Origin: an uncultured Acidobacteriota bacterium
GTDB lineage: Bacteria; Acidobacteriota; Thermoanaerobaculia; Gp7-AA8
Assembly (NCBI GenBank): GCA_963741955.1
Contig: CAVUKB010000005.1
Span: 672,001 to 736,000, forward strand
Length of the DNA stretch: 64,000 nucleotides
Reading direction: 5' to 3'
Each line of letters starts with the position of its first letter. Within the stretch, counting starts at the first letter, position 1. The notes beneath the pieces were generated by a model, which saw nothing but the letters and a program-made list of their open reading frames with translations, did no database searches and had not been told where the DNA came from. Both the position numbers and the translations under genes were made by a program. Below, in pieces: positions 1-64,000 of the stretch.

Positions 1-22
1 GCTCTTCTCCCCCGCGGCCGGG

Positions 23-898
23 GTGAAGGGATTCGATTTCGGACTGGTGATCGCCGTCGCCTCCACCAACCTCATCGCGCTCGGGATCGGCCTGCTGAGA
101 AGCTCGCGCAGACGCAAGTCGTTCGTACGCGAATTCACCCGGATCCGCGACGAGGCGGCCGACCGGATCCGGATGCGGCAGGAGCTCGAGTATGCGCGGC
201 AGATCCAGCTCAGCATGTTGCCGCGCGAGATTCCCCGTATCGACTGGATCGATCTCGCGAGCGTCTCCCTCCCCGCGACTGAAGTCGGGGGCGACTACTA
301 CGACTTCTATTTCCCCTCTCCCGACGGGATCGTTCTCACCTGCGCCGACGTGGCAGGACACGGACTCGGAAGCGGTCTGGTTCTCTCCGGCGTCCGAAGC
401 GGCCTCGCTCTCCTCTCCGATCAACTCGACCATCCGGAGGTCGTGATGGAACGGATGCACGGGATGATCCGCCGGACGACGGCGAAGCGGATGCTCGTGA
501 CCATGGCGCTTCTCGCGATCGACCGGCGGTCGCGCGTCGCCCGCTACGCCACCGCGGGGCATCCCCCCCTCCTCCTCCGTCGCTCCTCGGGATCTGTCGA
601 GGAGATCCTTCACGGATCGCTCCCGCTCGGCGCCGGGCTCGGCGACGGCTTCCCGGTTCACGAGATCGCGTGGAACCCGGGGGACCTCTTCCTGCTGCAC
701 ACGGATGGCCTCTATGAGACGCGCAATCCCGAAGGTCAGTCCTACGGTCTGGAGCGACTGATGGACGTGATGGCTGCACTCCCCACTGCCGGGTCAGCCG
801 CGGAGGCCCGAGACAGCATCCTCCGCGACGTCACCACGTTCCGCGAGAGCGGCCAGCAGGAAGACGACCTCACGATCGTCGTCGCAAAGATGGCGTGA
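23..898 (+). CDS. PP2C-family (SpoIIE/RsbU-like) Ser/Thr phosphatase, probably 5'-truncated by the window edge
   Basis: Motifs EVGGDYYD, ADVAGHG, TDGLYE, QEDDLT; N-terminal TM segment; frame is open back to position 2. Confidence 0.9.
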   Translation: MKGFDFGLVIAVASTNLIALGIGLLRSSRRRKSFVREFTRIRDEAADRIRMRQELEYARQIQLSMLPREIPRIDWIDLASVSLPATEVGGDYYDFYFPSPDGIVLTCADVAGHGLGSGLVLSGVRSGLALLSDQLDHPEVVMERMHGMIRRTTAKRMLVTMALLAIDRRSRVARYATAGHPPLLLRRSSGSVEEILHGSLPLGAGLGDGFPVHEIAWNPGDLFLLHTDGLYETRNPEGQSYGLERLMDVMAALPTAGSAAEARDSILRDVTTFRESGQQEDDLTIVVAKMA

Positions 899-932
899 GG
901 CGTGGGGCGAGCGGCGGCGTATGAACCGCCGT

Positions 933-1189
933 CATCTCCACAGGAGCGCCGGCATCCCTGCCGGCTCGTGACGAGCATCCCGTGCTCGTCACTTCCTTTC
1001 GCGCACGATTCCTCGACGCGAGAATCCACAGCACTCCCGAGGATCCCTCGCGGTCAGGCACGGAGGCCTGACCGCAGCCGGCTTGAAGCCGGCGCCCCTC
1101 GGGCAGCCCGCATCTCCACAGGAGCGCCGGCATCCCTGCCGGCTCGTGACGAGCATCCCGTGCTCGTCACCTCCTTTCGCGCACGATTC
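933..1189. repeat. REP/BIME-like element, about 1.4 units with 178-bp period; same family as the RAYT-flanking arrays
   Basis: GGAGCGCCGGCATCCCTGCCGGC at 943 and 1121; GCGGTCAGGCAC-GAGGCCTGACCGC and GCCGGCTTGAAGCCGGC hairpins shared with 22969-25677; lies between convergent genes. Confidence 0.9.
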
Positions 1190-1206
1190 TTTGTTGTCAG
1201 TCTTCT

Positions 1207-2220
1207 CTACACCACCCGACCCACCGCCGGCACGATGATCCGCAGTTCGTCCATCAGCTGCGCGAACTGATCCGGGTAGAGCGACTGGGGACCGTCGCAG
1301 AGCGCATGCTCCGGTTCGTGGTGGACTTCGATCAGCAGACCGTCCGCCCCCGCCGCGACGCTCGCGCGGGCGAGCGGCATCACCTTGTCCCGGCGCCCCG
1401 TGGCGTGGGAGGGGTCGGCGATGATCGGGAGATGGGAGAGCTTCTGCACCACCGGGATCGCCGAGATGTCGAGCGTGTTCCGCGTATACGTCTCGAACGT
1501 CCGGATGCCCCGCTCGCAGAAGATCACCTCGTAGTTGCCGCCGTTCATGATGTACTCACTCGCCAGCAGCCACTCCTGAATGGTCGCCGACATTCCGCGC
1601 TTGAGGAGTACCGGCTTGCGGATCTCGCCGAGCGCCGCCAGGAGGTTGAAGTTCTGCATGTTGCGCGCACCGACCTGAAAGATGTCGACGTACGGCATCA
1701 TCGCTTCGATCTGCCGGATCTCCATCACCTCGGAGACGGTGGCCATCCCGAACTCGTCACCGGCGGCGCGGAGGATCTTCAGCCCGTCCACCCCCATCCC
1801 CTGGAACGAATAGGGAGAGGTGCGCGGCTTGTAGGCCCCGCCGCGAAGGATCTTCGCGCCGGAGCGCGCCACCCGTGACGCCGTCTCGAAGACCTGCCTC
1901 TCGTTCTCGATGGTGCACGGCCCGGCCATGATCACCACTTCCGGCCCGCCGATCTTCACCCCGCGAACGTCGATGATCGTCTTCTCGCGCTTGAACGTTC
2001 GGCTCGCGAGTTTGTACGGTTCACTCACCCGGACTACTTCCTGGACTCCGTGGTACAACTCGAACTCCCTCTGGTCGAGCGTCTCGACCTTTCCGACGAC
2101 GCCGAGCACCGTCTGTTCGGATCCGGTGGAACGATGTACGTCGAAACCCCGCTCGGTGAGGTCTCCGACGACTTTTTCGATCTCTGCTTCCGTTGCGCTC
2201 TTTTCCATAACAATGACCAT
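1207..2220 (-). CDS. aroF: DAHP synthase (type I-beta, N-terminal ferredoxin-like regulatory domain)
   Basis: AGPC, RGGAYKPRTSPYSFQG, GARNMQNF, KRG, CERGIR, DPSH motifs; ATG at 2220. Confidence 0.95.
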   Translation of the reverse strand: MVIVMEKSATEAEIEKVVGDLTERGFDVHRSTGSEQTVLGVVGKVETLDQREFELYHGVQEVVRVSEPYKLASRTFKREKTIIDVRGVKIGGPEVVIMAGPCTIENERQVFETASRVARSGAKILRGGAYKPRTSPYSFQGMGVDGLKILRAAGDEFGMATVSEVMEIRQIEAMMPYVDIFQVGARNMQNFNLLAALGEIRKPVLLKRGMSATIQEWLLASEYIMNGGNYEVIFCERGIRTFETYTRNTLDISAIPVVQKLSHLPIIADPSHATGRRDKVMPLARASVAAGADGLLIEVHHEPEHALCDGPQSLYPDQFAQLMDELRIIVPAVGRVV

Positions 2221-2221
2221 G

Positions 2222-2530
2222 TCACTCGTCCACTTCCCTTTCGACCCGTCTCGATTCGTCGATGATCCGCTCGAAGAGTCTCCGCATGGTGATCGGCTCG
2301 AGCGGACCCTCCGACCACTTCTCGACATTTGCGAGAACTTCCTTCTCTCGTTCGGGAACGTAGATCGGCTCCTCGATTGCGCGCTTGATCTGACCGATCT
2401 CCACTGCGTACTTCGCTCGCTGATTCAGCAGCTTCACCAGCACTTCGTCCACTTTGTCGATGGCCGTACGTAGTCTGCGCAACTCGTTGTGAGCGGCGTC
2501 CGGCTCGAGATTCCGCGCGTTCCGGTTCAT
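2222..2530 (-). CDS. Chorismate mutase (AroQ/type II)
   Basis: LRTAIDKVDEVLVKLLNQRA...IGQIK...PERE pattern; ATGA overlap with trpA stop. Confidence 0.9.
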   Translation of the reverse strand: MNRNARNLEPDAAHNELRRLRTAIDKVDEVLVKLLNQRAKYAVEIGQIKRAIEEPIYVPEREKEVLANVEKWSEGPLEPITMRRLFERIIDESRRVEREVDE

Positions 2531-3317
2531 GGCGCCTCCCCGTTCAGAATCTCCCGAACCGCACGTCCCGCTCGCTCCGCGGCGCCGGCCACTTCTCCCT
2601 GGTCGATCGCGCGCACGATGGCGCTTCCGACCACCACCGCATCGCACAGGGGTGCGAGCGTCCGATACTGTTCGTGTGTCGAGACTCCGAAGCCCACCGC
2701 GAGCGGTTTCTTCAACGCGAGCCTCACCTCCCGGAGCCGCTGGACCAGACCCGGATCGAGCTCGCGCCGCGCCCCCGTCACGCCGTTCGTCGAAACGTAG
2801 TAGACGAAGCCGTCACTCATCTTCCCCACCAGAGCCATCCGTCTGTCCGTCGACGTGGGAGCGAGGAGGAACACCGAACCGATCCCGCACCCGTCGAGGT
2901 GCCGTTTCAGATCTCCTGCCGATTCCGGGGGAAGATCGGTCACCAGCACCGAATCGATGCCGGCGCCGGCTGCGTCGGCGGCGAACCGCTGGTACCCGTA
3001 GCGGTGGATCGGGTTGAGGTACGAAAAGAGGACGAGCGGAATCTCACTCCCGCTCCGAACGCGGCGCGCGACCCCGAGCACGTCCGCCATCGTCGTTCCA
3101 CGCTCCAGAGATCGTTGCGATGCGGCCTGAATCACCGGACCGTCCGCGATCGGGTCGGAGAAAGGAACCCCGAGCTCGATGCAGGACGCACCGCTCCGTT
3201 CCAGTTCGCGGACGATTCCGACCGTCGTCTCCGGATCGGGGTCGCCGCAGGTCACGTACGCCACCAGACCGCATTTCCCGTTTCTCTTCAGCTCGCGAAA
3301 CTGCTTCGTCACCCGGT

Positions 3318-3321
<4 letters not shown>
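2527..3321 (-). CDS. trpA: Tryptophan synthase alpha subunit
   Basis: [37 protein letters not shown]; GTGA overlap with trpB. Confidence 0.97.
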
Positions 3322-4513
<1,192 letters not shown>

Positions 4514-4517
<4 letters not shown>

Positions 4518-5188
4518 CGACTCTCCTTCGCCGCCGCGACGAAGCGACGGATCTTCTCTCGATCCTTGATCCCTGCTGCCGACTCCACTCCGGTCGAGAC
4601 GTCCACTCCGTCCGGCCGGGCGATCCGGATCGCTTCGCCGACATTGTCGGGGGTCAGCCCTCCAGCGACGAAGAACGGCCGGTCCGAGATCCCACGCACC
4701 AGCTCCCAATCGAACGTCACTCCGGTCCCTCCCCAAGTGGTGCGGCCGTCTCGGTCGCATCTCCTGTCGTCTCGAGAACCCTCGGATGCGACCGGGACGG
4801 TCGCACCACTTGCCGTGTCATACAGCAACCACTCCCCAACCATGCCATCCACTACCGGCACCCTCTCCCCCACCCGCACGGCGCGGATCACCGGCCGCTG
4901 GATCAACCGTGCGACGTCGTCGCTCTCCTCACCGTGCAACTGCACGAGGTCGAGGCCGACTCCGTCCGCCACTCTGTTGATCTCTTCCGCCGCCGTGTTC
5001 CGGAAGACTCCGACCACATGGACGGCCGCGCCGGTCAGAGCCGCGACGACCTCCGATGCGCACCTCTCCGTCACCATCCGTTTCGACCCGGTCGCAAACA
5101 CCATCCCGACCATGTCTGCACCCGCTTCGACCGCCGCGAGCGCGTCTTCGAGGCGGGTGATTCCGCAGATCTTCACCAGCGTATCCAT
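4514..5188 (-). CDS. trpF: Phosphoribosylanthranilate isomerase with an in-frame REP-derived insertion
   Basis: [37 protein letters not shown]. Confidence 0.95.
4734..4812. repeat. Inverted REP doublet inside trpF
   Basis: 28-bp arms 4734-4761 and 4785-4812 are reverse complements with 2 mismatches; near-identical intergenic copy at 27891-27913. Confidence 0.85.
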
Positions 5189-5994
5189 CACTCCTCCCCC
5201 GCGCCTCGATTCACGAGCCCGCGCACCGCAGCGACCCGATCGTCGTTCCGGAGAAGAGATTCTCCGACCAGAAACGCGTCGAACCCTGCATTCAGAAGAC
5301 GATCGACGTCGGCCCGAGTCCGGATCCCGCTCTCGGAGACGCGCACGACGTCCTCGGGAATCCCGCGCACCAGCCTTTCCGATGTTTCCAGATCGACGGA
5401 AAAGTCGCGAAGGTCGCGATTGTTGACTCCGATGATCTTCGCGCCGCATTCGAGTGCGACGTCGAGCTCCGTCTCGTCGTGCACCTCCACCAGCGCATCA
5501 CATCCATAGCCGGCGATGCGGGCGAGGAGCTCTCTCAGTCGAAGCGGAGTGAGAATCGCGACGATCAGCAGAAGGGCATCCGCTCCGGCCGCCACACCGA
5601 GGTCGATCTGCTGCGGTTCGACGATGAAGTCCTTCATCACCACCGGCCTTCCCGAAGCCTCCGCTGCCACGGCGATCCACGTTCTCGAGCCGCGAAAGAA
5701 CTTCGGCTCGGTGACGATGGAGATTGCCGCAGCGCCGCCTTCGCGATAACCCGTGGCGATCGCGGCGACGTCGGGATCGTGGACGATCGTTCCGGCGGAG
5801 GGAGAGGCCGCCTTGATCTCGGCGATGAGACGTGCCGCGGAGGCCTCGCGTCCGCGGGACAGCGCGTTGTGGAAGCGAAACGAGTCTCTCTCTCCCACCA
5901 CGAGCTCCGCTTCGCGGCTCAGACGCGCGAGATCGGGCGCCGGATCGAGCCCGGCCCGCGTCTCGGTGACGATTCGCGAAAGGACCGTGTTCAC
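5188..5994 (-). CDS. trpC: Indole-3-glycerol phosphate synthase
   Basis: IAEIKAASPS, KDF, LVEVH, IGVNNRDL, SESGI, LVGE. Confidence 0.96.
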   Translation of the reverse strand: MNTVLSRIVTETRAGLDPAPDLARLSREAELVVGERDSFRFHNALSRGREASAARLIAEIKAASPSAGTIVHDPDVAAIATGYREGGAAAISIVTEPKFFRGSRTWIAVAAEASGRPVVMKDFIVEPQQIDLGVAAGADALLLIVAILTPLRLRELLARIAGYGCDALVEVHDETELDVALECGAKIIGVNNRDLRDFSVDLETSERLVRGIPEDVVRVSESGIRTRADVDRLLNAGFDAFLVGESLLRNDDRVAAVRGLVNRGAGEE

Positions 5995-7019
5995 TGCGCG
6001 GCCTCCTCGAGCTCACTCGACGCGACGACGAGCGCGTCGAGACGGGATGCCGCACGACCGGAATCGATCGACTCGGCAGCGGCACGCACTCCTTCGCGAA
6101 TGCCGGAGACGAGACCGGCCACGTAAAGCGCCGCGCCTGCGTTCGCGAGAACGATCTCGCGTGCCGCCCCTTGCGCGCCGTCCAGGACTTCCCTCGCGAT
6201 GCGGGCGTTGGTCGTCGCGTCGCCGCCGCGAAGCTGCTCGATCGGATGGGGGATCACTCCCATCTCCTGTGGAGTCAGCTCGTATTCGATGATCGCCCCC
6301 CCCCGCAACTCCGCCACTCGCGTGCGGCCGGAGATGGAGATCTCGTCGAGTCCTTCCTCGCTGTGGACGACCATCGCGTGCTCCGCCCCGAGCGTACGCA
6401 GTACGGAAGCGAGGATCGGAACCAGCTCCGGAGCAAAGACACCGATCACCTGGCGGCGCGCCCGTGCGGGGTTGGTCAGCGGCCCCAGTACGTTGAAGAT
6501 CGTCCGCACGCCGAGTTCACGCCGGACCGGCGCCATCGCCGCCATCGCGGGATGGAGCTTCGGGGCGAACAGAAACGAGATCCCGGTCCGCTCGAGAACG
6601 GACGTCATCTGTTCGGCATCGAGGTTGATGTTCACTCCGAGAGCGGTGAGTACGTCCGCACTTCCGCAGGACGACGAGACCGCGCGATTTCCGTGCTTCG
6701 CGACGCGCGCTCCCGCCCCCGCCGCGACGAATGCGGCAACCGTGGAGATGTTGAACGTTCCCGCGCCGTCTCCGCCGGTCCCGCACGTGTCGATCAACCC
6801 ATCCGCCTCGACCCGGAGCGAGATCACTCTCTCGCGCATTGCGGTCGCCGCTCCCGCAATCTCGTCCGGCGTCTCTCCCTTCATCTTCAACGCCACGAGG
6901 AGTGCGCTCTTCTGGACATCCGAGACTTCTCCGTCCATCACTTCCGAGAAGACGCCCTGCATCTCGTCGAGCGAGAGGTGGCTCCCCGACATCACCTTGC
7001 GTATCGATCCTCCGATCAT
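5991..7019 (-). CDS. trpD: Anthranilate phosphoribosyltransferase
   Basis: DTCGTGGDG, NIST, KHGNR, GPLTNP, LDE. Confidence 0.97.
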   Translation of the reverse strand: MIGGSIRKVMSGSHLSLDEMQGVFSEVMDGEVSDVQKSALLVALKMKGETPDEIAGAATAMRERVISLRVEADGLIDTCGTGGDGAGTFNISTVAAFVAAGAGARVAKHGNRAVSSSCGSADVLTALGVNINLDAEQMTSVLERTGISFLFAPKLHPAMAAMAPVRRELGVRTIFNVLGPLTNPARARRQVIGVFAPELVPILASVLRTLGAEHAMVVHSEEGLDEISISGRTRVAELRGGAIIEYELTPQEMGVIPHPIEQLRGGDATTNARIAREVLDGAQGAAREIVLANAGAALYVAGLVSGIREGVRAAAESIDSGRAASRLDALVVASSELEEAAQ

Positions 7020-7591
7020 GAGAGACCTCCGATGCGGCAGAAATTCGCGATGAGACGGTCCCCCTCCGTCGTGCCGTAGGACTCGGGGTGAAACTGGATT
7101 CCGAAGATCGGACGTGTACGGTGCGACACCGCCATCACGCATCCGTCGTCGGTGGCTGCGTCGACCTCCAGGCCGGCCGGAAGGGTCGCAGCATCGGCGA
7201 CGAGGGAGTGGTAGCGCGTGGCCCGGAAGGGATTGGTGCAGCCGTCGAACAGCCGCCGCCCCTGATGACGGATCGAATCCACTTTCCCGTGCACCGGCTC
7301 CGGCGCGCGAACGATCTCCGCGCCGAACGCTTCCGCGATCGCCTGATGCCCGAGGCAGACGCCGAGGAGCGGCGTGCCGTCGAGATGGCGGACGAGATCG
7401 ACGATCTTCCCCGCATGCGACGGCGTTCCCGGCCCGGGAGAGATCACGATCGCGTCGGGATTCGATGCGAGGAGCGCGTCGATCTCGAACTCGTCGTTTC
7501 TCACCACCTCGACGCGACGCCCGGAGACGACTTCGATCTGCTGCACCAGGTTCCAGGTGAACGAGTCGTAGTTGTCGATCATGGCGATCAT
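7016..7591 (-). CDS. trpG: Anthranilate synthase component II (glutamine amidotransferase)
   Basis: IDNYDSFT, SPGPG, GVCLGHQ, RYHSL, QFHPES. Confidence 0.96.
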   Translation of the reverse strand: MIAMIDNYDSFTWNLVQQIEVVSGRRVEVVRNDEFEIDALLASNPDAIVISPGPGTPSHAGKIVDLVRHLDGTPLLGVCLGHQAIAEAFGAEIVRAPEPVHGKVDSIRHQGRRLFDGCTNPFRATRYHSLVADAATLPAGLEVDAATDDGCVMAVSHRTRPIFGIQFHPESYGTTEGDRLIANFCRIGGLS

Positions 7592-9105
7592 CGCGCCACC
7601 TCCTGGAGTGCTTTCTCGCCGCTCCGGCGTCTCTCGGCGACCGCGGCTGCGACGCCGATCGCGCGACGCAGCGCGGCCGACTTGTTCACCGTCTCGACGT
7701 GCTCCCGCTCCGGATCGGAGTCGTAGACGATTCCCGCGCCTGCCTGCACGTACGCCTTCCCTCCGCTCATCACCACGGTGCGGATCGCAATGCAGGAGTC
7801 GAGATTTCCGGAGAAGCCGATGTAGCCGACCGCGCCGGCGTACGGTCCGCGACGCACCGGTTCGAGGCCGTCGATCAGCTCCATCGCGCGGATCTTCGGC
7901 GCACCGCTGACCGTTCCGGCAGGGAACGCGGCGAGGAAGCAGTCGATCGGCGTCCGGTCGTTCCGGAGTCTCCCCCGAACGACGCTCACCAGATGCATCA
8001 CGTGGCTGTAACGCTCGATCGCGCGGAACTGCGTCACTTCGACCGAACCGCTCTCGCAGACCCGCCCGAGATCGTTCCGTCCGAGATCCACCAGCATCAG
8101 GTGCTCGGCATTTTCCTTGGCGTCGGCGAGGAGCTCGGCCGCGAGCCGCGCGTCCTCTTCCTCCGTCGCTCCGCGCGGCCGCGTGCCGGCGATCGGACGC
8201 GTCTCGGCGAGCCGACCGTCGACGCGCACCAGCATCTCCGGCGACGAGCCGACCAGCGAGAGCTCACCGGTGCGGAAGAGGAACATGTACGGAGACGGGT
8301 TGATCCCCCGCAATGCGCGATAGAGGGTCAGGTCTTCCGATTGAGGAAGATCGCACTCCCATCGCTGCGAGAGAACGATCTGGAAGACCTCGCCCGCGGC
8401 GATGGCTTCCTTTGCACGCACTACCGCCTCCTGGAACTCTCCCGCCGCATGCGTGGAGCGGACCGCGACCGGCTCGCCGACGTCGCCGGAGACGAAGAGG
8501 TCCACCCGCGCGTCGTGCAGCCTTTCCACGATCGCGTCGAGCCGCGCATTCGCCCGCTCCAGGAGCACCGCACCCGGCTCCGGCGCGTCACTGAAGATGT
8601 TCGCGACGACGTAGAGCTGCTGCCGTACTTGATCGAATGCGAGCACCTGATCGAAAAAGAGAAGCGTCGCGTCGGGAAGCCCGAGGTCGTCCGTGCGCGT
8701 GTCGGGGATGCGCTCGCTCCATCCGGCGATCCCGTAGCCGAAGAACCCCACCGCACCGCCGAAGAAAGGCGGGAGCGCCTCTTCGTTCCAGACCCGCAGC
8801 GGCACGAGCTCTTCGCGAAGCGTCGCGACCGGACTCTTCGTGTCGGGTCCGAACGAGAGCGTCTTCCGCGGCGCGACGCCGATGAACGAATACCGCCCCA
8901 TGCTCTCGCCCCGCTCCACGCTCTCCAGAAGGAACGCTTCAGGCGCGAGCGACGAGAGCGCGGCGAACGCCGCCACAGGGGTGATGGTGTCCGCCCCGAG
9001 CAGCCGCACCACCGGGATGACGTCGTACTCCCGCCGCAGCGCATCGACCCGTTCCGGGGTCAGTGCTCCGTTTTTCGGGTACACCTCTCCTCTGCTCGTT
9101 TTCAT
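7588..9105 (-). CDS. trpE: Anthranilate synthase component I
   Basis: LLES, NPSPYM, SSPE, PIAGT, EHLMLVDLGRND, GAPK, AGAGIV. Confidence 0.96.
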   Translation of the reverse strand: MKTSRGEVYPKNGALTPERVDALRREYDVIPVVRLLGADTITPVAAFAALSSLAPEAFLLESVERGESMGRYSFIGVAPRKTLSFGPDTKSPVATLREELVPLRVWNEEALPPFFGGAVGFFGYGIAGWSERIPDTRTDDLGLPDATLLFFDQVLAFDQVRQQLYVVANIFSDAPEPGAVLLERANARLDAIVERLHDARVDLFVSGDVGEPVAVRSTHAAGEFQEAVVRAKEAIAAGEVFQIVLSQRWECDLPQSEDLTLYRALRGINPSPYMFLFRTGELSLVGSSPEMLVRVDGRLAETRPIAGTRPRGATEEEDARLAAELLADAKENAEHLMLVDLGRNDLGRVCESGSVEVTQFRAIERYSHVMHLVSVVRGRLRNDRTPIDCFLAAFPAGTVSGAPKIRAMELIDGLEPVRRGPYAGAVGYIGFSGNLDSCIAIRTVVMSGGKAYVQAGAGIVYDSDPEREHVETVNKSAALRRAIGVAAAVAERRRSGEKALQEVAR

Positions 9106-9173
9106 CGATTCATCCCCAGACTTCCCCGGCCGCTAAATTCGAGGTCCGATATTCGAGATCCGAAATCTCTCCG

Positions 9174-10451
9174 TCATTCCTCCAGAAACTGCTCCACCGT
9201 CAATTCCCGTTGTTCCCCCGTCTTCAGATCCTTCACCGTGACCGTCCCCTTCGCCACTTCATCCGCTCCGACGATCACTGCAGACGTGGCCCCCGAATTC
9301 GCCGCCGCTCTCAACGCTTTCCCCACTGCCGGCTCGCCATACGGAGAGACCACCGACTTTCCTCCGCGCCGAAGCCGAGCGACGATCGAGAGCGTCGCGG
9401 CGCGATTCCCTCCCCCGCCGGTGATGGCGAAGACGTCGACCCGCTTCGATTGCGTCGCGGCGAGGCCACGATCCTTCAGCAGTTCGCCGAGCACCACGTC
9501 GCCGAAGCCGAACCCGAGGGCCGGGACGTCGATGGCGGCGAGCGAGGAGAAGAGGCGATCGTAACGGCCGCCGCCGCAGATCGCACGGAGCTCGCCCTTC
9601 CGGTCGAAGATCTCGAAGACGATTCCGGTGTAGTACGCGAGACCGCGGACGATCTTCATGTCGAACTGGATCCAGTCGCCGAAGCCGAGTGCTCCGAGTG
9701 CTTCCTCGTACTGCCGAAGATCTTCGAGCACCTGCTCGAACTCCGGATGTCCGGCGTAGCGCGAGGTGATCTCTTCGAGCGAAAGGCTGGTCAGACCGAG
9801 CGCGTTTTCCGCGGCTTCCGGCGACAATCCGATCTCACGAAGTCTCTGGACGCAGACCTCGCGCGGATCGCGCTCGACCTTGTCGATCACGTTGTACGCC
9901 GTCGGGAGGTTCTCTTCCGACACGCCGAGGTCCGTGAGAGCGGCGTGGAGGAGCCGACGGTCGGAGTAGCGCGCCACGACGTCGTCCGCGGTGAGCCCGA
10001 GGGTCCGGAGGACGTCGAGCGCTGCGGCGACGAGATCGGCGTCGGCGAGGACCGACTCCTCCCCGATGATGTCCATGTTCAGCTGGAAATGCTCGCGGAG
10101 ACGGCCGCGCTGCTGTTTCTCGTAGCGGAAGAGCTGCGGCATGGAGAACCAGCGGACCGGACGCGGCAGCCCCTTGATGCGCGCGCCGAGCATCCGTACC
10201 AGCGTCGGCGTCATCTCGGGACGGAGCGCGACCTCGCGCCCTCCCTTGTCGGTGAAGTTGAAGAGCTGGTTGACGATCTCCGGGCCGGACTTCTCGATGT
10301 AGAGCTCGAGCGCTTCGAGCGGCGGGCCGTCGTACTCCTCGAACCCGTATCGCCGCGCGACGTCCTTCCATGCTCCGAAGATCTGATTCCGCCGGGCCAT
10401 CTCTTCCGGATAGAAATCGCGGAATCCCGGCAGTGCTGCATGCTTCGCCAT
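9174..10451 (-). CDS. hisS: Histidine--tRNA ligase
   Basis: LRPEMT, FRYEKQQRGRLREH, RGLAYYTG, GGGRYD, C-terminal anticodon-binding domain; TAATG overlap with upstream aroDE. Confidence 0.95.
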   Translation of the reverse strand: MAKHAALPGFRDFYPEEMARRNQIFGAWKDVARRYGFEEYDGPPLEALELYIEKSGPEIVNQLFNFTDKGGREVALRPEMTPTLVRMLGARIKGLPRPVRWFSMPQLFRYEKQQRGRLREHFQLNMDIIGEESVLADADLVAAALDVLRTLGLTADDVVARYSDRRLLHAALTDLGVSEENLPTAYNVIDKVERDPREVCVQRLREIGLSPEAAENALGLTSLSLEEITSRYAGHPEFEQVLEDLRQYEEALGALGFGDWIQFDMKIVRGLAYYTGIVFEIFDRKGELRAICGGGRYDRLFSSLAAIDVPALGFGFGDVVLGELLKDRGLAATQSKRVDVFAITGGGGNRAATLSIVARLRRGGKSVVSPYGEPAVGKALRAAANSGATSAVIVGADEVAKGTVTVKDLKTGEQRELTVEQFLEE

Positions 10452-11962
10452 TACGACTCCTTCTTCACGGTCGCGACCGCGTCGCGCCGCAGAACTGAAG
10501 TGAACAGATCGAACTGTCGGAGAGCCTGGGCTCTCAGGAAATCCATCCCGTCGAACGTCTTCGCTCCCGCGGCGTGCGCGGCGTCGAGCGCCGGCCGCGG
10601 CGTGGTGCCGTATGCGACGTCGACGTAAAGGACGCCGCGTCTCAGAAGGGAACGTGGGATCTCGACGCCGGCGGACGCCGGAAGCGTGTTGATCACCACG
10701 TCCGCATCCGCTGCCCGCAGCACGTCGAGCGAGGCGGAGCGGATTCCGAACTCCGACGCGAGCGATGCGGCTCGCGACGCAGTCCGGTTGTACAGAGTCG
10801 CCTCGAGGCCGTGTCGCCGGATCGCGACGAGCGCCGCGCGTGCGGTGCCGCCGGCTCCGATCACCGTCACCCGCGTGCCGTGCACCATCGCGAGTGCAGT
10901 GTTGAACCCGTCGACGTCGGTGTTCATCGCGACGACGGAGATCGTGCCCTCCTCGTTGCGTTTCCGCAGGAGCGTGTTCACGGCGCGGCACGCGAGAGCG
11001 TTCTCGCCGATCGTCGCGCGCGCGCCGAGGGAGCGCGCGAACTCGAACGCCCGCTCCTTGTAGGGTGCGGTGATGCTCACCCCGTCGGGCGTGTACGGCG
11101 CGCCGGAGAGCATGGCCCGTTCGATCTCGCCGAAGTCTTCCACTTCCGCGACGGTGTACGCCGCCGCCAGCTTCCTCTGCTGGAGCCGCGGGTTGTGGAT
11201 CGACGGCGAGAGGCTGTGCGCCGCAGGAAGTCCGGTCACCGCGAAGATCGCGTCGGGGCGCGGAAGCGCGGCGAGCTCGGGACCGAAGATCGCAGCCGCG
11301 CGCTCGAGCGTCAGTTGGCCCGGCGCGGCGAGGGATGCGTCGTCCGCGGCGAGATACGTCAGCTCCGATCCGTAGAACGGCGCGAGAATCCGACTGTAGA
11401 GGCCTTTCGATCCCATCCCGAAGATGGTGGTTCCGCGCGGCGCGTCGTCGATCGCTTCGAGGAGGCGGATGTTGTCGTCCAGTGTGCGAGGAGTCGCGAC
11501 GAGCTTGATCCGTTCCGCGCCGGTGCGGCGCATCTCGGCGAGGAGCGTGTCGAGATCGGGAACGCCATCGAAGTCGTGAAACGAGAGAATGAGCCGCGGA
11601 GCGAGAGTCAATAGGCGATCACGATCCGCGTGGGAGCCGAATTCGAGATCGGCGAGATCGAAGCCCGCCTCGAGCGCCCGCTCGAGCTCCCCGATCTCAC
11701 TCCCTCCCATCCCCGCGGGTGATCTCCTCGTCGCGATGAGAAGGCGCGAGGTCGCGTTGCGAAGGGCGGCGAAATCGGGGAGGGCGCCGTTCGCGAACCG
11801 GTCGAGACGGATCTCGAATCCGTCCGCGCGGGCTTCGAGCTCGCCGATCCGTGCAATCGCCAGATCGACGGTCGGCTCGACGATCGAGACGATGCGGCGC
11901 GGCCGGACGTCGACCGGCGACGTCGCGGAAGGTCTCGAGCTCTGCGGATTGATCTCGTTCAA
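10451..11962 (-). CDS. Bifunctional type I 3-dehydroquinate dehydratase / shikimate dehydrogenase (AroD-AroE fusion); TTG start uncertain
   Basis: AroD part: EIRLD, SFHDF, IKLV, APGQ. AroE part: HSLSP, TAPYK, AVNT, NTD, GAGGTARA. Confidence 0.9.
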   Translation of the reverse strand: MNEINPQSSRPSATSPVDVRPRRIVSIVEPTVDLAIARIGELEARADGFEIRLDRFANGALPDFAALRNATSRLLIATRRSPAGMGGSEIGELERALEAGFDLADLEFGSHADRDRLLTLAPRLILSFHDFDGVPDLDTLLAEMRRTGAERIKLVATPRTLDDNIRLLEAIDDAPRGTTIFGMGSKGLYSRILAPFYGSELTYLAADDASLAAPGQLTLERAAAIFGPELAALPRPDAIFAVTGLPAAHSLSPSIHNPRLQQRKLAAAYTVAEVEDFGEIERAMLSGAPYTPDGVSITAPYKERAFEFARSLGARATIGENALACRAVNTLLRKRNEEGTISVVAMNTDVDGFNTALAMVHGTRVTVIGAGGTARAALVAIRRHGLEATLYNRTASRAASLASEFGIRSASLDVLRAADADVVINTLPASAGVEIPRSLLRRGVLYVDVAYGTTPRPALDAAHAAGAKTFDGMDFLRAQALRQFDLFTSVLRRDAVATVKKES

Positions 11963-11998
11963 ATGAAAAACCTCTTCAGGGTTTCCCGAGAAGAGGTC
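11961..11998 (-). terminator. Attenuator intrinsic terminator upstream of aroDE
   Basis: Minus strand reads ACCTCTTC-TCGGGAAACCCT-GAAGAGGT followed by TTTTCATTT. Confidence 0.85.
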
Positions 11999-12068
11999 TG
12001 AACGTCGGCTGAATTTCTGTCCGTCGCGCCTCTACCCGGGTGACCAGGGGGCGCGGATACAGCGTCCC

Positions 12069-12125
12069 CTAGTGGGTCAGGTGCCACCACCAATAACCAA
12101 AAAAGGAGACGCGGGTGCAAGTCAT
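12069..12125 (-). CDS. Leader peptide MTCTRVSFFGYWWWHLTH (Phe/Tyr/Trp/His control codons)
   Basis: 18-codon ORF with TTT TTT GGT TAT TGG TGG TGG CAC, between a promoter and a terminator that precede the aro/trp operon. Confidence 0.88.
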   Translation of the reverse strand: MTCTRVSFFGYWWWHLTH

Positions 12126-12135
12126 GAGCTGCGAA

Positions 12136-12164
12136 AGATTAGCTACGCCCGCGACGGATGTCAA
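12136..12164 (-). promoter_or_regulatory. Sigma70-type promoter of the aro-his-trp leader
   Basis: Minus strand TTGACA-17 nt-TAATCT, ending 10 nt before the leader ATG. Confidence 0.8.
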
Positions 12165-12435
12165 GCACCGCGTCGCGGACTCCGTCAGCCAACGCCGCAA
12201 TGGACCTACACGGCGCCGCCCCGCCACCAATCGACCGGAGATCTCTCCATTGCGCCATTGCCAACTCAGCACAACCCACGTCCCCGGCAGAAGCGGAGCG
12301 GGATCGCAAGACCCACCGACGCTCCGCGCACATCCACAACTCCCTCTTCATCGCGTACAACACCATCCACGCGGCAAATCCCGCCGAGCGGGATCCGCAC
12401 TCCTCGGCCGCAGCCGGGCCGCTATACTCGAACGG

Positions 12436-12915
12436 ATGAGCGACGCGACTTCCACCTCGATCACGGCTCGCCTCCGTACATGGCTCGACGCCGAAGGGGT
12501 GAGCTACCGCTTTGTCGAACATGAACCGACGCGGACGTCGGAAGAGTCCGCGGCTGCACGCGGCGAGCGGCTGGAGATCGGTGCGAAGGCGCTCCTGCTG
12601 AAGGCAGACGAGACGTTCGTTCTGATGGTCCTCAGCGCCGCGCGCAAGCTCGACTCCCACGCCGTCCGGAAGCACTTCGGTGCGAGCCGGCTCCGATTCG
12701 CGACTCGCGAAGAGCTCCTCGAGCGGACCGGCCTCCCCTCGGGTGCCGTTCCCCCATTCGGCCCTCCGATTTTCGATCTCCCCCTCTACATCGACCGCTC
12801 CGTCACCTCGAACGAGAAAGCGGCCTTCAACGCCGGAAGCCTCACCTGCTCGATCATCATGCCGACCGCCGACTATCTCCGCCTCGCCCGTGGGACGTTC
12901 GTCGACGTCACCTGA
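12436..12915 (+). CDS. YbaK/ProX-family aminoacyl-tRNA deacylase
   Basis: HEPTRTSEESA, AKALLLK, GAVPPFG, FNAG; TATACT 7 nt upstream of ATG. Confidence 0.85.
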   Translation: MSDATSTSITARLRTWLDAEGVSYRFVEHEPTRTSEESAAARGERLEIGAKALLLKADETFVLMVLSAARKLDSHAVRKHFGASRLRFATREELLERTGLPSGAVPPFGPPIFDLPLYIDRSVTSNEKAAFNAGSLTCSIIMPTADYLRLARGTFVDVT

Positions 12916-13140
12916 GGACTCGAGGTTCGAAGGTTCAAACCGCTCTCGATGGCGACAGGAGTGGCGACTCCCATCCTCTCACTTCACAGAAGAAAATGCG
13001 GCCAATGCGTAGATTCGCAGAATAATATTCTGTGGCGCCGCACTTTACGCGCATTTTGTTGCGTGTACCGAACGAGGCCATGAATCCTTCGGGACCGTCT
13101 CCGTCAGATTTCACCCGATGACCAGGAGATTCATCCGTAG

Positions 13141-13337
13141 TCGATCCTCGATCCCCGATCCTCAATCCTCAATCCTCAATCCTCAATCCTCGATCCTCGA
13201 TCCTCGATCCTCGATCCCCGATCCTCAATCCTCAATCCTCAATCCTCGATCCTCGATCCTCGATCCCCGATCCTCAATCCCCGTTCCTCGATCCTCGATC
13301 CTCAATCCTCGATCCTCGATCCCCGGTCCTCGATCCT
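13141..13337. repeat. Heptamer tandem tract (GATCCTC/AATCCTC)n
   Basis: About 28 degenerate heptamers read directly; overlaps the 3' end of the symporter gene. Confidence 0.95.
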
Positions 13338-14779
13338 CTGCGGCGCGCTCTCGACTCGACCACGACCGCCGCGCCGTATGCCAGGGCTGCGGCGATCGCT
13401 GCAACGAGGATGTATCCGAGGCCCGATGTCCGCACCGACGCCGGTTCGATCACGCCGAGCCACCCTCGCGATTCGGCGAAATACGCGGCGAATGTCGCGA
13501 CGAAGCCGGTGATCGAAGACCAGCGGACGCCCGCGGCCGACACCTCGGGGGCAAATACCGCGGCGACGGGAAACGCGACGGCGGTGGTGAGAATCCCGCC
13601 GGAGAGATAGAAGATCGACCAGAGTGACTCGGTGTTCAGGGCGAACACGCACGCTGCAGCCATGACCCCGATCGTCACCCATCGCGACGTCCGGCTCGAC
13701 GCTGCGTTCTTCTGCACCTCGAGAAGGTCGTATGCGATCGCCAGTCCCATCACGTTCGCGCAGGTGTCGATGGTGCTCATCGCGGCAGCGACCAGCCCCG
13801 CCGCCACGAGCATCTCCAGCCAGGCCGGCGCGTAGCGCGTGACCAGGGCTGCGAAGATCGCGTCTCCCTCCTGCCCGATCGACGCGGGGATCGAGCCGTT
13901 GTGCAGCGGGAAGAGAACCAGCGCGGCGATGCCGATGAAGAGGGGGAGGATTCCGACGAACGCGATCGAGTTGAGCCCTGCGATGAGCACTCCCCGTCGC
14001 GCGTCGCGATCGCTCCGCGCCGCCTGGACCCGGAGCCAGAGATCGGTCTCGAAAAGCCATCCCGGCAGATATGCGACGAACGTGAGAATGATGATCGCGA
14101 CGCCCGGGGAAAAGAGAGAGGTCCAGCCGGTTCCCGACTTCGCGGCGTGCACCGATGCCGGAGGAATCAGCGGAGCGCCCGCGGCGTGAAGCCCACGCAC
14201 TGCGAGGATGCCCATCGCCACGATGTAGAGAACGACGATGACGTACTGCATCCGATCCGTATCGACCACCGCGCGGAATCCGCCGAGCGACGAATAGATC
14301 GCCACGACGAGGCTGATGCCGACGACGGTGGTCGGGATCGCGAGACCGAGCGGCGATGCGAGGAGCCGCGCAGCAACGTAGATCTCCGCGCCACCCCACA
14401 CCAGAAAGACCACCGCCAGCGAGATCGCGACGCTGACGCGGGCTCCCCGGCCGAACCTCGCGCCGACCATCTCCGGCTGACTGAAAGAGGGAAGCGCGTG
14501 GTAACGCCGTGCGAGAAGGTAGATGCCACCGAGACTGAGCACCCACGGAATCGTGATCAGCCAGACTGCACCGAGTCCGTACCAGTAGAACAGCTGTACG
14601 GCGTAGACGCACGACCACGACACGGACATGAATCCAGCGGACATCGAGAGGCCGACCGATCCGCCGCCGAGGCTGCGCCCCGCGGTCCAGAACTCTCCCG
14701 GATCCTCGGCGCGCCGGCTGGCGCGCCATCCGAGCGCAATCGCGGCGAGCGAGTAGAGTAGGACAGCGAGCCGGACCAA
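13274..14779 (-). CDS. Sodium:solute symporter (SSS) family transporter; start uncertain (TTG 14779, frame open to 14962)
   Basis: FWTAGRSLG, RFG, YSSLGGFRAVVDTD, QAARS, AAAMSTID; many TM segments. Confidence 0.88.
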   Translation of the reverse strand: MVRLAVLLYSLAAIALGWRASRRAEDPGEFWTAGRSLGGGSVGLSMSAGFMSVSWSCVYAVQLFYWYGLGAVWLITIPWVLSLGGIYLLARRYHALPSFSQPEMVGARFGRGARVSVAISLAVVFLVWGGAEIYVAARLLASPLGLAIPTTVVGISLVVAIYSSLGGFRAVVDTDRMQYVIVVLYIVAMGILAVRGLHAAGAPLIPPASVHAAKSGTGWTSLFSPGVAIIILTFVAYLPGWLFETDLWLRVQAARSDRDARRGVLIAGLNSIAFVGILPLFIGIAALVLFPLHNGSIPASIGQEGDAIFAALVTRYAPAWLEMLVAAGLVAAAMSTIDTCANVMGLAIAYDLLEVQKNAASSRTSRWVTIGVMAAACVFALNTESLWSIFYLSGGILTTAVAFPVAAVFAPEVSAAGVRWSSITGFVATFAAYFAESRGWLGVIEPASVRTSGLGYILVAAIAAALAYGAAVVVESRARRRGSRTGDRGSRIEDRGSRNGD

Positions 14780-14972
14780 GATGAGGTGTTTTAGCGCAAC
14801 ATCGGGGGTCGTGTCGACACCATTCCTCGCGGCGCTCATCCTCGTCGTGTCGTGAGATGACCACGAAGCCAGCGGGGGCTTCGCGTTCGGGGAGCGAATC
14901 AAATCACGTCCTGCTGGCGTGATCGTTTCCATGTCGTCGGGCTCGTTGTCCGTGGCGCTCACGAATTCCCGA

Positions 14973-15173
14973 AGGCGGACGTCTTCGGACGACGATCAGT
15001 CCGCGGAACGAACACCACATCTGCAGCCCAGGGCGGCAGCCCTGGGACTGGAGATCCCGCGAAACAATGTGCGCAGTCCGCGTAGCGGACGTCACGGGTC
15101 GAGCCAGGATTCGAACAGGTCGCCCCAGGGCGCACGCGCTGGGCTACTCTTGTGCCGTCCACTTCGCGGACTC
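14973..15173. repeat. REPIN-like element, family B (AGTCCGCGGAGCGGAC / AGCCCAGGGCGGCAGCCCTGGG)
   Basis: About 75 bp at the 5' end and about 33 bp at the 3' end match 19918-20034; ends are inverted. Confidence 0.75.
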
Positions 15174-15302
15174 GTCACACATCATTCGGCGCCACGCCAC
15201 GCACGCGCGAAGGCGATCATCGCGACCGCGAACGCGCCCCTGCCCGAGTCCGGCTGCGCCGCTGGAAGAACGCACCAGGAACCCTGTGTTATCGTCACAG
15301 CC

Positions 15303-15512
15303 ATGAAGGTCTACACGGCGGTCGTCGAGCGCTGTCCCGATACCGGTCTGTACGTCGGCTTCGTCCCCGGCTTTCCGGGTGCGCACAGCCAGGCAGAATC
15401 GCCGGAGGAACTGAACGCGAATCTTCGAGAAGTCATCGAGATGCTGCTCGAGGATGGCGAGCCTCACGTGCAGTCGGAATTCATCGGTACGCAGCTCGTT
15501 CGAGTGGGCTGA
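15303..15512 (+). CDS. hicB: HicB-family antitoxin
   Basis: YTAVVE..DTGLYVGFVPGFPGAHSQAES.EEL..NL.EVIE pattern; CTGTG-N7-CACAG inverted repeat over the -10. Confidence 0.88.
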   Translation: MKVYTAVVERCPDTGLYVGFVPGFPGAHSQAESPEELNANLREVIEMLLEDGEPHVQSEFIGTQLVRVG

Positions 15513-15515
15513 GAA

Positions 15516-15626
15516 GCGCCGAAACTACCAGTCCTGAAACCTCGCGAGGTCGTCGCCGTTCTTGGGAAACTCGGCTTCGCCGAAGTCCGACAGCGCGGCT
15601 CACACAAGCAGTTTCGACACGGGGAT
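15516..15626 (+). pseudogene. hicA: HicA toxin remnant (no start codon, C-terminal half missing)
   Basis: Translates as PKLPVLKPREVVAVLGKLGFAEVRQRGSHKQFRHGD; GCG where the start would be; similarity is lost after RHGD. Confidence 0.75.
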
Positions 15627-15681
15627 CGATCCGTTGTGAACAGGGAAGAGGACCAGCGCGACGAGACCGCGCGGCCGGGCT

Positions 15682-17022
15682 TCATCGCTCTGTACGAGCT
15701 ACTCCGTTCGTCTTTCGGAACGACTGCTGGTCCGTGAGTCGCAACACCTCGGAGATCGCCAGGATCACCGCGCCGACTCCGTAGTTCACGTCCGCATTGA
15801 CGGATGTCACCACGTCACACGCCGGCCCGATTCCCGGAGGTTGGATCCCGCTGACCGAGCCGTCCGGAGCGATCCGGCCGAGGAGAACGCCGAAGGCCCG
15901 CATGACGACCGGCGCGTACGTCTCGCGGTCGAGCCAACCTTCGTTGATTCCGCGCGCGAGGAAGAACGTCAGTAAGCCGGTCGCCGAGGTCTCCGCGGAC
16001 GGACAGAAAGCAGGATCCGAAAGGCTCGCCCCCCATCCGCCGTCGGGCGTGCGCCGTGCCACGAGCGAAGACGCCATCCCTTTGAGAAGACCGCGGATCG
16101 CGGGGGCATCGACCACTTCGACGTACTGACTCCCTCCATACGGCGAGTCGAGCGCCTCGGCGGATCGCAGCAGCCCAACCGCGACCCACGCGTTCCCCCG
16201 GCCCCAGAATCGATCCGCTCCGCGATCCTCCGGCGCGTGGAAGAAGAGACCGGATTGATCATCGAAGAGAAGAAGGCCGTTGCGGGACGGATTCGTCGGA
16301 ACCGCCACGACCCGCGGATCGGAACTGGAGGGGCGATGGTCGTAGACGTAGGCCTCGATCCATTCGTAGGCGAGATCGCGCGCCAGCGGATCCGCGGGAA
16401 GACCCTCGCGCGACGACCCCGCCATCGCCAGCCAGGGAATGACCATGTACACGTCGTCCTCCCAGTAGCGCGTCCCGTATCCACCGGCGATCCACCAGGG
16501 GTCGCGCGGAGAGGTCTCGTCCGGGCGATCCCGGATCGCATGACGCGCGAACTCGGTCGGACCGGCGAGAAGCGCGACGAGCTGCGAACGACGCGCATCG
16601 CCGGCGGGGAGCACGCGCACCAGATCCATTGCGACCTGCGAGAACGCCGTGCCGTCGCCCCAGCTCACTGACTCGACGTCATCGTCGCTCTCGAGAATCA
16701 CTGCGGCCGCGCGTTCGATCAGAGCGTCTCCGCTCCCCGGCTGTTCGCGGTTCAGTTCCTCTCCGAGGAGCACGAGCCCGTCGAGGAACGGTGCGTTCTC
16801 CCAATGGAGGCGCGGCTGGAACTGATCGATCCGCGCACTCTCCGCGACACGCACTGCGAGGTCGCGTATTGAGGCGCGCTGAGCGAGCGGATGCTCGACG
16901 GTCCGGTGCCGCGCGGCGAAGAGTGGGAGTGGCGATGCAACCACGAAGACGAGGGCACAGATGCCATGAGATCGGGCTCGGAAGAGGGCGGAGCACATCC
17001 TTTGCGCAGTTCGAGTCTTCAC
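15682..17022 (-). CDS. Secreted glycoside hydrolase, GH88/GH105-like (alpha/alpha)6 barrel
   Basis: WEDDVYM, LFFH, WGRGNAW, ETSAT, YGVGA motifs; signal-like N-terminus. Confidence 0.75.
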   Translation of the reverse strand: MKTRTAQRMCSALFRARSHGICALVFVVASPLPLFAARHRTVEHPLAQRASIRDLAVRVAESARIDQFQPRLHWENAPFLDGLVLLGEELNREQPGSGDALIERAAAVILESDDDVESVSWGDGTAFSQVAMDLVRVLPAGDARRSQLVALLAGPTEFARHAIRDRPDETSPRDPWWIAGGYGTRYWEDDVYMVIPWLAMAGSSREGLPADPLARDLAYEWIEAYVYDHRPSSSDPRVVAVPTNPSRNGLLLFDDQSGLFFHAPEDRGADRFWGRGNAWVAVGLLRSAEALDSPYGGSQYVEVVDAPAIRGLLKGMASSLVARRTPDGGWGASLSDPAFCPSAETSATGLLTFFLARGINEGWLDRETYAPVVMRAFGVLLGRIAPDGSVSGIQPPGIGPACDVVTSVNADVNYGVGAVILAISEVLRLTDQQSFRKTNGVARTER

Positions 17023-17084
17023 AGATCCACCTTTCCGTCGCCGTTTCGACCGCCCTACGCGTCAAGGGCCCACGGCCCGGGCCA

Positions 17085-17146
17085 TTTAAGCCCGTTTCCC
17101 ACGGCTGACCCCTGGGCTATCTATATGCCGTCCGCTTCGCGGACTG
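17085..17146. repeat. Partial family B REP element
   Basis: CCCACGGCTGACCCCTGGGCTA...TGCCGTCCGCTTCGCGGACT matches the 3' ends of the other copies. Confidence 0.65.
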
Positions 17147-17240
17147 GAGGTCGGACGACGCGCGATCACATTCCGGGCATCCCCGCGACATCGTGCGACT
17201 CATCTTAAGTCCCATCGAACCAAAGCGGACGTGAATGCCG

Positions 17241-19700
17241 TCACCAGAAGTTCGTCGGGTCTCCCGTCTTGTCGTCGACGATCGACACATACGCCCACGA
17301 CCCTCCCGGACCGGCTTCGGTCTTCTGTGGGAGCACGGTGAGGCCGTACACGCCGTCAGGGAGGTCGCCGACGAATGACTGGATGGGCGACTGGAGCGTC
17401 TCGTGCGGCTGGACGGTGACTGTGACCGACGCGACTTGCGTGCCTTCGGCGTCGTAGAGCGTGAGCTGCTCGGGGACAGCGTACGAGAGGCCGTTGTAGA
17501 GCCCGAGGTTCACGCGCGCGTTTTCACCGATGACGATTCCGGCGAAGTGCTGCACCGGATATCCCTTGATCGGGTAGAACGGAAGAATGTCGCCGTACGT
17601 CCCGCCGTCCGCACGCGTGGTGTACGTGCGGGCGTAGCCGGCGGTCCAGGCGCCGACGCGGACCTCGAGCGCGCCACGGACGTCCTGGCCGGCGCAGTTC
17701 GGGAACTGGCCGACGACGTCGGAATAGATGTCGAGCAAGAGCGGCTGCGACCCTTCCCTGGGAATGATCTCTCTCATCAGACCGCTCGAATCCGTCGTGC
17801 CGGCCTGGCACGGCCCGCCGGACGCGGGGTAGAACCACGCGAGGGGACTTCCCGTTTCGCGAGTGGGGTCGTCAGGAGGATCCGGCTCGAGGAACGTGCC
17901 GTAGAGGTCCGTCCTCCAGCGGGTGCCGTTGGCGCCCTTCGTCTCACCCACCGCGGGGATGGCCATGGTCGTCACCCTGTCGGGCTGGATCTCGAAAAGC
18001 GTGTAGGGAACGAAGCTCGCGTCGCCGGTCCGGTTGTCGACGACCGAGATCCATACCGGGATCGAGTGGTCGCCGAACACGAGGAGCTGGTAGAGCGGAG
18101 GTGCCCCCGAATCGGGCGTGAACATCTGCTCCGCATTGAAGTTGATCACGGAGTGCGGGGGAACGACGACCTCGTTCAACGGGCACTCGAATGGACAGTG
18201 GAATGACTCGAACCCCAGATGGACCGGATCGTCCCCGTCGTTGACAGCGCCGATGTTGTGCCGGAACCGACCGGGGTCGCGCTCGTCGATGACGAACTTC
18301 GGCTCCGTCACCATCGGTCCGGGAAAGCCGACGTCGGATGGACTCGAGAGATGGTTCGCGTACCCGTTCTCCGAGGGGACGGCGGGGATCGACTGACCGT
18401 AACTCCCGCCGTCGGCAGCCGGAGTCCACGTTCTCGACTGCACTGCGAGCTGCGCACTCCATTCGTACGGAGCGTCGATCACGAGCGCATCCGTCGTGGT
18501 GCCATCGCCGCCCTGGTCGGCGGAACCGCCGCCGAGGGAGCCGAGGACGTCGTCGATGGCGACCGATGCATGAGGTGCGAGCGTGACGTCGCGCGACCGG
18601 CCTGGAGCGGCGACGCGACGCATAGTGAACGTCACGTTCTCGTCTGCCGGGTTGTAGATCCAGAGGTCGCTCCGCCAGCTCGTTCTGTTGGCGCCGCGCG
18701 CTTTGCCGATCGCGGGGACGATCTGCAGATAGCGCGCGGGCGGCTCGGCGGGAATGCGTGTCATCGACGACGGGAGCTGTTCGGGCTGCGGAGTGAGATC
18801 GAACGCCGGTGAGCCGTCGAGAGGAATGACGCGGAGCTTCGCTCGCTGCGCGGGAGGAAGGCTCGGATTCTCGCTTGCGCTGAGAAGTGCGTCCATCAGG
18901 GGATCGTAGACGAGGCTCTCGGTGTGGAACGGCTCCGTCTCTCCCGACCGCCAGGTCTCGTCCTTCACGACCTCCATGCTTCCGAGACCGCCTCCGACGA
19001 GCGGCACTCTGGTGAGACGCTCCGACCAGAGTCCTTCCTGGAGCACGGTCGTATATCGGAACCAGAACGCGTGTCGTTTCGTGTCGAGGGCGATGTGCTT
19101 CATCGGCTCCTCGAGGCGGGCGAAGAGAGTCAGCGATTCGTCGGAAGGATCGAGTGAGCGGCGCTCCAGAAGGTCGAAGCGGGTCTTGCCGCTCGTCGGC
19201 TGGTCGTATCCCGGAGGCTGCATCGACGGGCAGATGGCGACGACGTCCCCCATCGGCGAGCAGAGCGGGAATCCGTACACACCCGAAGAGATGCCGAGCG
19301 AGTGCGCCATCTCGTGAGTGACGATCGAGCCCTGGAAGAACCAGCCGCCCCACTGACCAAGGCCCTGGTACCTCCGGAGGAGCCGCATCGTGGCGAGATC
19401 GTACTCGAGGTAGGCCCCTCCCTCGACGACGATCCGGTCATAGTACGCGCCGAGTGCGGCGTCGCGTCCCGTCTCGTTCAGACCGAAGAGGAGGGGCGTG
19501 AGGAACTCGTACGTCCCCTTCTCCACGTCGTAGCGCCAGATCCCTTCGCCATATTGCGGATATCGCCACTCCGCGCCCAGAGGCGGCCCGACAGTCAGGC
19601 GCGTCACATAGAGATCGTGCGCGAGGGCTTCGTGGGTGGACTGCGCAACGAGAGGAGCGACAGTAAGGAGTGAGAGAAGGAGTGTCAGTATGGTCTTCAT
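17241..19700 (-). CDS. Large secreted protein with two internal repeat domains, function unknown
   Basis: Signal peptide; duplicated motifs PA.G...GAN.T.WR.DL, .RT.T...DGG.YG, S.VD..TGD. Confidence 0.8.
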   Translation of the reverse strand: MKTILTLLLSLLTVAPLVAQSTHEALAHDLYVTRLTVGPPLGAEWRYPQYGEGIWRYDVEKGTYEFLTPLLFGLNETGRDAALGAYYDRIVVEGGAYLEYDLATMRLLRRYQGLGQWGGWFFQGSIVTHEMAHSLGISSGVYGFPLCSPMGDVVAICPSMQPPGYDQPTSGKTRFDLLERRSLDPSDESLTLFARLEEPMKHIALDTKRHAFWFRYTTVLQEGLWSERLTRVPLVGGGLGSMEVVKDETWRSGETEPFHTESLVYDPLMDALLSASENPSLPPAQRAKLRVIPLDGSPAFDLTPQPEQLPSSMTRIPAEPPARYLQIVPAIGKARGANRTSWRSDLWIYNPADENVTFTMRRVAAPGRSRDVTLAPHASVAIDDVLGSLGGGSADQGGDGTTTDALVIDAPYEWSAQLAVQSRTWTPAADGGSYGQSIPAVPSENGYANHLSSPSDVGFPGPMVTEPKFVIDERDPGRFRHNIGAVNDGDDPVHLGFESFHCPFECPLNEVVVPPHSVINFNAEQMFTPDSGAPPLYQLLVFGDHSIPVWISVVDNRTGDASFVPYTLFEIQPDRVTTMAIPAVGETKGANGTRWRTDLYGTFLEPDPPDDPTRETGSPLAWFYPASGGPCQAGTTDSSGLMREIIPREGSQPLLLDIYSDVVGQFPNCAGQDVRGALEVRVGAWTAGYARTYTTRADGGTYGDILPFYPIKGYPVQHFAGIVIGENARVNLGLYNGLSYAVPEQLTLYDAEGTQVASVTVTVQPHETLQSPIQSFVGDLPDGVYGLTVLPQKTEAGPGGSWAYVSIVDDKTGDPTNFW

Positions 19701-19917
19701 GCCAGCGATCTCCGAACGAGAGGCGGAGCGCGCCCCGTTCTGTGCGTACAGCGCTTCGTTCTCTGGCGGTGGAGACCGGATCGTCGGGCTCGATCCGGGA
19801 CGGCTTCACCTCCGCACGATCCGACGGTGTAGATACGTAGCGTCGCACATAAACGTCGATGTGACAAGCGAGTGCGAACGGACCAGTGTGACGCGCAACG
19901 ACTTCAGGTACGCCCAG

Positions 19918-20034
19918 AGGTGGACGTCGTCGGACGTCGATCAGTCCGCGGAGCGGACGAAACATCTGTAGCCCAGGGCGGCAGCCCTGGGAATCGAAGC
20001 AGGGCTATGGGTGTGCCGTCCGCTTCGCGGACTC
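19918..20034. repeat. REPIN-like element, family B
   Basis: AGTCCGCGGAGCGGACG ... CGTCCGCTTCGCGGACT inverted ends enclosing CCCAGGGCGGCAGCCCTGGG. Confidence 0.75.
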
Positions 20035-20127
20035 CTCGAGACCAAGTTCGTTCGGCGGCACCACATAGCGCTCACGCCTTGAGCGACTCTTGTGACGTCG
20101 GCTCTGCAGACTGCGCCGCGCACCATG

Positions 20128-21357
20128 TCAGCGGTTCATCTTCGCGCCACGCATCTCCCCGCCCGCTTCGTCCGTCCAGTGGCGCTGGTCGGGGCGTTTC
20201 CGCGCTTTCTCGAACTCGTCACGAAGCCTGCCGAGGAGCTCTTCGCGACGCGCGTAGAGCTTCTTCGGTTTGCGCTTCTTCGCGCGGTCGAACGCGTAGG
20301 AGACGAGAAGAGGGAGGGCGATGGTGGAGTCGCCGTAGCAGACGACCGCGTCGGGAAGCGTGTCGGGGCGCACTTTGCCCCAGGAGACCGCCTCGCCCGG
20401 TGTGGCGCCGGAAAGACCCCCGGTGTCGGGGCGGGCATCGGTGAACTGGAGGAAGTAGTCGTGTCCTTCCTCGTCGATCATCAGCACTTCCTGAATCTGC
20501 GGTTCGGTCTGGAGCATGAAGTTCTTCGGGCTCCCGCCGCCGACGATGAGAACGCCCGACTTCCCCCCCTCGCGCTTCGCGTTGAGGACGATCGCGGCGG
20601 TCTCGTTCACGTCACGCGAGACGTCGAAGGAGAGCGTCGAACCGGCGAGCTGGAGGCCGGCGACGTTCATCCCGATCGACGAATCGCCCGGCGAGGAGGT
20701 GTAGATCGGAACCTTGTGCTGGTACGCGGCGGAGAGGACCGAGACCGTTCCGATGCCGAGCTTCTTCTCCGTCTCGTGGACGTATTTGCCGATGCGGTAG
20801 TGGAACTCCGCCGTCGACATCGGTCCGCTGAACTCAGGCTGGGAGAGGACGGTGCGGAAGTATCGGTCGGTGTCGAGCAGCACGTGGTAGTCGAACAGAA
20901 TGTCGTAGATCCTCACCACACCTTCGGCACGGAGCTTCGTGTCGTCGAGGAATGGCGAGCCGTAGTGGAGCTTCAGGCCGATCCCGAAGTGCGTGTCGTG
21001 GTAGAGATTCGCCCCGGTGGAGACGATCCAGTCGACGAAGCCGTTCTGAATCATGGGGATGATCACCGATTTTCCCAGTCCGGTCGGGGTCAGGGCTCCA
21101 GTGAGCGACATCCCGATGGTGCAATCTGCGGTGAGCATCTTCTCGGTGAAGAGTCGGCAGCCTTCGCGAAGCCTCCCGGCGTTGTAGGAGGTGAAGACCC
21201 GGTCGATCAGATCGGAGACTTTTTCTCCCTTTCCGATGGGGCCGGGATCGATTCGGGCTCCCTTCAGGTAAGCCGACTGCGACTCCGGGTGCTTCTCGTG
21301 TGTCTCGCTCTTCTTCGAGGACGTCTTCCGCTTCGGGTTCGGTGTGCGCGTGCCCAT
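20128..21357 (-). CDS. Deoxyhypusine synthase-like protein (probably homospermidine biosynthesis, SpeY-type)
   Basis: [40 protein letters not shown]. Confidence 0.88.
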
Positions 21358-21444
21358 TCCGGTCGGTTCTCCCTTTCGCTCACCGGATCCTCCGGCCGCT
21401 CGACTCACGAGACGGCCGGCTGCGATCCGGAAAATCGAAGGGGA

Positions 21445-22170
21445 TTATAAGCTCCCGACCTTCTGATCGAGCTCGATTCCCGCGAGAATCTCCACCCGCT
21501 CGTGCGCGGACGCCGCCTTTTCGGTCGCGCCGACGCGCATCCAGGCGCCTTCGAGATTCGCCAGAACGCGCATCAGCGTCTCGCGCGCGCTCCAGGCCCG
21601 GAGGAATTCCTTCTGCAGCCTCCGCTTCCCGTCGGTGATGGCGTAGAGGAGCTTGTCGATGTCCGACATGCTCAGAGTGACGCCGATCTGGAACGGATCG
21701 ATGTAAACCGTGCTCAGGTCGATCTGGACCTGGACGATGTAGTGACCCGGAAGTCCGATCCCCGAGACCTTCAGCCCCATCCGCTGCGCCACGTGCATGA
21801 ACGCGATGGAGAGGGTGATCGGGATTCCGGTCTTCCTCTCGATGACCTCGTTCAACATCGAGTTGCGGACGTCGTAGTAGTCGGTGATGTTGCCACGAAA
21901 TCCTTCCGTGTCGAAGAACTCGGTCTGCAGATATCCGAGCTTGAAGCTCGCCGGATCGTTCTTTCCTCCCCGCGCCAGCGCCCGCTCGGCGATGCCGTCG
22001 AGACTCCTGAGCGCCGCGTCGACGTCGAGGTGGGGATACTCTTCGAGCGCGACGAGTAGAGCGCCACGCGCGAGATCGCCGTTTCCGAAATTCGAATCGG
22101 AGAGCTCGACGAAGCGTCTTCGCGCCTCCGTGGGGTGAACGTAAACTCTGTCATTCATAGAACTTTTCAC
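21445..22170 (-). CDS. SirB1/transglutaminase-like protein
   Basis: GFRGN..DYYD.RNS.LN.V..RKTGIPITL, GLPGH, IDPF. Confidence 0.85.
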   Translation of the reverse strand: MKSSMNDRVYVHPTEARRRFVELSDSNFGNGDLARGALLVALEEYPHLDVDAALRSLDGIAERALARGGKNDPASFKLGYLQTEFFDTEGFRGNITDYYDVRNSMLNEVIERKTGIPITLSIAFMHVAQRMGLKVSGIGLPGHYIVQVQIDLSTVYIDPFQIGVTLSMSDIDKLLYAITDGKRRLQKEFLRAWSARETLMRVLANLEGAWMRVGATEKAASAHERVEILAGIELDQKVGSL

Positions 22171-22202
22171 CTTCCAACCTACCGTCTCTGCATAATACGT
22201 GC

Positions 22203-22958
22203 GTGAAACCCGAGAAGACGGAAGCCATCGTGCTCCACACCTGGCCTGCGCGGGAACGCGACAAACTCGTGGTGTTCCTCACGCCCGGGTATGGAAAACG
22301 CAAAGGTTGGGCCTACGGAGCAAGATCGCTCAAGAGCCGCTTCGGTGCGGCTCTCGAGCCGCTCTCGAAGGTGGAGGTATCTTTTCTCGAGAAGGAATCG
22401 GAAGAGATCGTCAGGATCGAATCGGTCTCGCTGATCCGTTCCCTCTTCCCCGCCCAGCAGGATCTCGCCTCCAGCGTCGCGGCGACGTACCTCGCGGAAA
22501 TGATCGACGTCTTCGCTCAGCCCGACGACCCCTCGGAGCTCCTCTACCGCCTCCTCGACCGCGTCGGCGACGCTCTCCTCGCGCGCGTTCCCGTTCTCCC
22601 GCTGCTCGCCTATGCCGAGATCTGGGTCCTCAAGGTCACCGGAATCGTTCCTTCGACACGCGTCTGCATCGCGTGTGATCTTCCGCTCGAACGCCCGCTC
22701 CGCTACGACGACGAGCGCGGAGGATTCGTCTGTCCACGATGTGCGTCGCGGTCGCTCCCCCCCATTCCGAACGAGATCGCCGACGTCCTCGACGACCTCC
22801 TCCGATCACCGCTCGAGGAGTTCGCCCGCCGGGGCCACCCCGATTCGGCGATCAGCGAGATCCGTTCCTTCGCGCGCGCGCTTCGCCGTGCATTCCTCGG
22901 CCACGAGCTCAAGTCGCACGACATCGTCGAGTCGGTGCTGATCATGACGCGGAGATAG
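22203..22958 (+). CDS. recO: DNA repair protein RecO
   Basis: EAIVL...ERDK...LT...GK, SRFGAALEP, C-terminal CxxC...CxxC zinc motif. Confidence 0.93.
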   Translation: MKPEKTEAIVLHTWPARERDKLVVFLTPGYGKRKGWAYGARSLKSRFGAALEPLSKVEVSFLEKESEEIVRIESVSLIRSLFPAQQDLASSVAATYLAEMIDVFAQPDDPSELLYRLLDRVGDALLARVPVLPLLAYAEIWVLKVTGIVPSTRVCIACDLPLERPLRYDDERGGFVCPRCASRSLPPIPNEIADVLDDLLRSPLEEFARRGHPDSAISEIRSFARALRRAFLGHELKSHDIVESVLIMTRR

Positions 22959-22968
22959 GAGGGGGCGG

Positions 22969-23895
22969 GCCGAGGAGCGCCGGCATCCCTGCCGGCTCGT
23001 GACGAGCGCCCCGCGCTCGTCACCTCTCCTCGTGCCACGATCCGTACACCTGCACGAGGCGAGAATCGTTCTTTCCCCCGAGTTCCTCGCGGTCAGGCAC
23101 AGAGGCCTGACCGCAGCCGGCTTGAAGCCGGCGCCCCTTGAAACCCTGCCGAGGAGCGCCGGCATCCCTGCCGGCTCGTGACGAGCGCCCCGCGCTCGTC
23201 ACCTCTCCTCGTGCCACGATCCGTACACCTGCACGAGGCGAGAATCGTTCTTTCTCCCGAGTTCCTCGCGGTCAGGCACAGAGGCCTGACCGCAGCCGGC
23301 TTGAAGCCGGCGCCCCTTGAAACCCTGCCGAGGAGCGCCGGCATCCCTGCCGGCTCGTGACGAGCGCCCCGCGCTCGTCACCTCTCCTCGTGCCACGATC
23401 CGTACACCTGCACGAGGCGAGAATCGTTCTTTCTCCCGAGTTCCTCGCGGTCAGGCACAGAGGCCTGACCGCAGCCGGCTTGAAGCCGGCGCCCCTTGAA
23501 ACCCTGCCGAGGAGCGCCGGCATCCCTGCCGGCTCGTGACGAGCGCCCCGCGCTCGTCACCTCTCCTCGTGCCACGATCCGTACACCTGCACGAGGCAAG
23601 AATCGTTCTTTCTCCCGAGTTCCTCGCGGTCAGGCACAGAGGCCTGACCGCAGCCGGCTTGAAGCCGGCGCCCCTTGAAACCCTGCCGAGGAGCGCCGGC
23701 ATCCCTGCCGGCTCGTGACGAGCGCCCCGCGCTCGTCACCTCTCCTCGTGCCACGATCCGTACACCTGCACGAGGCGAGAATCGTTCTTTCTCCCGAGTT
23801 CCTCGCGGTCAGGCACAGAGGCCTGACCGCAGCCGGCTTGAAGCCGGCGCCCCTTTGCAACCCTGCCGAGGAGCGCCGGCATCCCTGCCGGCTCG
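22969..23895. repeat. Tandem BIME/REPIN array, 5 units of 179 bp plus a terminal REP
   Basis: Unit starts at 22969, 23148, 23327, 23506, 23685, 23865; units nearly identical. Confidence 0.97.
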
Positions 23896-23913
23896 CCCCG
23901 AAACGAACGTTCA

Positions 23914-24573
23914 CTACTTCGCGGTTCCGTAGAGCATCTCGCGAATCGCGTCGTCTCGAACTTCCACCCACCGCCAGTCGCGAAGTCCCGCCCTGGACGG
24001 ATTGTTCGCAATGTATCGGACTGTCTGCTCGAGATGTTTCGGACCTCTCATGAGTACGTCGAACGAGTCGTGCTGCCAGAACGGTCCCGAACGCCCGAGA
24101 ATCCGGTTGCACTCATTCGCAGAGAACGACTTCCACGAATGCAGCACTGAACCCTGCGTCCATCCGGCAAGCAATCGAAAAAGCGCGTGCACGTGATTCG
24201 GCATGATGCACCATGCCAGAAGTATGTACCGCACGCGATCGAAGTGTTTCAGCGTGTCGGCTATCACAGCGGCCGCCCGGACGTCCTTCAGGCAACAATC
24301 ACCGTATCCCTGGTCGAGCTCCCGCTGTTTTCGCTGGAAGAGGTATCGGGCGATCTGCCACTTCGCAGGCATCGACTCTTGCCTGCCTCTCAGCACCATT
24401 TCGCGTTCAAGCTGAATCCTCTCCTGCTCGATCTGATTCAGCACCGCTGAAGGGAGTGCATCGGAGAGACTGAACGTCTCGAAGTAGACTCCGTCCTTCG
24501 TATCCCAATGCGGCAAGCCGTTACGGCGGCGCATGGTCACATCGCCATAAACGAAAGGTGTTTCTTCTCGCAC
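23914..24573 (-). mobile_element. REP-associated tyrosine transposase (RAYT, IS200/IS605 Y1 HUH family); start GTG 24573 or ATG 24534
   Basis: LPHW, YFETF.L.D.LP, MPNHVH (HUH motif), WKSFSA, FWQ..SFD, YIANNP (catalytic Tyr); flanked by REP arrays. Confidence 0.93.
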
Positions 24574-24616
24574 GTGGGTCGTTGTACCTCGGTGGGCATC
24601 GCCCAGGCAATCCCTC

Positions 24617-25677
24617 GGAGCGCCGGCATCCCTGCCGGCTCGTGACGAGCGCCCCGCGCTCGTCACCTCTCCTCGTGCCACGATCCGTACACCTGCACGA
24701 GGCGAGAATCGTTCTTTCTCCCGAGTTCCTCGCGGTCAGGCACAGAGGCCTGACCGCAGCCGGCTTGAAGCCGGCGCCCCTTGAAACCCTGCCGAGGAGC
24801 GCCGGCATCCCTGCCGGCTCGTGACGAGCGCCCCGCGCTCGTCACCTCTCCTCGTGCCACGATCCGTACACCTGCACGAGGCGAGAATCGTTCTTTCTCC
24901 CGAGTTCCTCGCGGTCAGGCACAGAGGCCTGACCGCCGCCCGCTTGAAGCCGGCGCCCCTTGAAACCCTGCCGAGGAGCGCCGGCATCCCTGCCGGCTCG
25001 TGACGAGCGCCCCGCGCTCGTCACCTCTCCTCGTGCCACGATCCGTACACCTGCACGAGGCAAGAATCGTTCTTTCTCCCGAGTTCCTCGCGGTCAGGCA
25101 CAGAGGCCTGACCGCAGCCGGCTTGAAGCCGGCGCCCCTTGAAACCCTGCCGAGGAGCGCCGGCATCCCTGCCGGCTCGTGACGAGCGCCCCGCGCTCGT
25201 CACCTCTCCTCGTGCCACGATCCGTACACCTGCACGAGGCGAGAATCGTTCTTTCTCCCGAGTTCCTCGCGGTCAGGCACAGAGGCCTGACCGCAGCCGG
25301 CTTGAAGCCGGCGCCCCTTGAAACCCTGCCGAGGAGCGCCGGCATCCCTGCCGGCTCGTGACGAGCGCCCCGCGCTCGTCACCTCTCCTCGTGCCACGAT
25401 CCGTACACCTGCACGAGGCAAGAATCGTTCTTTCTCCCGAGTTCCTCGCGGTCAGGCACAGAGGCCTGACCGCAGCCGGCTTGAAGCCGGCGCCCCTTGA
25501 AACCCTGCCGAGGAGCGCCGGCATCACTGCCGGCTCGTAACGAGCGCCCCGCGCTCGTCACCTCTCCTCGTGCCACGATCCGTACACCTGCACGAGGCGA
25601 GAATCGTTCTTTCTCCCGAGTTCCTCGCGGTCAGGCACAGAGGCCTGACCGCAGCCGGCTTGAAGCCGGCGCCCCTT
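24617..25677. repeat. Tandem BIME/REPIN array, 6 units of 179 bp
   Basis: Unit starts near 24612, then 24791, 24970, 25149, 25328, 25507; same orientation as the left array. Confidence 0.97.
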
Positions 25678-25702
25678 TCAGCGACGCGGCGCCCCTCGGA
25701 GA

Positions 25703-27580
25703 TCAGAAGTCGAGGTTCTCCGTGATCCGCGTACCGTCCTTCGCGAACGCTTCGCGGTACTTCCGGATCCGCTTGCGGGCCACGCCGAGGTCGTGGTTGT
25801 CGAGATTGAGGTTGAGGAGATCGATGTACCAGGGGATCTTCACCGGACTGGTGACGATCGCCTCGACGATCGCGCGTGCGATCGGGAGCGTGGTTCCCTT
25901 CGAGTCGTCATGGACGTCGCGGTTGCTCGCGGTGAGGAGCTTCGCGGTCTCTTCTTCGATCAGACGCGAGAAGAGATCTTCCGTCAGTGCATCGCCCGCG
26001 CGGACGCCGGTCTCCGGATCATTCTCGGTGAACCGCGCATCTTTGTGCAGCCACTCCCAGAGGATGCTCGCACGGATCTCACCGGTGGCCATGTCCTCCA
26101 TCAGGTAGAGAACGTCTTCGTTGCCGAAGAAGTCGGCGGGCTTGAGTGCTGCAGCCTGGAATCCGCGTCCGAACGCATTGCCGTACTGGAGCGCGACGCT
26201 GAGGAGATCCCGCGCGCCACGCACCGTGCGCGGCGCCGGCTCGAGGAGGGTCAGGTCTTCCGCGTCATCCTCGGTGTAGGTCAGAGGCGGGAACTCGCGT
26301 CCCATCTGGTTCTCCTCCCCTACCTTCTCCCATACCGGGCGGACGATGTGCACCATCTTCCAGTGCGCCACCCACTTGCCGCTCGCCCCCTCGCGCTGCT
26401 CGCGCTCCGCCCCGGCGACCGCTTTCTTCATCCCCGCCTCGACGCCTCCCTTCGACCCGACCGGGATATTCGGTTCCATCCCTCCCTGCCAGAGCGCGAA
26501 ACGGCCGTTCCGGTCGGGCGTGTTCATCGCCCGCCGCACCCGGTCTTCGTAGATCCGCATGTAGCCGTACGTCATTCCGATCGCGTCGATGTTCGGATTC
26601 ACGAATGACGGATCCCACCACATCGCGTCGGCGACACTGTTGATGTAGTCCCAGCGACCGGTGTTGAACCCGACGAAGTGTCTACCGAAAGCCGCACGGA
26701 TCTCCATCAGCTGGAACGTCGCCTCGATCTGTTCGACCAGGACGTAGACCTTGATCGTGCCCGCCGGGAGCTTCAGATGCTCCTCGAGCTTCGACAGGAT
26801 GTCATTCCAGAGCGCCGCTTCTTCCGCGGTCTGGATCTTCGGCAGGTAGAGCACGATCGAACGCCCCTGGGATCTCAGCGGGCGGTAGTTGTTCACCACG
26901 TAGAGAACGGTGTCGACGATCGAGGCGGAGAATCCCGTGCCGTCCGCCTCCCGGATGTGACGGTCGTCGAGATGGAGCCCGCGTGCCCGGAAGATCCGGG
27001 TGGTGAAATCGAGCTGTTCTCTCCAGTCCGCGATGATGTCGTGGCCGAAGAACCCCTGCGCCCACCGGTTCATCTCCCCCGCGATCTTCTCGGCGACGGC
27101 GAGGAACTTCGCGTCCTTCGCGAGCGCGAGCTTCAGGTTCCGCTGGTTGTCGAGCGACATGGTGTCCACCTGACCCAGCGCGTCCTCCCCGTCGAACATC
27201 CATCCGTCCGCACCGGAGAGGAGCGCATACGCCACGTTCCTCAACCCGTCCTCGGTGGTCGATCGCGGACGCGTCGCCGGCCCGGTTCCCTGAATCCACT
27301 GCCGCTGCAGGTCGGGAGGTATCTCGCTTCCTTCGAAGTTGCCTTCGCGCGCGTCACGAACCTTGATGCCGGTGCGGGGTATGGTCGAGTCAGGATCGAG
27401 AAACCCGATCCGCTTCTTCGATCGCGCACGTTCCTGGCGTCGCGCGATCCGCTCGTTCATGATGCGCCGCCGTTCACGATTCAGAGGCACGAGAAGCTCC
27501 ATCGCGTCGACCGCCTCAGCGGTCAGGATGTCGGGGTAGGCTTCGGTCAGACGATCTCGAATCTCGAGCTTTCGCGGCAT
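25703..27580 (-). CDS. Malate synthase
   Basis: QGTGP, DGEDA, RARGLHL, LYLPK, LVE, FNTGRWDY, GKWVAH, LMEDMATGEI. Confidence 0.88.
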   Translation of the reverse strand: MPRKLEIRDRLTEAYPDILTAEAVDAMELLVPLNRERRRIMNERIARRQERARSKKRIGFLDPDSTIPRTGIKVRDAREGNFEGSEIPPDLQRQWIQGTGPATRPRSTTEDGLRNVAYALLSGADGWMFDGEDALGQVDTMSLDNQRNLKLALAKDAKFLAVAEKIAGEMNRWAQGFFGHDIIADWREQLDFTTRIFRARGLHLDDRHIREADGTGFSASIVDTVLYVVNNYRPLRSQGRSIVLYLPKIQTAEEAALWNDILSKLEEHLKLPAGTIKVYVLVEQIEATFQLMEIRAAFGRHFVGFNTGRWDYINSVADAMWWDPSFVNPNIDAIGMTYGYMRIYEDRVRRAMNTPDRNGRFALWQGGMEPNIPVGSKGGVEAGMKKAVAGAEREQREGASGKWVAHWKMVHIVRPVWEKVGEENQMGREFPPLTYTEDDAEDLTLLEPAPRTVRGARDLLSVALQYGNAFGRGFQAAALKPADFFGNEDVLYLMEDMATGEIRASILWEWLHKDARFTENDPETGVRAGDALTEDLFSRLIEEETAKLLTASNRDVHDDSKGTTLPIARAIVEAIVTSPVKIPWYIDLLNLNLDNHDLGVARKRIRKYREAFAKDGTRITENLDF

Positions 27581-27807
27581 GCAGGCACTCCTTCTCTGGA
27601 CTGGGTCGAGCTCCCGGCGCTTGCGGTGGTTCGATCGCGGTCCGAAGAGCTCGCGGAGATCCCGTTCGAAACCCGTGCCGATCTCAACGAGTGACCCTCC
27701 GGCCGGGCCGGGCGCCTTTGTTTATCACGATCCACGGTCCGCATGCACGCGAGGCGGACTCGTGCACGTTCCGGGTGGCCTCGGCGCGGCGAGCGCAGCG
27801 AGCCGAA

Positions 27808-27840
27808 AGGAGTGCGGATTTGTAATCCGCCGCGCAGATC
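27808..27840. repeat. Dispersed REP-like palindrome, family C
   Basis: AGGAGTGCGGATTTGTAATCCGCCGCGCAGATC; reverse-complement copy with 2 mismatches at 51086-51118. Confidence 0.7.
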
Positions 27841-27954
27841 GCGTTCGGAGCGGATCGTCACGGTGCCTGCCGCAAGAGGGAAAAAGTCCGTGCGGCCGGG
27901 ACGGTCGCACCACCGGTGGTGGTACGATGCCTCCATCTTCACCAGGATGGAACC

Positions 27955-28467
27955 ATGAAACGTGCGTTCGTCGCCGTCCGCGCCGTCGTCTACGCGTCCC
28001 TTTTCGTCTCCCTCTGGGTCTGGATCGCGATCCGCCTGCGGAGCCTCGATCCTTACCTCGTCCTGCGTCTCCCGTCGTGGGTGAGACCCATCGGTGGAGT
28101 CCTGGCACTCTGCGGACTCGCCATCGGCGTCGGATGTATCTACGCCTTCATCGCCTACGGACACGGCACGCCTGCGCCGTTCGATCCGCCTCGAGAGTTC
28201 GTCGCGGTCGGACCGTACCGTCTCGTCCGCAACCCGATGTACGTCGGAGGATTCGTGCTGATCCTCGGCGCGGGACTTTTCGTCCTCTCGCCCGCGATCG
28301 TCGCGCTGGCGTTCGTTCTCCTCGCCGTCACGCACGTGATGGTGGTGCTGGTCGAAGAGCCGGATCTGCAGCGCCGGTTCGGCGAGAGCTATCAGCGGTA
28401 TCGCGCATCGGTGAGGCGGTGGCTCCCCGCACCGCCGCGAAGCACGAGCGGCTCCGCTCTCGACTGA
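27955..28467 (+). CDS. Isoprenylcysteine carboxyl methyltransferase / PEMT-family membrane protein
   Basis: GTPAPFDPP...V..GPYR.VRNPMY, EEP.L..RFG..Y..Y. Confidence 0.88.
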   Translation: MKRAFVAVRAVVYASLFVSLWVWIAIRLRSLDPYLVLRLPSWVRPIGGVLALCGLAIGVGCIYAFIAYGHGTPAPFDPPREFVAVGPYRLVRNPMYVGGFVLILGAGLFVLSPAIVALAFVLLAVTHVMVVLVEEPDLQRRFGESYQRYRASVRRWLPAPPRSTSGSALD

Positions 28468-28475
28468 CGCGGCGG

Positions 28476-29036
28476 TCACCGCAGCGGAAGATAGCGCTCG
28501 ACCACGACCCGGCGGTGGTGCAGCTCATGCCCCGCGATGTGGAACGCGAGCCCCCGGGGAGTCGCCTGGTAGCCGTTCACCATCCCTCGCCGCAGCCACC
28601 CTTCGGGATCGAGTCCGCGGAACAGCGTGATCGACGCGTCCCTCACCGACCGGTATTCACCGATCACGTCGCCCAGGATGCGACGTTCGAAACCGGATGC
28701 TTCCATATAGGCGTTCTCGTCGAATCCGGGAAGAGGGGACGAGTCACCCCGCGCGATGCAGAGAGCGCGATAAGCAAAAATCCGCTCGTCGTCCGAGAGA
28801 TGGCCGAGGATCTGTTTGAGGGACCACTTCCCCGGAGCGTAGGTGAGATTGCTCTCTTCTTCGCTGAACCGTTCGAAGAGAGCGACAGTTTCATCGCGGA
28901 GCCTGGTGAGCACGGAGACCGCATCGTGGCCTTCGACCCGATCGATGTCCGGCTGGGCATATGCGGCGAATTCGCCGCTCGCGGGGCGGCCCGACTCCGC
29001 TCTCGAACTGTCGTCTCGCACGTTCACGAGGGCCAT
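28476..29036 (-). CDS. DinB-family protein
   Basis: YAPGKWS.KQILGHL.D.ERIF.YRAL, LPGFDEN, AGHELHH. Confidence 0.88.
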   Translation of the reverse strand: MALVNVRDDSSRAESGRPASGEFAAYAQPDIDRVEGHDAVSVLTRLRDETVALFERFSEEESNLTYAPGKWSLKQILGHLSDDERIFAYRALCIARGDSSPLPGFDENAYMEASGFERRILGDVIGEYRSVRDASITLFRGLDPEGWLRRGMVNGYQATPRGLAFHIAGHELHHRRVVVERYLPLR

Positions 29037-29109
29037 GAAAACGGTCCTCCCTTTTCGGGGTCCGGATGACGACATCCTGATTACCGGGAGCGCGACGTCC
29101 GCTGCTCTG

Positions 29110-29343
29110 TCAGACGGAAGCGTTCGGATCCGTCTCCAAGTTCTCCCGGTTCTCCGAATCGTCCGCGCCTTCCATCTCCGATTCAGTGTCCGCTTCAGCC
29201 GTCCCTTCGATGAAGGATGCCGTTCCATCGTCCGTCGTCTTCTCGCTCTTCCTCTGAGCGCGCCGTTCCGCTTTTCGCTCCCGGCGTTCTCGTTTCGACT
29301 GCTCGCGCTGGCGCTTCACGACGGATACCTGGGGTCTCGGCAT
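29110..29343 (-). CDS. Small hypothetical protein (basic N-terminus, acidic C-terminus)
   Basis: GGAGG RBS upstream; KRQRE..KRERRERKAERR pattern. Confidence 0.65.
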   Translation of the reverse strand: MPRPQVSVVKRQREQSKRERRERKAERRAQRKSEKTTDDGTASFIEGTAEADTESEMEGADDSENRENLETDPNASV

Positions 29344-29555
29344 CTTCACCTCCATAGGACAGAATCGGACGAGACAGGACCTGCTCCCGTCGCCGACTGT
29401 GTTGGTAATTTTGTTCAGGCGTGTCAGACGGCATGAGCTCGACGTCTGAAGTGCTGACGTTCGGTGCAACCACTCCGCAGCGATGTGAATTCCGATCGCG
29501 CGACGTCGAACGGTCGCCGGAGTGAGAATGGCCGGCGTGGAACGCAGGCGGGAGC

Positions 29556-31139
29556 TCACGAGCTCTTTTCTTCGTGATACTCCTCTTCGGTGTTGATCTC
29601 CCAGAGGTTCGACTTGTCGGTCCGACCCTCGACGATGTTGTCCACTGCGACCATCGCAGTCAGCATGGAGTGATCCTGGTTGTTGTAGCGGTGCATCCCG
29701 TTGCGACCGACCAGGAAGAGATTCTCGAACCGGTCGGTGAAGCTCCGGATCACGTCGAATCTCGGATACGTGCCGAAGTACGCGGGATACGTCTTCGGCA
29801 TCCGGAGAACCACGCTGTCGAGAACGTCGGACGGATCGACGATCCTGATGCGCGTCAGCTCCTCGACGCCGAGGGCGGCCATCTTATCGTCGTCCAGATT
29901 CCAGAGCGCGTCTCCCTGATTGCAGAAGTACTCGAGGCCGATCCAGACGCTCTCCGGATCGGCGACCATGTACGGGCTCCAGTTGTTGAAGATCTGGAGC
30001 CGTCCGAGCAGCACGTCCGGCTCCTGGATGTAGATCCAGTTGTCGCGGATCAGACTTCCGTCGGGCTCGGAGACGCGAAGGCGTTTCACCAGCAGCCCCA
30101 CCGCGACGAAGTCCCGGTACATCAGCCCTTCCGCGACCGACCGAACTTCTTCAGGGATGTCGAGATCCATCGCCGCGATCAGCTTCCGGACCGGCATGGA
30201 CGAAAAGACGTAGTCGCCGGAGAGCTCTCTCTCCTCACCCGTCTCGCGATTCCGCGCCCGGACGCCGCGGACGCGATTCGCTCCGTCGGTGAGAATGCCG
30301 ACCACCTCCCATCGGGTCAGGATCTCTCCCCCCGCTGCGGTGATCTTCCGGGCCACTTCGTCCCACATCTGCCCCGGACCGAGCTTCGGGTAAAGAAACT
30401 GTTCGATCAGCGAAGTCTCGACGTCCTTCTGCCGGACGTCCGCGCGGCGCGGGACGAGTTTCTTCAGGTAGTGAAGGATGACCTTCCGGATCGAGAGGCC
30501 CTTCACTCTCTGCGCTCCCCACTCGGCGCTGATCTGATCGCAGCTCACGCCCCACACCTTTTCGGTGTAGGACTTGAAGAACGTCTCGTAGAGCTCGCGT
30601 CCGAAACGGTTGATGAAGAACTGCTCGAGAGTCTTCTCTTCGCGGATCGGCATCAGCGTCGACCTGAGATACGACAGACCGATCCGGATCGTCCTCCACG
30701 GTCCGAGCTTCCTCAGTGTGTCGAACGAAAGTGTGATGGGATAGTCGAAGAACGTCCGGTTGAAGTAGATCCTCGAGCGGCGCGAACGGAGCAGCATCAC
30801 CCGATCCTCGGTTTCCGGATCCGGGCCCTCTTCCTCCGTGGTCAGATCGCGGGAGCCGCGGTGGTACGTGATCGTGGTCCGCCGTCCGTCGAGCCGCTGG
30901 AGAGGAAGGATGTCCATCCACCACTCCATGACCCGGTCCGACTTGGAGAAGAAGCGATGCCCCCCGATGTCGATGCGGTTGCCGTGGTGCTCGACGGTCC
31001 GGGAGATTCCCCCCATGTACGTGCTCTGCTCGAGCACCACCGGGCGGATGTCGCTTCGGCGGAGGAGCTCCAGTGCCGCGGTCAGACCAGCCGGGCCGGC
31101 TCCGATGATGATCGCGGTCTTCCGCTGCCGTTCACTCAT
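29556..31139 (-). CDS. NAD(P)/FAD-dependent oxidoreductase (UDP-galactopyranose mutase / protoporphyrinogen oxidase-like)
   Basis: [38 protein letters not shown]. Confidence 0.88.
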
Positions 31140-31295
31140 CCCCTTCCCTTCTCTCCAGCGCTCTCCACCGCAAGACAGGATAACCCGGCCGTACCCGAAT
31201 CCGGATGAGCCCGTAGCCGGCGCGTGAAGCTCGCCTTGCCCGGATGTAACCTGCGGCCTTCCTGCATTGCGCTATTCTCGATTCAAGTGCGTGCA

Positions 31296-32012
31296 GTGAC
31301 GAGAAATCCAACCGCCATCCTCTCTCTCGCGACGACTCTCGCTCTCCTTTTCATACCCTCCGTCGCCTCGGCTCACAAAGACGACTACATCGATGAGACG
31401 CTGGTGTTTCTCACGCTCCAGCGCGGGGAGCTCGAACCCGAGTACTGGTTCGACAGCGTGAGGACATCCGACGGGGACCACTTTCTCCGCCACAATCTGG
31501 CCCTCGAATATGGCGTGAGCGACCATCTGATGGTCGACGGCCGGATCACCCTCGGTGATTCGAGCGGAAACGGGTTCGATGCGGCGCGCGCCGAAGTGCG
31601 GTACCGCTTCGGAAACGAAGGGGACCGCCCGGTCGACATCGCACTCTCGGGCGAGGTGAACTCGGAGCGGACTCCGGAAGGAGATCGCGAGACGGCGCTC
31701 GAGCCGCGCCTGATCCTCTCGAAGGATTTCCTCACCGGAAGAGCCAACGCGACCCTGAACCTTTCGGAAGAAATCCCGACGACCGGAGGAGGTTCATCGT
31801 TCCGACCGGCATTCGGCCTTCGGTACGATCCTTCCGAGCTCTTTCGCATCGGCGCCGAACTGCAGTACGACCGCCAGCTCCGAGAAACATCCGTCGTGCC
31901 ACAGATCGCGATGACGCTCCCGCACGATGCGAATCTCCGGTTCGGGTACTCGAAGGCGATCCATCATGGCGGAGCCGATTTCGTGCGGATTGCGTTGGAG
32001 CTGGAGTTCTGA
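31296..32012 (+). CDS. Putative outer-membrane beta-barrel protein
   Basis: Signal peptide ending ASA; alternating beta-strand pattern; C-terminal LELEF. Confidence 0.65.
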   Translation: MTRNPTAILSLATTLALLFIPSVASAHKDDYIDETLVFLTLQRGELEPEYWFDSVRTSDGDHFLRHNLALEYGVSDHLMVDGRITLGDSSGNGFDAARAEVRYRFGNEGDRPVDIALSGEVNSERTPEGDRETALEPRLILSKDFLTGRANATLNLSEEIPTTGGGSSFRPAFGLRYDPSELFRIGAELQYDRQLRETSVVPQIAMTLPHDANLRFGYSKAIHHGGADFVRIALELEF

Positions 32013-32112
32013 CAGAACACCGCTGTGTCAGCCGGCGTTCATCCTCCGGCTGACACGGTGGCTCATCTGCAGCGACGGGCGGGATCTCGCCGCCGGCTCA
32101 CGTTCAAGAGGC

Positions 32113-33153
32113 CTACCGCTCCAGCACTTCTTCGATGAATGCGAGCGCACGCGGATCATTCGACTGTCCCAGCCAGAACATCGCACGCTTGCGCACCGCC
32201 GGGTTGCGATTGTTCCGTGCGACCTCGATCAACCGCGGCACTCCTTCCTCCGGAGGAAGCTGACCGAGGGCGAAGACGGCCTGCTTCTTCACGCCGGTAT
32301 CCGGATCGTTCTCGATCGCGTCGCTGATCGCTCCGGCGACCTTCTTTCCCGCTTTCTGCGCGAGCCAGAAATACGCCTTCGACCGCACGTGGGGTGAGGC
32401 GTCGTTCTTCGCCACGTCGAGGAGTCGCTCGACCGCGCCCGGAGTGTCGCTGAGTGCGAAGCCGACCACGATCTCTCCCCTCTCCGCAGCACTCGCGTCT
32501 CCGCGGATTCTGTCGGTCAGAATCTGCAGGCCCTTCTCCCCCCGGTTCCTCCCCAGCCAGAATGCGACGCTCTTTCTCGCGCCACTGTCTAGAGGAAGAA
32601 GAGACGCGAGGACCTCGTCTGCGACCGGCGTGCGATGGATGGAGATCGCCATCACCGCCCGTTTCGCGAGCTCGGTCTTTTCCGCGTCACCCGCGAGACG
32701 CTCGAGGGTGCGCGCACTCACTCCCGGATCGACCGATTCGAGCCAGTGGACTTCTTCTCCACCTCCGTCGACCGGGCAGTCGGACGAGAAGACTCGCAGG
32801 TCGTCCACGCCGTCCGACCCGAGGTGAAACAGGAGATCGACGGTACCGCTCGCGCTGCCGGCCGCATGCTCCTCGTGCCAGACGTCCATTCCCCCCTCCC
32901 GGCGGAGAGAACAGCCGTCGCACCCCTGCTCACCCGACGTGGTCGTCCGGTCACAGCAGCAGATCCGTCCCGCAGCCGCAACGGCAGGCACTTCGTATCC
33001 GACCCAGTGCGGAGTCGCGCTCCTCGCGCCCAGCTCGTTCCCGAGATCGTTTTCAGGGTGGTGCGTGATGCGTGCGTTGGTGAGTTGTGCCCGGAGAGGA
33101 AGGGTCATCAGGAGAGCGAGCACGGCGAGGGAGCACAGACGGACGAATCGCAT
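32113..33153 (-). CDS. Secreted HEAT-repeat protein
   Basis: Signal peptide; repeated VRK.A.FWLGQ / AVFALGQ units; Cys cluster near the N-terminus. Confidence 0.85.
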   Translation of the reverse strand: MRFVRLCSLAVLALLMTLPLRAQLTNARITHHPENDLGNELGARSATPHWVGYEVPAVAAAGRICCCDRTTTSGEQGCDGCSLRREGGMDVWHEEHAAGSASGTVDLLFHLGSDGVDDLRVFSSDCPVDGGGEEVHWLESVDPGVSARTLERLAGDAEKTELAKRAVMAISIHRTPVADEVLASLLPLDSGARKSVAFWLGRNRGEKGLQILTDRIRGDASAAERGEIVVGFALSDTPGAVERLLDVAKNDASPHVRSKAYFWLAQKAGKKVAGAISDAIENDPDTGVKKQAVFALGQLPPEEGVPRLIEVARNNRNPAVRKRAMFWLGQSNDPRALAFIEEVLER

Positions 33154-33220
33154 GACGTGATCTCCTTTCGGTCGACGTAAAGGTGTTCGAGGCTGGAAGG
33201 GTCCGGCGACGCGAGAGAAG

Positions 33221-33251
33221 GCTGCCGCCGGTGTATGAGCCGGCGGCAGCC
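33221..33251. terminator. Stable intergenic hairpin between the HEAT genes (terminator or processing site)
   Basis: GCTGCCGCCGG-N-CCGGCGGCAGC arms; followed by TTCTCT on the minus strand. Confidence 0.5.
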
Positions 33252-33259
33252 GTGCGGGG

Positions 33260-34546
33260 TCAGTCGTTCAGAACGCTCATCAGATAATCGACGGCATCCT
33301 GGGACCGCATGAGGGAAAGCTTCTGCACCGCCACTTTTCTGAGCTCGGGATTCTTCTCCGATCTCGCGATCTCGATCAGCGCTTTCGAGTTCTGCTGTAG
33401 AAAGAGGGCTTTGATCACCGCTTTCCTGACCGCCGCATTCGAATCACTCCGATAGATGCTCAGCAGCGCGCCGGCGGTCCGGTTGCCCATCAGACCGAGG
33501 TACTTGATCGCCTCGAGCCGCACCTCCCGGTTCGTCTCGCGCGTCGCGAGCTCCTCCATCCGTTTCGCGTCGCCACTGATGAACATCGCCTCGACGACAC
33601 TCGCCTTCACCGCGGCGGACGTTTCCGACGCGTACAGCTGCTCGAGCTCCGGAGTCGCCTTCATCACGCCGAGGAGTTTCACCGCTTCACGACGGAGCTC
33701 GGGCGACTTCTCCTGCTTCGCGGCCTGGAGGAGACGCGCCTTGTCGCCCGCGATCATGAAGCCCTTGAGGATCTCCTCCCGAACGTCCGGATCGTTCGCC
33801 GAGTCGTAGATCTTCGCGAGATCGGCGCGGCTTTCCGCTCCTCCGAAGAGCCCGAGGTATTTGATTGCAGCCCGTTGCAGCTCGGGATTCGCATCACCCG
33901 TGGCGGCCTTCACGACGATCTGCCGCGCTTCGGGAGAGTGGCTCTGGCTGAGGACGAAGAGCGCCCGCTCTTTGATCCGCGGCGACGTGGAGCCGTTCAG
34001 GACCTTTTTCAACATGGGGATTGCACGATCCGGGTCGCTGGCCATGAGGCTGTTGATCGCGTAAAGCTTGAGCTCTTCGTTGCCGTCGACCTGATCCGGC
34101 GAGACACTCTGTCCCGACGACTGCCGAACCTCGACTTCCAGCGCTTTCGCGTCATTCATCCAGCGGCTCTTCGGGAAGCTCTTCTGGAGCGCCGTGAGTG
34201 TGGCGAGCGCGTCCCCTCGATTTCCCGAGCGGTCGTATGCGTATGCGAGCCAGTAGAGCGCGGCATCCGTCTTCGCAGTCTTCAGCGTCGCGAGCTGACG
34301 GAAGGCCTCGATCGCCTGCGTCCACTCCCGGTCGTTGATCGCGTCCATTCCGTCGTCGTACAGATCGCCGGCACGTTCGCGCGCTTCCTGCGCCCGGTCG
34401 TCTGCTTCGCGCGCCGCCGCGGCGCGGTCTCCGGTCACCGTGACCACTGTCCCCGGAGCCGCTTCACCTCTGGCCTGCAGCGCGAGTCCCGCGACAAGCA
34501 TCATTGCGAACATCATCGTTTTCGTTTTCATCTCGTCGTCCTTCAC
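33260..34546 (-). CDS. Secreted TPR/HEAT-repeat protein
   Basis: Signal peptide; ALYWLAYA TPR-like helix pair; several HEAT repeats. Confidence 0.85.
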   Translation of the reverse strand: MKDDEMKTKTMMFAMMLVAGLALQARGEAAPGTVVTVTGDRAAAAREADDRAQEARERAGDLYDDGMDAINDREWTQAIEAFRQLATLKTAKTDAALYWLAYAYDRSGNRGDALATLTALQKSFPKSRWMNDAKALEVEVRQSSGQSVSPDQVDGNEELKLYAINSLMASDPDRAIPMLKKVLNGSTSPRIKERALFVLSQSHSPEARQIVVKAATGDANPELQRAAIKYLGLFGGAESRADLAKIYDSANDPDVREEILKGFMIAGDKARLLQAAKQEKSPELRREAVKLLGVMKATPELEQLYASETSAAVKASVVEAMFISGDAKRMEELATRETNREVRLEAIKYLGLMGNRTAGALLSIYRSDSNAAVRKAVIKALFLQQNSKALIEIARSEKNPELRKVAVQKLSLMRSQDAVDYLMSVLND

Positions 34547-35301
34547 AGCGATTTCTGATTGGTGTGGACTGCCGCTTTCTCACGCTCCCGCATCTCTTTT
34601 CCGACCACGCGGAGCTTGAAGAGGATCCCCTTCTCTTCCATCCGGCGACGCAGCGACGTCAGCTGCGCCGGATCGGGATTGGCCGGCCCGTGAGCAATCT
34701 CGAGGAGGATCGGCTCGAGTTGGTCGAGGACGTCGGCGACCGTCGCATCTCCGGACGATGCGGCGGCCTGTCGATAGATCCTGTTTGCGGCGATGAGATC
34801 GCGAGCCTGCGTCTGTGCCGCCTGCACGCTCTCGCCGCTGTTTCCGTTCACCATCTCCATCAGGGTGATCTCCGAATGATCGATGTGATCGGCGACCACC
34901 GCGACGAAGACCCGTTCCCGCGCCTGAGGCGACACCGGAGCCGGGACGGCGTTCGCGGTTGGCGAACCATTGCGCACCTCGCCGTTTCGCGTCATCACCA
35001 GCACGCCCAGTGAGACCGCGAGGGCGAAGACCGCGGCCACCGCGAGCCATCTCCATCCCGAACCGCCGGGTCGCTCGTCCCGGCGAAGTCTCCATCGGAG
35101 TCTTTCCCAGAGCCGCTCTTCAAAATCGGGAGCCGGCTCGGGAACGGGCGCGCCGAGATCGCGGAAGAAGCTCTCCAGGTTCGTCAGTGCACTCCCGCAC
35201 TCCCGGCACTCGAACAGATGCGTCTCGGCGTCGCTTCGCTCGCGTGCGGTCGATTCGCCGTAGTGGTGCAGCACGAGCTGTTCTTCGGTGAGATGGTTCA
35301 T
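34543..35301 (-). CDS. Zinc-finger (ZAS) anti-sigma factor, single TM
   Basis: HLTEEQL...HLFECREC (HxxxCxxC), TM helix, coupled to the sigma gene. Confidence 0.88.
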   Translation of the reverse strand: MNHLTEEQLVLHHYGESTARERSDAETHLFECRECGSALTNLESFFRDLGAPVPEPAPDFEERLWERLRWRLRRDERPGGSGWRWLAVAAVFALAVSLGVLVMTRNGEVRNGSPTANAVPAPVSPQARERVFVAVVADHIDHSEITLMEMVNGNSGESVQAAQTQARDLIAANRIYRQAAASSGDATVADVLDQLEPILLEIAHGPANPDPAQLTSLRRRMEEKGILFKLRVVGKEMREREKAAVHTNQKSL

Positions 35302-35852
35302 GGTCTGGCCCCGATCATCGGTTCGAGAGCGCTGCGCATCTTGCGCACCGCCCGAAAGATGGTGTGCTTGGTCGCGCTGGTGCGTGTACCCAGAGCGTTC
35401 GAGATCTCGTCGATCGACATCCCTTCGAAATGCCGGAGCACGAATGCAGTGCGCTCGGTGGCCGAAAGAAGATCCATCGCGGAACGGAGGTGCATCTGGA
35501 TCTCGGTGCCGTGCAGGTCGTTTTCCTGAGCCGGAGCGGCCGCGAGATGGTGCGACTCGTCCGGCTCGACGGCCACTCCTTCGCGCCGGCGAACGCGGAT
35601 CAGATCGAGCGCGCAGTTCGCGGCGATCCGGTAGATCCAGCTGCCGAAGCTCGCCTCGTCACGGAACTGATCGAGGTTCCGGTACGCCCGGAGGAACGTC
35701 TCCTGGACGATGTCCTCCGCGTCGGACCCGTTCCCGGTCATGCGAAATGCGAGTCGGAAAACCGTGCGCGCGTAGCGGTCGACCAGCAGCCGGTACCGGT
35801 CGGCGTCGCCCTCGCGGATTCTTCTGATGATTTCCTGGTCGCTCCCGTCCAT
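35298..35852 (-). CDS. ECF sigma-70 factor
   Basis: DAEDIVQETFLRA, WIYRIA.N, region 4 EGMS..EI. Confidence 0.93.
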   Translation of the reverse strand: MDGSDQEIIRRIREGDADRYRLLVDRYARTVFRLAFRMTGNGSDAEDIVQETFLRAYRNLDQFRDEASFGSWIYRIAANCALDLIRVRRREGVAVEPDESHHLAAAPAQENDLHGTEIQMHLRSAMDLLSATERTAFVLRHFEGMSIDEISNALGTRTSATKHTIFRAVRKMRSALEPMIGARP

Positions 35853-35962
35853 TCTGATCTCTTATACGCTCCCGGTCGCCGTCGGTTGGCAAACGGATCG
35901 AACGTGCTCGATCCGCGTCCGGTTGGTGCGTCATGGCCCGGTTCGGTATAGTGAATCGATCC

Positions 35963-36400
35963 ATGCGGCTCGAGAGCATTCTGTCGAAGGACGAGATCGT
36001 GCGGGTCGAAGCGAAGATCGGCGCTGCCGAGAGTCTCACCACCGCGCAGATCCGCGTCGCCCTCACCGGTTCGAGCTGGATGGGAATCCGGAACAAGGCA
36101 CGCAAGGTCTTCCGGAAGCACCGTCTCGACCGGAGCCGTGATCGAAACACCGTTCTCCTCCTGGTCGACGTACGCAATCGTGAGCTCCTGATCTACGGCG
36201 ATCGAGCGATCGACGAGAAGGTGGAAGCCGGTTTCTGGAATGACGTACGCGACGCAATGCTCGACGAGCTTCGCGAGAAACGGATCGCCGAAGCCCTCAC
36301 CACCGGAATCCACCAGATCGGAACGGCCCTCCAGGATCTCTTTCCCCCCTCGGGAGAAAACGACGACGAGATCTCGAATGCACTCATCTTCGAACCGTAG
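35963..36400 (+). CDS. TPM-domain protein
   Basis: AE..T...IRV, RN.VLL, GD..ID.KV...FW, DEISN. Confidence 0.85.
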   Translation: MRLESILSKDEIVRVEAKIGAAESLTTAQIRVALTGSSWMGIRNKARKVFRKHRLDRSRDRNTVLLLVDVRNRELLIYGDRAIDEKVEAGFWNDVRDAMLDELREKRIAEALTTGIHQIGTALQDLFPPSGENDDEISNALIFEP

Positions 36401-37187
36401 TCTTCTCCGAATCGCGCTCGGCACCGCGATCTCGATGCTTCTCTTCGCTCACCTTTCGGCAGCGAAGACGGAGAAGAGCTACGCCCCGTGGCCGGAGCCT
36501 GGACCGGGTTACGTCACCGACCACGCGGACGTTCTCTCCGACGCGCAGGAGGAGAAGATCGAGCAGTGGCTGATCCGGGTCGAGAAGGAGAGCGGGGTCG
36601 AGATCATCGTGGTGACCATTCCTTCGATGAACGCGTATCCCGGCACGAACGACGCGTCGATCGAAGCGTTCGCGAGAGGATTGTTCAACCGGTGGGGAAT
36701 CGGCAACTTCCCGACCAACGACGGAATCCTCCTCGTCGTCTCGACCGGCGACCGGAACGCACGCATCGAGCTCGGTGCAGGATACGGCCACGCGCGCGAC
36801 GCCGAAGCCGACCGGATCATGGAGCGGGTCATCGTTCCGCGTTTCCGCAAAGGGGATTACGCCGGCGGCATCACCGACGGTGTGCGCGCGATCGTGAACA
36901 CATTCACTCCCGTGCACATCGGCTTCCGGTGGAAAGTCGTGGTGATTCCGCTGGCGATCGTCGCGCTCGCGCTGATCGGGTTCAGTCTCTTGAGGAGCGG
37001 AAAACGCGGATGGGGCTGGGTGTTCATCGGGCTTGCGCTCGCACTCCTCCTCTTCCTCCTCTACGTTCTGGTGATGGTCATGCGCGCGCGGTCGAGATAC
37101 GGGCGGTCGAGCGGCTGGTCGTCCGGTGGCTTCGGCGGATTCGGCGGCGGCTTCTCCGGAGGCGGCGGCGCGACGGGGAGCTGGTGA
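36378..37187 (+). CDS. TPM-domain (YgcG-like) membrane protein with Gly-rich tail
   Basis: VTDHADVLS, WGIG, GILL.V...DR..RIE.G.G, GGFGGGFSGGGGATGSW. Confidence 0.88.
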   Translation: MHSSSNRSLLRIALGTAISMLLFAHLSAAKTEKSYAPWPEPGPGYVTDHADVLSDAQEEKIEQWLIRVEKESGVEIIVVTIPSMNAYPGTNDASIEAFARGLFNRWGIGNFPTNDGILLVVSTGDRNARIELGAGYGHARDAEADRIMERVIVPRFRKGDYAGGITDGVRAIVNTFTPVHIGFRWKVVVIPLAIVALALIGFSLLRSGKRGWGWVFIGLALALLLFLLYVLVMVMRARSRYGRSSGWSSGGFGGFGGGFSGGGGATGSW

Positions 37188-37189
37188 CG

Positions 37190-37738
37190 ATGCTCTGTCC
37201 ACGATGCAAAGTCGCCCTGGAGCGGAAGAAGGTCGCGTCGAGCACGACCGAGGTCGACCGCTGTCCTCAGTGCGCAGGAGTCTGGTTCGACCGGGGGGAG
37301 ATCGCGGAGGTGATCGGCGCGCGCGCAGTCGTTCCGCTGCCGTTCCCGGAGACCGCGCCGGCGGTGGAGGCACTCTGTCCGCGCTGCAGCACGCCCCTGG
37401 TGGTGTTCACGTATCCCGGAACGATGACCGTGATCGACGCGTGCAGACACTGCCGCGGCGTCTGGCTCGACGACGGTGAGCTCCAGCAGATCCACGCCGC
37501 GCGCGGCCGGGCGTCGATGACCTGTCCGAAGTGCGGGACGGTGCAGCCGCGCGCCGAGAGCTGTGCGACGTGCGGCGTGGTGGTCGAAAAAGCCGTCGGC
37601 ACGGATCTGCATCGGACGACCGGTCAGCGCGTTCCCGCTGCTGCCGTTCCGGAAGCCCCGGCGGGTCTCCGCGAGAGACTCCTCGCATTCATCGACGACT
37701 CCCTCTCTTCATTGTGGAGCGGCATCATCGGCCGCTGA
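37190..37738 (+). CDS. Multi zinc-ribbon (zf-TFIIB-like) protein
   Basis: CPRC...D.CPQC.GVW.D.GE twice, plus CPKC...CATC. Confidence 0.82.
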   Translation: MLCPRCKVALERKKVASSTTEVDRCPQCAGVWFDRGEIAEVIGARAVVPLPFPETAPAVEALCPRCSTPLVVFTYPGTMTVIDACRHCRGVWLDDGELQQIHAARGRASMTCPKCGTVQPRAESCATCGVVVEKAVGTDLHRTTGQRVPAAAVPEAPAGLRERLLAFIDDSLSSLWSGIIGR

Positions 37739-37808
37739 GGCGTCGCCCGGCCGCTGGGACCCGCTGGCAGCTCTTCCTCCATCTTCGCCCGCGCACTCGA
37801 GAAAAATC

Positions 37809-37855
37809 TTGACACGGAAACGGGCGGGCCTTACTGTGTCGCTACAGTAGCACAG
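37809..37855 (+). promoter_or_regulatory. Sigma70 promoter with overlapping palindromic GntR/YtrA-type operator
   Basis: TTGACA-17 nt-TACTGT; CTGTG-TC-GCTACAGTAGC-ACAG inverted repeat at 37834-37855. Confidence 0.7.
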
Positions 37856-37895
37856 CAGAACAGCAGCACAGCGACAAGCCGAATCAGGAGCCGAA

Positions 37896-38291
37896 ATGCT
37901 CGACATCAACCCCTCAGACGCCGTCCCGATCTGGAAACAGATCGAACAGGAGGTGCGGCGACTCGTGGCTCTCGGCCACCTTCCCGCGGGAACCGCAGTT
38001 CCCAGCGTGCGCGAGCTCTCGCGCGACCTGCGGGTCAACCCGGCCACGGTGACCAAGGCTTACCAGCACCTCTGCGACGAGGGTCTCCTCACCGTCCGGC
38101 GGGGAGAGGGAACGTTCGTGAATGGAGAGCTCCCGGGGCTCGACCGCACCCGCAGAAAAGAAGAGCTTCGCGCGGCCGCGACGCGGTACGCCAGCCTCGC
38201 GGCGACGATCGGCGCGACGGCGGACGAAGCGAAACGGATCATCGAAAGCGAGATCGAACGGGTCATGAAACACGACGGAAGGAAATCGTGA
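37896..38291 (+). CDS. GntR-family (YtrA subfamily) regulator
   Basis: PIWKQI, PSVREL...L.VNP.TV.KAY, RRGEGTFV; short C-terminal domain. Confidence 0.92.
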   Translation: MLDINPSDAVPIWKQIEQEVRRLVALGHLPAGTAVPSVRELSRDLRVNPATVTKAYQHLCDEGLLTVRRGEGTFVNGELPGLDRTRRKEELRAAATRYASLAATIGATADEAKRIIESEIERVMKHDGRKS

Positions 38292-39265
38292 TGGACGACG
38301 CTGCAAAGATGGAGAGCCAAGCGGTGATCGAGCTTCGGGATCTTCACGTCCGCTACGGGAGAACGGTCGCGGTGGACCACGTCTCTCTCCGCGCGGATCG
38401 GGGTACGGTCTACGCACTCCTCGGCCGGAACGGCGCGGGAAAGAGCAGCATCGTCCGCTCCCTTCTCGGATTTCAGAAGCCCGATGCCGGAGAGGCACGC
38501 CTCTGGGGTGAGGATGTCTGGCACCGCAGGAGCCGGCTCATGGATCGCATCGGCGTGGTGCCGGAAGATCCTGACGCGCCTCCGGAGATGACGGCGCTGC
38601 AGATTCTCGATTTCTGTTCCGCGCTCCATTCGAAGTGGGACCAGAAGACGACACTCGCCCGCCTCGAGCGATTGAAGGTCCCTCTGAAGACTCCGTTCGG
38701 GAGACTCTCGAAAGGGCAGAAACGGCAGGTCCTTCTCGCCACCGCGCTCGCGCATGAGCCGGAGCTTCTCATCCTCGACGATCCGACACTCGGACTCGAT
38801 GTGGTGGCGAGAAAAGAGCTCTTCGAGGAGCTGATCTCCGAGCTCGCCGACCGGGGGACGACCGTCTTCGTCACCACTCACGATCTTGCCGGAATCGAAG
38901 CGATCGCCGACCGGGTCGGGATCCTTCTCGACGGACGCCTCCTGGTGGACGAGGAGATCGAGAGTCTCAAGGCGCGCTTCCGCCGAATTCGTCTCCCCGC
39001 CGGGTCATTCGACTCCGCCGGGCTCGCGCCTCTGCACATGGTCGCGCAGAGACGGTGGGGAGCCGGTGTCGAAGCGGTCGTCGACAACTGGGACGAACGC
39101 GCACCGGATCAGATCCGCGCGAGCACCGGAGCGTCCGAGATCGACGTCTCCCCTCTCTCGCTCGAAGAGATTTTCATAGCCGTCTATCGCGAACCACTTT
39201 TTGCACCGTCGCCGATGACGCACGTAACCGAGTTGGACGAGCGTGCCGAAGCATCCGGACTCTAG
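38288..39265 (+). CDS. ABC transporter ATP-binding protein (YtrB-like)
   Basis: GRNGAGKS, LSKGQ, LILDDP, TTH. Confidence 0.93.
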   Translation: MMDDAAKMESQAVIELRDLHVRYGRTVAVDHVSLRADRGTVYALLGRNGAGKSSIVRSLLGFQKPDAGEARLWGEDVWHRRSRLMDRIGVVPEDPDAPPEMTALQILDFCSALHSKWDQKTTLARLERLKVPLKTPFGRLSKGQKRQVLLATALAHEPELLILDDPTLGLDVVARKELFEELISELADRGTTVFVTTHDLAGIEAIADRVGILLDGRLLVDEEIESLKARFRRIRLPAGSFDSAGLAPLHMVAQRRWGAGVEAVVDNWDERAPDQIRASTGASEIDVSPLSLEEIFIAVYREPLFAPSPMTHVTELDERAEASGL

Positions 39266-39283
39266 GTCCGAGGAGGATTCCAC

Positions 39284-41215
39284 ATGCGCGAGATTCTGGT
39301 CATCGCCCGGCGTGAGATCGTAGATCGGAAGCTGCTTTTCCTCGGCGCGTCGCTCTGCGCTCTGATGGTCGTACTCACGCCGCTGCTCCCTGGGACGCAC
39401 GGGTACAGGCCGCTGGACGTCATGACCGTCGCCGGCCTCGCGGTCAGCGCCCTCTTCGCCGCCGGAACCGCGGTGGTCCTCGGTGCCGGGGCGATCGCGC
39501 GTGATCTCTCGGAGCGGCGGATGAGCTTCTACTTCGCGCGTCCGGCGTCGGCGTTCTCGATATTCGCAGGAAAAGCGCTCGCGACGCTCGTCATCACATT
39601 CGCGGTCGGTCTGATCATCCCGATCATCCCGACGATCTTCGGCAGGGGTCTGCTGGATATGGTCGGAAGCACGGCACATTACTCGACGCTCCTGTCGGAT
39701 GCAATCCACGGATCAGCTGTCCTTCCGATGCTGATCTTCGCGTCTTCGCTCTTCGGCTGCGCTGCGGATCTGATCGTCCTCGTGGCACTCGCGCAGTACA
39801 CGGGACTCGCGTTCCGCTCGCGCTCGGCCGTCGTGCTTCTCGACCTTGCGGTCGTCGTGACGTTCGCCACCGCGGTCTGGCTGAGTGCCCGGCCGCTTCT
39901 GCTCAATCGTGCGTATGGTGCGACCGCCTGGCTCGTCGTGGCCACGATCGTCGCCCTGGTGGTAGTGCTTTTCACCGGCGTCCTGGAAGGGCTCCGCCGC
40001 GGACGGACCGATCTGCGAAGGAACCATCTCGCGGCCTCAGTGACGATCGCGATTCTCCTCGCGATATGGGCGGGTGTCTCATTCGCCTGGGTGAGCTGGA
40101 TCAAAACGGTCGTCCCATCGGACCTGGTCTGGAGCTCGGTTCTCCCTAACGTCTCGGGGGGGCCGTGGATCGGTGTCGAGGGTTACAGCAGCGGCCGATT
40201 CGACTATCACCCTGAGTTTCTCGTCGACGTCGATTCCGGCAGAGCGCTACGGCTGAGCGCTGCGGGCCGGATCTCCATCTCGGCAGATGGTTCAACCGCG
40301 GCCTACTGGAGGGCCGAATCCCCCGGTAGTCACGCCCTCCGGCTCGAAATGATCGACCTTTCCAGCGGAGAGCGCTCGGCGACGACGATCACCGTCCCGG
40401 AGAATGACCTCAATGCGCAGATTATCCGCTCCGACGGGAAGGCCGTCGCCTGGATTGAGGCGGCGAAGACTCTTCAGGTCTTCGACCCGTCTCGAGAGAA
40501 GACGGTGGCGGTGATCCGTCTGGACGATCCAGGGCCGAGTCGATTCTTCCTGTCGTTTCTGAATCCGTCGACAGTCCGCGTCTACCAGGGTGATCGCGAC
40601 GACCACTGGAACGTCTTCGACGCCGACCTCGTGCATCGCACCCTCGCACTCCAGGACTCGTTCACCGGACGCCCGAGGCAGATCGCGAAGGACGGACGCG
40701 TCCTCCTTCTGGCGGAGCCCGACCTTGGTTCGGCTCGGTGGGAGATCCGAGAGCGCAACGGCTCAATCCTCGCGAGTTGGCCTCGACGGGACGGATCTCT
40801 CGTTCGTCTTCTTTCCGGGGGGTCATGGCTTCACTTCGAGAAAAGCGGCAAAGGGTGGGACATCGATGTGGTATCGGGTGACGGCACCGGCAATCGGCTG
40901 CCATCCCTCCCCGCATCGGATTGGATCGCGGTCGGGATTGAGATCAGTCCGGGCGTCATCCCCATCGCGACCACGAACGGATCCGGATGGGGAAGCAGGA
41001 GCGACGCCACCAGTACGCTGTACGAAGTGAACACGGTGACGGGTGAGCGGCGGAGGCTCGCCGCGAACCTGATTCCCGCGCGGCCGTGGTTTCTCCCTTC
41101 CGAGGTCCCGCAGCCGGGAAGCTCAGCGAGCCGGATCTTCATGGACCGGAATCTGAGGCTCCTCGCGCTCGACCCCGCGAGCGGCAAGTTCAGGCGACTC
41201 ACCGGACATGAGTGA
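39284..41215 (+). CDS. ABC-2-type permease with large C-terminal extracytoplasmic beta-rich domain
   Basis: IARREI start, several TM helices, then about 370 aa soluble region. Confidence 0.78.
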   Translation: MREILVIARREIVDRKLLFLGASLCALMVVLTPLLPGTHGYRPLDVMTVAGLAVSALFAAGTAVVLGAGAIARDLSERRMSFYFARPASAFSIFAGKALATLVITFAVGLIIPIIPTIFGRGLLDMVGSTAHYSTLLSDAIHGSAVLPMLIFASSLFGCAADLIVLVALAQYTGLAFRSRSAVVLLDLAVVVTFATAVWLSARPLLLNRAYGATAWLVVATIVALVVVLFTGVLEGLRRGRTDLRRNHLAASVTIAILLAIWAGVSFAWVSWIKTVVPSDLVWSSVLPNVSGGPWIGVEGYSSGRFDYHPEFLVDVDSGRALRLSAAGRISISADGSTAAYWRAESPGSHALRLEMIDLSSGERSATTITVPENDLNAQIIRSDGKAVAWIEAAKTLQVFDPSREKTVAVIRLDDPGPSRFFLSFLNPSTVRVYQGDRDDHWNVFDADLVHRTLALQDSFTGRPRQIAKDGRVLLLAEPDLGSARWEIRERNGSILASWPRRDGSLVRLLSGGSWLHFEKSGKGWDIDVVSGDGTGNRLPSLPASDWIAVGIEISPGVIPIATTNGSGWGSRSDATSTLYEVNTVTGERRRLAANLIPARPWFLPSEVPQPGSSASRIFMDRNLRLLALDPASGKFRRLTGHE

Positions 41216-41258
41216 GGAGGCGAGCGGCGAGAATGCTCTTCGAAGAGCCTCAGGCTCA

Positions 41259-41339
41259 GGTGTCGGACGGTGTCGGACCTGTCGGACCTGTCGGACCTGT
41301 CGGACCTGTCGGCTCGCCTCTCGCCTCTCGCCTCTCGCC
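41259..41339. repeat. Short tandem repeats (TGTCGGACC)n and (CTCGCCT)n
   Basis: Read directly from the sequence. Confidence 0.85.
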
Positions 41340-41347
41340 GCTCCCCC

Positions 41348-41377
41348 TTGACATCCCTCCCCCTCCTCCCCCATACT
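41348..41377 (+). promoter_or_regulatory. Sigma70-type promoter of the met leader
   Basis: TTGACA-18 nt-CATACT, ending 11 nt before the leader ATG. Confidence 0.7.
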
Positions 41378-41388
41378 CCCCCGCCAAC

Positions 41389-41460
41389 ATGAAACCGACG
41401 TTCGCCAGCTTCTCGATGTGTCCCATGTGTATGCGAGCCTGCTCCAGCGAGCGGGTGTAG
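41389..41460 (+). CDS. Putative leader peptide MKPTFASFSMCPMCMRACSSERV (Met/Cys control codons)
   Basis: ATG TGT CCC ATG TGT ATG CGA GCC TGC cluster, between a promoter and a terminator upstream of metY. Confidence 0.78.
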   Translation: MKPTFASFSMCPMCMRACSSERV

Positions 41461-41506
41461 CCGGACACGTCCCGACTCACCCGCCGCGCCAAGCCGGATG
41501 CGGTGA

Positions 41507-44072
<2,566 letters not shown>

Positions 44073-44076
<4 letters not shown>

Positions 44077-45191
44077 GCTCCGCACTGCAGAACACCGCAC
44101 ACTCGCTCCGTCCCATCCCGCCTCTCCGGCGCGTCGACCTCTTTCTCGCCGGATTTACCGGGCGGGTGGGAACATCGCTTCGAGACCATCTCGCCGCGAC
44201 GAGAGATCACCACCGCACCGAGCTCGGACTCGAGCTGCGCGTCACAGCCGTCGCGAACCGCCGGGTGACACACTTCAACCCCGACGGAGTCGATCTTTCC
44301 GATCTGAATCCGTCTCTGAATGGAGAATCGACCTGCTGGCCGGGTATTCTCGAATGGCTGGAGCGACTCCGGCCTGCGTCGCTCGTCTTCGTCGACTGTA
44401 CGGCGAGCGAGGAAGTCGCGTCGACGTACGCGCGGCTCCTCGAGCTCGGGATCGGCGTCGTCACCGCGAACAAGATCGCGCCGAGCCGCCCCGCCCCCGA
44501 ATGGTCGCACCTCCGAAGGCTGGCTCGTCTCGGTGATCTTCCGCTGGAGAGCGAAACCACCGTCGGCGCCGCACTTCCGATCCTCGGCACGGTCGAGGCC
44601 ATCCGCGACAGCGGAGACCGCGTTTCGCGCATCTCGGCAGTACTATCCGGCACCATATCGTTCGTGCTCGATCAGCTTCACGAGGGGGTGGCGTTCTCCG
44701 ATGCCGTCGCGGAGGCATTCCGCCTCGGCTACACCGAACCCGATCCGCGGATCGACCTCTCCGGCGAAGACGTCGCGCGCAAGCTGGTCATTCTCGCGCG
44801 GCGCGCGGGCATTTCCCTTGAGCGTGAGGAGATCTCACTCGAACCGCTCGTCTCCGGTGGCGCCGGATGGGACGGCGATATCGAACGTTTCGTCTCCATC
44901 CTCTCGCGTCAGGACAGCCGCTGGCGCGAGCGCGTCGACGCTGCGAAGAGCGGCGGAAATCGTCTGGTCTACGCGGCGAGCTGGAGCCCGGCAGCTGCGG
45001 CCGTCGGAGCCGGCGCCATTCCTCTCGACCATCCGCTCGCCCGCGCCGGAGCGCGGGAGAACGTCGTCTTGATCCGTTCGGATCGTTACGACCAGGTGCC
45101 GCTCACGATCTCCGGGCCCGGCGCCGGCCCGGCAGTGACCGCCGGAGGAGTCCTCGCCGACGTGCTGCGGGCGGCGGCAAGGATGCGATGA
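44073..45191 (+). CDS. Stand-alone homoserine dehydrogenase (similar to the ThrA/MetL C-terminal domain)
   Basis: VDCTAS, VTANK, ETTVGAALP, GYTEPDPR.DLSG.DVARK, GPGAG. Confidence 0.9.
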
Positions 45192-45789
45192 GGGCGAGAG
45201 GTGCAATTGCGACGTTCGTCGTGGGGACACAACGAGCAGCTCGCGCAACAGTTCGCGTCTCCACGAAGCGGCACGGCTCTCGCCGTGCCGGCCGCGGCGG
45301 AAGCCGCGGCGCCCCTCGGAGCCGCTGACAGCGGCGAAGACGCGATGAGGGCGAGAGGTGCAATTGCGACGTTCGTCGTGGGGACAACGTACCAGCTCGC
45401 GCAACAGGCGGCGTCTCCACGGAGCGGCACGGCTCTCGCCGTGCAGGCCGCGGCGGAAGCCGCGGCGCCCCTCGGAGCCGCTGACAGCGGCGAAGACGCG
45501 GTGAGGGCGAGAGGTGCAATTGCGACGTTCGTCGTGGGGACACAACGTACCGGCTCGCGCAACAGGCGGCGTCTCCACGAAGCGGCACGGCTCTCGCCGT
45601 GCCGGCCGCGGCGTGAAGCCGCGGCGCCCCTCGGAGCCGCTGACAGCGGCGAAGACGCGGTGAGGGCGAGAGGTGCAATCGCGACGTTCGTCGTGGGGAC
45701 AACGTACCAGCTCGCGCAACAGGCGGCGTCTCCACGGAGCGGCACGGCTCTCGCCGTGCCGGCCGCGGCGGAAGCCGCGGCGCCCCTCG
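45184..45789. repeat. Tandem REP-like array, about 3.8 units of 156-159 bp
   Basis: Units at 45187, 45344, 45500, 45659; hairpins GCCGCGGCGGAAGCCGCGGC and GCCGCTGACAGCGGC; between convergent genes. Confidence 0.93.
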
Positions 45790-45843
45790 CCCTGAACTCA
45801 GCGCTCCCGGTCGGACGCTCCGCTGACATCACTCTGTCCGCGC

Positions 45844-46545
45844 TCACTCCAGCAGATGCGCGAGCGACGCGCCGGGTGCGAGCTCGATCGCGTCGCGACC
45901 CTTCTCGAACAGCTTCGCCCCCGACGTTCCGCCGAGTGTGATCTCCGGCCACTCGACCCGGAGCCACGCCCCCTCGCGCAGTCCGACCACCGGTGCGTCG
46001 TTCTCTTCGTGGAACTCGCGGATCCTCGTCTCCCGCGTCTCCCCCATGTGCTTCGACGATGGATCGGCGTCGACGAAGTGTGGGTTGAGGTTGAACGGAA
46101 TCAGGCGGAGCGCGTCGAACGTCGGAGGATAGACGATCGGCATGTCGTTGGTGGTCCGGATCGAAAGAGTCGCGACATTGCTGCCGGCGCTCGTTCCAAC
46201 GTACGGCATCCCGTCGAGCACTCTGCGCCGGAGCGGTTCGATCAGATCGAGAGCGCACAGGGTGTCGAGCAGCCGGAACGTGTTCCCTCCTCCGATGAAC
46301 ACCGATTCGGCGTCGCGGACCGCCGCGACCGGATCTTCTGTCCGATGAATTGAATGGAGAGTGAGACCCATCGCACCGAACCGCTCGCGCGCCTTCTCCG
46401 CGTAGGCATCACGATCGTGGAGCGCGTACGGAACGAACAGCACGGATCTCACCGATCCGAGAAAGTCGCGGATCTCCTCCGCAGCGTGATCGAGATACCC
46501 GGTACCGTAGGTGGTCGAAGTGCTGATCAGCAGAAGCCGTCTCAT
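45844..46545 (-). CDS. pepE: Dipeptidase E (peptidase S51)
   Basis: GGGNTF, GTSAGSN, TTNDMPI, NPH, GETRE.RI.EF. Confidence 0.93.
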   Translation of the reverse strand: MRRLLLISTSTTYGTGYLDHAAEEIRDFLGSVRSVLFVPYALHDRDAYAEKARERFGAMGLTLHSIHRTEDPVAAVRDAESVFIGGGNTFRLLDTLCALDLIEPLRRRVLDGMPYVGTSAGSNVATLSIRTTNDMPIVYPPTFDALRLIPFNLNPHFVDADPSSKHMGETRETRIREFHEENDAPVVGLREGAWLRVEWPEITLGGTSGAKLFEKGRDAIELAPGASLAHLLE

Positions 46546-48680
46546 GATTCCTCTGGTCCCTCCGGGTAGAATTTGCGGCTCTCGGAAGCGTACTGCTCGA
46601 GAAGAGGCGCGGGACGGAACCGGAGACCGCAGCGCTCTTCGAGCGCTCGCATCGAAGCGACGATCTCCGCCGCACCTCTGGCGTCGACGAGGTGGAAAGG
46701 CCCGCCCAGGAAGGGCGGAAACCCGAGGCCGAAGATTGCACCGAGATCTCCGTCACGAGGCGACTCGATGATTCCCTCGCCGAGACAGTGCGCCACCTCG
46801 TTGATCATGACGAGCGAGAGGCGGGAGACGATCTCCTCCGCCGAAACCGGCCGTCGTTCCGGATCCTGCAGCAGCGAGTACACCTCGCTATTCGACTCTT
46901 TCTTCTGCTTCTTTCCGTCCGGCGGATAGAGATAGAAACCGCGACCGTTCTTCCGACCTTCGTACCCTGCCGAGTGCATTCGGGAGAGGAGATCCGATCC
47001 GCTGAGGCCACGTGCGGCGAACGCCTGGCCGAGATTCCGGGAGACGTGCGCACCGACGCCGATGCCGACTTCGTCGATGAGAGCGATCGGTCCGACCGGA
47101 AAGCCGAAGCCGCGCATCGCACGGTCGATCGCTTCGATCGACGCCCCTTCCTCGAGCAGCAGCACCGCTTCATTGAGCAGAGGCGCGAGAATCCGCGTGG
47201 TGTAGAACCCCGGACCGTCCTTCACCACGATCACCGATTTTCCCTGGGCGATGCCGAACGCACGTGCCGTCGCAATTGCCCACGGAGCCGTGGCGGGCGC
47301 GGCGACGATCTCCAGCAGCGGCATCTTCGGAACTGGAGAGAAGTAGTGCATGCCGAGCACTCGCTCGGGATGCCTTGCCCGTCCCGCGATCTTCGCAATC
47401 GGAAGGGCCGACGTGTTGGAGGCGAACACCGTTCTCTCCGAGACCACCTCTTCCACTTCCGCGAGCACGGAGCGTTTCAGATCGAGGTCTTCGAAAACGG
47501 CCTCGATGACGATCGTCGTCGCGCGAAGGTATTGCATCTCGGTCGTGACCGCGAGGTGCTCGATCTGCTTCCTGCGGTCATCCTCGGAGAGAGCGCCGGA
47601 GGCGGTTCTCCGCCCGAGGCTTCTCTCGATGTTCGTCGTGACGCGATCGATTGCCGCCGCCGAGACGTCTTTCACGATCACGGGAACGATCGGCAGAGAG
47701 ACGGAGACGATCCCTTCACCCATCAGCCCTGCGCCGATCACCCCGAGCTTTTTCACCGGACGTGCTTCGTCGGCATCGGGCGCCTTCTTCAATTCACGGC
47801 TCGCCTCGAAGATCCAGATCAGATTGCGACCTTCGGGAGTGACGACCAGCCGTCCGAACAGTTCGATCTCCTTCTCCTGTCCCTTCGCGAATCCTTTCGA
47901 GAGACCGCTCTCCACCGCGTCGAGTATCGCGAAGGGAGCCGGGTAGTGACGCCCGCTCTTCCGCATCACCGTTTCACGGGCGTTCTTCAGTACGGCCGTT
48001 CGCGCAGCGGGAAGATTCGCCACGAATCCGCCGAGCGACTTCGGCCGCCGCCGCGGCTGGAGGTTGCCTCGATGAAGGGCGATCGCATCGGACTCCGCGC
48101 GCTCCAGGAGATCGGCGCGTTCGACCACTGCGTCGACGAGACCGCTGCGAAGCGCTTCGGCGACGCTCACCTTCCGTCCGGTGAGCATCATCGAAAGTGC
48201 GGCCGGAAGGCCGACCAGGCGAGGCAGCCGCTGCGTCCCTCCTCCTGCCGGAATGAGCCCCACCATCACTTCGGGGAGGGCGAGTGTGGTGCGCGGATCA
48301 TCGGTCACGAGGCGGCGATGGCAGGCGAGCGCGATCTCGAGACCGCCTCCCAGAGCCGCACCATCGATCGCAGCCACGAACGGCTTCGGACTCGCTGCGA
48401 TCATGTCGAGGAGCTCGTGTCCGTCGCGAACGAACGCCGACGCCTCGGCGGCATGGCGGATTCCGGCGATCTCGCGCAGGTCGGCTCCCGCGATGAACGC
48501 TCCCGCTTTCCCGCTGCGGAGTACGCATCCGCGGACGTGCGGGTCGGGAATGACGTCATGGAGAACGCCGCGGAATTCCGCGAGGACGGCACGGGAGAGG
48601 ACGTTGACCGCCGAACCCTGGAGGTTGAAGGTGAGGATGGCGATTCCGCTCGGACGGATCTCGACTTCGAACGAGTTCAT
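46542..48680 (-). CDS. fadJ: Fatty-acid oxidation complex alpha subunit (enoyl-CoA hydratase / 3-hydroxyacyl-CoA dehydrogenase)
   Basis: FIAGAD, LGGGLE, PEV..G..P..GGTQRLPR, GAGLMG, EAVFE, SNTS, GMHYFSP, GLGFPPF.GGP. Confidence 0.9.
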   Translation of the reverse strand: MNSFEVEIRPSGIAILTFNLQGSAVNVLSRAVLAEFRGVLHDVIPDPHVRGCVLRSGKAGAFIAGADLREIAGIRHAAEASAFVRDGHELLDMIAASPKPFVAAIDGAALGGGLEIALACHRRLVTDDPRTTLALPEVMVGLIPAGGGTQRLPRLVGLPAALSMMLTGRKVSVAEALRSGLVDAVVERADLLERAESDAIALHRGNLQPRRRPKSLGGFVANLPAARTAVLKNARETVMRKSGRHYPAPFAILDAVESGLSKGFAKGQEKEIELFGRLVVTPEGRNLIWIFEASRELKKAPDADEARPVKKLGVIGAGLMGEGIVSVSLPIVPVIVKDVSAAAIDRVTTNIERSLGRRTASGALSEDDRRKQIEHLAVTTEMQYLRATTIVIEAVFEDLDLKRSVLAEVEEVVSERTVFASNTSALPIAKIAGRARHPERVLGMHYFSPVPKMPLLEIVAAPATAPWAIATARAFGIAQGKSVIVVKDGPGFYTTRILAPLLNEAVLLLEEGASIEAIDRAMRGFGFPVGPIALIDEVGIGVGAHVSRNLGQAFAARGLSGSDLLSRMHSAGYEGRKNGRGFYLYPPDGKKQKKESNSEVYSLLQDPERRPVSAEEIVSRLSLVMINEVAHCLGEGIIESPRDGDLGAIFGLGFPPFLGGPFHLVDARGAAEIVASMRALEERCGLRFRPAPLLEQYASESRKFYPEGPEES

Positions 48681-48820
48681 GGCGGCTCCTCGACCGGACT
48701 TCTCGCAGCGACGCTGCGCCGAGAGCTTATCATTCGGCGGGTTCGTCACCGGCCCGAACGGAGTGCGATCGATCCGGCAGCCCTTTCGCAGTGTTATCTG
48801 CAGTCATTCAAGGAGGAAGC

Positions 48821-49114
48821 ATGGATGCGAACATCATCGTCTTCGGCACCAGCTGGTGTCCGGACGTCCGGCGGACGGTCGAACATCTGGATTCAGTGGG
48901 CGTCGAGTACGAGCTCATCGACATCGACGCGGACGATCACGCCGCTCAACGGGTGATGGATTGGAACGAGGGTCGAAGACGCGTGCCGACCGTACTGATC
49001 GAGCAGAATGGCGACATTCGAGTGCTCTCGGTTCCGAGCAATTCGCAGCTCGACGTCGAGCTGGACCGCGCAGGACTCCTCGAGAGTCAGAAAGGCGACG
49101 CCCGGATGTCGTAG
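48821..49114 (+). CDS. Glutaredoxin/NrdH-mycoredoxin-like protein with CPDV active site
   Basis: WCPDVRR, N.G.R.VPTV; AGGAGG RBS. Confidence 0.8.
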   Translation: MDANIIVFGTSWCPDVRRTVEHLDSVGVEYELIDIDADDHAAQRVMDWNEGRRRVPTVLIEQNGDIRVLSVPSNSQLDVELDRAGLLESQKGDARMS

Positions 49115-49198
49115 CCGCATGTCAGAGCGCGAGACGCAACGCAGTTGGCTGGGAAAAGCGCTATTCGAACCGGCGCTGCGAGAGCGGGGCGCCGAGCT

Positions 49199-49534
49199 TT
49201 ACTGAGTGCCTCCGGGCTGCGGATCGATTTCGGCCAGCCTTCGCTCGAGTCTGGCGAGGCGGTCCCGAAGTTCCGCGATCTCGCGACGAAGCTCATCCTT
49301 TCGAATCGAATCGCTTTCCAGCGACCGCTCGACACGCGAGAGCCCGGCGGAGATTGCGCGTGACTCTGCCTCGAGGATTTCGAGCCGGTGAAAAGTTCCA
49401 TCGAAGTTCGAAAGCGTCTCGTCCCGAAATGATGCGGCCCCTGCCTGAATGTCATCCAGCCGTGCTTCCAGCGAGCGGCGGGTATCCAGGAGCTCGTCGA
49501 GAACGCGCCTCATCAGGCCAGATTCATTTTCCAC
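49199..49534 (-). CDS. Hypothetical coiled-coil protein
   Basis: Heptad-like helical sequence; TAGAAT 6 nt upstream of the GTG. Confidence 0.6.
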   Translation of the reverse strand: MENESGLMRRVLDELLDTRRSLEARLDDIQAGAASFRDETLSNFDGTFHRLEILEAESRAISAGLSRVERSLESDSIRKDELRREIAELRDRLARLERRLAEIDPQPGGTQ

Positions 49535-49912
49535 CCTGCCATTCTACCTCGGTGAGGCCGCCCGTCGACACGGGGAGAAGATGGACTCCGGCTGCCGAGC
49601 GGAGTCGTTCTAATCGGACCTGATCGGCCGTTGGTGTAACACCCGATCGTATCTTCTGTCGTGACATGTAGTGTTGCGGCGATCCTGGACATGACCGGGG
49701 CCTTCCCGGTTCTGGCCGGTGCGGACCACTTCCACGTCCACCTGAAGCCGACGATCGCCTGACGCGAGTATTGGGCGATGGTGAGCGTTACGCACAACAC
49801 TACTCAGCACGTGCTGCGCATCACACCGCAGTGAGGCGGATGGTTTTCGGGGTTTGAATCTTCGCCGGCAGAAGCAATGAGTGAATCGGAAGGTCGGCGG
49901 GGTGGGGAAGAC

Positions 49913-49987
<75 letters not shown>

Positions 49988-50054
49988 ACACGCGACTCGT
50001 CTGACCTGAACAGACGGATTCTCGACTGAATTCTTCCCGCTCGCTGCGATCGAG

Positions 50055-50972
50055 TCAACCCTCGAGCGTGTCGTGCCCCGATCCGGTGATCCAGGCGAGC
50101 GACTCCTCCTCCGACATCGTCGCGGCTCGCGCCACCCGCACCCGTCCTGCAACCGCCTCGGCCGCCGCATCGCGGGCGATTGCCGTTTCGAAGGCCGCGG
50201 CGATGGTCGACCCCGAGCCGCTCATCCGGCACCAGAACGCGCCCCGGCGCACCATCTCGTCCCTCCATGTCGCAAGCCCGGGCAACTCCCGGAAAATCAC
50301 CATTTCGAGATCATTCACCAGCGGTGCGACGTCACGCCGGAAGCCGCTCGCCGCGATCTCGCGGCAGACCTCGTAACCTGCCTTGTCCGATCGCCACGCC
50401 TCTCCCTTTTCCCTCATCGCCGCGAGAAGGCGGAACGCCTCGGCCGTCATGACCCGCTCCTCCGGGAGGACCAGCAGCAGCGGAATCGACTCGACGAACG
50501 GAAGTGCAGCGAGCTCCTCTCCGCGCCCCGTCGCATACGCGGTTCCTCCGAAAAGAAAATACGGGACGTCCGATCCGAGCTCCAGCGCGAGCTCGGCCAG
50601 ATCGTCGTCGTCGACCTGCAGCTCGAACATCTCGCGAAGCGCGACGAGAGTCGCCGCCGCATTCGATGAGCCGCCACCGAGACCCCCCCCGGCAGGGATG
50701 CGCTTGATCAGCTCGATCTCGACCGGAGGCGCCCCGAACCGTTCGCCCATCAGCCGTGCTGCTCGGAGCGCGAGATTCTGTTCGTCCACAGGGACGGCCG
50801 GGTCGTCGCAGTGCAGCATCAGCGTCGTGCTCGCGCGAAACCGGACAGTGTCGTGGAGGGAGATGGCCTGGAAGAGAGTCTCGAGATCGTGAAACCCGTC
50901 GGGACGCCGGTCGAGCACGCGAAGCATCCAGTTGATCTTGGCGAAGGAGCGGACGGTCAGTTCGTTGCGCAT
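50055..50972 (-). CDS. ispE: 4-diphosphocytidyl-2-C-methyl-D-erythritol kinase
   Basis: AKIN, DGFH, KRIP.GGGLGGGSSNAA, GSDVP, MSGSGS. Confidence 0.95.
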   Translation of the reverse strand: MRNELTVRSFAKINWMLRVLDRRPDGFHDLETLFQAISLHDTVRFRASTTLMLHCDDPAVPVDEQNLALRAARLMGERFGAPPVEIELIKRIPAGGGLGGGSSNAAATLVALREMFELQVDDDDLAELALELGSDVPYFLFGGTAYATGRGEELAALPFVESIPLLLVLPEERVMTAEAFRLLAAMREKGEAWRSDKAGYEVCREIAASGFRRDVAPLVNDLEMVIFRELPGLATWRDEMVRRGAFWCRMSGSGSTIAAAFETAIARDAAAEAVAGRVRVARAATMSEEESLAWITGSGHDTLEG

Positions 50973-51085
50973 GCGAGACGCGCAGTGTACCGGATTTCGG
51001 GAGACGAGCAACGCGGGAGAAGGGGTGAAGAGTGAAGGGTGAAGGGACGGTGGAGGGGTGAGGCGGAGGATCGCGCACGTGCCGT

Positions 51086-51118
51086 GATCCGCGCGGCGGA
51101 TTACGAATCCGCACTCCT
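51086..51118. repeat. Family C REP-like palindrome
   Basis: Reverse complement of 27808-27840. Confidence 0.7.
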
Positions 51119-51169
51119 CGGCCCGATCAGCATCCCGGTATTCGCCGCACCGCGTAGGCCGTGACGCGA

Positions 51170-51946
51170 CTACTGCTCGGGGGTCAGGGCTGCAGGAAGT
51201 GAGCAGCATCGGTACTCCGGACCGGGCGAAGGCCGGGTTGGCCCTTTCTCTGCCGATTCGAGATCGAGGTGCTGCACCTCCACCCGAAGTCCGCGGCCGG
51301 GGAGAGTGAACGTCGCCCGACTGGGTGGGAACGATGAATCGTACTCCACGTGCAACGCGGCATCCGGGGTTCCGAGCGAATCCGCCGCGGAGACGCCGTC
51401 TGCGCCGATCGTGTAGCGGAACACGCCGTCGGTCAGACACTGTCGCATGTCGGCACAGACGTCGAGCCGTCGCGGCTCGACTGGAAGAGCGAGCAGGAGG
51501 CGGCTCAACGACGCAGGAGGAGTGTCGGCGAGGAGAGTCAGCACCGGGATGTCGCTCGCCAGCTCGCTTCTCGATCCCTTCCACCAGGTGCGATGGAGAT
51601 GATCCACCAGCACCACGTGCTCTCCGTCGACGAAGACGGTCAGGACCTCGACTCCGACCGGGCTCACCGCGGTCATCTCGATTCTCCCGTCCGCATCGAA
51701 CCAGAGTCGCGATCGGAACGAGCTCGATTTTCCACCGCTCTCCACCCGGATGCGCGCAAAGCTGCGCGCGGCGTGAAACGCGTCGTCACGGCGGACCAGC
51801 TCATCGCGAAGTGCAGCGGTTGAAGACGACGCGATCGGCTCGAACGGACGCCCTCCGGTGGTCGCACACGAGGCCGCGAAGAGGAGCGCGGCGAATGCCG
51901 CGAAGAGCCGCGCATCCCCTCTTCGTCGCAAGTGCTTCGGCCTCAC
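51170..51946 (-). CDS. Putative lipoprotein, LolB/DUF4292-like
   Basis: Lipobox-like AASC; sits between a TPR gene and ispE, the usual lolB position. Confidence 0.6.
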   Translation of the reverse strand: MRPKHLRRRGDARLFAAFAALLFAASCATTGGRPFEPIASSSTAALRDELVRRDDAFHAARSFARIRVESGGKSSSFRSRLWFDADGRIEMTAVSPVGVEVLTVFVDGEHVVLVDHLHRTWWKGSRSELASDIPVLTLLADTPPASLSRLLLALPVEPRRLDVCADMRQCLTDGVFRYTIGADGVSAADSLGTPDAALHVEYDSSFPPSRATFTLPGRGLRVEVQHLDLESAEKGPTRPSPGPEYRCCSLPAALTPEQ

Positions 51947-53847
51947 TGAGCAGATGCGGTCCGGTGCTCGGTCTGGCTCAGCTTCGTCTGAATCCTGGTC
52001 GACTCTTCAGCTTCGGGGTCGAGCTGGAGGGCGCTCCGGTACCGCTCGGCGGCCTTGTCGTACTCTCCCTGCTTCGCGAAGAGGTCTCCGAGGTGCTCCT
52101 GCACCGTCGGATCCTGAGGAAGAAGATGCGATGCGTCGAGGAGGTACTTCTCCGCGAGATCGAGCTTGTCGAGCCGGAAGTAAACCCACCCGAGAGAATC
52201 GACGAATGCGCCGTTCCGCGGCTCGAGCTTGACCGCCTTGACCAGGAGATCTGCGGCCTTCTGGAGATTCACTCCGCGATCGGCCCACATGTACCCGAGG
52301 TAGTTGAGAGTCGCCGCATGCGCGGGATCCTTCGAGAGGACCTGCAGGAAGGTGTGTTCCGCCTCCTGGAAGCGGCCGGCGCGCTCGTAGGCGGAGCCGA
52401 GCTGGAAGAGGAGATCGAGGTCCGCGGGATTCTTCTTCTGAAGCGTCTCGTAGATGTCGATCGCTTCGGCGTACTTGTGGAGCGTGGCATAGACCTCGGC
52501 GACCATCTGCGCAGAGTCGTCGTCCTTTGCCGCGTCGGCCTTCGCCACCGCTTTCGCCTGCGCATCCTTTCCGGCCCGGAAGAGGAATTCGATGTAGCGC
52601 GCCTGGAGGAAAGGGTCGTCGGAACCTTTCGCGAGAGGTTCGATCAGCGCGAGACCTTCGCCGTAGCGCTGCTGGCGCCGCAGGACGTCGAGTGCGATGT
52701 TCACCGCCTGACGATTGACCTCCTTCGGTCCCTGGACCAGCTTCTTCGCCCGCTCCAGCGCGGCGTCGTAGTTCCCGCGGGCGTGATCGATCGCAGCGAG
52801 CTGCGTCTCGGCCATCGCTTTCCCCTGGGCGTTGAGATCGCGGAGCGCGAGGATCGACTTGAACGTCGCCGCGGCGCGATCGAACTGACGCGACGCAATC
52901 TGGTTGAAGCCGGAACTGACCAGTACTTCGAAGTCGTCCGGCTGCTCCTCGAGCAGAGCAGTGAAGATCTGGTCGGCCTTCTCGTGCTCCCCGAGATCGC
53001 TGAGCGCTTCGCCGAGGAACGTACGGGCCGGTCGGTCCTTCGGATAGACCGCGAGAATTTTCTCGAGAAGGTCGCGTGCCTTCGCGGCGTCGCCTCCGCG
53101 GAGATAGTCGTAGGCCTGTCTGCGCTGGAGCTCGGAGTTGAGCGTGTCTCGCTCGATCAGAGGCTGCAGAAGTGCAGCGGCCTTCTCCCATTCACCTGCG
53201 GATTCGTACATGTCGGCGAGTTGGGAGACGGCGGGAGCAAAGGTCGGATCGGCCGCCACCACCCGTTCGAGATACGGCTTCGACTCGTCGGCGCGTCCGA
53301 GCTTTGCGAGGATCTGAGCGTAGTTGTAATTGAGCAGACGGTTGTCGGGAGCCCGCTCGACCAGCTGGGCGAAGATTCTCGCAGCGTCTTCGAGACGGTT
53401 GGACTGAAGATAGATCTGGCCCATGGTCAGCCCGGTGGAGATGTCGTCGGGCTGGAGCTTGAACGCCGCCTCGAGATGCCCGAGCGCTTCGTCGACCATC
53501 TTGTCGTCGCCCTTCGATCGCTCGAGAAGGATCCGGCCGAGGAGCCGCTGCGCATCGAAAAAGTCGGGGCTGATCGCAACGATCTTCCGCAGCTCTTTCT
53601 CGGCCTGCTCGACCTTCGACTGGTCGAGCAGGATGGTCGCTCGCTCGTAGAGGAGCACCGGGTTCCCGGGATCGCTCTGGATCACGCGGTCGAGATGCTG
53701 GAGAGCGGCATCGAAATCGCCGTTCTCCGCAGCGAATCGCGCCTGCAGAAATTCGAACGTCTCGGGGGAAAACTTCTGAGCGTACAGGGGTAACCCGCTC
53801 AGCAGGCTGAGCGTGAGGCACAGAATGGTCGTCTTCACGATTTTCAT
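51943..53847 (-). CDS. Secreted multi-TPR protein
   Basis: Signal peptide; LNYLGYMWAD, DSLGWVYF, EHLGD C-terminal TPR signature. Confidence 0.9.
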   Translation of the reverse strand: MKIVKTTILCLTLSLLSGLPLYAQKFSPETFEFLQARFAAENGDFDAALQHLDRVIQSDPGNPVLLYERATILLDQSKVEQAEKELRKIVAISPDFFDAQRLLGRILLERSKGDDKMVDEALGHLEAAFKLQPDDISTGLTMGQIYLQSNRLEDAARIFAQLVERAPDNRLLNYNYAQILAKLGRADESKPYLERVVAADPTFAPAVSQLADMYESAGEWEKAAALLQPLIERDTLNSELQRRQAYDYLRGGDAAKARDLLEKILAVYPKDRPARTFLGEALSDLGEHEKADQIFTALLEEQPDDFEVLVSSGFNQIASRQFDRAAATFKSILALRDLNAQGKAMAETQLAAIDHARGNYDAALERAKKLVQGPKEVNRQAVNIALDVLRRQQRYGEGLALIEPLAKGSDDPFLQARYIEFLFRAGKDAQAKAVAKADAAKDDDSAQMVAEVYATLHKYAEAIDIYETLQKKNPADLDLLFQLGSAYERAGRFQEAEHTFLQVLSKDPAHAATLNYLGYMWADRGVNLQKAADLLVKAVKLEPRNGAFVDSLGWVYFRLDKLDLAEKYLLDASHLLPQDPTVQEHLGDLFAKQGEYDKAAERYRSALQLDPEAEESTRIQTKLSQTEHRTASAQ

Positions 53848-53978
53848 CTTATCCCAGTTGAACAGCCGCGGACGCCGTGTCATTCTGATAATCTTCACGG
53901 AACTGAGGACGGGCCGGAACCGCCGCGCGCCAGGGATCGCGCCGGCGGATCCATAAAGCTTCCAGAAAGGGTGCGTGC

Positions 53979-55430
53979 GTGGAATTCGAACGGCTGGAGA
54001 TCACTCCCCTGCCACTGATCGTGGGTCAGATCGTTCGGGAGCGTCGGACCGGAACGCTTACGGTCATCCGGCAGCCTGCCCGCGTCGTGAGCCATTGGGC
54101 AGGGGGTGAGCTCGTCCTGGTGATCCCTTCTCAACATGAAGAATCTCTCGGCCAGTTCCTCGTTGCGCGAGGCAACATCGGCGCCCACGATGCTCAGCGG
54201 CTCGACAGTGGCGATCCCGAGACCATCGTTCCGCGATTGACCGAGCTCGGGATCATGGACCGCTCACTCGAGCAGCCCTCCCTCCGGGAATGGATGAGTG
54301 CGGTCATGGAACCGCTTTTCTCCCTCGCCGACGGAACCGCCGTCTTCAACGATGGACCGGCTCCCGCGCCGAAACAACGGATCTTCCTCCCGTCGACCCC
54401 GGCGTTCATCCTCCAGTCCATCCGGTCGATCTCGAACGGGCTGGTACTCCGAAGATCTCTCGGAGACCTGAAGAAGCCGCTCGCTCCCGCGAAAGCTCCT
54501 CCCATCGCACCCGACGTCCTCCCCTTCACCGAATCCGAGAGGAAGCTGATCGCGGCACTGGAGGAGCCCGAGACCGCAGAGTCCCTTCTGCGCCGGTTCC
54601 CGAAGGATCCCGGCGCGGCGAAGATCCTGGTGGCGCTCCTGGCGTTCGGGATTTTCGTCGTCCTCGAACCGAAGTTCCAGCAGCCGGTCGACATCGACGC
54701 CGATGCGATGCAGAGGGATCTCGCTCTTCTCGCGTCGATCGGTGCGGACGACAAACGCTCACTCCGCGCCATCTCGTTCGCACGGCAGATCCCCCGACTC
54801 GACTATTACGAGATGCTCGACGTTCCCCGCGCCGCGACACGCACTCAGGTCGTTCAGCAGGCCGAGCGTCTGAAGGCGATTTTCGATCCTGCCGACTATC
54901 CTCCCATCCTCCGTGAGCATCTCGACGAGATCAACCGCAGACTCGACGAAGCATTCGCCACTCTCACCGACCCGATCCGGCGGCAGGGTTACGACCATAT
55001 GCTCGTTTCATCACGTCTGACGGACGAGTCGCGGAACATGGACCAGCGACTCGCGCAACGTTCACTCTCCGAGAAGAACTTCGAGAAAGCGAAATCGCTC
55101 GCCTCCGATGGCGACTACTACGGAGCGATCGTCCTTCTCAAACAGGTGGTCCGCTTCCTTCCCGATCACGCACAGGCGTGGTATCTCCTCGGCAGCTGTC
55201 AGGAGCGCAACCCGAACTGGCACCGGGAGGCGGTGGAGAGCTATCAGAAAGCGCTCACCATCGACCCGAACGATACCGACGTCCTCATTTCCCTCGGCGA
55301 CCTCTACCGGCACCAGGGCCTCGTGGTCCGGGCCGAAGCGTGCTACGACGACGTGCTCAAGATCGACGCCGACAACCCGCAGGCGAAGAGCCGGCTGCAG
55401 GAACTGAAGGGGAAGATGAAGAAGAAATAG
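53979..55430 (+). CDS. DUF4388-like N-terminus + degenerate J-like domain + TPR protein
   Basis: RTGTL, DYYEMLDV...FDPA (no HPD)...EAFATL.DP..R..YD, C-terminal TPRs. Confidence 0.78.
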   Translation: MEFERLEITPLPLIVGQIVRERRTGTLTVIRQPARVVSHWAGGELVLVIPSQHEESLGQFLVARGNIGAHDAQRLDSGDPETIVPRLTELGIMDRSLEQPSLREWMSAVMEPLFSLADGTAVFNDGPAPAPKQRIFLPSTPAFILQSIRSISNGLVLRRSLGDLKKPLAPAKAPPIAPDVLPFTESERKLIAALEEPETAESLLRRFPKDPGAAKILVALLAFGIFVVLEPKFQQPVDIDADAMQRDLALLASIGADDKRSLRAISFARQIPRLDYYEMLDVPRAATRTQVVQQAERLKAIFDPADYPPILREHLDEINRRLDEAFATLTDPIRRQGYDHMLVSSRLTDESRNMDQRLAQRSLSEKNFEKAKSLASDGDYYGAIVLLKQVVRFLPDHAQAWYLLGSCQERNPNWHREAVESYQKALTIDPNDTDVLISLGDLYRHQGLVVRAEACYDDVLKIDADNPQAKSRLQELKGKMKKK

Positions 55431-55431
55431 A

Positions 55432-55638
55432 GAAAGGCATCTGGGATCTGAGATCGAGGATCGAGGATCTGAAAGGCATCGAGGATCGAGGATCGAGGAT
55501 CGAGGATCTGAAAGGCATCGAGGATCGAGGATCGAGGATCGAGGATCTGAAAGGCATCGAGGATCGAGGATCGAGGATCGAGGATCTGAAAGGCATCGAG
55601 GATCGAGGATCGATCGAGGATCGAGGATCGAGGATCTG
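55432..55638. repeat. (GAGGATC)n tract organised as 5 higher-order units of 39 bp
   Basis: GAAAGGCATC recurs at 55432, 55471, 55510, 55549, 55588. Confidence 0.95.
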
Positions 55639-55804
55639 AGAGGCGAGCGGTGAGCGGTGAGTCGAGAGCGGTGAGCGGCGAGTCGAGAGTGAAGAATGAA
55701 CAGTGAAGAGAAGAATATTCGCGGAGATACGTGATTCGAGGAATTTTATTCTGCGAAAGCTGCTGATTGGCGAATAATATTTGGCGTTTCAGCCATCAGC
55801 CGTC

Positions 55805-55890
55805 CCCGATCCGCCATCCTCGATCCTCGATCCTCGATCCGCGATCCGCAATCCTCGATCCTCGATCCTCGATCCTCGATCGATCCTCAT
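55805..55890. repeat. (GATCCTC)n tract, inverted relative to 55432-55638
   Basis: Read directly; abuts the hydrolase stop codon. Confidence 0.9.
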
Positions 55891-56525
55891 CCTCCCTCGG
55901 CGATCCGCGTGGCCCACTCCGTCAGAGTCGCCTCGACGATATCCAGCTGATCCTTGAAGAAATGATCGGCTCCACTGACCAGGACCATCTCCGCGTCCAT
56001 GCAGTGCTCGGCGAGCTCGCCGAGTCGTTCGGCATCACCGAATTCGTCGCGCGATCCGTGGATGAACAGCAGAGGCTTGTCGCATCGCTTGAGGTAGACG
56101 AGGTTGTACTTGTTGATGGGTGCGCCGATGAGGAACACCGCGTCGACGTCAGCGCGGGTGCATGCGACCCGGCTCCCGACCCAGGCGCCAAAGGAAAATC
56201 CCCCCGCGATCACCTTCGCGCCCGGATGGCGTCCGATGATCCAGTTGAGCGCGGCCTCGAAATCCGCCTGCTCTCCATCTCCTTGTTCGTGCTTCCCCTG
56301 GCTCGCGCCGACGCCACGAAAGTTGAAGCGGATGGTCGCGATCCCCGCGGCTTCCAGTCCCCGCGCCGCGCGGAAGACGACTTTGTTGTGGAGAGTTCCG
56401 CCACCGAGAGGGTGCGGATGCGCGACCACGGCGACGCCGACCGGCCGCTCGATCTCGCGGTAGAGCGCCTCGAGCCGGCCCGTACTCGTGTGCAGGTCAA
56501 CGTGACGTAAGGGTCTCGAATCCAA
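55887..56525 (-). CDS. Alpha/beta hydrolase family protein
   Basis: HPHP..GGT, RFNFRGVG, GFSFG, G..DE, ADHFF. Confidence 0.9.
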   Translation of the reverse strand: MDSRPLRHVDLHTSTGRLEALYREIERPVGVAVVAHPHPLGGGTLHNKVVFRAARGLEAAGIATIRFNFRGVGASQGKHEQGDGEQADFEAALNWIIGRHPGAKVIAGGFSFGAWVGSRVACTRADVDAVFLIGAPINKYNLVYLKRCDKPLLFIHGSRDEFGDAERLGELAEHCMDAEMVLVSGADHFFKDQLDIVEATLTEWATRIAEGG

Positions 56526-56721
56526 TTCTGCTCCAGTTTCGAAAGATCACTGCGGCCTGCTCTAGTGTTTCACAAATCCGCTGCATCCGGTTACGGGTGC
56601 CGACAGGTCGGTTGCGAGCCGGCGCGGCAGAGGCGGGCGGACCATTATTCACGGACCGTCGACGATTTCAAGCGCGCCCCGAGTTGCCAGTTGCCTCTCC
56701 GATCGCAACCTGCAACCCGCA

Positions 56722-57786
56722 TCACTCCCATACGCCGGGGATGGTCGCGTCGCAATCGGGACAGCTTCCGCCGCGGATCCGGTTGCGGAGCACGCGGAAT
56801 CCGATCCTCTCCACCAGCATCGCGTCGCACGCGGGACAGCGGGTCGATTCGAGATCTCCGACCGCGCCCGGAAGATTCCCCGGGTAGACGAAACGGAGGC
56901 CTGCACGCTTTCCGATCGCGTACGCACGCATCAGATCGCGGACGCTGGTGTCGTCGTTCTCCGTCATCCGGTAGTCGCCGTGAAACGCGGTGACGTGCCA
57001 CGGGATGTCGATGTCCACTCCGGCGATGAATTCGGCGATCTTCGTCAGCTCCTCGTCCGAGCTGTTGAAGCCGGGGACCACCAGCGTGACGATCTCCACC
57101 CAGATCTTCCGCCGTTTCAGCTCCCGGATCGTCTCGAGTACCGTGTCGAGCCGCCCGCCGAGGAGGTTGTAGTCCTTCGGGTCGAACCCTTTCAGGTCGA
57201 CTTTGTAGAGGTCGACCCACGGCGCGAGGTACTCCAGCACTTCCGGAGTGCCGTTCCCGTTCGAGACGTAGGAACAGACGAGCCCTTCGGCCTTCGCCAG
57301 CCGGAAGATCTCCACCGCCCACTCGGAGGTGATCAGCGGTTCGTTGTAGGTCGAAGTGACTACGCGAGCACCGTACTTCTTCGCCAGCCGCACCAGATCG
57401 GCCGGTTCGATGTCGGTCGGAGTGACGTCCGCGGCCGGATCGCGCAGCGCCTGCGACGTGATCCAGTTCTGGCAGTACCCGCAACGGTAATCGCAGCCGA
57501 GCATCCCGAACGAGAGGGCCTGCGCACCGGGCAGCGCATGGAAGAACGGTTTCTTCTCGATCGGGTCGACGTGAAGGCCGCCGACGTATCCGCGCGGCAC
57601 CCTCAGCGACCCGGCCTCGTTGAACCGCACCTTGCACGTCCCGACCCTTCCCGGCTTGATGTAGCAGCGATGCCCGCACGCGAAACAGGTCAGTGCGCCG
57701 TTCTCGTGCTTCTCATAGAGCTCTCCCTCGACGGTGCGCGCAGCAAGCATCTCGCCGAGGGTCGATCTCGTCGCACTGGTGGTCAT
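56722..57786 (-). CDS. amrS: AmmeMemoRadiSam-system radical SAM enzyme
   Basis: DPIEKKP, CDYRCGYCQNW (CxxxCxxC), TYNEP, YPGN, terminal CxxC pairs. Confidence 0.92.
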   Translation of the reverse strand: MTTSATRSTLGEMLAARTVEGELYEKHENGALTCFACGHRCYIKPGRVGTCKVRFNEAGSLRVPRGYVGGLHVDPIEKKPFFHALPGAQALSFGMLGCDYRCGYCQNWITSQALRDPAADVTPTDIEPADLVRLAKKYGARVVTSTYNEPLITSEWAVEIFRLAKAEGLVCSYVSNGNGTPEVLEYLAPWVDLYKVDLKGFDPKDYNLLGGRLDTVLETIRELKRRKIWVEIVTLVVPGFNSSDEELTKIAEFIAGVDIDIPWHVTAFHGDYRMTENDDTSVRDLMRAYAIGKRAGLRFVYPGNLPGAVGDLESTRCPACDAMLVERIGFRVLRNRIRGGSCPDCDATIPGVWE

Positions 57787-57868
57787 GCTCTCGAAAACAC
57801 GCTCGAATGAGCGTTCGTTCCCCCCTCCTCCCATTCCTCCGGCACGCGGATTGCCGCTCCTGCGAGCC

Positions 57869-58663
57869 ATGAAGCACCTGCGACGGCGACGGCCGCCATC
57901 CGATCCACGCCAGCTGATGCGCGAGAGGCATCGCCTCCTGGCTCACATCAGCGGCTGGCTCGAGCTCCCGATGATCTTTCTCGCCTTCGTCTGGCTGATC
58001 CTCCTCATCGTCGAATGGGTTTCCGGGCTCACCCCCTTCATGCAGCAGCTCGGCACTGTCATCTGGGCGCTCTTCGTGGCCGATTTCCTCCTCCGCTTCA
58101 CCATCGCCCCTCGCAAGATCCGCTTCCTCAAGCGGCAGTGGCTCACCGCGATCTCCCTCGCCGTTCCGGCTCTCCGCATCTTCCGCCTCATCCGCATCAT
58201 CCGAGTGGCGGCATTTCTCGGTGAACTGAATCTCGTCACCCTCGTCGGCACCATGAACCGAAGCATGGCGGCGGTGCGACGCACGTTCCGGCGGAGAGGA
58301 TTCGGCTACGTCATCGCACTGACCGCCGTCGTCACGTTCGCCGGCGCGGCCGGGATCTACGCGTTCGAGCGCGGCGCGGGGAACGCGTTCGACAGCTACG
58401 GTACGGCACTCTGGTGGACTGCCATGCTGATGACGACGATGGGAACCGGCCACTGGCCCGTTTCTGCGGAAGGGCGGATTCTCACCCTGGGACTGTCGAT
58501 CTACGCGTTCGCCGTCTTCGGTTACGTCACCGCGACGATCGCGTCGTACTTCATCGACGACAGCGACAGGACGAACGAAACGACGGCAGAAGAGATCCGC
58601 AGCCTCCGCGAAGAAATTGCGCGGCTTCGCTCGCAGATCGAAACTCCGCAGCGCACGCCCTGA
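57869..58663 (+). CDS. Voltage-gated potassium-channel-like ion transporter with non-canonical filter
   Basis: S4-like LRIFRLIRIIR; pore WWTAMLMTTMGTG.WP.S.EGR. Confidence 0.82.
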   Translation: MKHLRRRRPPSDPRQLMRERHRLLAHISGWLELPMIFLAFVWLILLIVEWVSGLTPFMQQLGTVIWALFVADFLLRFTIAPRKIRFLKRQWLTAISLAVPALRIFRLIRIIRVAAFLGELNLVTLVGTMNRSMAAVRRTFRRRGFGYVIALTAVVTFAGAAGIYAFERGAGNAFDSYGTALWWTAMLMTTMGTGHWPVSAEGRILTLGLSIYAFAVFGYVTATIASYFIDDSDRTNETTAEEIRSLREEIARLRSQIETPQRTP

Positions 58664-58703
58664 CCCGGATGTTTCGCGCGAGCCCGTGACGAAGCGAGTA
58701 CGA

Positions 58704-59489
58704 TCACGACTCGCCGAAACGCGGCGGTCGCTTTTCGAAAAACGCCCGCATCCCCTCCTCGGCGTCCGCAGAAAGAAAGGCTCGGCGCTGGTGCCGCTTC
58801 TCCATATCGATCTGTTCGTCGAGAGTGCTGCCACGCGAAGCCTCGACCGCCTTCTTGATCTCCGCAATCACCTCAGCAGGACCGGCGCCGATCGCCGACG
58901 CGAGCCGCCGGCTCTCTCCGCGAAGCACGTCCGGCGGAACGACGCGGTCTACCAGCCCGATCGAGAGCGCCTCGGCCGCATCGACCATCCTTCCGCTGGC
59001 CATCATCTCCAGAGCGCGGCTCGGACCGATGATCCGCGGAAGAAACCACGTCCCGCCCCAGTCGGGATGCAGCCCGATCCGCACGAACGTCTCGCCGAGC
59101 TTCGCCTCTTCGGACGCGATGCGGTAATCGCAGGCGAGAGCGAGGTTGCAGCCGGCGCCCGCGGCGACGCCGTTGACCGCGGCGATGACGATCTTCGGGC
59201 TCTCGCGGATGGCGGCGACCACCCGGCGCCCCGATTCGAGGAGCTCCTCGAACCGCTTTTCCGATTTCTGGCGCTGCAGGTCGAACATCGTCTCGACGTC
59301 GCCGCCGGCGCAGAAGCCGCGGCCCGCACCGGTGATGATGATCGCTCGCGCGTCGCGGTCCCGCCCCATCGCTTCGATCGCGTCGCGGAGCTCTTCCCTC
59401 ATCGTGCCGACCAGTGCGTTGAGCTTCTCCGGCCGGTTCAGCGTGATGGTTCCGATTCCGTCGGAGGATTCAGTCAGAATCTGTTTCAT
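58704..59489 (-). CDS. Enoyl-CoA hydratase/isomerase (PaaG-like)
   Basis: LNRPEKLNA, FCAGGD, AAGAG, IGLHPDWG, EG..AF.EKR.P. Confidence 0.92.
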   Translation of the reverse strand: MKQILTESSDGIGTITLNRPEKLNALVGTMREELRDAIEAMGRDRDARAIIITGAGRGFCAGGDVETMFDLQRQKSEKRFEELLESGRRVVAAIRESPKIVIAAVNGVAAGAGCNLALACDYRIASEEAKLGETFVRIGLHPDWGGTWFLPRIIGPSRALEMMASGRMVDAAEALSIGLVDRVVPPDVLRGESRRLASAIGAGPAEVIAEIKKAVEASRGSTLDEQIDMEKRHQRRAFLSADAEEGMRAFFEKRPPRFGES

Positions 59490-59680
59490 ACCCTCCCCCT
59501 CAGTCGCCAGTGCTCCGACTCTCGCGCCCGGATCGTCCCGGCGCGCATCGAGCCACGACGTTCCATGGCGCGCTCGTCGTGCTGGTCGTTTCGCACAAAC
59601 ATATCTTCTTCACGAGCCGCGCGAAAGAGATCGAAACATCATATTGACTCCCGCGCCACGACACACCAAACTCGCGCTGC

Positions 59681-60757
59681 ATGAAGTGGTTGATCCGAAT
59701 CGGTAAGGTGGTGCTGCTCGCGATGATTCCGCTCGCGATCTGGCTTCAGTTCGGTGAGGGGAACATGGTTGCGCGGTTCGTCGTCTCCGCGCTGGCCGTG
59801 CTGCCGATCGCGGCATGGATCGGAACGAGTACCGAGCACCTCGCCGTCCGGATGGGCCCCACGTACGGCGCGCTCTTCAACGCGACGTTCGGCAACTTCG
59901 CCGAGATGGTCATCGCGATCCTCGCAATCCGGGCGGGGCTTCCGAGTGTGGTGAAGGCGTCGTTCACCGGATCGATCCTCGGCAACCTCCTCTTCGTCGG
60001 AGGGCTCTCCATGATCGCCGGCGGCTGGGGACGCGAGAGGCAGTGCTTCAATATGCTCGCCGCGGAGAGCAACGCCGGCCAGCTTGTCGTCGCCGCGGCA
60101 TCGCTCGTGGTGCCGACCCTCTTTTTCAGTCTGGTCGGCGGCAACCGGAATCTCCTCCGGGTCCATGAAGTCTCGATCGGCACCGCGGTCATCCTGATGG
60201 TCACCTACGCCGCAGGACTCTGGTTCGCATTCAAGACGCACCAGCACATCCTCAATGCATCCGCCGACGACAACGCGCCTCACCACTCGGGAGCGCAGTG
60301 GAGCGTCCGCCGCTCCATCCTGGTGCTCCTCGGATCGAGCGTCCTGATGGGAGTGGTGGCGGAAGGCCTGGTCGGGGCGGTGGAGCACGTCGGACATCAG
60401 CTCGGGATGAACCAGGTCTTTCTCGGTTTCGTCGTCGTGGCGGTCGTCGGCAATGCGGCCGAGCACTCCACGGCGATCATGCTCGCACGCCGCGACCGGA
60501 TGGATGCGGCGCTCGGAATCGTGATGCAGTCGAGCGTGCAGATCGCGCTCTTCGTCACCCCGCTGGTCGTCTTCCTCTCCTACCCTCTCGGCCATCCGCT
60601 CGACCTCGTCTTCACCAGCTTCGAAGTCGTGGCGCTCGCCCTCGGCATCGCAATCTTCTCCTACGCGGTCATCAACGGCGAGAGCCACTGGTTCGAAGGG
60701 GTCCAGCTCCTCGCGCTCTATCTGATCCTCGCGGTGGCGATCTTCTTTCTGCCGTAG
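59681..60757 (+). CDS. Ca2+/H+ antiporter (CaCA/CAX family)
   Basis: NATFGNFAE, GSILGNLL, GNAAEH alpha repeats. Confidence 0.93.
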   Translation: MKWLIRIGKVVLLAMIPLAIWLQFGEGNMVARFVVSALAVLPIAAWIGTSTEHLAVRMGPTYGALFNATFGNFAEMVIAILAIRAGLPSVVKASFTGSILGNLLFVGGLSMIAGGWGRERQCFNMLAAESNAGQLVVAAASLVVPTLFFSLVGGNRNLLRVHEVSIGTAVILMVTYAAGLWFAFKTHQHILNASADDNAPHHSGAQWSVRRSILVLLGSSVLMGVVAEGLVGAVEHVGHQLGMNQVFLGFVVVAVVGNAAEHSTAIMLARRDRMDAALGIVMQSSVQIALFVTPLVVFLSYPLGHPLDLVFTSFEVVALALGIAIFSYAVINGESHWFEGVQLLALYLILAVAIFFLP

Positions 60758-60768
60758 GAGGCGCCAGG

Positions 60769-60850
60769 TCTCGAGGCTCGGGGCTCGGGGAATCACGAGA
60801 ATCGTGTTTGTGAATTTTCAACCCTCGGAACCGCACACGGTGCGTGCGCG
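60769..60850. repeat. Partial copy of the 61430-62475 repeat unit
   Basis: GAATCACGAGAATCGTGTTTGTGAATTTTCAA.CCTCGGAACCGC.CACGG. Confidence 0.85.
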
Positions 60851-60893
60851 CCGCGGCTCGGGAAGAGTGGCGAAGACTTCTCTGTTGCAGGAG

Positions 60894-60913
60894 TCGTACG
60901 GAATCTCGTACGA
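60894..60913 (+). promoter_or_regulatory. Putative antitoxin operator overlapping the -10
   Basis: TCGTACG-GAATCT-CGTACGA inverted repeat; TACGAT 7 nt before ATG 60922. Confidence 0.6.
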
Positions 60914-60921
60914 TGACCGTC

Positions 60922-61164
60922 ATGAAGACTGTATCCGCCAGCGAAGCCCGGACGAGACTCTACAAGCTGATCGACGAAACGGCGGTCACCAGTGAGCCCG
61001 TGCAGATCACCGGGAAAAGAGCCGACGCGGTGCTCGTCTCGATGGACGACTGGCAGGCCATTCAGGAGACGCTCCATCTCCTCTCGATTCCGGGAATGCG
61101 CGCTTCGCTCCGAAAAGGGATGAAGACTCCCGTTGAGGAATGCCTGGAGTCGCTCGACTGGTGA
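60922..61164 (+). CDS. yefM: Phd/YefM-family antitoxin
   Basis: ASEAR..LY.LID, P..ITGKR..AVL, ETL.LLSIPGM. Confidence 0.92.
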   Translation: MKTVSASEARTRLYKLIDETAVTSEPVQITGKRADAVLVSMDDWQAIQETLHLLSIPGMRASLRKGMKTPVEECLESLDW

Positions 61165-61427
61165 AACGGTGGCACGTGGTCTTCACGCCCGAGGCCGCGA
61201 AGGACGCGAAAAAACTGAAGCGAGCCGGCCTCAAGCCGAAGGCGCAGATGCTTCTCGACGTCCTTCGCGAGAATCCCTTTCAGTCTCCTCCGCCGTTCGA
61301 GAAGCTCCTCGGCGATCTGGCCGGAGCGTACTCCCGGAGGATCAATATCCATCACCGGCTCGTCTATCAGGTTCTGAAACGGGAGCGGGTCGTGAAAGTC
61401 CTTCGAATGTGGACGCACTACGGGTGA
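61161..61427 (+). CDS. yoeB: Txe/YoeB-family toxin
   Basis: A.KD, PPFEKL.GDL.G.YSRRIN..HRLVY, RMWTHY; GTGA overlap. Confidence 0.93.
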   Translation: MKRWHVVFTPEAAKDAKKLKRAGLKPKAQMLLDVLRENPFQSPPPFEKLLGDLAGAYSRRINIHHRLVYQVLKRERVVKVLRMWTHYG

Positions 61428-61429
61428 TC

Positions 61430-62475
61430 GCGAGGCTCGGGGCGCGCGGCTCGGAGAATCACGAGAATCGTGTTTGTGAATTTTCAATCCTCGGAACCGC
61501 TCACGGAACGTGCGCACCCTCTCCCCGCCCGTTCTCACACAACTTCAGCCGAGGAGCGATCTTCGGGGAGAGGGGAGGGTGAGGGGCAACCCCGAAAGTC
61601 GATCGCGCAGATCGTACGATTGAAGATCGCCGTTCTCTTCGCGCGAAGATCGAAGCTCGAGCCTCGGAGACTCACGAGAGCCGTGTTTGTGAATTTTCAA
61701 TCCTCGGAACCGCACACGGAACGTGCGCACCCTCTCCCCGCCCGTTCTCACACAACTTCAGCCGAGGACCGATCTTCGGGGAGAGGGGAGGGTGAGGGGC
61801 AACCCCGAAAGTCGATCGCGCGATCGTACGATTGAAGATCGCCGTTCTCTTCGCGCGAAGATCGAAGCTCGAGCCTCGGAGACTCACGAGAGCCGTGTTT
61901 GTGAATTTTCAATCCTCGGAACCGCTCACGGAACGTGCGCACCCTCTCCCCGCCCGTTCTCACACAACTTCAGCCGAGGAGCGATCTTCGGGGAGAGGGG
62001 AGGGTGAGGGGCAATCCCGAAAGTCGATCGCGCAGATCGTACGATTGAAGATCGCCGTTCTCTTCGCGCGAGGCTCGGGGCGCGAGGCTCGAGCCTCGGA
62101 GAATCACGAGAATCGTGTTTGTGAATTTTCAATCCTCGGAACCGCTCACGGAACGTGCGCACCCTCTCCCCGCCCGTTCTCACACAACTTCAGCCAAGGA
62201 GCGATCTTCGGGGAGAGGGGAGGGTGAGGGACAACCCCGGAAGTCGATCGCGCAGATCGTACGATTGAAGATCGCCGTTCTCTTCGCGCGCAGATCGAGG
62301 CTCGAGGCTCGAGGCTCGGAGAATCACGAGAATCGTGTTTGCGAATTTTCAATCCTCGGAACCGCTCACGGAACGTGCGCACCCTCTCCCCGCCCGTTCT
62401 CACACAACTTCAGCCGAGGAGCGATCTTCGGGGAGAGGGGAGGGTGAGGGGCAACCCCGAAAGTCGATCGCGCGA
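61430..62475. repeat. Tandem array, about 5 units of 212-220 bp carrying a CCCTCTCCCC...GGGGAGAGGGGAGGGTGAGGGG palindrome
   Basis: GTGTTTG.GAATTTTCAA anchors at 61470, 61683, 61895, 62115, 62335. Confidence 0.95.
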
Positions 62476-62728
62476 ATCCAGCGATGGTTCCGCTCTCCTG
62501 ACCCACGATGCGAGCCCCGAGCCCCGAGCCTCGAGCCTCGAGTCCCCGCCGTCGGACAGTTCGCCCTCGTCTCACTCTCCGGACCGCCCTCCCGCCTCGT
62601 GACCAGGCCGTCGTTCGTCCCGTTGACGCCCACCCGTGACGGACGCCCTTGACGCCGCAGCGGCAGCTGCTCTATCTGGATGCGAGCGGGAGAAATCCCG
62701 GCGCCTCATCGGCGAATCCGGAGAACGT

Positions 62729-63073
62729 ATGAACGAGATCGAGATGGTGAGAGAGCTCTCACGCAGAACCTCCCTTCCGGAGGAGACCACCGCGGCGGTC
62801 GTCCACGCGATGCACGAACTGGTCGACGAGGGGGCCGTCAACGCGGCCGCGCTTCTCGCCGTTCCTCAACCGTCACACGTCCCCCCCGACGATCCGAGCG
62901 TCGTCGAGCAGCTCATCGCCCGGGCGAAAAAGCATCCGCTCGGCATCGAGTTTCTCGCCAGCGGCCTGTTGGCGACCGTGGCGATCACGCTCGGCGCGCA
63001 CGCGTTCACCGTCGAAGCCGCGCGCCGGCGCATCCAGGGAGATCAGCAACCGAAGGAAGAGGAATCGAAATGA
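62729..63073 (+). CDS. Hypothetical protein
   Basis: GGAGA RBS; ATGA coupling to the next gene. Confidence 0.6.
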   Translation: MNEIEMVRELSRRTSLPEETTAAVVHAMHELVDEGAVNAAALLAVPQPSHVPPDDPSVVEQLIARAKKHPLGIEFLASGLLATVAITLGAHAFTVEAARRRIQGDQQPKEEESK

Positions 63074-64000
63074 GATCACTCCCCTACCCGAAGAAAGTCG
63101 AACTGGCCGACATCACGGTCCGCGACGGATTCCAGCACGAGGAGAAGTGGATCCCCACTCCGGCGAAGTTGTGGCTGGCAGAGGAGCTGATCCTCGCCGG
63201 CTACCGGCGCATCGAGGTGACGAACCTCGGCAACCCGAAAGGGATGCCGCAGTTCCGCGACGCGGACACTCTCCTCGAGCAGATCCGGAAGAGCAAACGC
63301 GTCGCGAAGCACATCGGCGAGGTCGAGCTGACCGCCATCACCATCCGTGAGCGAGCGGTCGACCGGGCGATCGAGCTGAAAGAAAAGGGCGTCGGACCGG
63401 ACCGGATCCTGATGATGGTCTCGACGTCCGCGTCGCACATGAAGACGAACTCCGGGCTCGATCACGCCGGCTACTGGGCCGAGGCGGAGCGGTGCATCCG
63501 GAAGGCCCACGACGCGGGGCTGAGGGTGAACGGGACGGTCAGCACGATCTGGGGATGTCCGATCGAAGGACCGACGAAGCTCGAAGACGCGGTGACGTTC
63601 ACGAGGCGCTTCCTCGAGATCGGCGCCGACGACATCGAGCATGCCGACCACGACGGATCCGCTCCTCCGAACAAGGTCTTCGACTACTACTCCATGATCC
63701 TGGACGCGATCCCCGACGTCTCCAGACACGTCGCACACTTCCACGTCACCCGGGGATGGGGACTGGCGAACGTCCTCGCGGCGCTGCAGGCGGGGATCGT
63801 CCGTTTCGAGAGCACGCTCGGCGGGATCGGCGGTCAGCCGGCGAATTTCTTCGATGGCTACCCGGTGGCGGGAACGGGAAAGTATTACTACCAGGATCCG
63901 AACAACGTCGGGCTGGTCTGCACCGAGGATCTGGTGGTGATGCTCGATGAGATGGGGATCGAGACGGGAATCGACGTCGACCGCATCCTTCAGACCGGAC
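63070..64000 (+). CDS. HMG-CoA lyase-like (DRE-TIM, pyruvate carboxyltransferase family), runs off the window
   Basis: Manual translation MRSLPYPKKVELADITVRDGFQHEE...STIWGCP...DHDG...AHFH...GGIGG. Confidence 0.88.
   Translation, partial: MRSLPYPKKVELADITVRDGFQHEEKWIPTPAKLWLAEELILAGYRRIEVTNLGNPKGMPQFRDADTLLEQIRKSKRVAKHIGEVELTAITIRERAVDRAIELKEKGVGPDRILMMVSTSASHMKTNSGLDHAGYWAEAERCIRKAHDAGLRVNGTVSTIWGCPIEGPTKLEDAVTFTRRFLEIGADDIEHADHDGSAPPNKVFDYYSMILDAIPDVSRHVAHFHVTRGWGLANVLAALQAGIVRFESTLGGIGGQPANFFDGYPVAGTGKYYYQDPNNVGLVCTEDLVVMLDEMGIETGIDVDRILQTG

Follow-up and report, generated by a model that had tools for sequence, protein, structure and literature searches.

An eleven-gene unit that joins aroDE, hisS, the trp genes, chorismate mutase and DAHP synthase is preceded, on the minus strand of the 64,000-nt window (the whole stretch of DNA analysed), by a short open reading frame, a series of helices that exclude one another and a U-tailed terminator. 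The element is very probably a ribosome-mediated (leader-peptide) transcription attenuator, and Trp is, with the same high confidence, the amino acid that its leader is predicted to sense. The explanation favoured here, by a modest leaning, takes it as an attenuator of the whole operon with Trp as the main signal and Phe, Tyr and His as weaker inputs. A real effect of at least one amino acid beyond Trp is likewise somewhat probable. Sensing of all four amino acids, as proposed by an earlier sequence-only reading of this DNA, is plausible because the leader codons track operon content and separate operons carry pure leaders; it is advanced here with low confidence.

The Operon Downstream of the Leader

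According to Pfam, the unit starts with an aroD-aroE fusion (DHquinase_I plus shikimate dehydrogenase, TTG start; 10451..11962), followed by hisS (HisRS; 9174..10451), whose start overlaps the aroDE stop. The trpEGDCFBA block comes next (2527..9105; trpE 7588-9105, trpG 7016-7591, trpD 5991-7019, trpC 5188-5994, trpF 4514-5191, trpB 3318-4520, trpA 2527-3330). It is followed by an AroQ-type chorismate mutase of 102 aa (2222..2530; CM_2, E = 5e-24), whose ATG overlaps the trpA stop, and by a type I-beta DAHP synthase with an N-terminal ferredoxin-like domain (1207..2220). All of these genes lie on the minus strand, the terminator U run directly precedes them, and the operon content given by the sequence-only reading is borne out. 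The upstream neighbour of the leader is divergently oriented, so the terminator ends no upstream gene.

The hisS gene encodes the only full-length HisRS of the genome; the sole second match in a search of the genome itself was hisZ, 29% identical. At Rfam gathering thresholds, the whole window contained no leader family and no T-box upstream of hisS, the only match being a tRNA. Because of this result, and because its start overlaps the aroDE stop, hisS appears to have no regulator of its own. The TRAP regulator (Pfam TrpBP, PF02081) gave no match in this 99.1%-complete genome, and the B. subtilis positive control was matched.

The Leader Reading Frame and Its Promoter

The leader frame consists of 18 codons plus TAG (MTCTRVSFFGYWWWHLTH; 12069..12125, minus strand), from an ATG at 12125-12123 to the stop at 12071-12069, and homologous short frames with WW or WWW occur in relatives. 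The codons singled out from the sequence alone (TTT TTT, TAT, TGG x3, CAC x2) were all located within it. Counted back from the stop, the Phe codons stand at -11 and -10 (TTT TTT, 12104-12099) and the Tyr codon at -8 (TAT after GGT, 12095-12093), together forming the stretch TTT TTT GGT TAT (12093..12104). The three TGG codons at -7 to -5 (12084..12092) would be the core regulatory codons, and a CAC His codon follows at -4 (12081..12083). The regulatory window thus holds codons of at least two amino acids, with those for Phe, Tyr and His at -4 as candidate secondary regulatory codons. The second CAC, at -1 (12072..12074), is probably not regulatory. A ribosome at -1, like one at the stop codon, would still cover segment 2 of the RNA described below, so at most one His codon seems well placed.

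Upstream, the -35 hexamer TTGACA (12159..12164) and the -10 hexamer TAATCT (12136..12141; family consensus TAcyCT) are read directly on the minus strand, with a spacer of 17 nt between them and 10 nt from the end of TAATCT to the ATG. Both hexamers and their spacing agree with the promoter proposed earlier, and the arrangement is kept in relatives. TTGAC is invariant across 13 aligned leaders, TTGACN-16..18-TAnnnT lies upstream of 34 of 38 related leaders, and 34 leaders have their -10 element 6-11 nt from the ATG, 28 of them at 8-10 nt. A generic sigma-70 promoter scan returned no site within 1-13500, because TAATCT matches TATAAT at only three of six positions; the conservation across leaders supersedes this missing call. 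The 10-nt gap after the -10 element and the absent Shine-Dalgarno sequence suggest that transcription starts at the AUG or within a few bases of it. A leaderless, or almost leaderless, mRNA for the leader is thus probable.

Alternative Helices and Proposed Mechanism

Six segments, all on the minus strand, can pair as a chain of helices, each of which excludes its neighbours (1:2, 2:3, 3:4, 4:5 and 5:6). Segment 1 (12104..12112) lies inside the reading frame and pairs with segment 2 (CUAGGGGACGC, 12062..12072; helix P0), which includes the stop codon and may instead pair with segment 3 (CGCGCCCCCUGG, 12044..12055; P1). Segment 3 can also pair with segment 4 (CCCGGGUAGAGGCGCG, 12025..12040; P2), and segment 4, through 12029-12040, with segment 5 (11985..11998; P3, the antiterminator). 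Segment 5 is the 5' arm of the terminator, and segment 6 (11966..11981) comprises its 3' arm (11969-11981) and the U run (11966-11970). The terminator stem, 11998-11969, has 13 pairs, with the five-U run 11970-11966 directly after it. Two competing pairings described in the sequence-only reading were confirmed by position: CGCGCC (12055-12050) complements GGCGCG (12030-12025), and between CCGGGTAGAGG (12039-12029) and CCTCTTCTCGG (11996-11986) 10 of the 11 positions pair, nine of them as Watson-Crick pairs and one as G-U, the eleventh being a U-U mismatch. The helices of that scheme were right and the scheme itself was incomplete, since the chain has six segments.

The leader folds at -71.2 kcal/mol, compared with -56.8 +/- 4.5 for shuffled sequences (z = -3.2). 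The single helices have energies of -26.4 (P0), -16.3 (P1), -18.6 (P2), -23.3 (P3) and -16.6 (T) kcal/mol, and the unmasked leader adopts P0+P2+T (-65.5). The duplex of segments 1 and 2 reaches -17.5 kcal/mol versus -12.7 in codon shuffles, 6% of which are equally good. This tendency is weak across the family, with a mean z of -0.97 and 9 of 36 leaders at 5% or below.

In the proposed mechanism, a ribosome that reaches the stop codon would cover segment 2, allowing 3:4 and 5:6 to form and leading to termination at the U run 11966-11970. When charged tRNA is scarce, a ribosome stalled on the regulatory codons would leave segment 2 free to form 2:3, together with 4:5; these helices exclude the terminator, and RNA polymerase would read into aroDE. 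Without any ribosome, 1:2, 3:4 and 5:6 would form, and termination is predicted as well. The three Trp codons at -7 to -5 would provide the main signal. The two Phe codons, the single Tyr codon and the His codon at -4 are probably weaker inputs that match chorismate mutase and hisS, and they fall where single-specificity leaders of the same scaffold keep their regulatory codons.

The antiterminated fold would also expose GAAGAGG (11971-11977), which lies in the terminator 3' arm, ends 8 nt before the aroDE TTG and is the only Shine-Dalgarno-like element there. From this spacing it is likely the aroDE ribosome-binding site, and its release in the antiterminated fold suggests that aroDE translation is probably controlled too. 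Control might even be mainly translational, with hairpin 5:6 hiding this site and the leader frame governing initiation. The U-rich spacer, the only sequence between GAAGAGG and the TTG, would suit such a role, as would several genomes of genus g9 (L066, L092, L097), which keep the hairpin, have lost the U run and carry an ATG 9-10 nt later. This explanation is very unlikely, given the five-U run after a 13-pair stem in the leader under study and the 4-9 U in most relatives. In addition, a separate Shine-Dalgarno sequence lies further downstream in about half of the relatives (e.g., g7, G010 and G026), and the translational and termination modes are not exclusive. The first gene begins 7-14 nt past the terminator 3' arm in about half of the relatives, a spacing that is only qualitative, as the start-codon picker often took a TTG within the U run.

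The helices were also compared among leaders. Full-leader MAFFT alignments misaligned either the terminator arm (A2) or segments 2 and 3 (A4), so A6, a model-based alignment, served for the 5' half and A5 for the 3' half. The terminator helix is 91% paired in 25 leaders, and its covariation (0.273 versus 0.177 +/- 0.015) was equalled by none of 500 shuffles. In the same number of leaders, the antiterminator 4:5 is paired in 81.2% of cells, compared with 46-78% when slid. Its covariation is modest, as 24 of 500 shuffles reach the same level. The core of 3:4 is 95.5% paired across 35 leaders and almost invariant, which makes its covariation uninformative. For 2:3, two fixed registers in the leader alignment showed no covariation. 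Its G-run:C-run core is invariant and paired in 87.7% of cells, and the extensions are paired in 37-43%; the helix is kept here only as a G-run:C-run pairing with lineage-specific extensions. Segment 2 begins at the stop codon in nearly all leaders.

Folding under ribosome masks gave an ambiguous picture. In the leader under study, a mask at the stop codon leaves P2+T, the terminated minimum-energy fold, and a mask with the A site on W13 leaves P1+P3, from which the terminator is absent. When the 5' part behind the ribosome was left free, all A-site positions from codon 4 onward gave the terminator. When it was removed, only W13 and W14 flipped the fold among codons 4-19, and codons 2-3 flipped it too; stalls at F8, F9, Y11 and H18 never did, and H15 did so only at an 11-nt footprint. 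The scan of 20 leaders, based on an equilibrium and not a kinetic model, is informative for the leader under study alone. Among the other leaders, 15 of 19 kept the terminator in the minimum-energy fold at all A-site positions, and the all-antiterminated output of four leaders is a terminator-detection artefact. In truncated transcripts, the terminator 5' arm was often paired upstream in both ribosome states. Across relatives, equilibrium folding of this kind does not discriminate between the ribosome states.

Leader Codons and Gene Content in Relatives

Tandem Trp codons (WW or WWW) are present in all 32 trp-type leaders tabulated, which makes Trp the core signal and the only invariant one. 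In 29 non-redundant trp-type leaders, W occupies -5 in 28 and -6 in 26. At -4, 20 of the 29 have H, W, F or Y, and Gly often precedes WW. These two regularities might reflect selection of an aromatic/His motif as a peptide, acting through nascent-chain arrest or in trans like peTrpL of Sinorhizobium, and trans-acting leader peptides do exist (PMC7298713). A functional peptide is nonetheless highly improbable here: beyond WW neither sequence nor length is conserved, the same scaffold carries His-only or Tyr-only peptides, and the variation of the peptide tracks the downstream genes.

His codons had been expected to accompany hisS, and they do so in relatives. The regulatory window of -2 to about -10 used for these counts was taken from His-only and Tyr/Phe-only leaders and chosen after viewing them. 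Within it, the mean number of His codons is 0.07 in units without his genes (n = 15) and 1.27 in units with hisS (n = 11). At least one is found in 9 of 11 leaders of hisS units and in only 1 of 15 with no his gene, as well as in all three leaders of units including his biosynthesis genes, which have 1, 4 and 5. The G036 unit reads aroDE-hisZGDCBH(AF)-hisS-hisIE-trp. The position of His varies by lineage (-2, -3, -4, -8 or -9) and its presence is retained; His at -4 is found only in leaders of hisS-containing units.

A comparable association was observed for Phe and Tyr. At least two of their codons lie at -2 to -10 in 5 of 5 units with chorismate mutase versus 1 of 17 others. The combined counts are 2, 2, 3, 3 and 3 with chorismate mutase in the unit. 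Both units that have DAHP synthase and no chorismate mutase score 0, units lacking the two genes score 0-2, and the count is 0-1 if chorismate mutase is preceded by a leader of its own. The proposal that control codons mirror operon content thus holds for His with the his genes and for Phe/Tyr with chorismate mutase, and fails for the suggested link of Phe/Tyr to aroDE or DAHP synthase. Pure leaders occur on the same RNA scaffold: a His leader precedes the hisZGDC..AF-IE operon of the genome itself and also the his operon of genus g7, and in nine genomes a separate chorismate mutase-DAHP synthase unit has a Tyr/Phe leader in front of it. In a tree of AroDE plus TrpE, contrasts in the predicted direction were found between G005 and g7, between G010 and G009/G024, between G013/G001 and the hisS-less clade, and between G036 and G026 and their neighbours.

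Two further observations concern codon choice. A CAC that follows the UGG codons is able to pair with GUG (GGUG:CACC), and a structural role is therefore conceivable for some of the His codons. U-ending codons are more frequent in leaders (TTT 43% vs 16%, TAT 39% vs 24%, CAT 54% vs 31%), an enrichment that is weak, since neutral GC-rich sequence would give about a third U-ending.

It is a substantial possibility, short of probable, that the attenuator responds to Trp only. The codons for Phe, Tyr and His would in that case be left over from an ancestral composite leader, have arisen by neutral drift, or follow from the pairing needs of the RNA, such as that of CAC with GUG in the UGG run. Trp codons alone are invariant, and the equilibrium model flips at W13/W14 only, apart from codons 2-3 and H15 at the 11-nt footprint. 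The codon rule has exceptions: G001 and G005 have hisS and no His codon in the regulatory window, G038, with hisD, hisA/F and hisS, has a single His codon, 2-3 His codons lie there in genus g7 (up to five in total) though its his operon is separate, and G111 has two Tyr codons in the absence of chorismate mutase. Of the 15 hisS-less leaders, all except G022 form one derived clade of the AroDE plus TrpE tree, so this contrast is close to a single event. Single codons would also give little sensitivity, as illustrated by the Tyr codon of Corynebacterium glutamicum aroR, for which PMC11802643 reports no Tyr response. Against a Trp-only response, the match between codon counts and gene content recurs in several distinct parts of the tree, and His positions turn over (-2, -3, -4, -8, -9) while presence stays. 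Leaders controlling his biosynthesis genes reach 4-5 His codons, with a general background estimate for His of about 2% per residue, and all five chorismate mutase units have at least two F/Y codons.

Distribution of the Element

The covariance model (R1) found the element in 37 of 124 genomes of its own family and in one genome of a sister family. In a class-wide sample, matches were confined to families f1 and f3, and 114 genomes from 15 other families of the class gave none. Even with E up to 10, Rfam searches of 11900-12250 returned only chance matches to unrelated eukaryotic families. A search for the scaffold pattern in the genome itself produced four matches: the trp attenuator, the his attenuator, and two in coding sequence without a terminator. 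Searches with AroDE against named relatives found only distant sequences (27-34% identity), mostly from Acidobacteriota MAGs.

A chance reading frame that merely lies beside an unremarkable terminator or hairpin and regulates nothing could account for the empty promoter scan and for terminator-like sites at only about twice the shuffled expectation (10 vs 5.7). It is strongly disfavoured and the least credible of the explanations considered. The whole arrangement of promoter, reading frame, helices and terminator recurs in those 37 of the 124 genomes of the family, where AroDE identity is just 40-50%, and this makes the element more than chance; recent transfer as the cause is contradicted by the divergence of the flanking genes. 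The covariation of the terminator and the divergent upstream gene, which the terminator cannot serve, point the same way.

Significance

To our knowledge, leader-peptide attenuation, although found in every textbook, has been studied almost only in Proteobacteria and Actinobacteria. The element described here suggests that a soil lineage of Acidobacteriota uses leader-peptide attenuation on its own RNA scaffold, with a sensor frame that is probably leaderless, and that this single scaffold may be re-used for Trp, His and Tyr/Phe control. Predicted attenuators without assigned function have been mentioned for Acidobacteria in PMC2965389. No composite Trp/His/Phe/Tyr leader was found described in the literature covered, with subscription-journal work, e.g., Vitreschak et al. 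2004, outside its scope.

Codon content of the leaders seems to change along with the joining and splitting of operons, and the element family offers a natural series from single- to four-specificity leaders. As a tentative extension, one leaderless peptide might integrate the charged-tRNA levels of Trp, Phe, Tyr and His, with the 3' arm of the terminator doubling as the ribosome-binding site of the first gene; a single switch would then act on both transcription and translation. The scaffold might then be a reusable module across the acidobacterial order, in which the attenuator is duplicated or merged and its codons rewritten (WW only; HHHGWWHH; FFGYWWWH; pure His; pure Tyr/Phe) whenever units for his, trp and chorismate mutase-DAHP synthase join or separate. 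Should the extra codons be functional, the element would be a rare example of an attenuator that ties together two unrelated pathways and an essential aminoacyl-tRNA synthetase, and it would supply a simple design for a programmable multi-input sensor.

Comparison with Known Systems

In trpL, a ribosome at the stop or a stalled ribosome decides the fold. The element resembles enterobacterial trpL in its short reading frame with tandem Trp codons near the end, its alternative hairpins and its U-tailed terminator before trpE-type genes. Unlike trpL, it has a chain of six segments instead of four, a reading frame that is probably leaderless, extra Phe, Tyr and His codons, and no match in Rfam, even with E allowed to reach 10. 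Its unit opens with aroDE and also takes in hisS, chorismate mutase and DAHP synthase.

Enterobacterial hisL has six segments, A-F, with A:B, C:D and E:F opposed to B:C and D:E. The present chain of alternative helices has the same parity, and a pure His leader on this scaffold precedes the genome's own his operon, which it presumably controls. Unlike hisL, the sequence is unrelated, the core is Trp, and there are only one or two His codons. The attenuators of ilvGMEDA, ilvBN and thr are multivalent and mix the end products of one branched pathway. They share with the present element a leader peptide that mixes codons of amino acids made via the operon; here, in contrast, aromatic products and histidine would be combined, the link being an aminoacyl-tRNA synthetase gene or an entire his operon. 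The logic of the enterobacterial trp attenuator, with a ribosome at the stop versus a stalled one, is described in PMC1183508, and the present element would share it.

The aroR leader (Phe-Tyr-Phe) of C. glutamicum precedes aroF, which encodes a DAHP synthase (Neshat et al. 2014, as given in PMC11802643). As summarized there, expression responded to Phe and, for its single Tyr codon, not to Tyr. As a mixed aromatic leader controlling DAHP synthase, aroR is a direct analogue of the Tyr/Phe leaders that precede chorismate mutase-DAHP synthase units in the relatives. It differs in having no Trp or His codons and in belonging to another phylum, and its Tyr result calls for caution regarding the single codons here. 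In bacilli, His leader peptides precede hisZ and a hisS paralogue (PMC2965389), so that a gene of the histidyl-tRNA synthetase family follows a leader peptide with His codons, as here. The leaders of bacilli described there are dedicated and lie directly before the gene, whereas hisS here is second behind a Trp-centred leader. Leaderless poly-Cys short reading frames act as attenuators in mycobacteria (bioRxiv 10.1101/834739), and there, too, a leaderless short frame at the 5' end of a polycistronic mRNA senses an amino acid. The amino acid, the phylum and the downstream RNA mechanism reported there differ, and the leaderless state here is suggested by promoter spacing only.

Supraoperons of aromatic and trp genes are described in PMC1173090 for Bacillus subtilis (aro-trp-hisC-tyrA-aroE) and Desulfovibrio (aro-trp). 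Like the present operon, they place aro genes of the common pathway in one transcription unit with the trp operon and a his-related gene. Their gene set and order differ, and the Bacillus supraoperon uses TRAP, which was not found in this genome; in the present unit, the mixed specificity seems to reside in one leader peptide acting in cis.

The leader and its operon

All elements of the attenuator described in the sequence-only reading (promoter, leader codons, helices and U-tailed terminator) are present on the minus strand. The -35 box TTGACA (12164-12159) is followed after 17 nt by the -10 box TAATCT (12141-12136). A generic promoter scan did not call this promoter, because TAATCT agrees with TATAAT at only three of six positions. 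Ten bases after the -10 box, the ATG at 12125 opens an ORF of 18 codons, MTCTRVSFFGYWWWHLTH, which ends at TAG (12071-12069). A hairpin closed by CGCGCC/GGCGCG (12055-12050 and 12030-12025) encloses CCGGGTAGAGG (12039-12029), which can alternatively form 10 of 11 pairs with CCTCTTCTCGG (11996-11986) in the terminator's 5' arm; a UUUUU run lies 3' of the terminator hairpin (11970-11966). The folding energy of the 181-nt leader is 3.2 standard deviations better than that of shuffled sequences. Rfam returned no family for the leader, either at gathering scores or at E values up to 10.

The claimed operon content is likewise borne out by Pfam. The genes follow on the minus strand in the order aroD-aroE fusion (aroDE), hisS, trpE, G, D, C, F, B and A, AroQ chorismate mutase and DAHP synthase with a ferredoxin-like domain, and they overlap or almost abut, all on the strand of the leader. 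The upstream neighbour, 270 nt from the attenuator promoter, encodes a YbaK/ProX-type aminoacyl-tRNA editing domain protein (12436-12915, plus strand; Pfam tRNA_edit, E = 5e-28); since it is divergent, the hairpin is not the terminator of any upstream gene. Directly downstream of DAHP synthase, an 84-nt element occurs in two copies (928-1011 and 1106-1189 of the window; 96% identical, 178 nt apart), each with a perfect 11-bp palindromic hairpin, GTGACGAGCAT CCC GTGCTCGTCAC. It looks like a REP or an operon-end terminator. The same genome encodes another DAHP synthase at G000:C5:19600-20604, a paralogue with 47% identity to that of the operon, and both types are found in most relatives.

The operon hisS is the sole full-length HisRS gene of a genome that is 99.1% complete, and therefore an essential gene lies behind a Trp attenuator. 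Expression of hisS would then depend on an internal promoter or on some basal read-through, and a His input would make sense in this arrangement. Rfam detected no T-box for hisS, and no TRAP protein is encoded in the genome.

Proposed switch and support for the helices

The leader can be read as six successive segments pairing 1:2, 2:3, 3:4, 4:5 and 5:6, the last being the terminator. A ribosome at the stop codon would cover segment 2 and allow 3:4 and the terminator to form, one stalled upstream would leave segment 2 free for 2:3 and 4:5, thereby blocking the terminator, and the absence of a ribosome would give 1:2, 3:4 and 5:6. The parity of the chain thus provides classic attenuator logic. 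When the ribosome-covered part of the window leader is masked, the three predicted states are the minimum-energy folds in equilibrium folding. Such folding does not discriminate among the codons as effective stall sites. Helix energies in the window are -26.4 kcal/mol for 1:2 (whole hairpin), -16.3 for 2:3, -18.6 for 3:4, -23.3 for 4:5 and -16.6 for 5:6.

Several parts are conserved among the leaders. TTGACN-16..18-TAnnnT precedes 34 of 38, and in these 34 the end of the -10 box lies 6-11 nt from the AUG (8-10 nt in 28). With so short a gap and no Shine-Dalgarno sequence, the leader ORF is probably leaderless. Segment 2 joins the stop codon to a G-run, segment 3 contains GCGCCCC, segment 4 GGAAGGGGCGC, segment 5 CCUCUUCC, and segment 6 GGAAGAGG with a U run. 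In the window, segment 1 lies inside the ORF and pairs with segment 2.

Covariation, proposed as a check of the helices, is clear in the terminator, weaker in 4:5 and lacking in 2:3. The terminator helix is 91% paired, with real covariation that none of 500 shuffles equals. Helix 4:5 is 81% paired, against 46-78% when slid, and its covariation was reached by 24 of 500 shuffles. Helix 3:4 is 95.5% paired and almost invariant. Pairing in 2:3 is consistent only in the G-run:C-run core, and a search across the leaders found no covariation in this helix. For helix 1:2 the tendency across the family is weak (mean z = -0.97, with 9 of 36 leaders at <=5%). Locus L090, which has a simpler three-segment structure, is omitted from these counts.

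The terminator may also act on translation. Its 3' arm carries GAAGAGG, 8 nt before the TTG at 11962 that is the sole possible aroDE start; given this position and spacing, the antiterminated fold probably exposes the putative aroDE ribosome-binding site too. In some genomes of genus g9 (loci L066, L092 and L097) the U run is degraded, the hairpin is kept, and the aroDE ATG lies 9-10 nt after the G-rich arm. In these genomes control may have moved from transcription to translation alone.

Distribution of the leader family

Homologues of AroDE were found in 61 related genomes at only 40-50% identity. A short ORF with WW or WWW before aroDE, together with the same downstream RNA motifs, occurs at 14 of 30 loci, the window included. 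The covariance model R1, which spans the Trp codons to segment 4, matched 37 of 124 genomes of the window's own family, f1, spread over 19 of its 40 genera. When the class was sampled evenly, matches were confined to f1 and a single genome of family f3, and none of 114 genomes across 15 other families matched. This distribution indicates a lineage-specific attenuator family. Distant AroDE relatives that bear names are mostly from Acidobacteriota MAGs, and the locus is present in one DNA run, a soil metagenome.

Many genomes of the family have aroDE without the leader (L005, L007, L010, L011, L014, L016, L017, L025, L026, L028); there it is preceded by a conserved gene whose product has YYDPRN...GVGLPGHYIVKVQFELNEVYVDPF-type motifs. 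Palindromes made up of tandem 7-8-nt units (e.g., TTTTCAA or GAGTCCT/CAGGACT repeats) flank or interrupt the operons of many relatives. They lie upstream of the leader in L067, at 3090-3215 in L069, after the terminator in L074 and L076, in the upstream regions of L011 and L018, and between hisS and trpE in genus g7.

Codon content and operon content

Of the 29 trp-type leaders aligned at the stop codon (positions counted back from it), 28 have W at -5, 26 have it at -6, and 20 carry H, W, F or Y at -4. Positional and codon-usage counts omit the near-duplicates L073, L078, L084 and L086, and L089 is a false model match. The same scaffold serves other specificities. A second attenuator of the window's genome, with the pure His leader MTNGLVIRRHHSLHHHPML (G000:C10:246321-246440; about 150-360 of locus L080), precedes hisZ-hisG-hisD-hisC...hisA/F-hisIE, an arrangement also seen in genus g7. 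In nine genomes, separate chorismate mutase-DAHP synthase units are headed by Tyr/Phe leaders, of which MTSRARYYAYYYYFT and MNRTFAPNWFYYGYYS are examples (L100-L102, L105-L109, L112). These leaders begin the unit about 400-500 nt before the DAHP synthase gene, in many cases immediately behind trpA. Those of G002, G106 and G007 directly follow trpB/trpA and are therefore internal attenuators within a gene string. In single-specificity leaders the regulatory codons occupy about -2 to -10. The F (-11, -10), Y (-8), W (-7 to -5) and H (-4) codons of the window lie within or border this range; its His codon at -1 is outside.

The proposal that His codons accompany hisS agrees with the counts at -2 to -10: at least one occurs in 9 of 11 leaders of units with hisS only (mean 1.27), versus 1 of 15 in units without a his gene (mean 0.07). 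The three units that include his biosynthesis genes have 1, 4 and 5. Phe plus Tyr codons number 2, 2, 3, 3 and 3 in the five units where chorismate mutase-DAHP synthase follows trpA without its own leader, the link crossing a contig break in two of them (G001 and G005). They number 0-1 where chorismate mutase is behind its own leader (n = 9), 0-2 with neither gene (n = 6), and 0 in both units with DAHP synthase only. The wider claim that control codons mirror operon content is partly supported: His codons tend to track his genes and Phe/Tyr codons tend to track chorismate mutase, but not DAHP synthase on its own. In G036, about 20 genes on one strand form a string of roughly 20 kb (L061, G036:C7:1500-17500; L114), aroDE-hisZGDCBH(A/F)-hisS-hisIE-trpEGDCFBA-DAHP synthase, behind a single leader, MTNALASRHHHGWWHHLS, whose codons include five for His and two for Trp.

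A FastTree phylogeny of AroDE+TrpE, with the f3 genome as root, places the short-leader group without hisS in one derived clade and does not make the His-codon-rich G036 and G026 sisters. Concordant contrasts are G005 versus g7, G010 versus G009/G024, G013/G001 versus the derived clade, and the window versus G036. A further contrast comes from the unpublished genome G022, whose leader lies directly before trpE in a unit without hisS and has no His codon at -2 to -10. There are exceptions. G001 and G005 have hisS and no His codon in this range, G038 has hisD, hisA/F and hisS yet one His codon, and the two Tyr codons of G111 occur in a unit that lacks chorismate mutase. Leaders of genus g7 show 2-3 His codons there (up to 5 in total), and the his operon of this genus is separate, with its own His leader.

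Comparison with known attenuators

There is little doubt that the element is a real, conserved attenuator, and Trp is very likely its core signal. Judged by comparative association, the additional Phe/Tyr and His codons probably work as secondary signals. On this basis the balance tips slightly towards at least one extra amino acid being a functional input; that all four amino acids would act as such, a possibility raised in the sequence-only reading, seems rather doubtful.

A search of the accessible literature found no leader combining Trp with His and Phe/Tyr codons, nor any description of the RNA scaffold. Mechanistically the element would match the trp and his attenuators of enterobacteria, and the six-segment parity resembles hisL. 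Mixed-codon leaders also have precedents in ilv and thr.

There are further parallels. In Corynebacterium glutamicum, the aroR leader (Phe-Tyr-Phe before DAHP synthase) is described as responding to Phe and not to Tyr (PMC11802643). In bacilli, His leaders precede hisZ and a hisS paralogue (PMC2965389). Supraoperons of aro and trp genes were already known (PMC1173090), as were leaderless sensor ORFs in mycobacteria (10.1101/834739).
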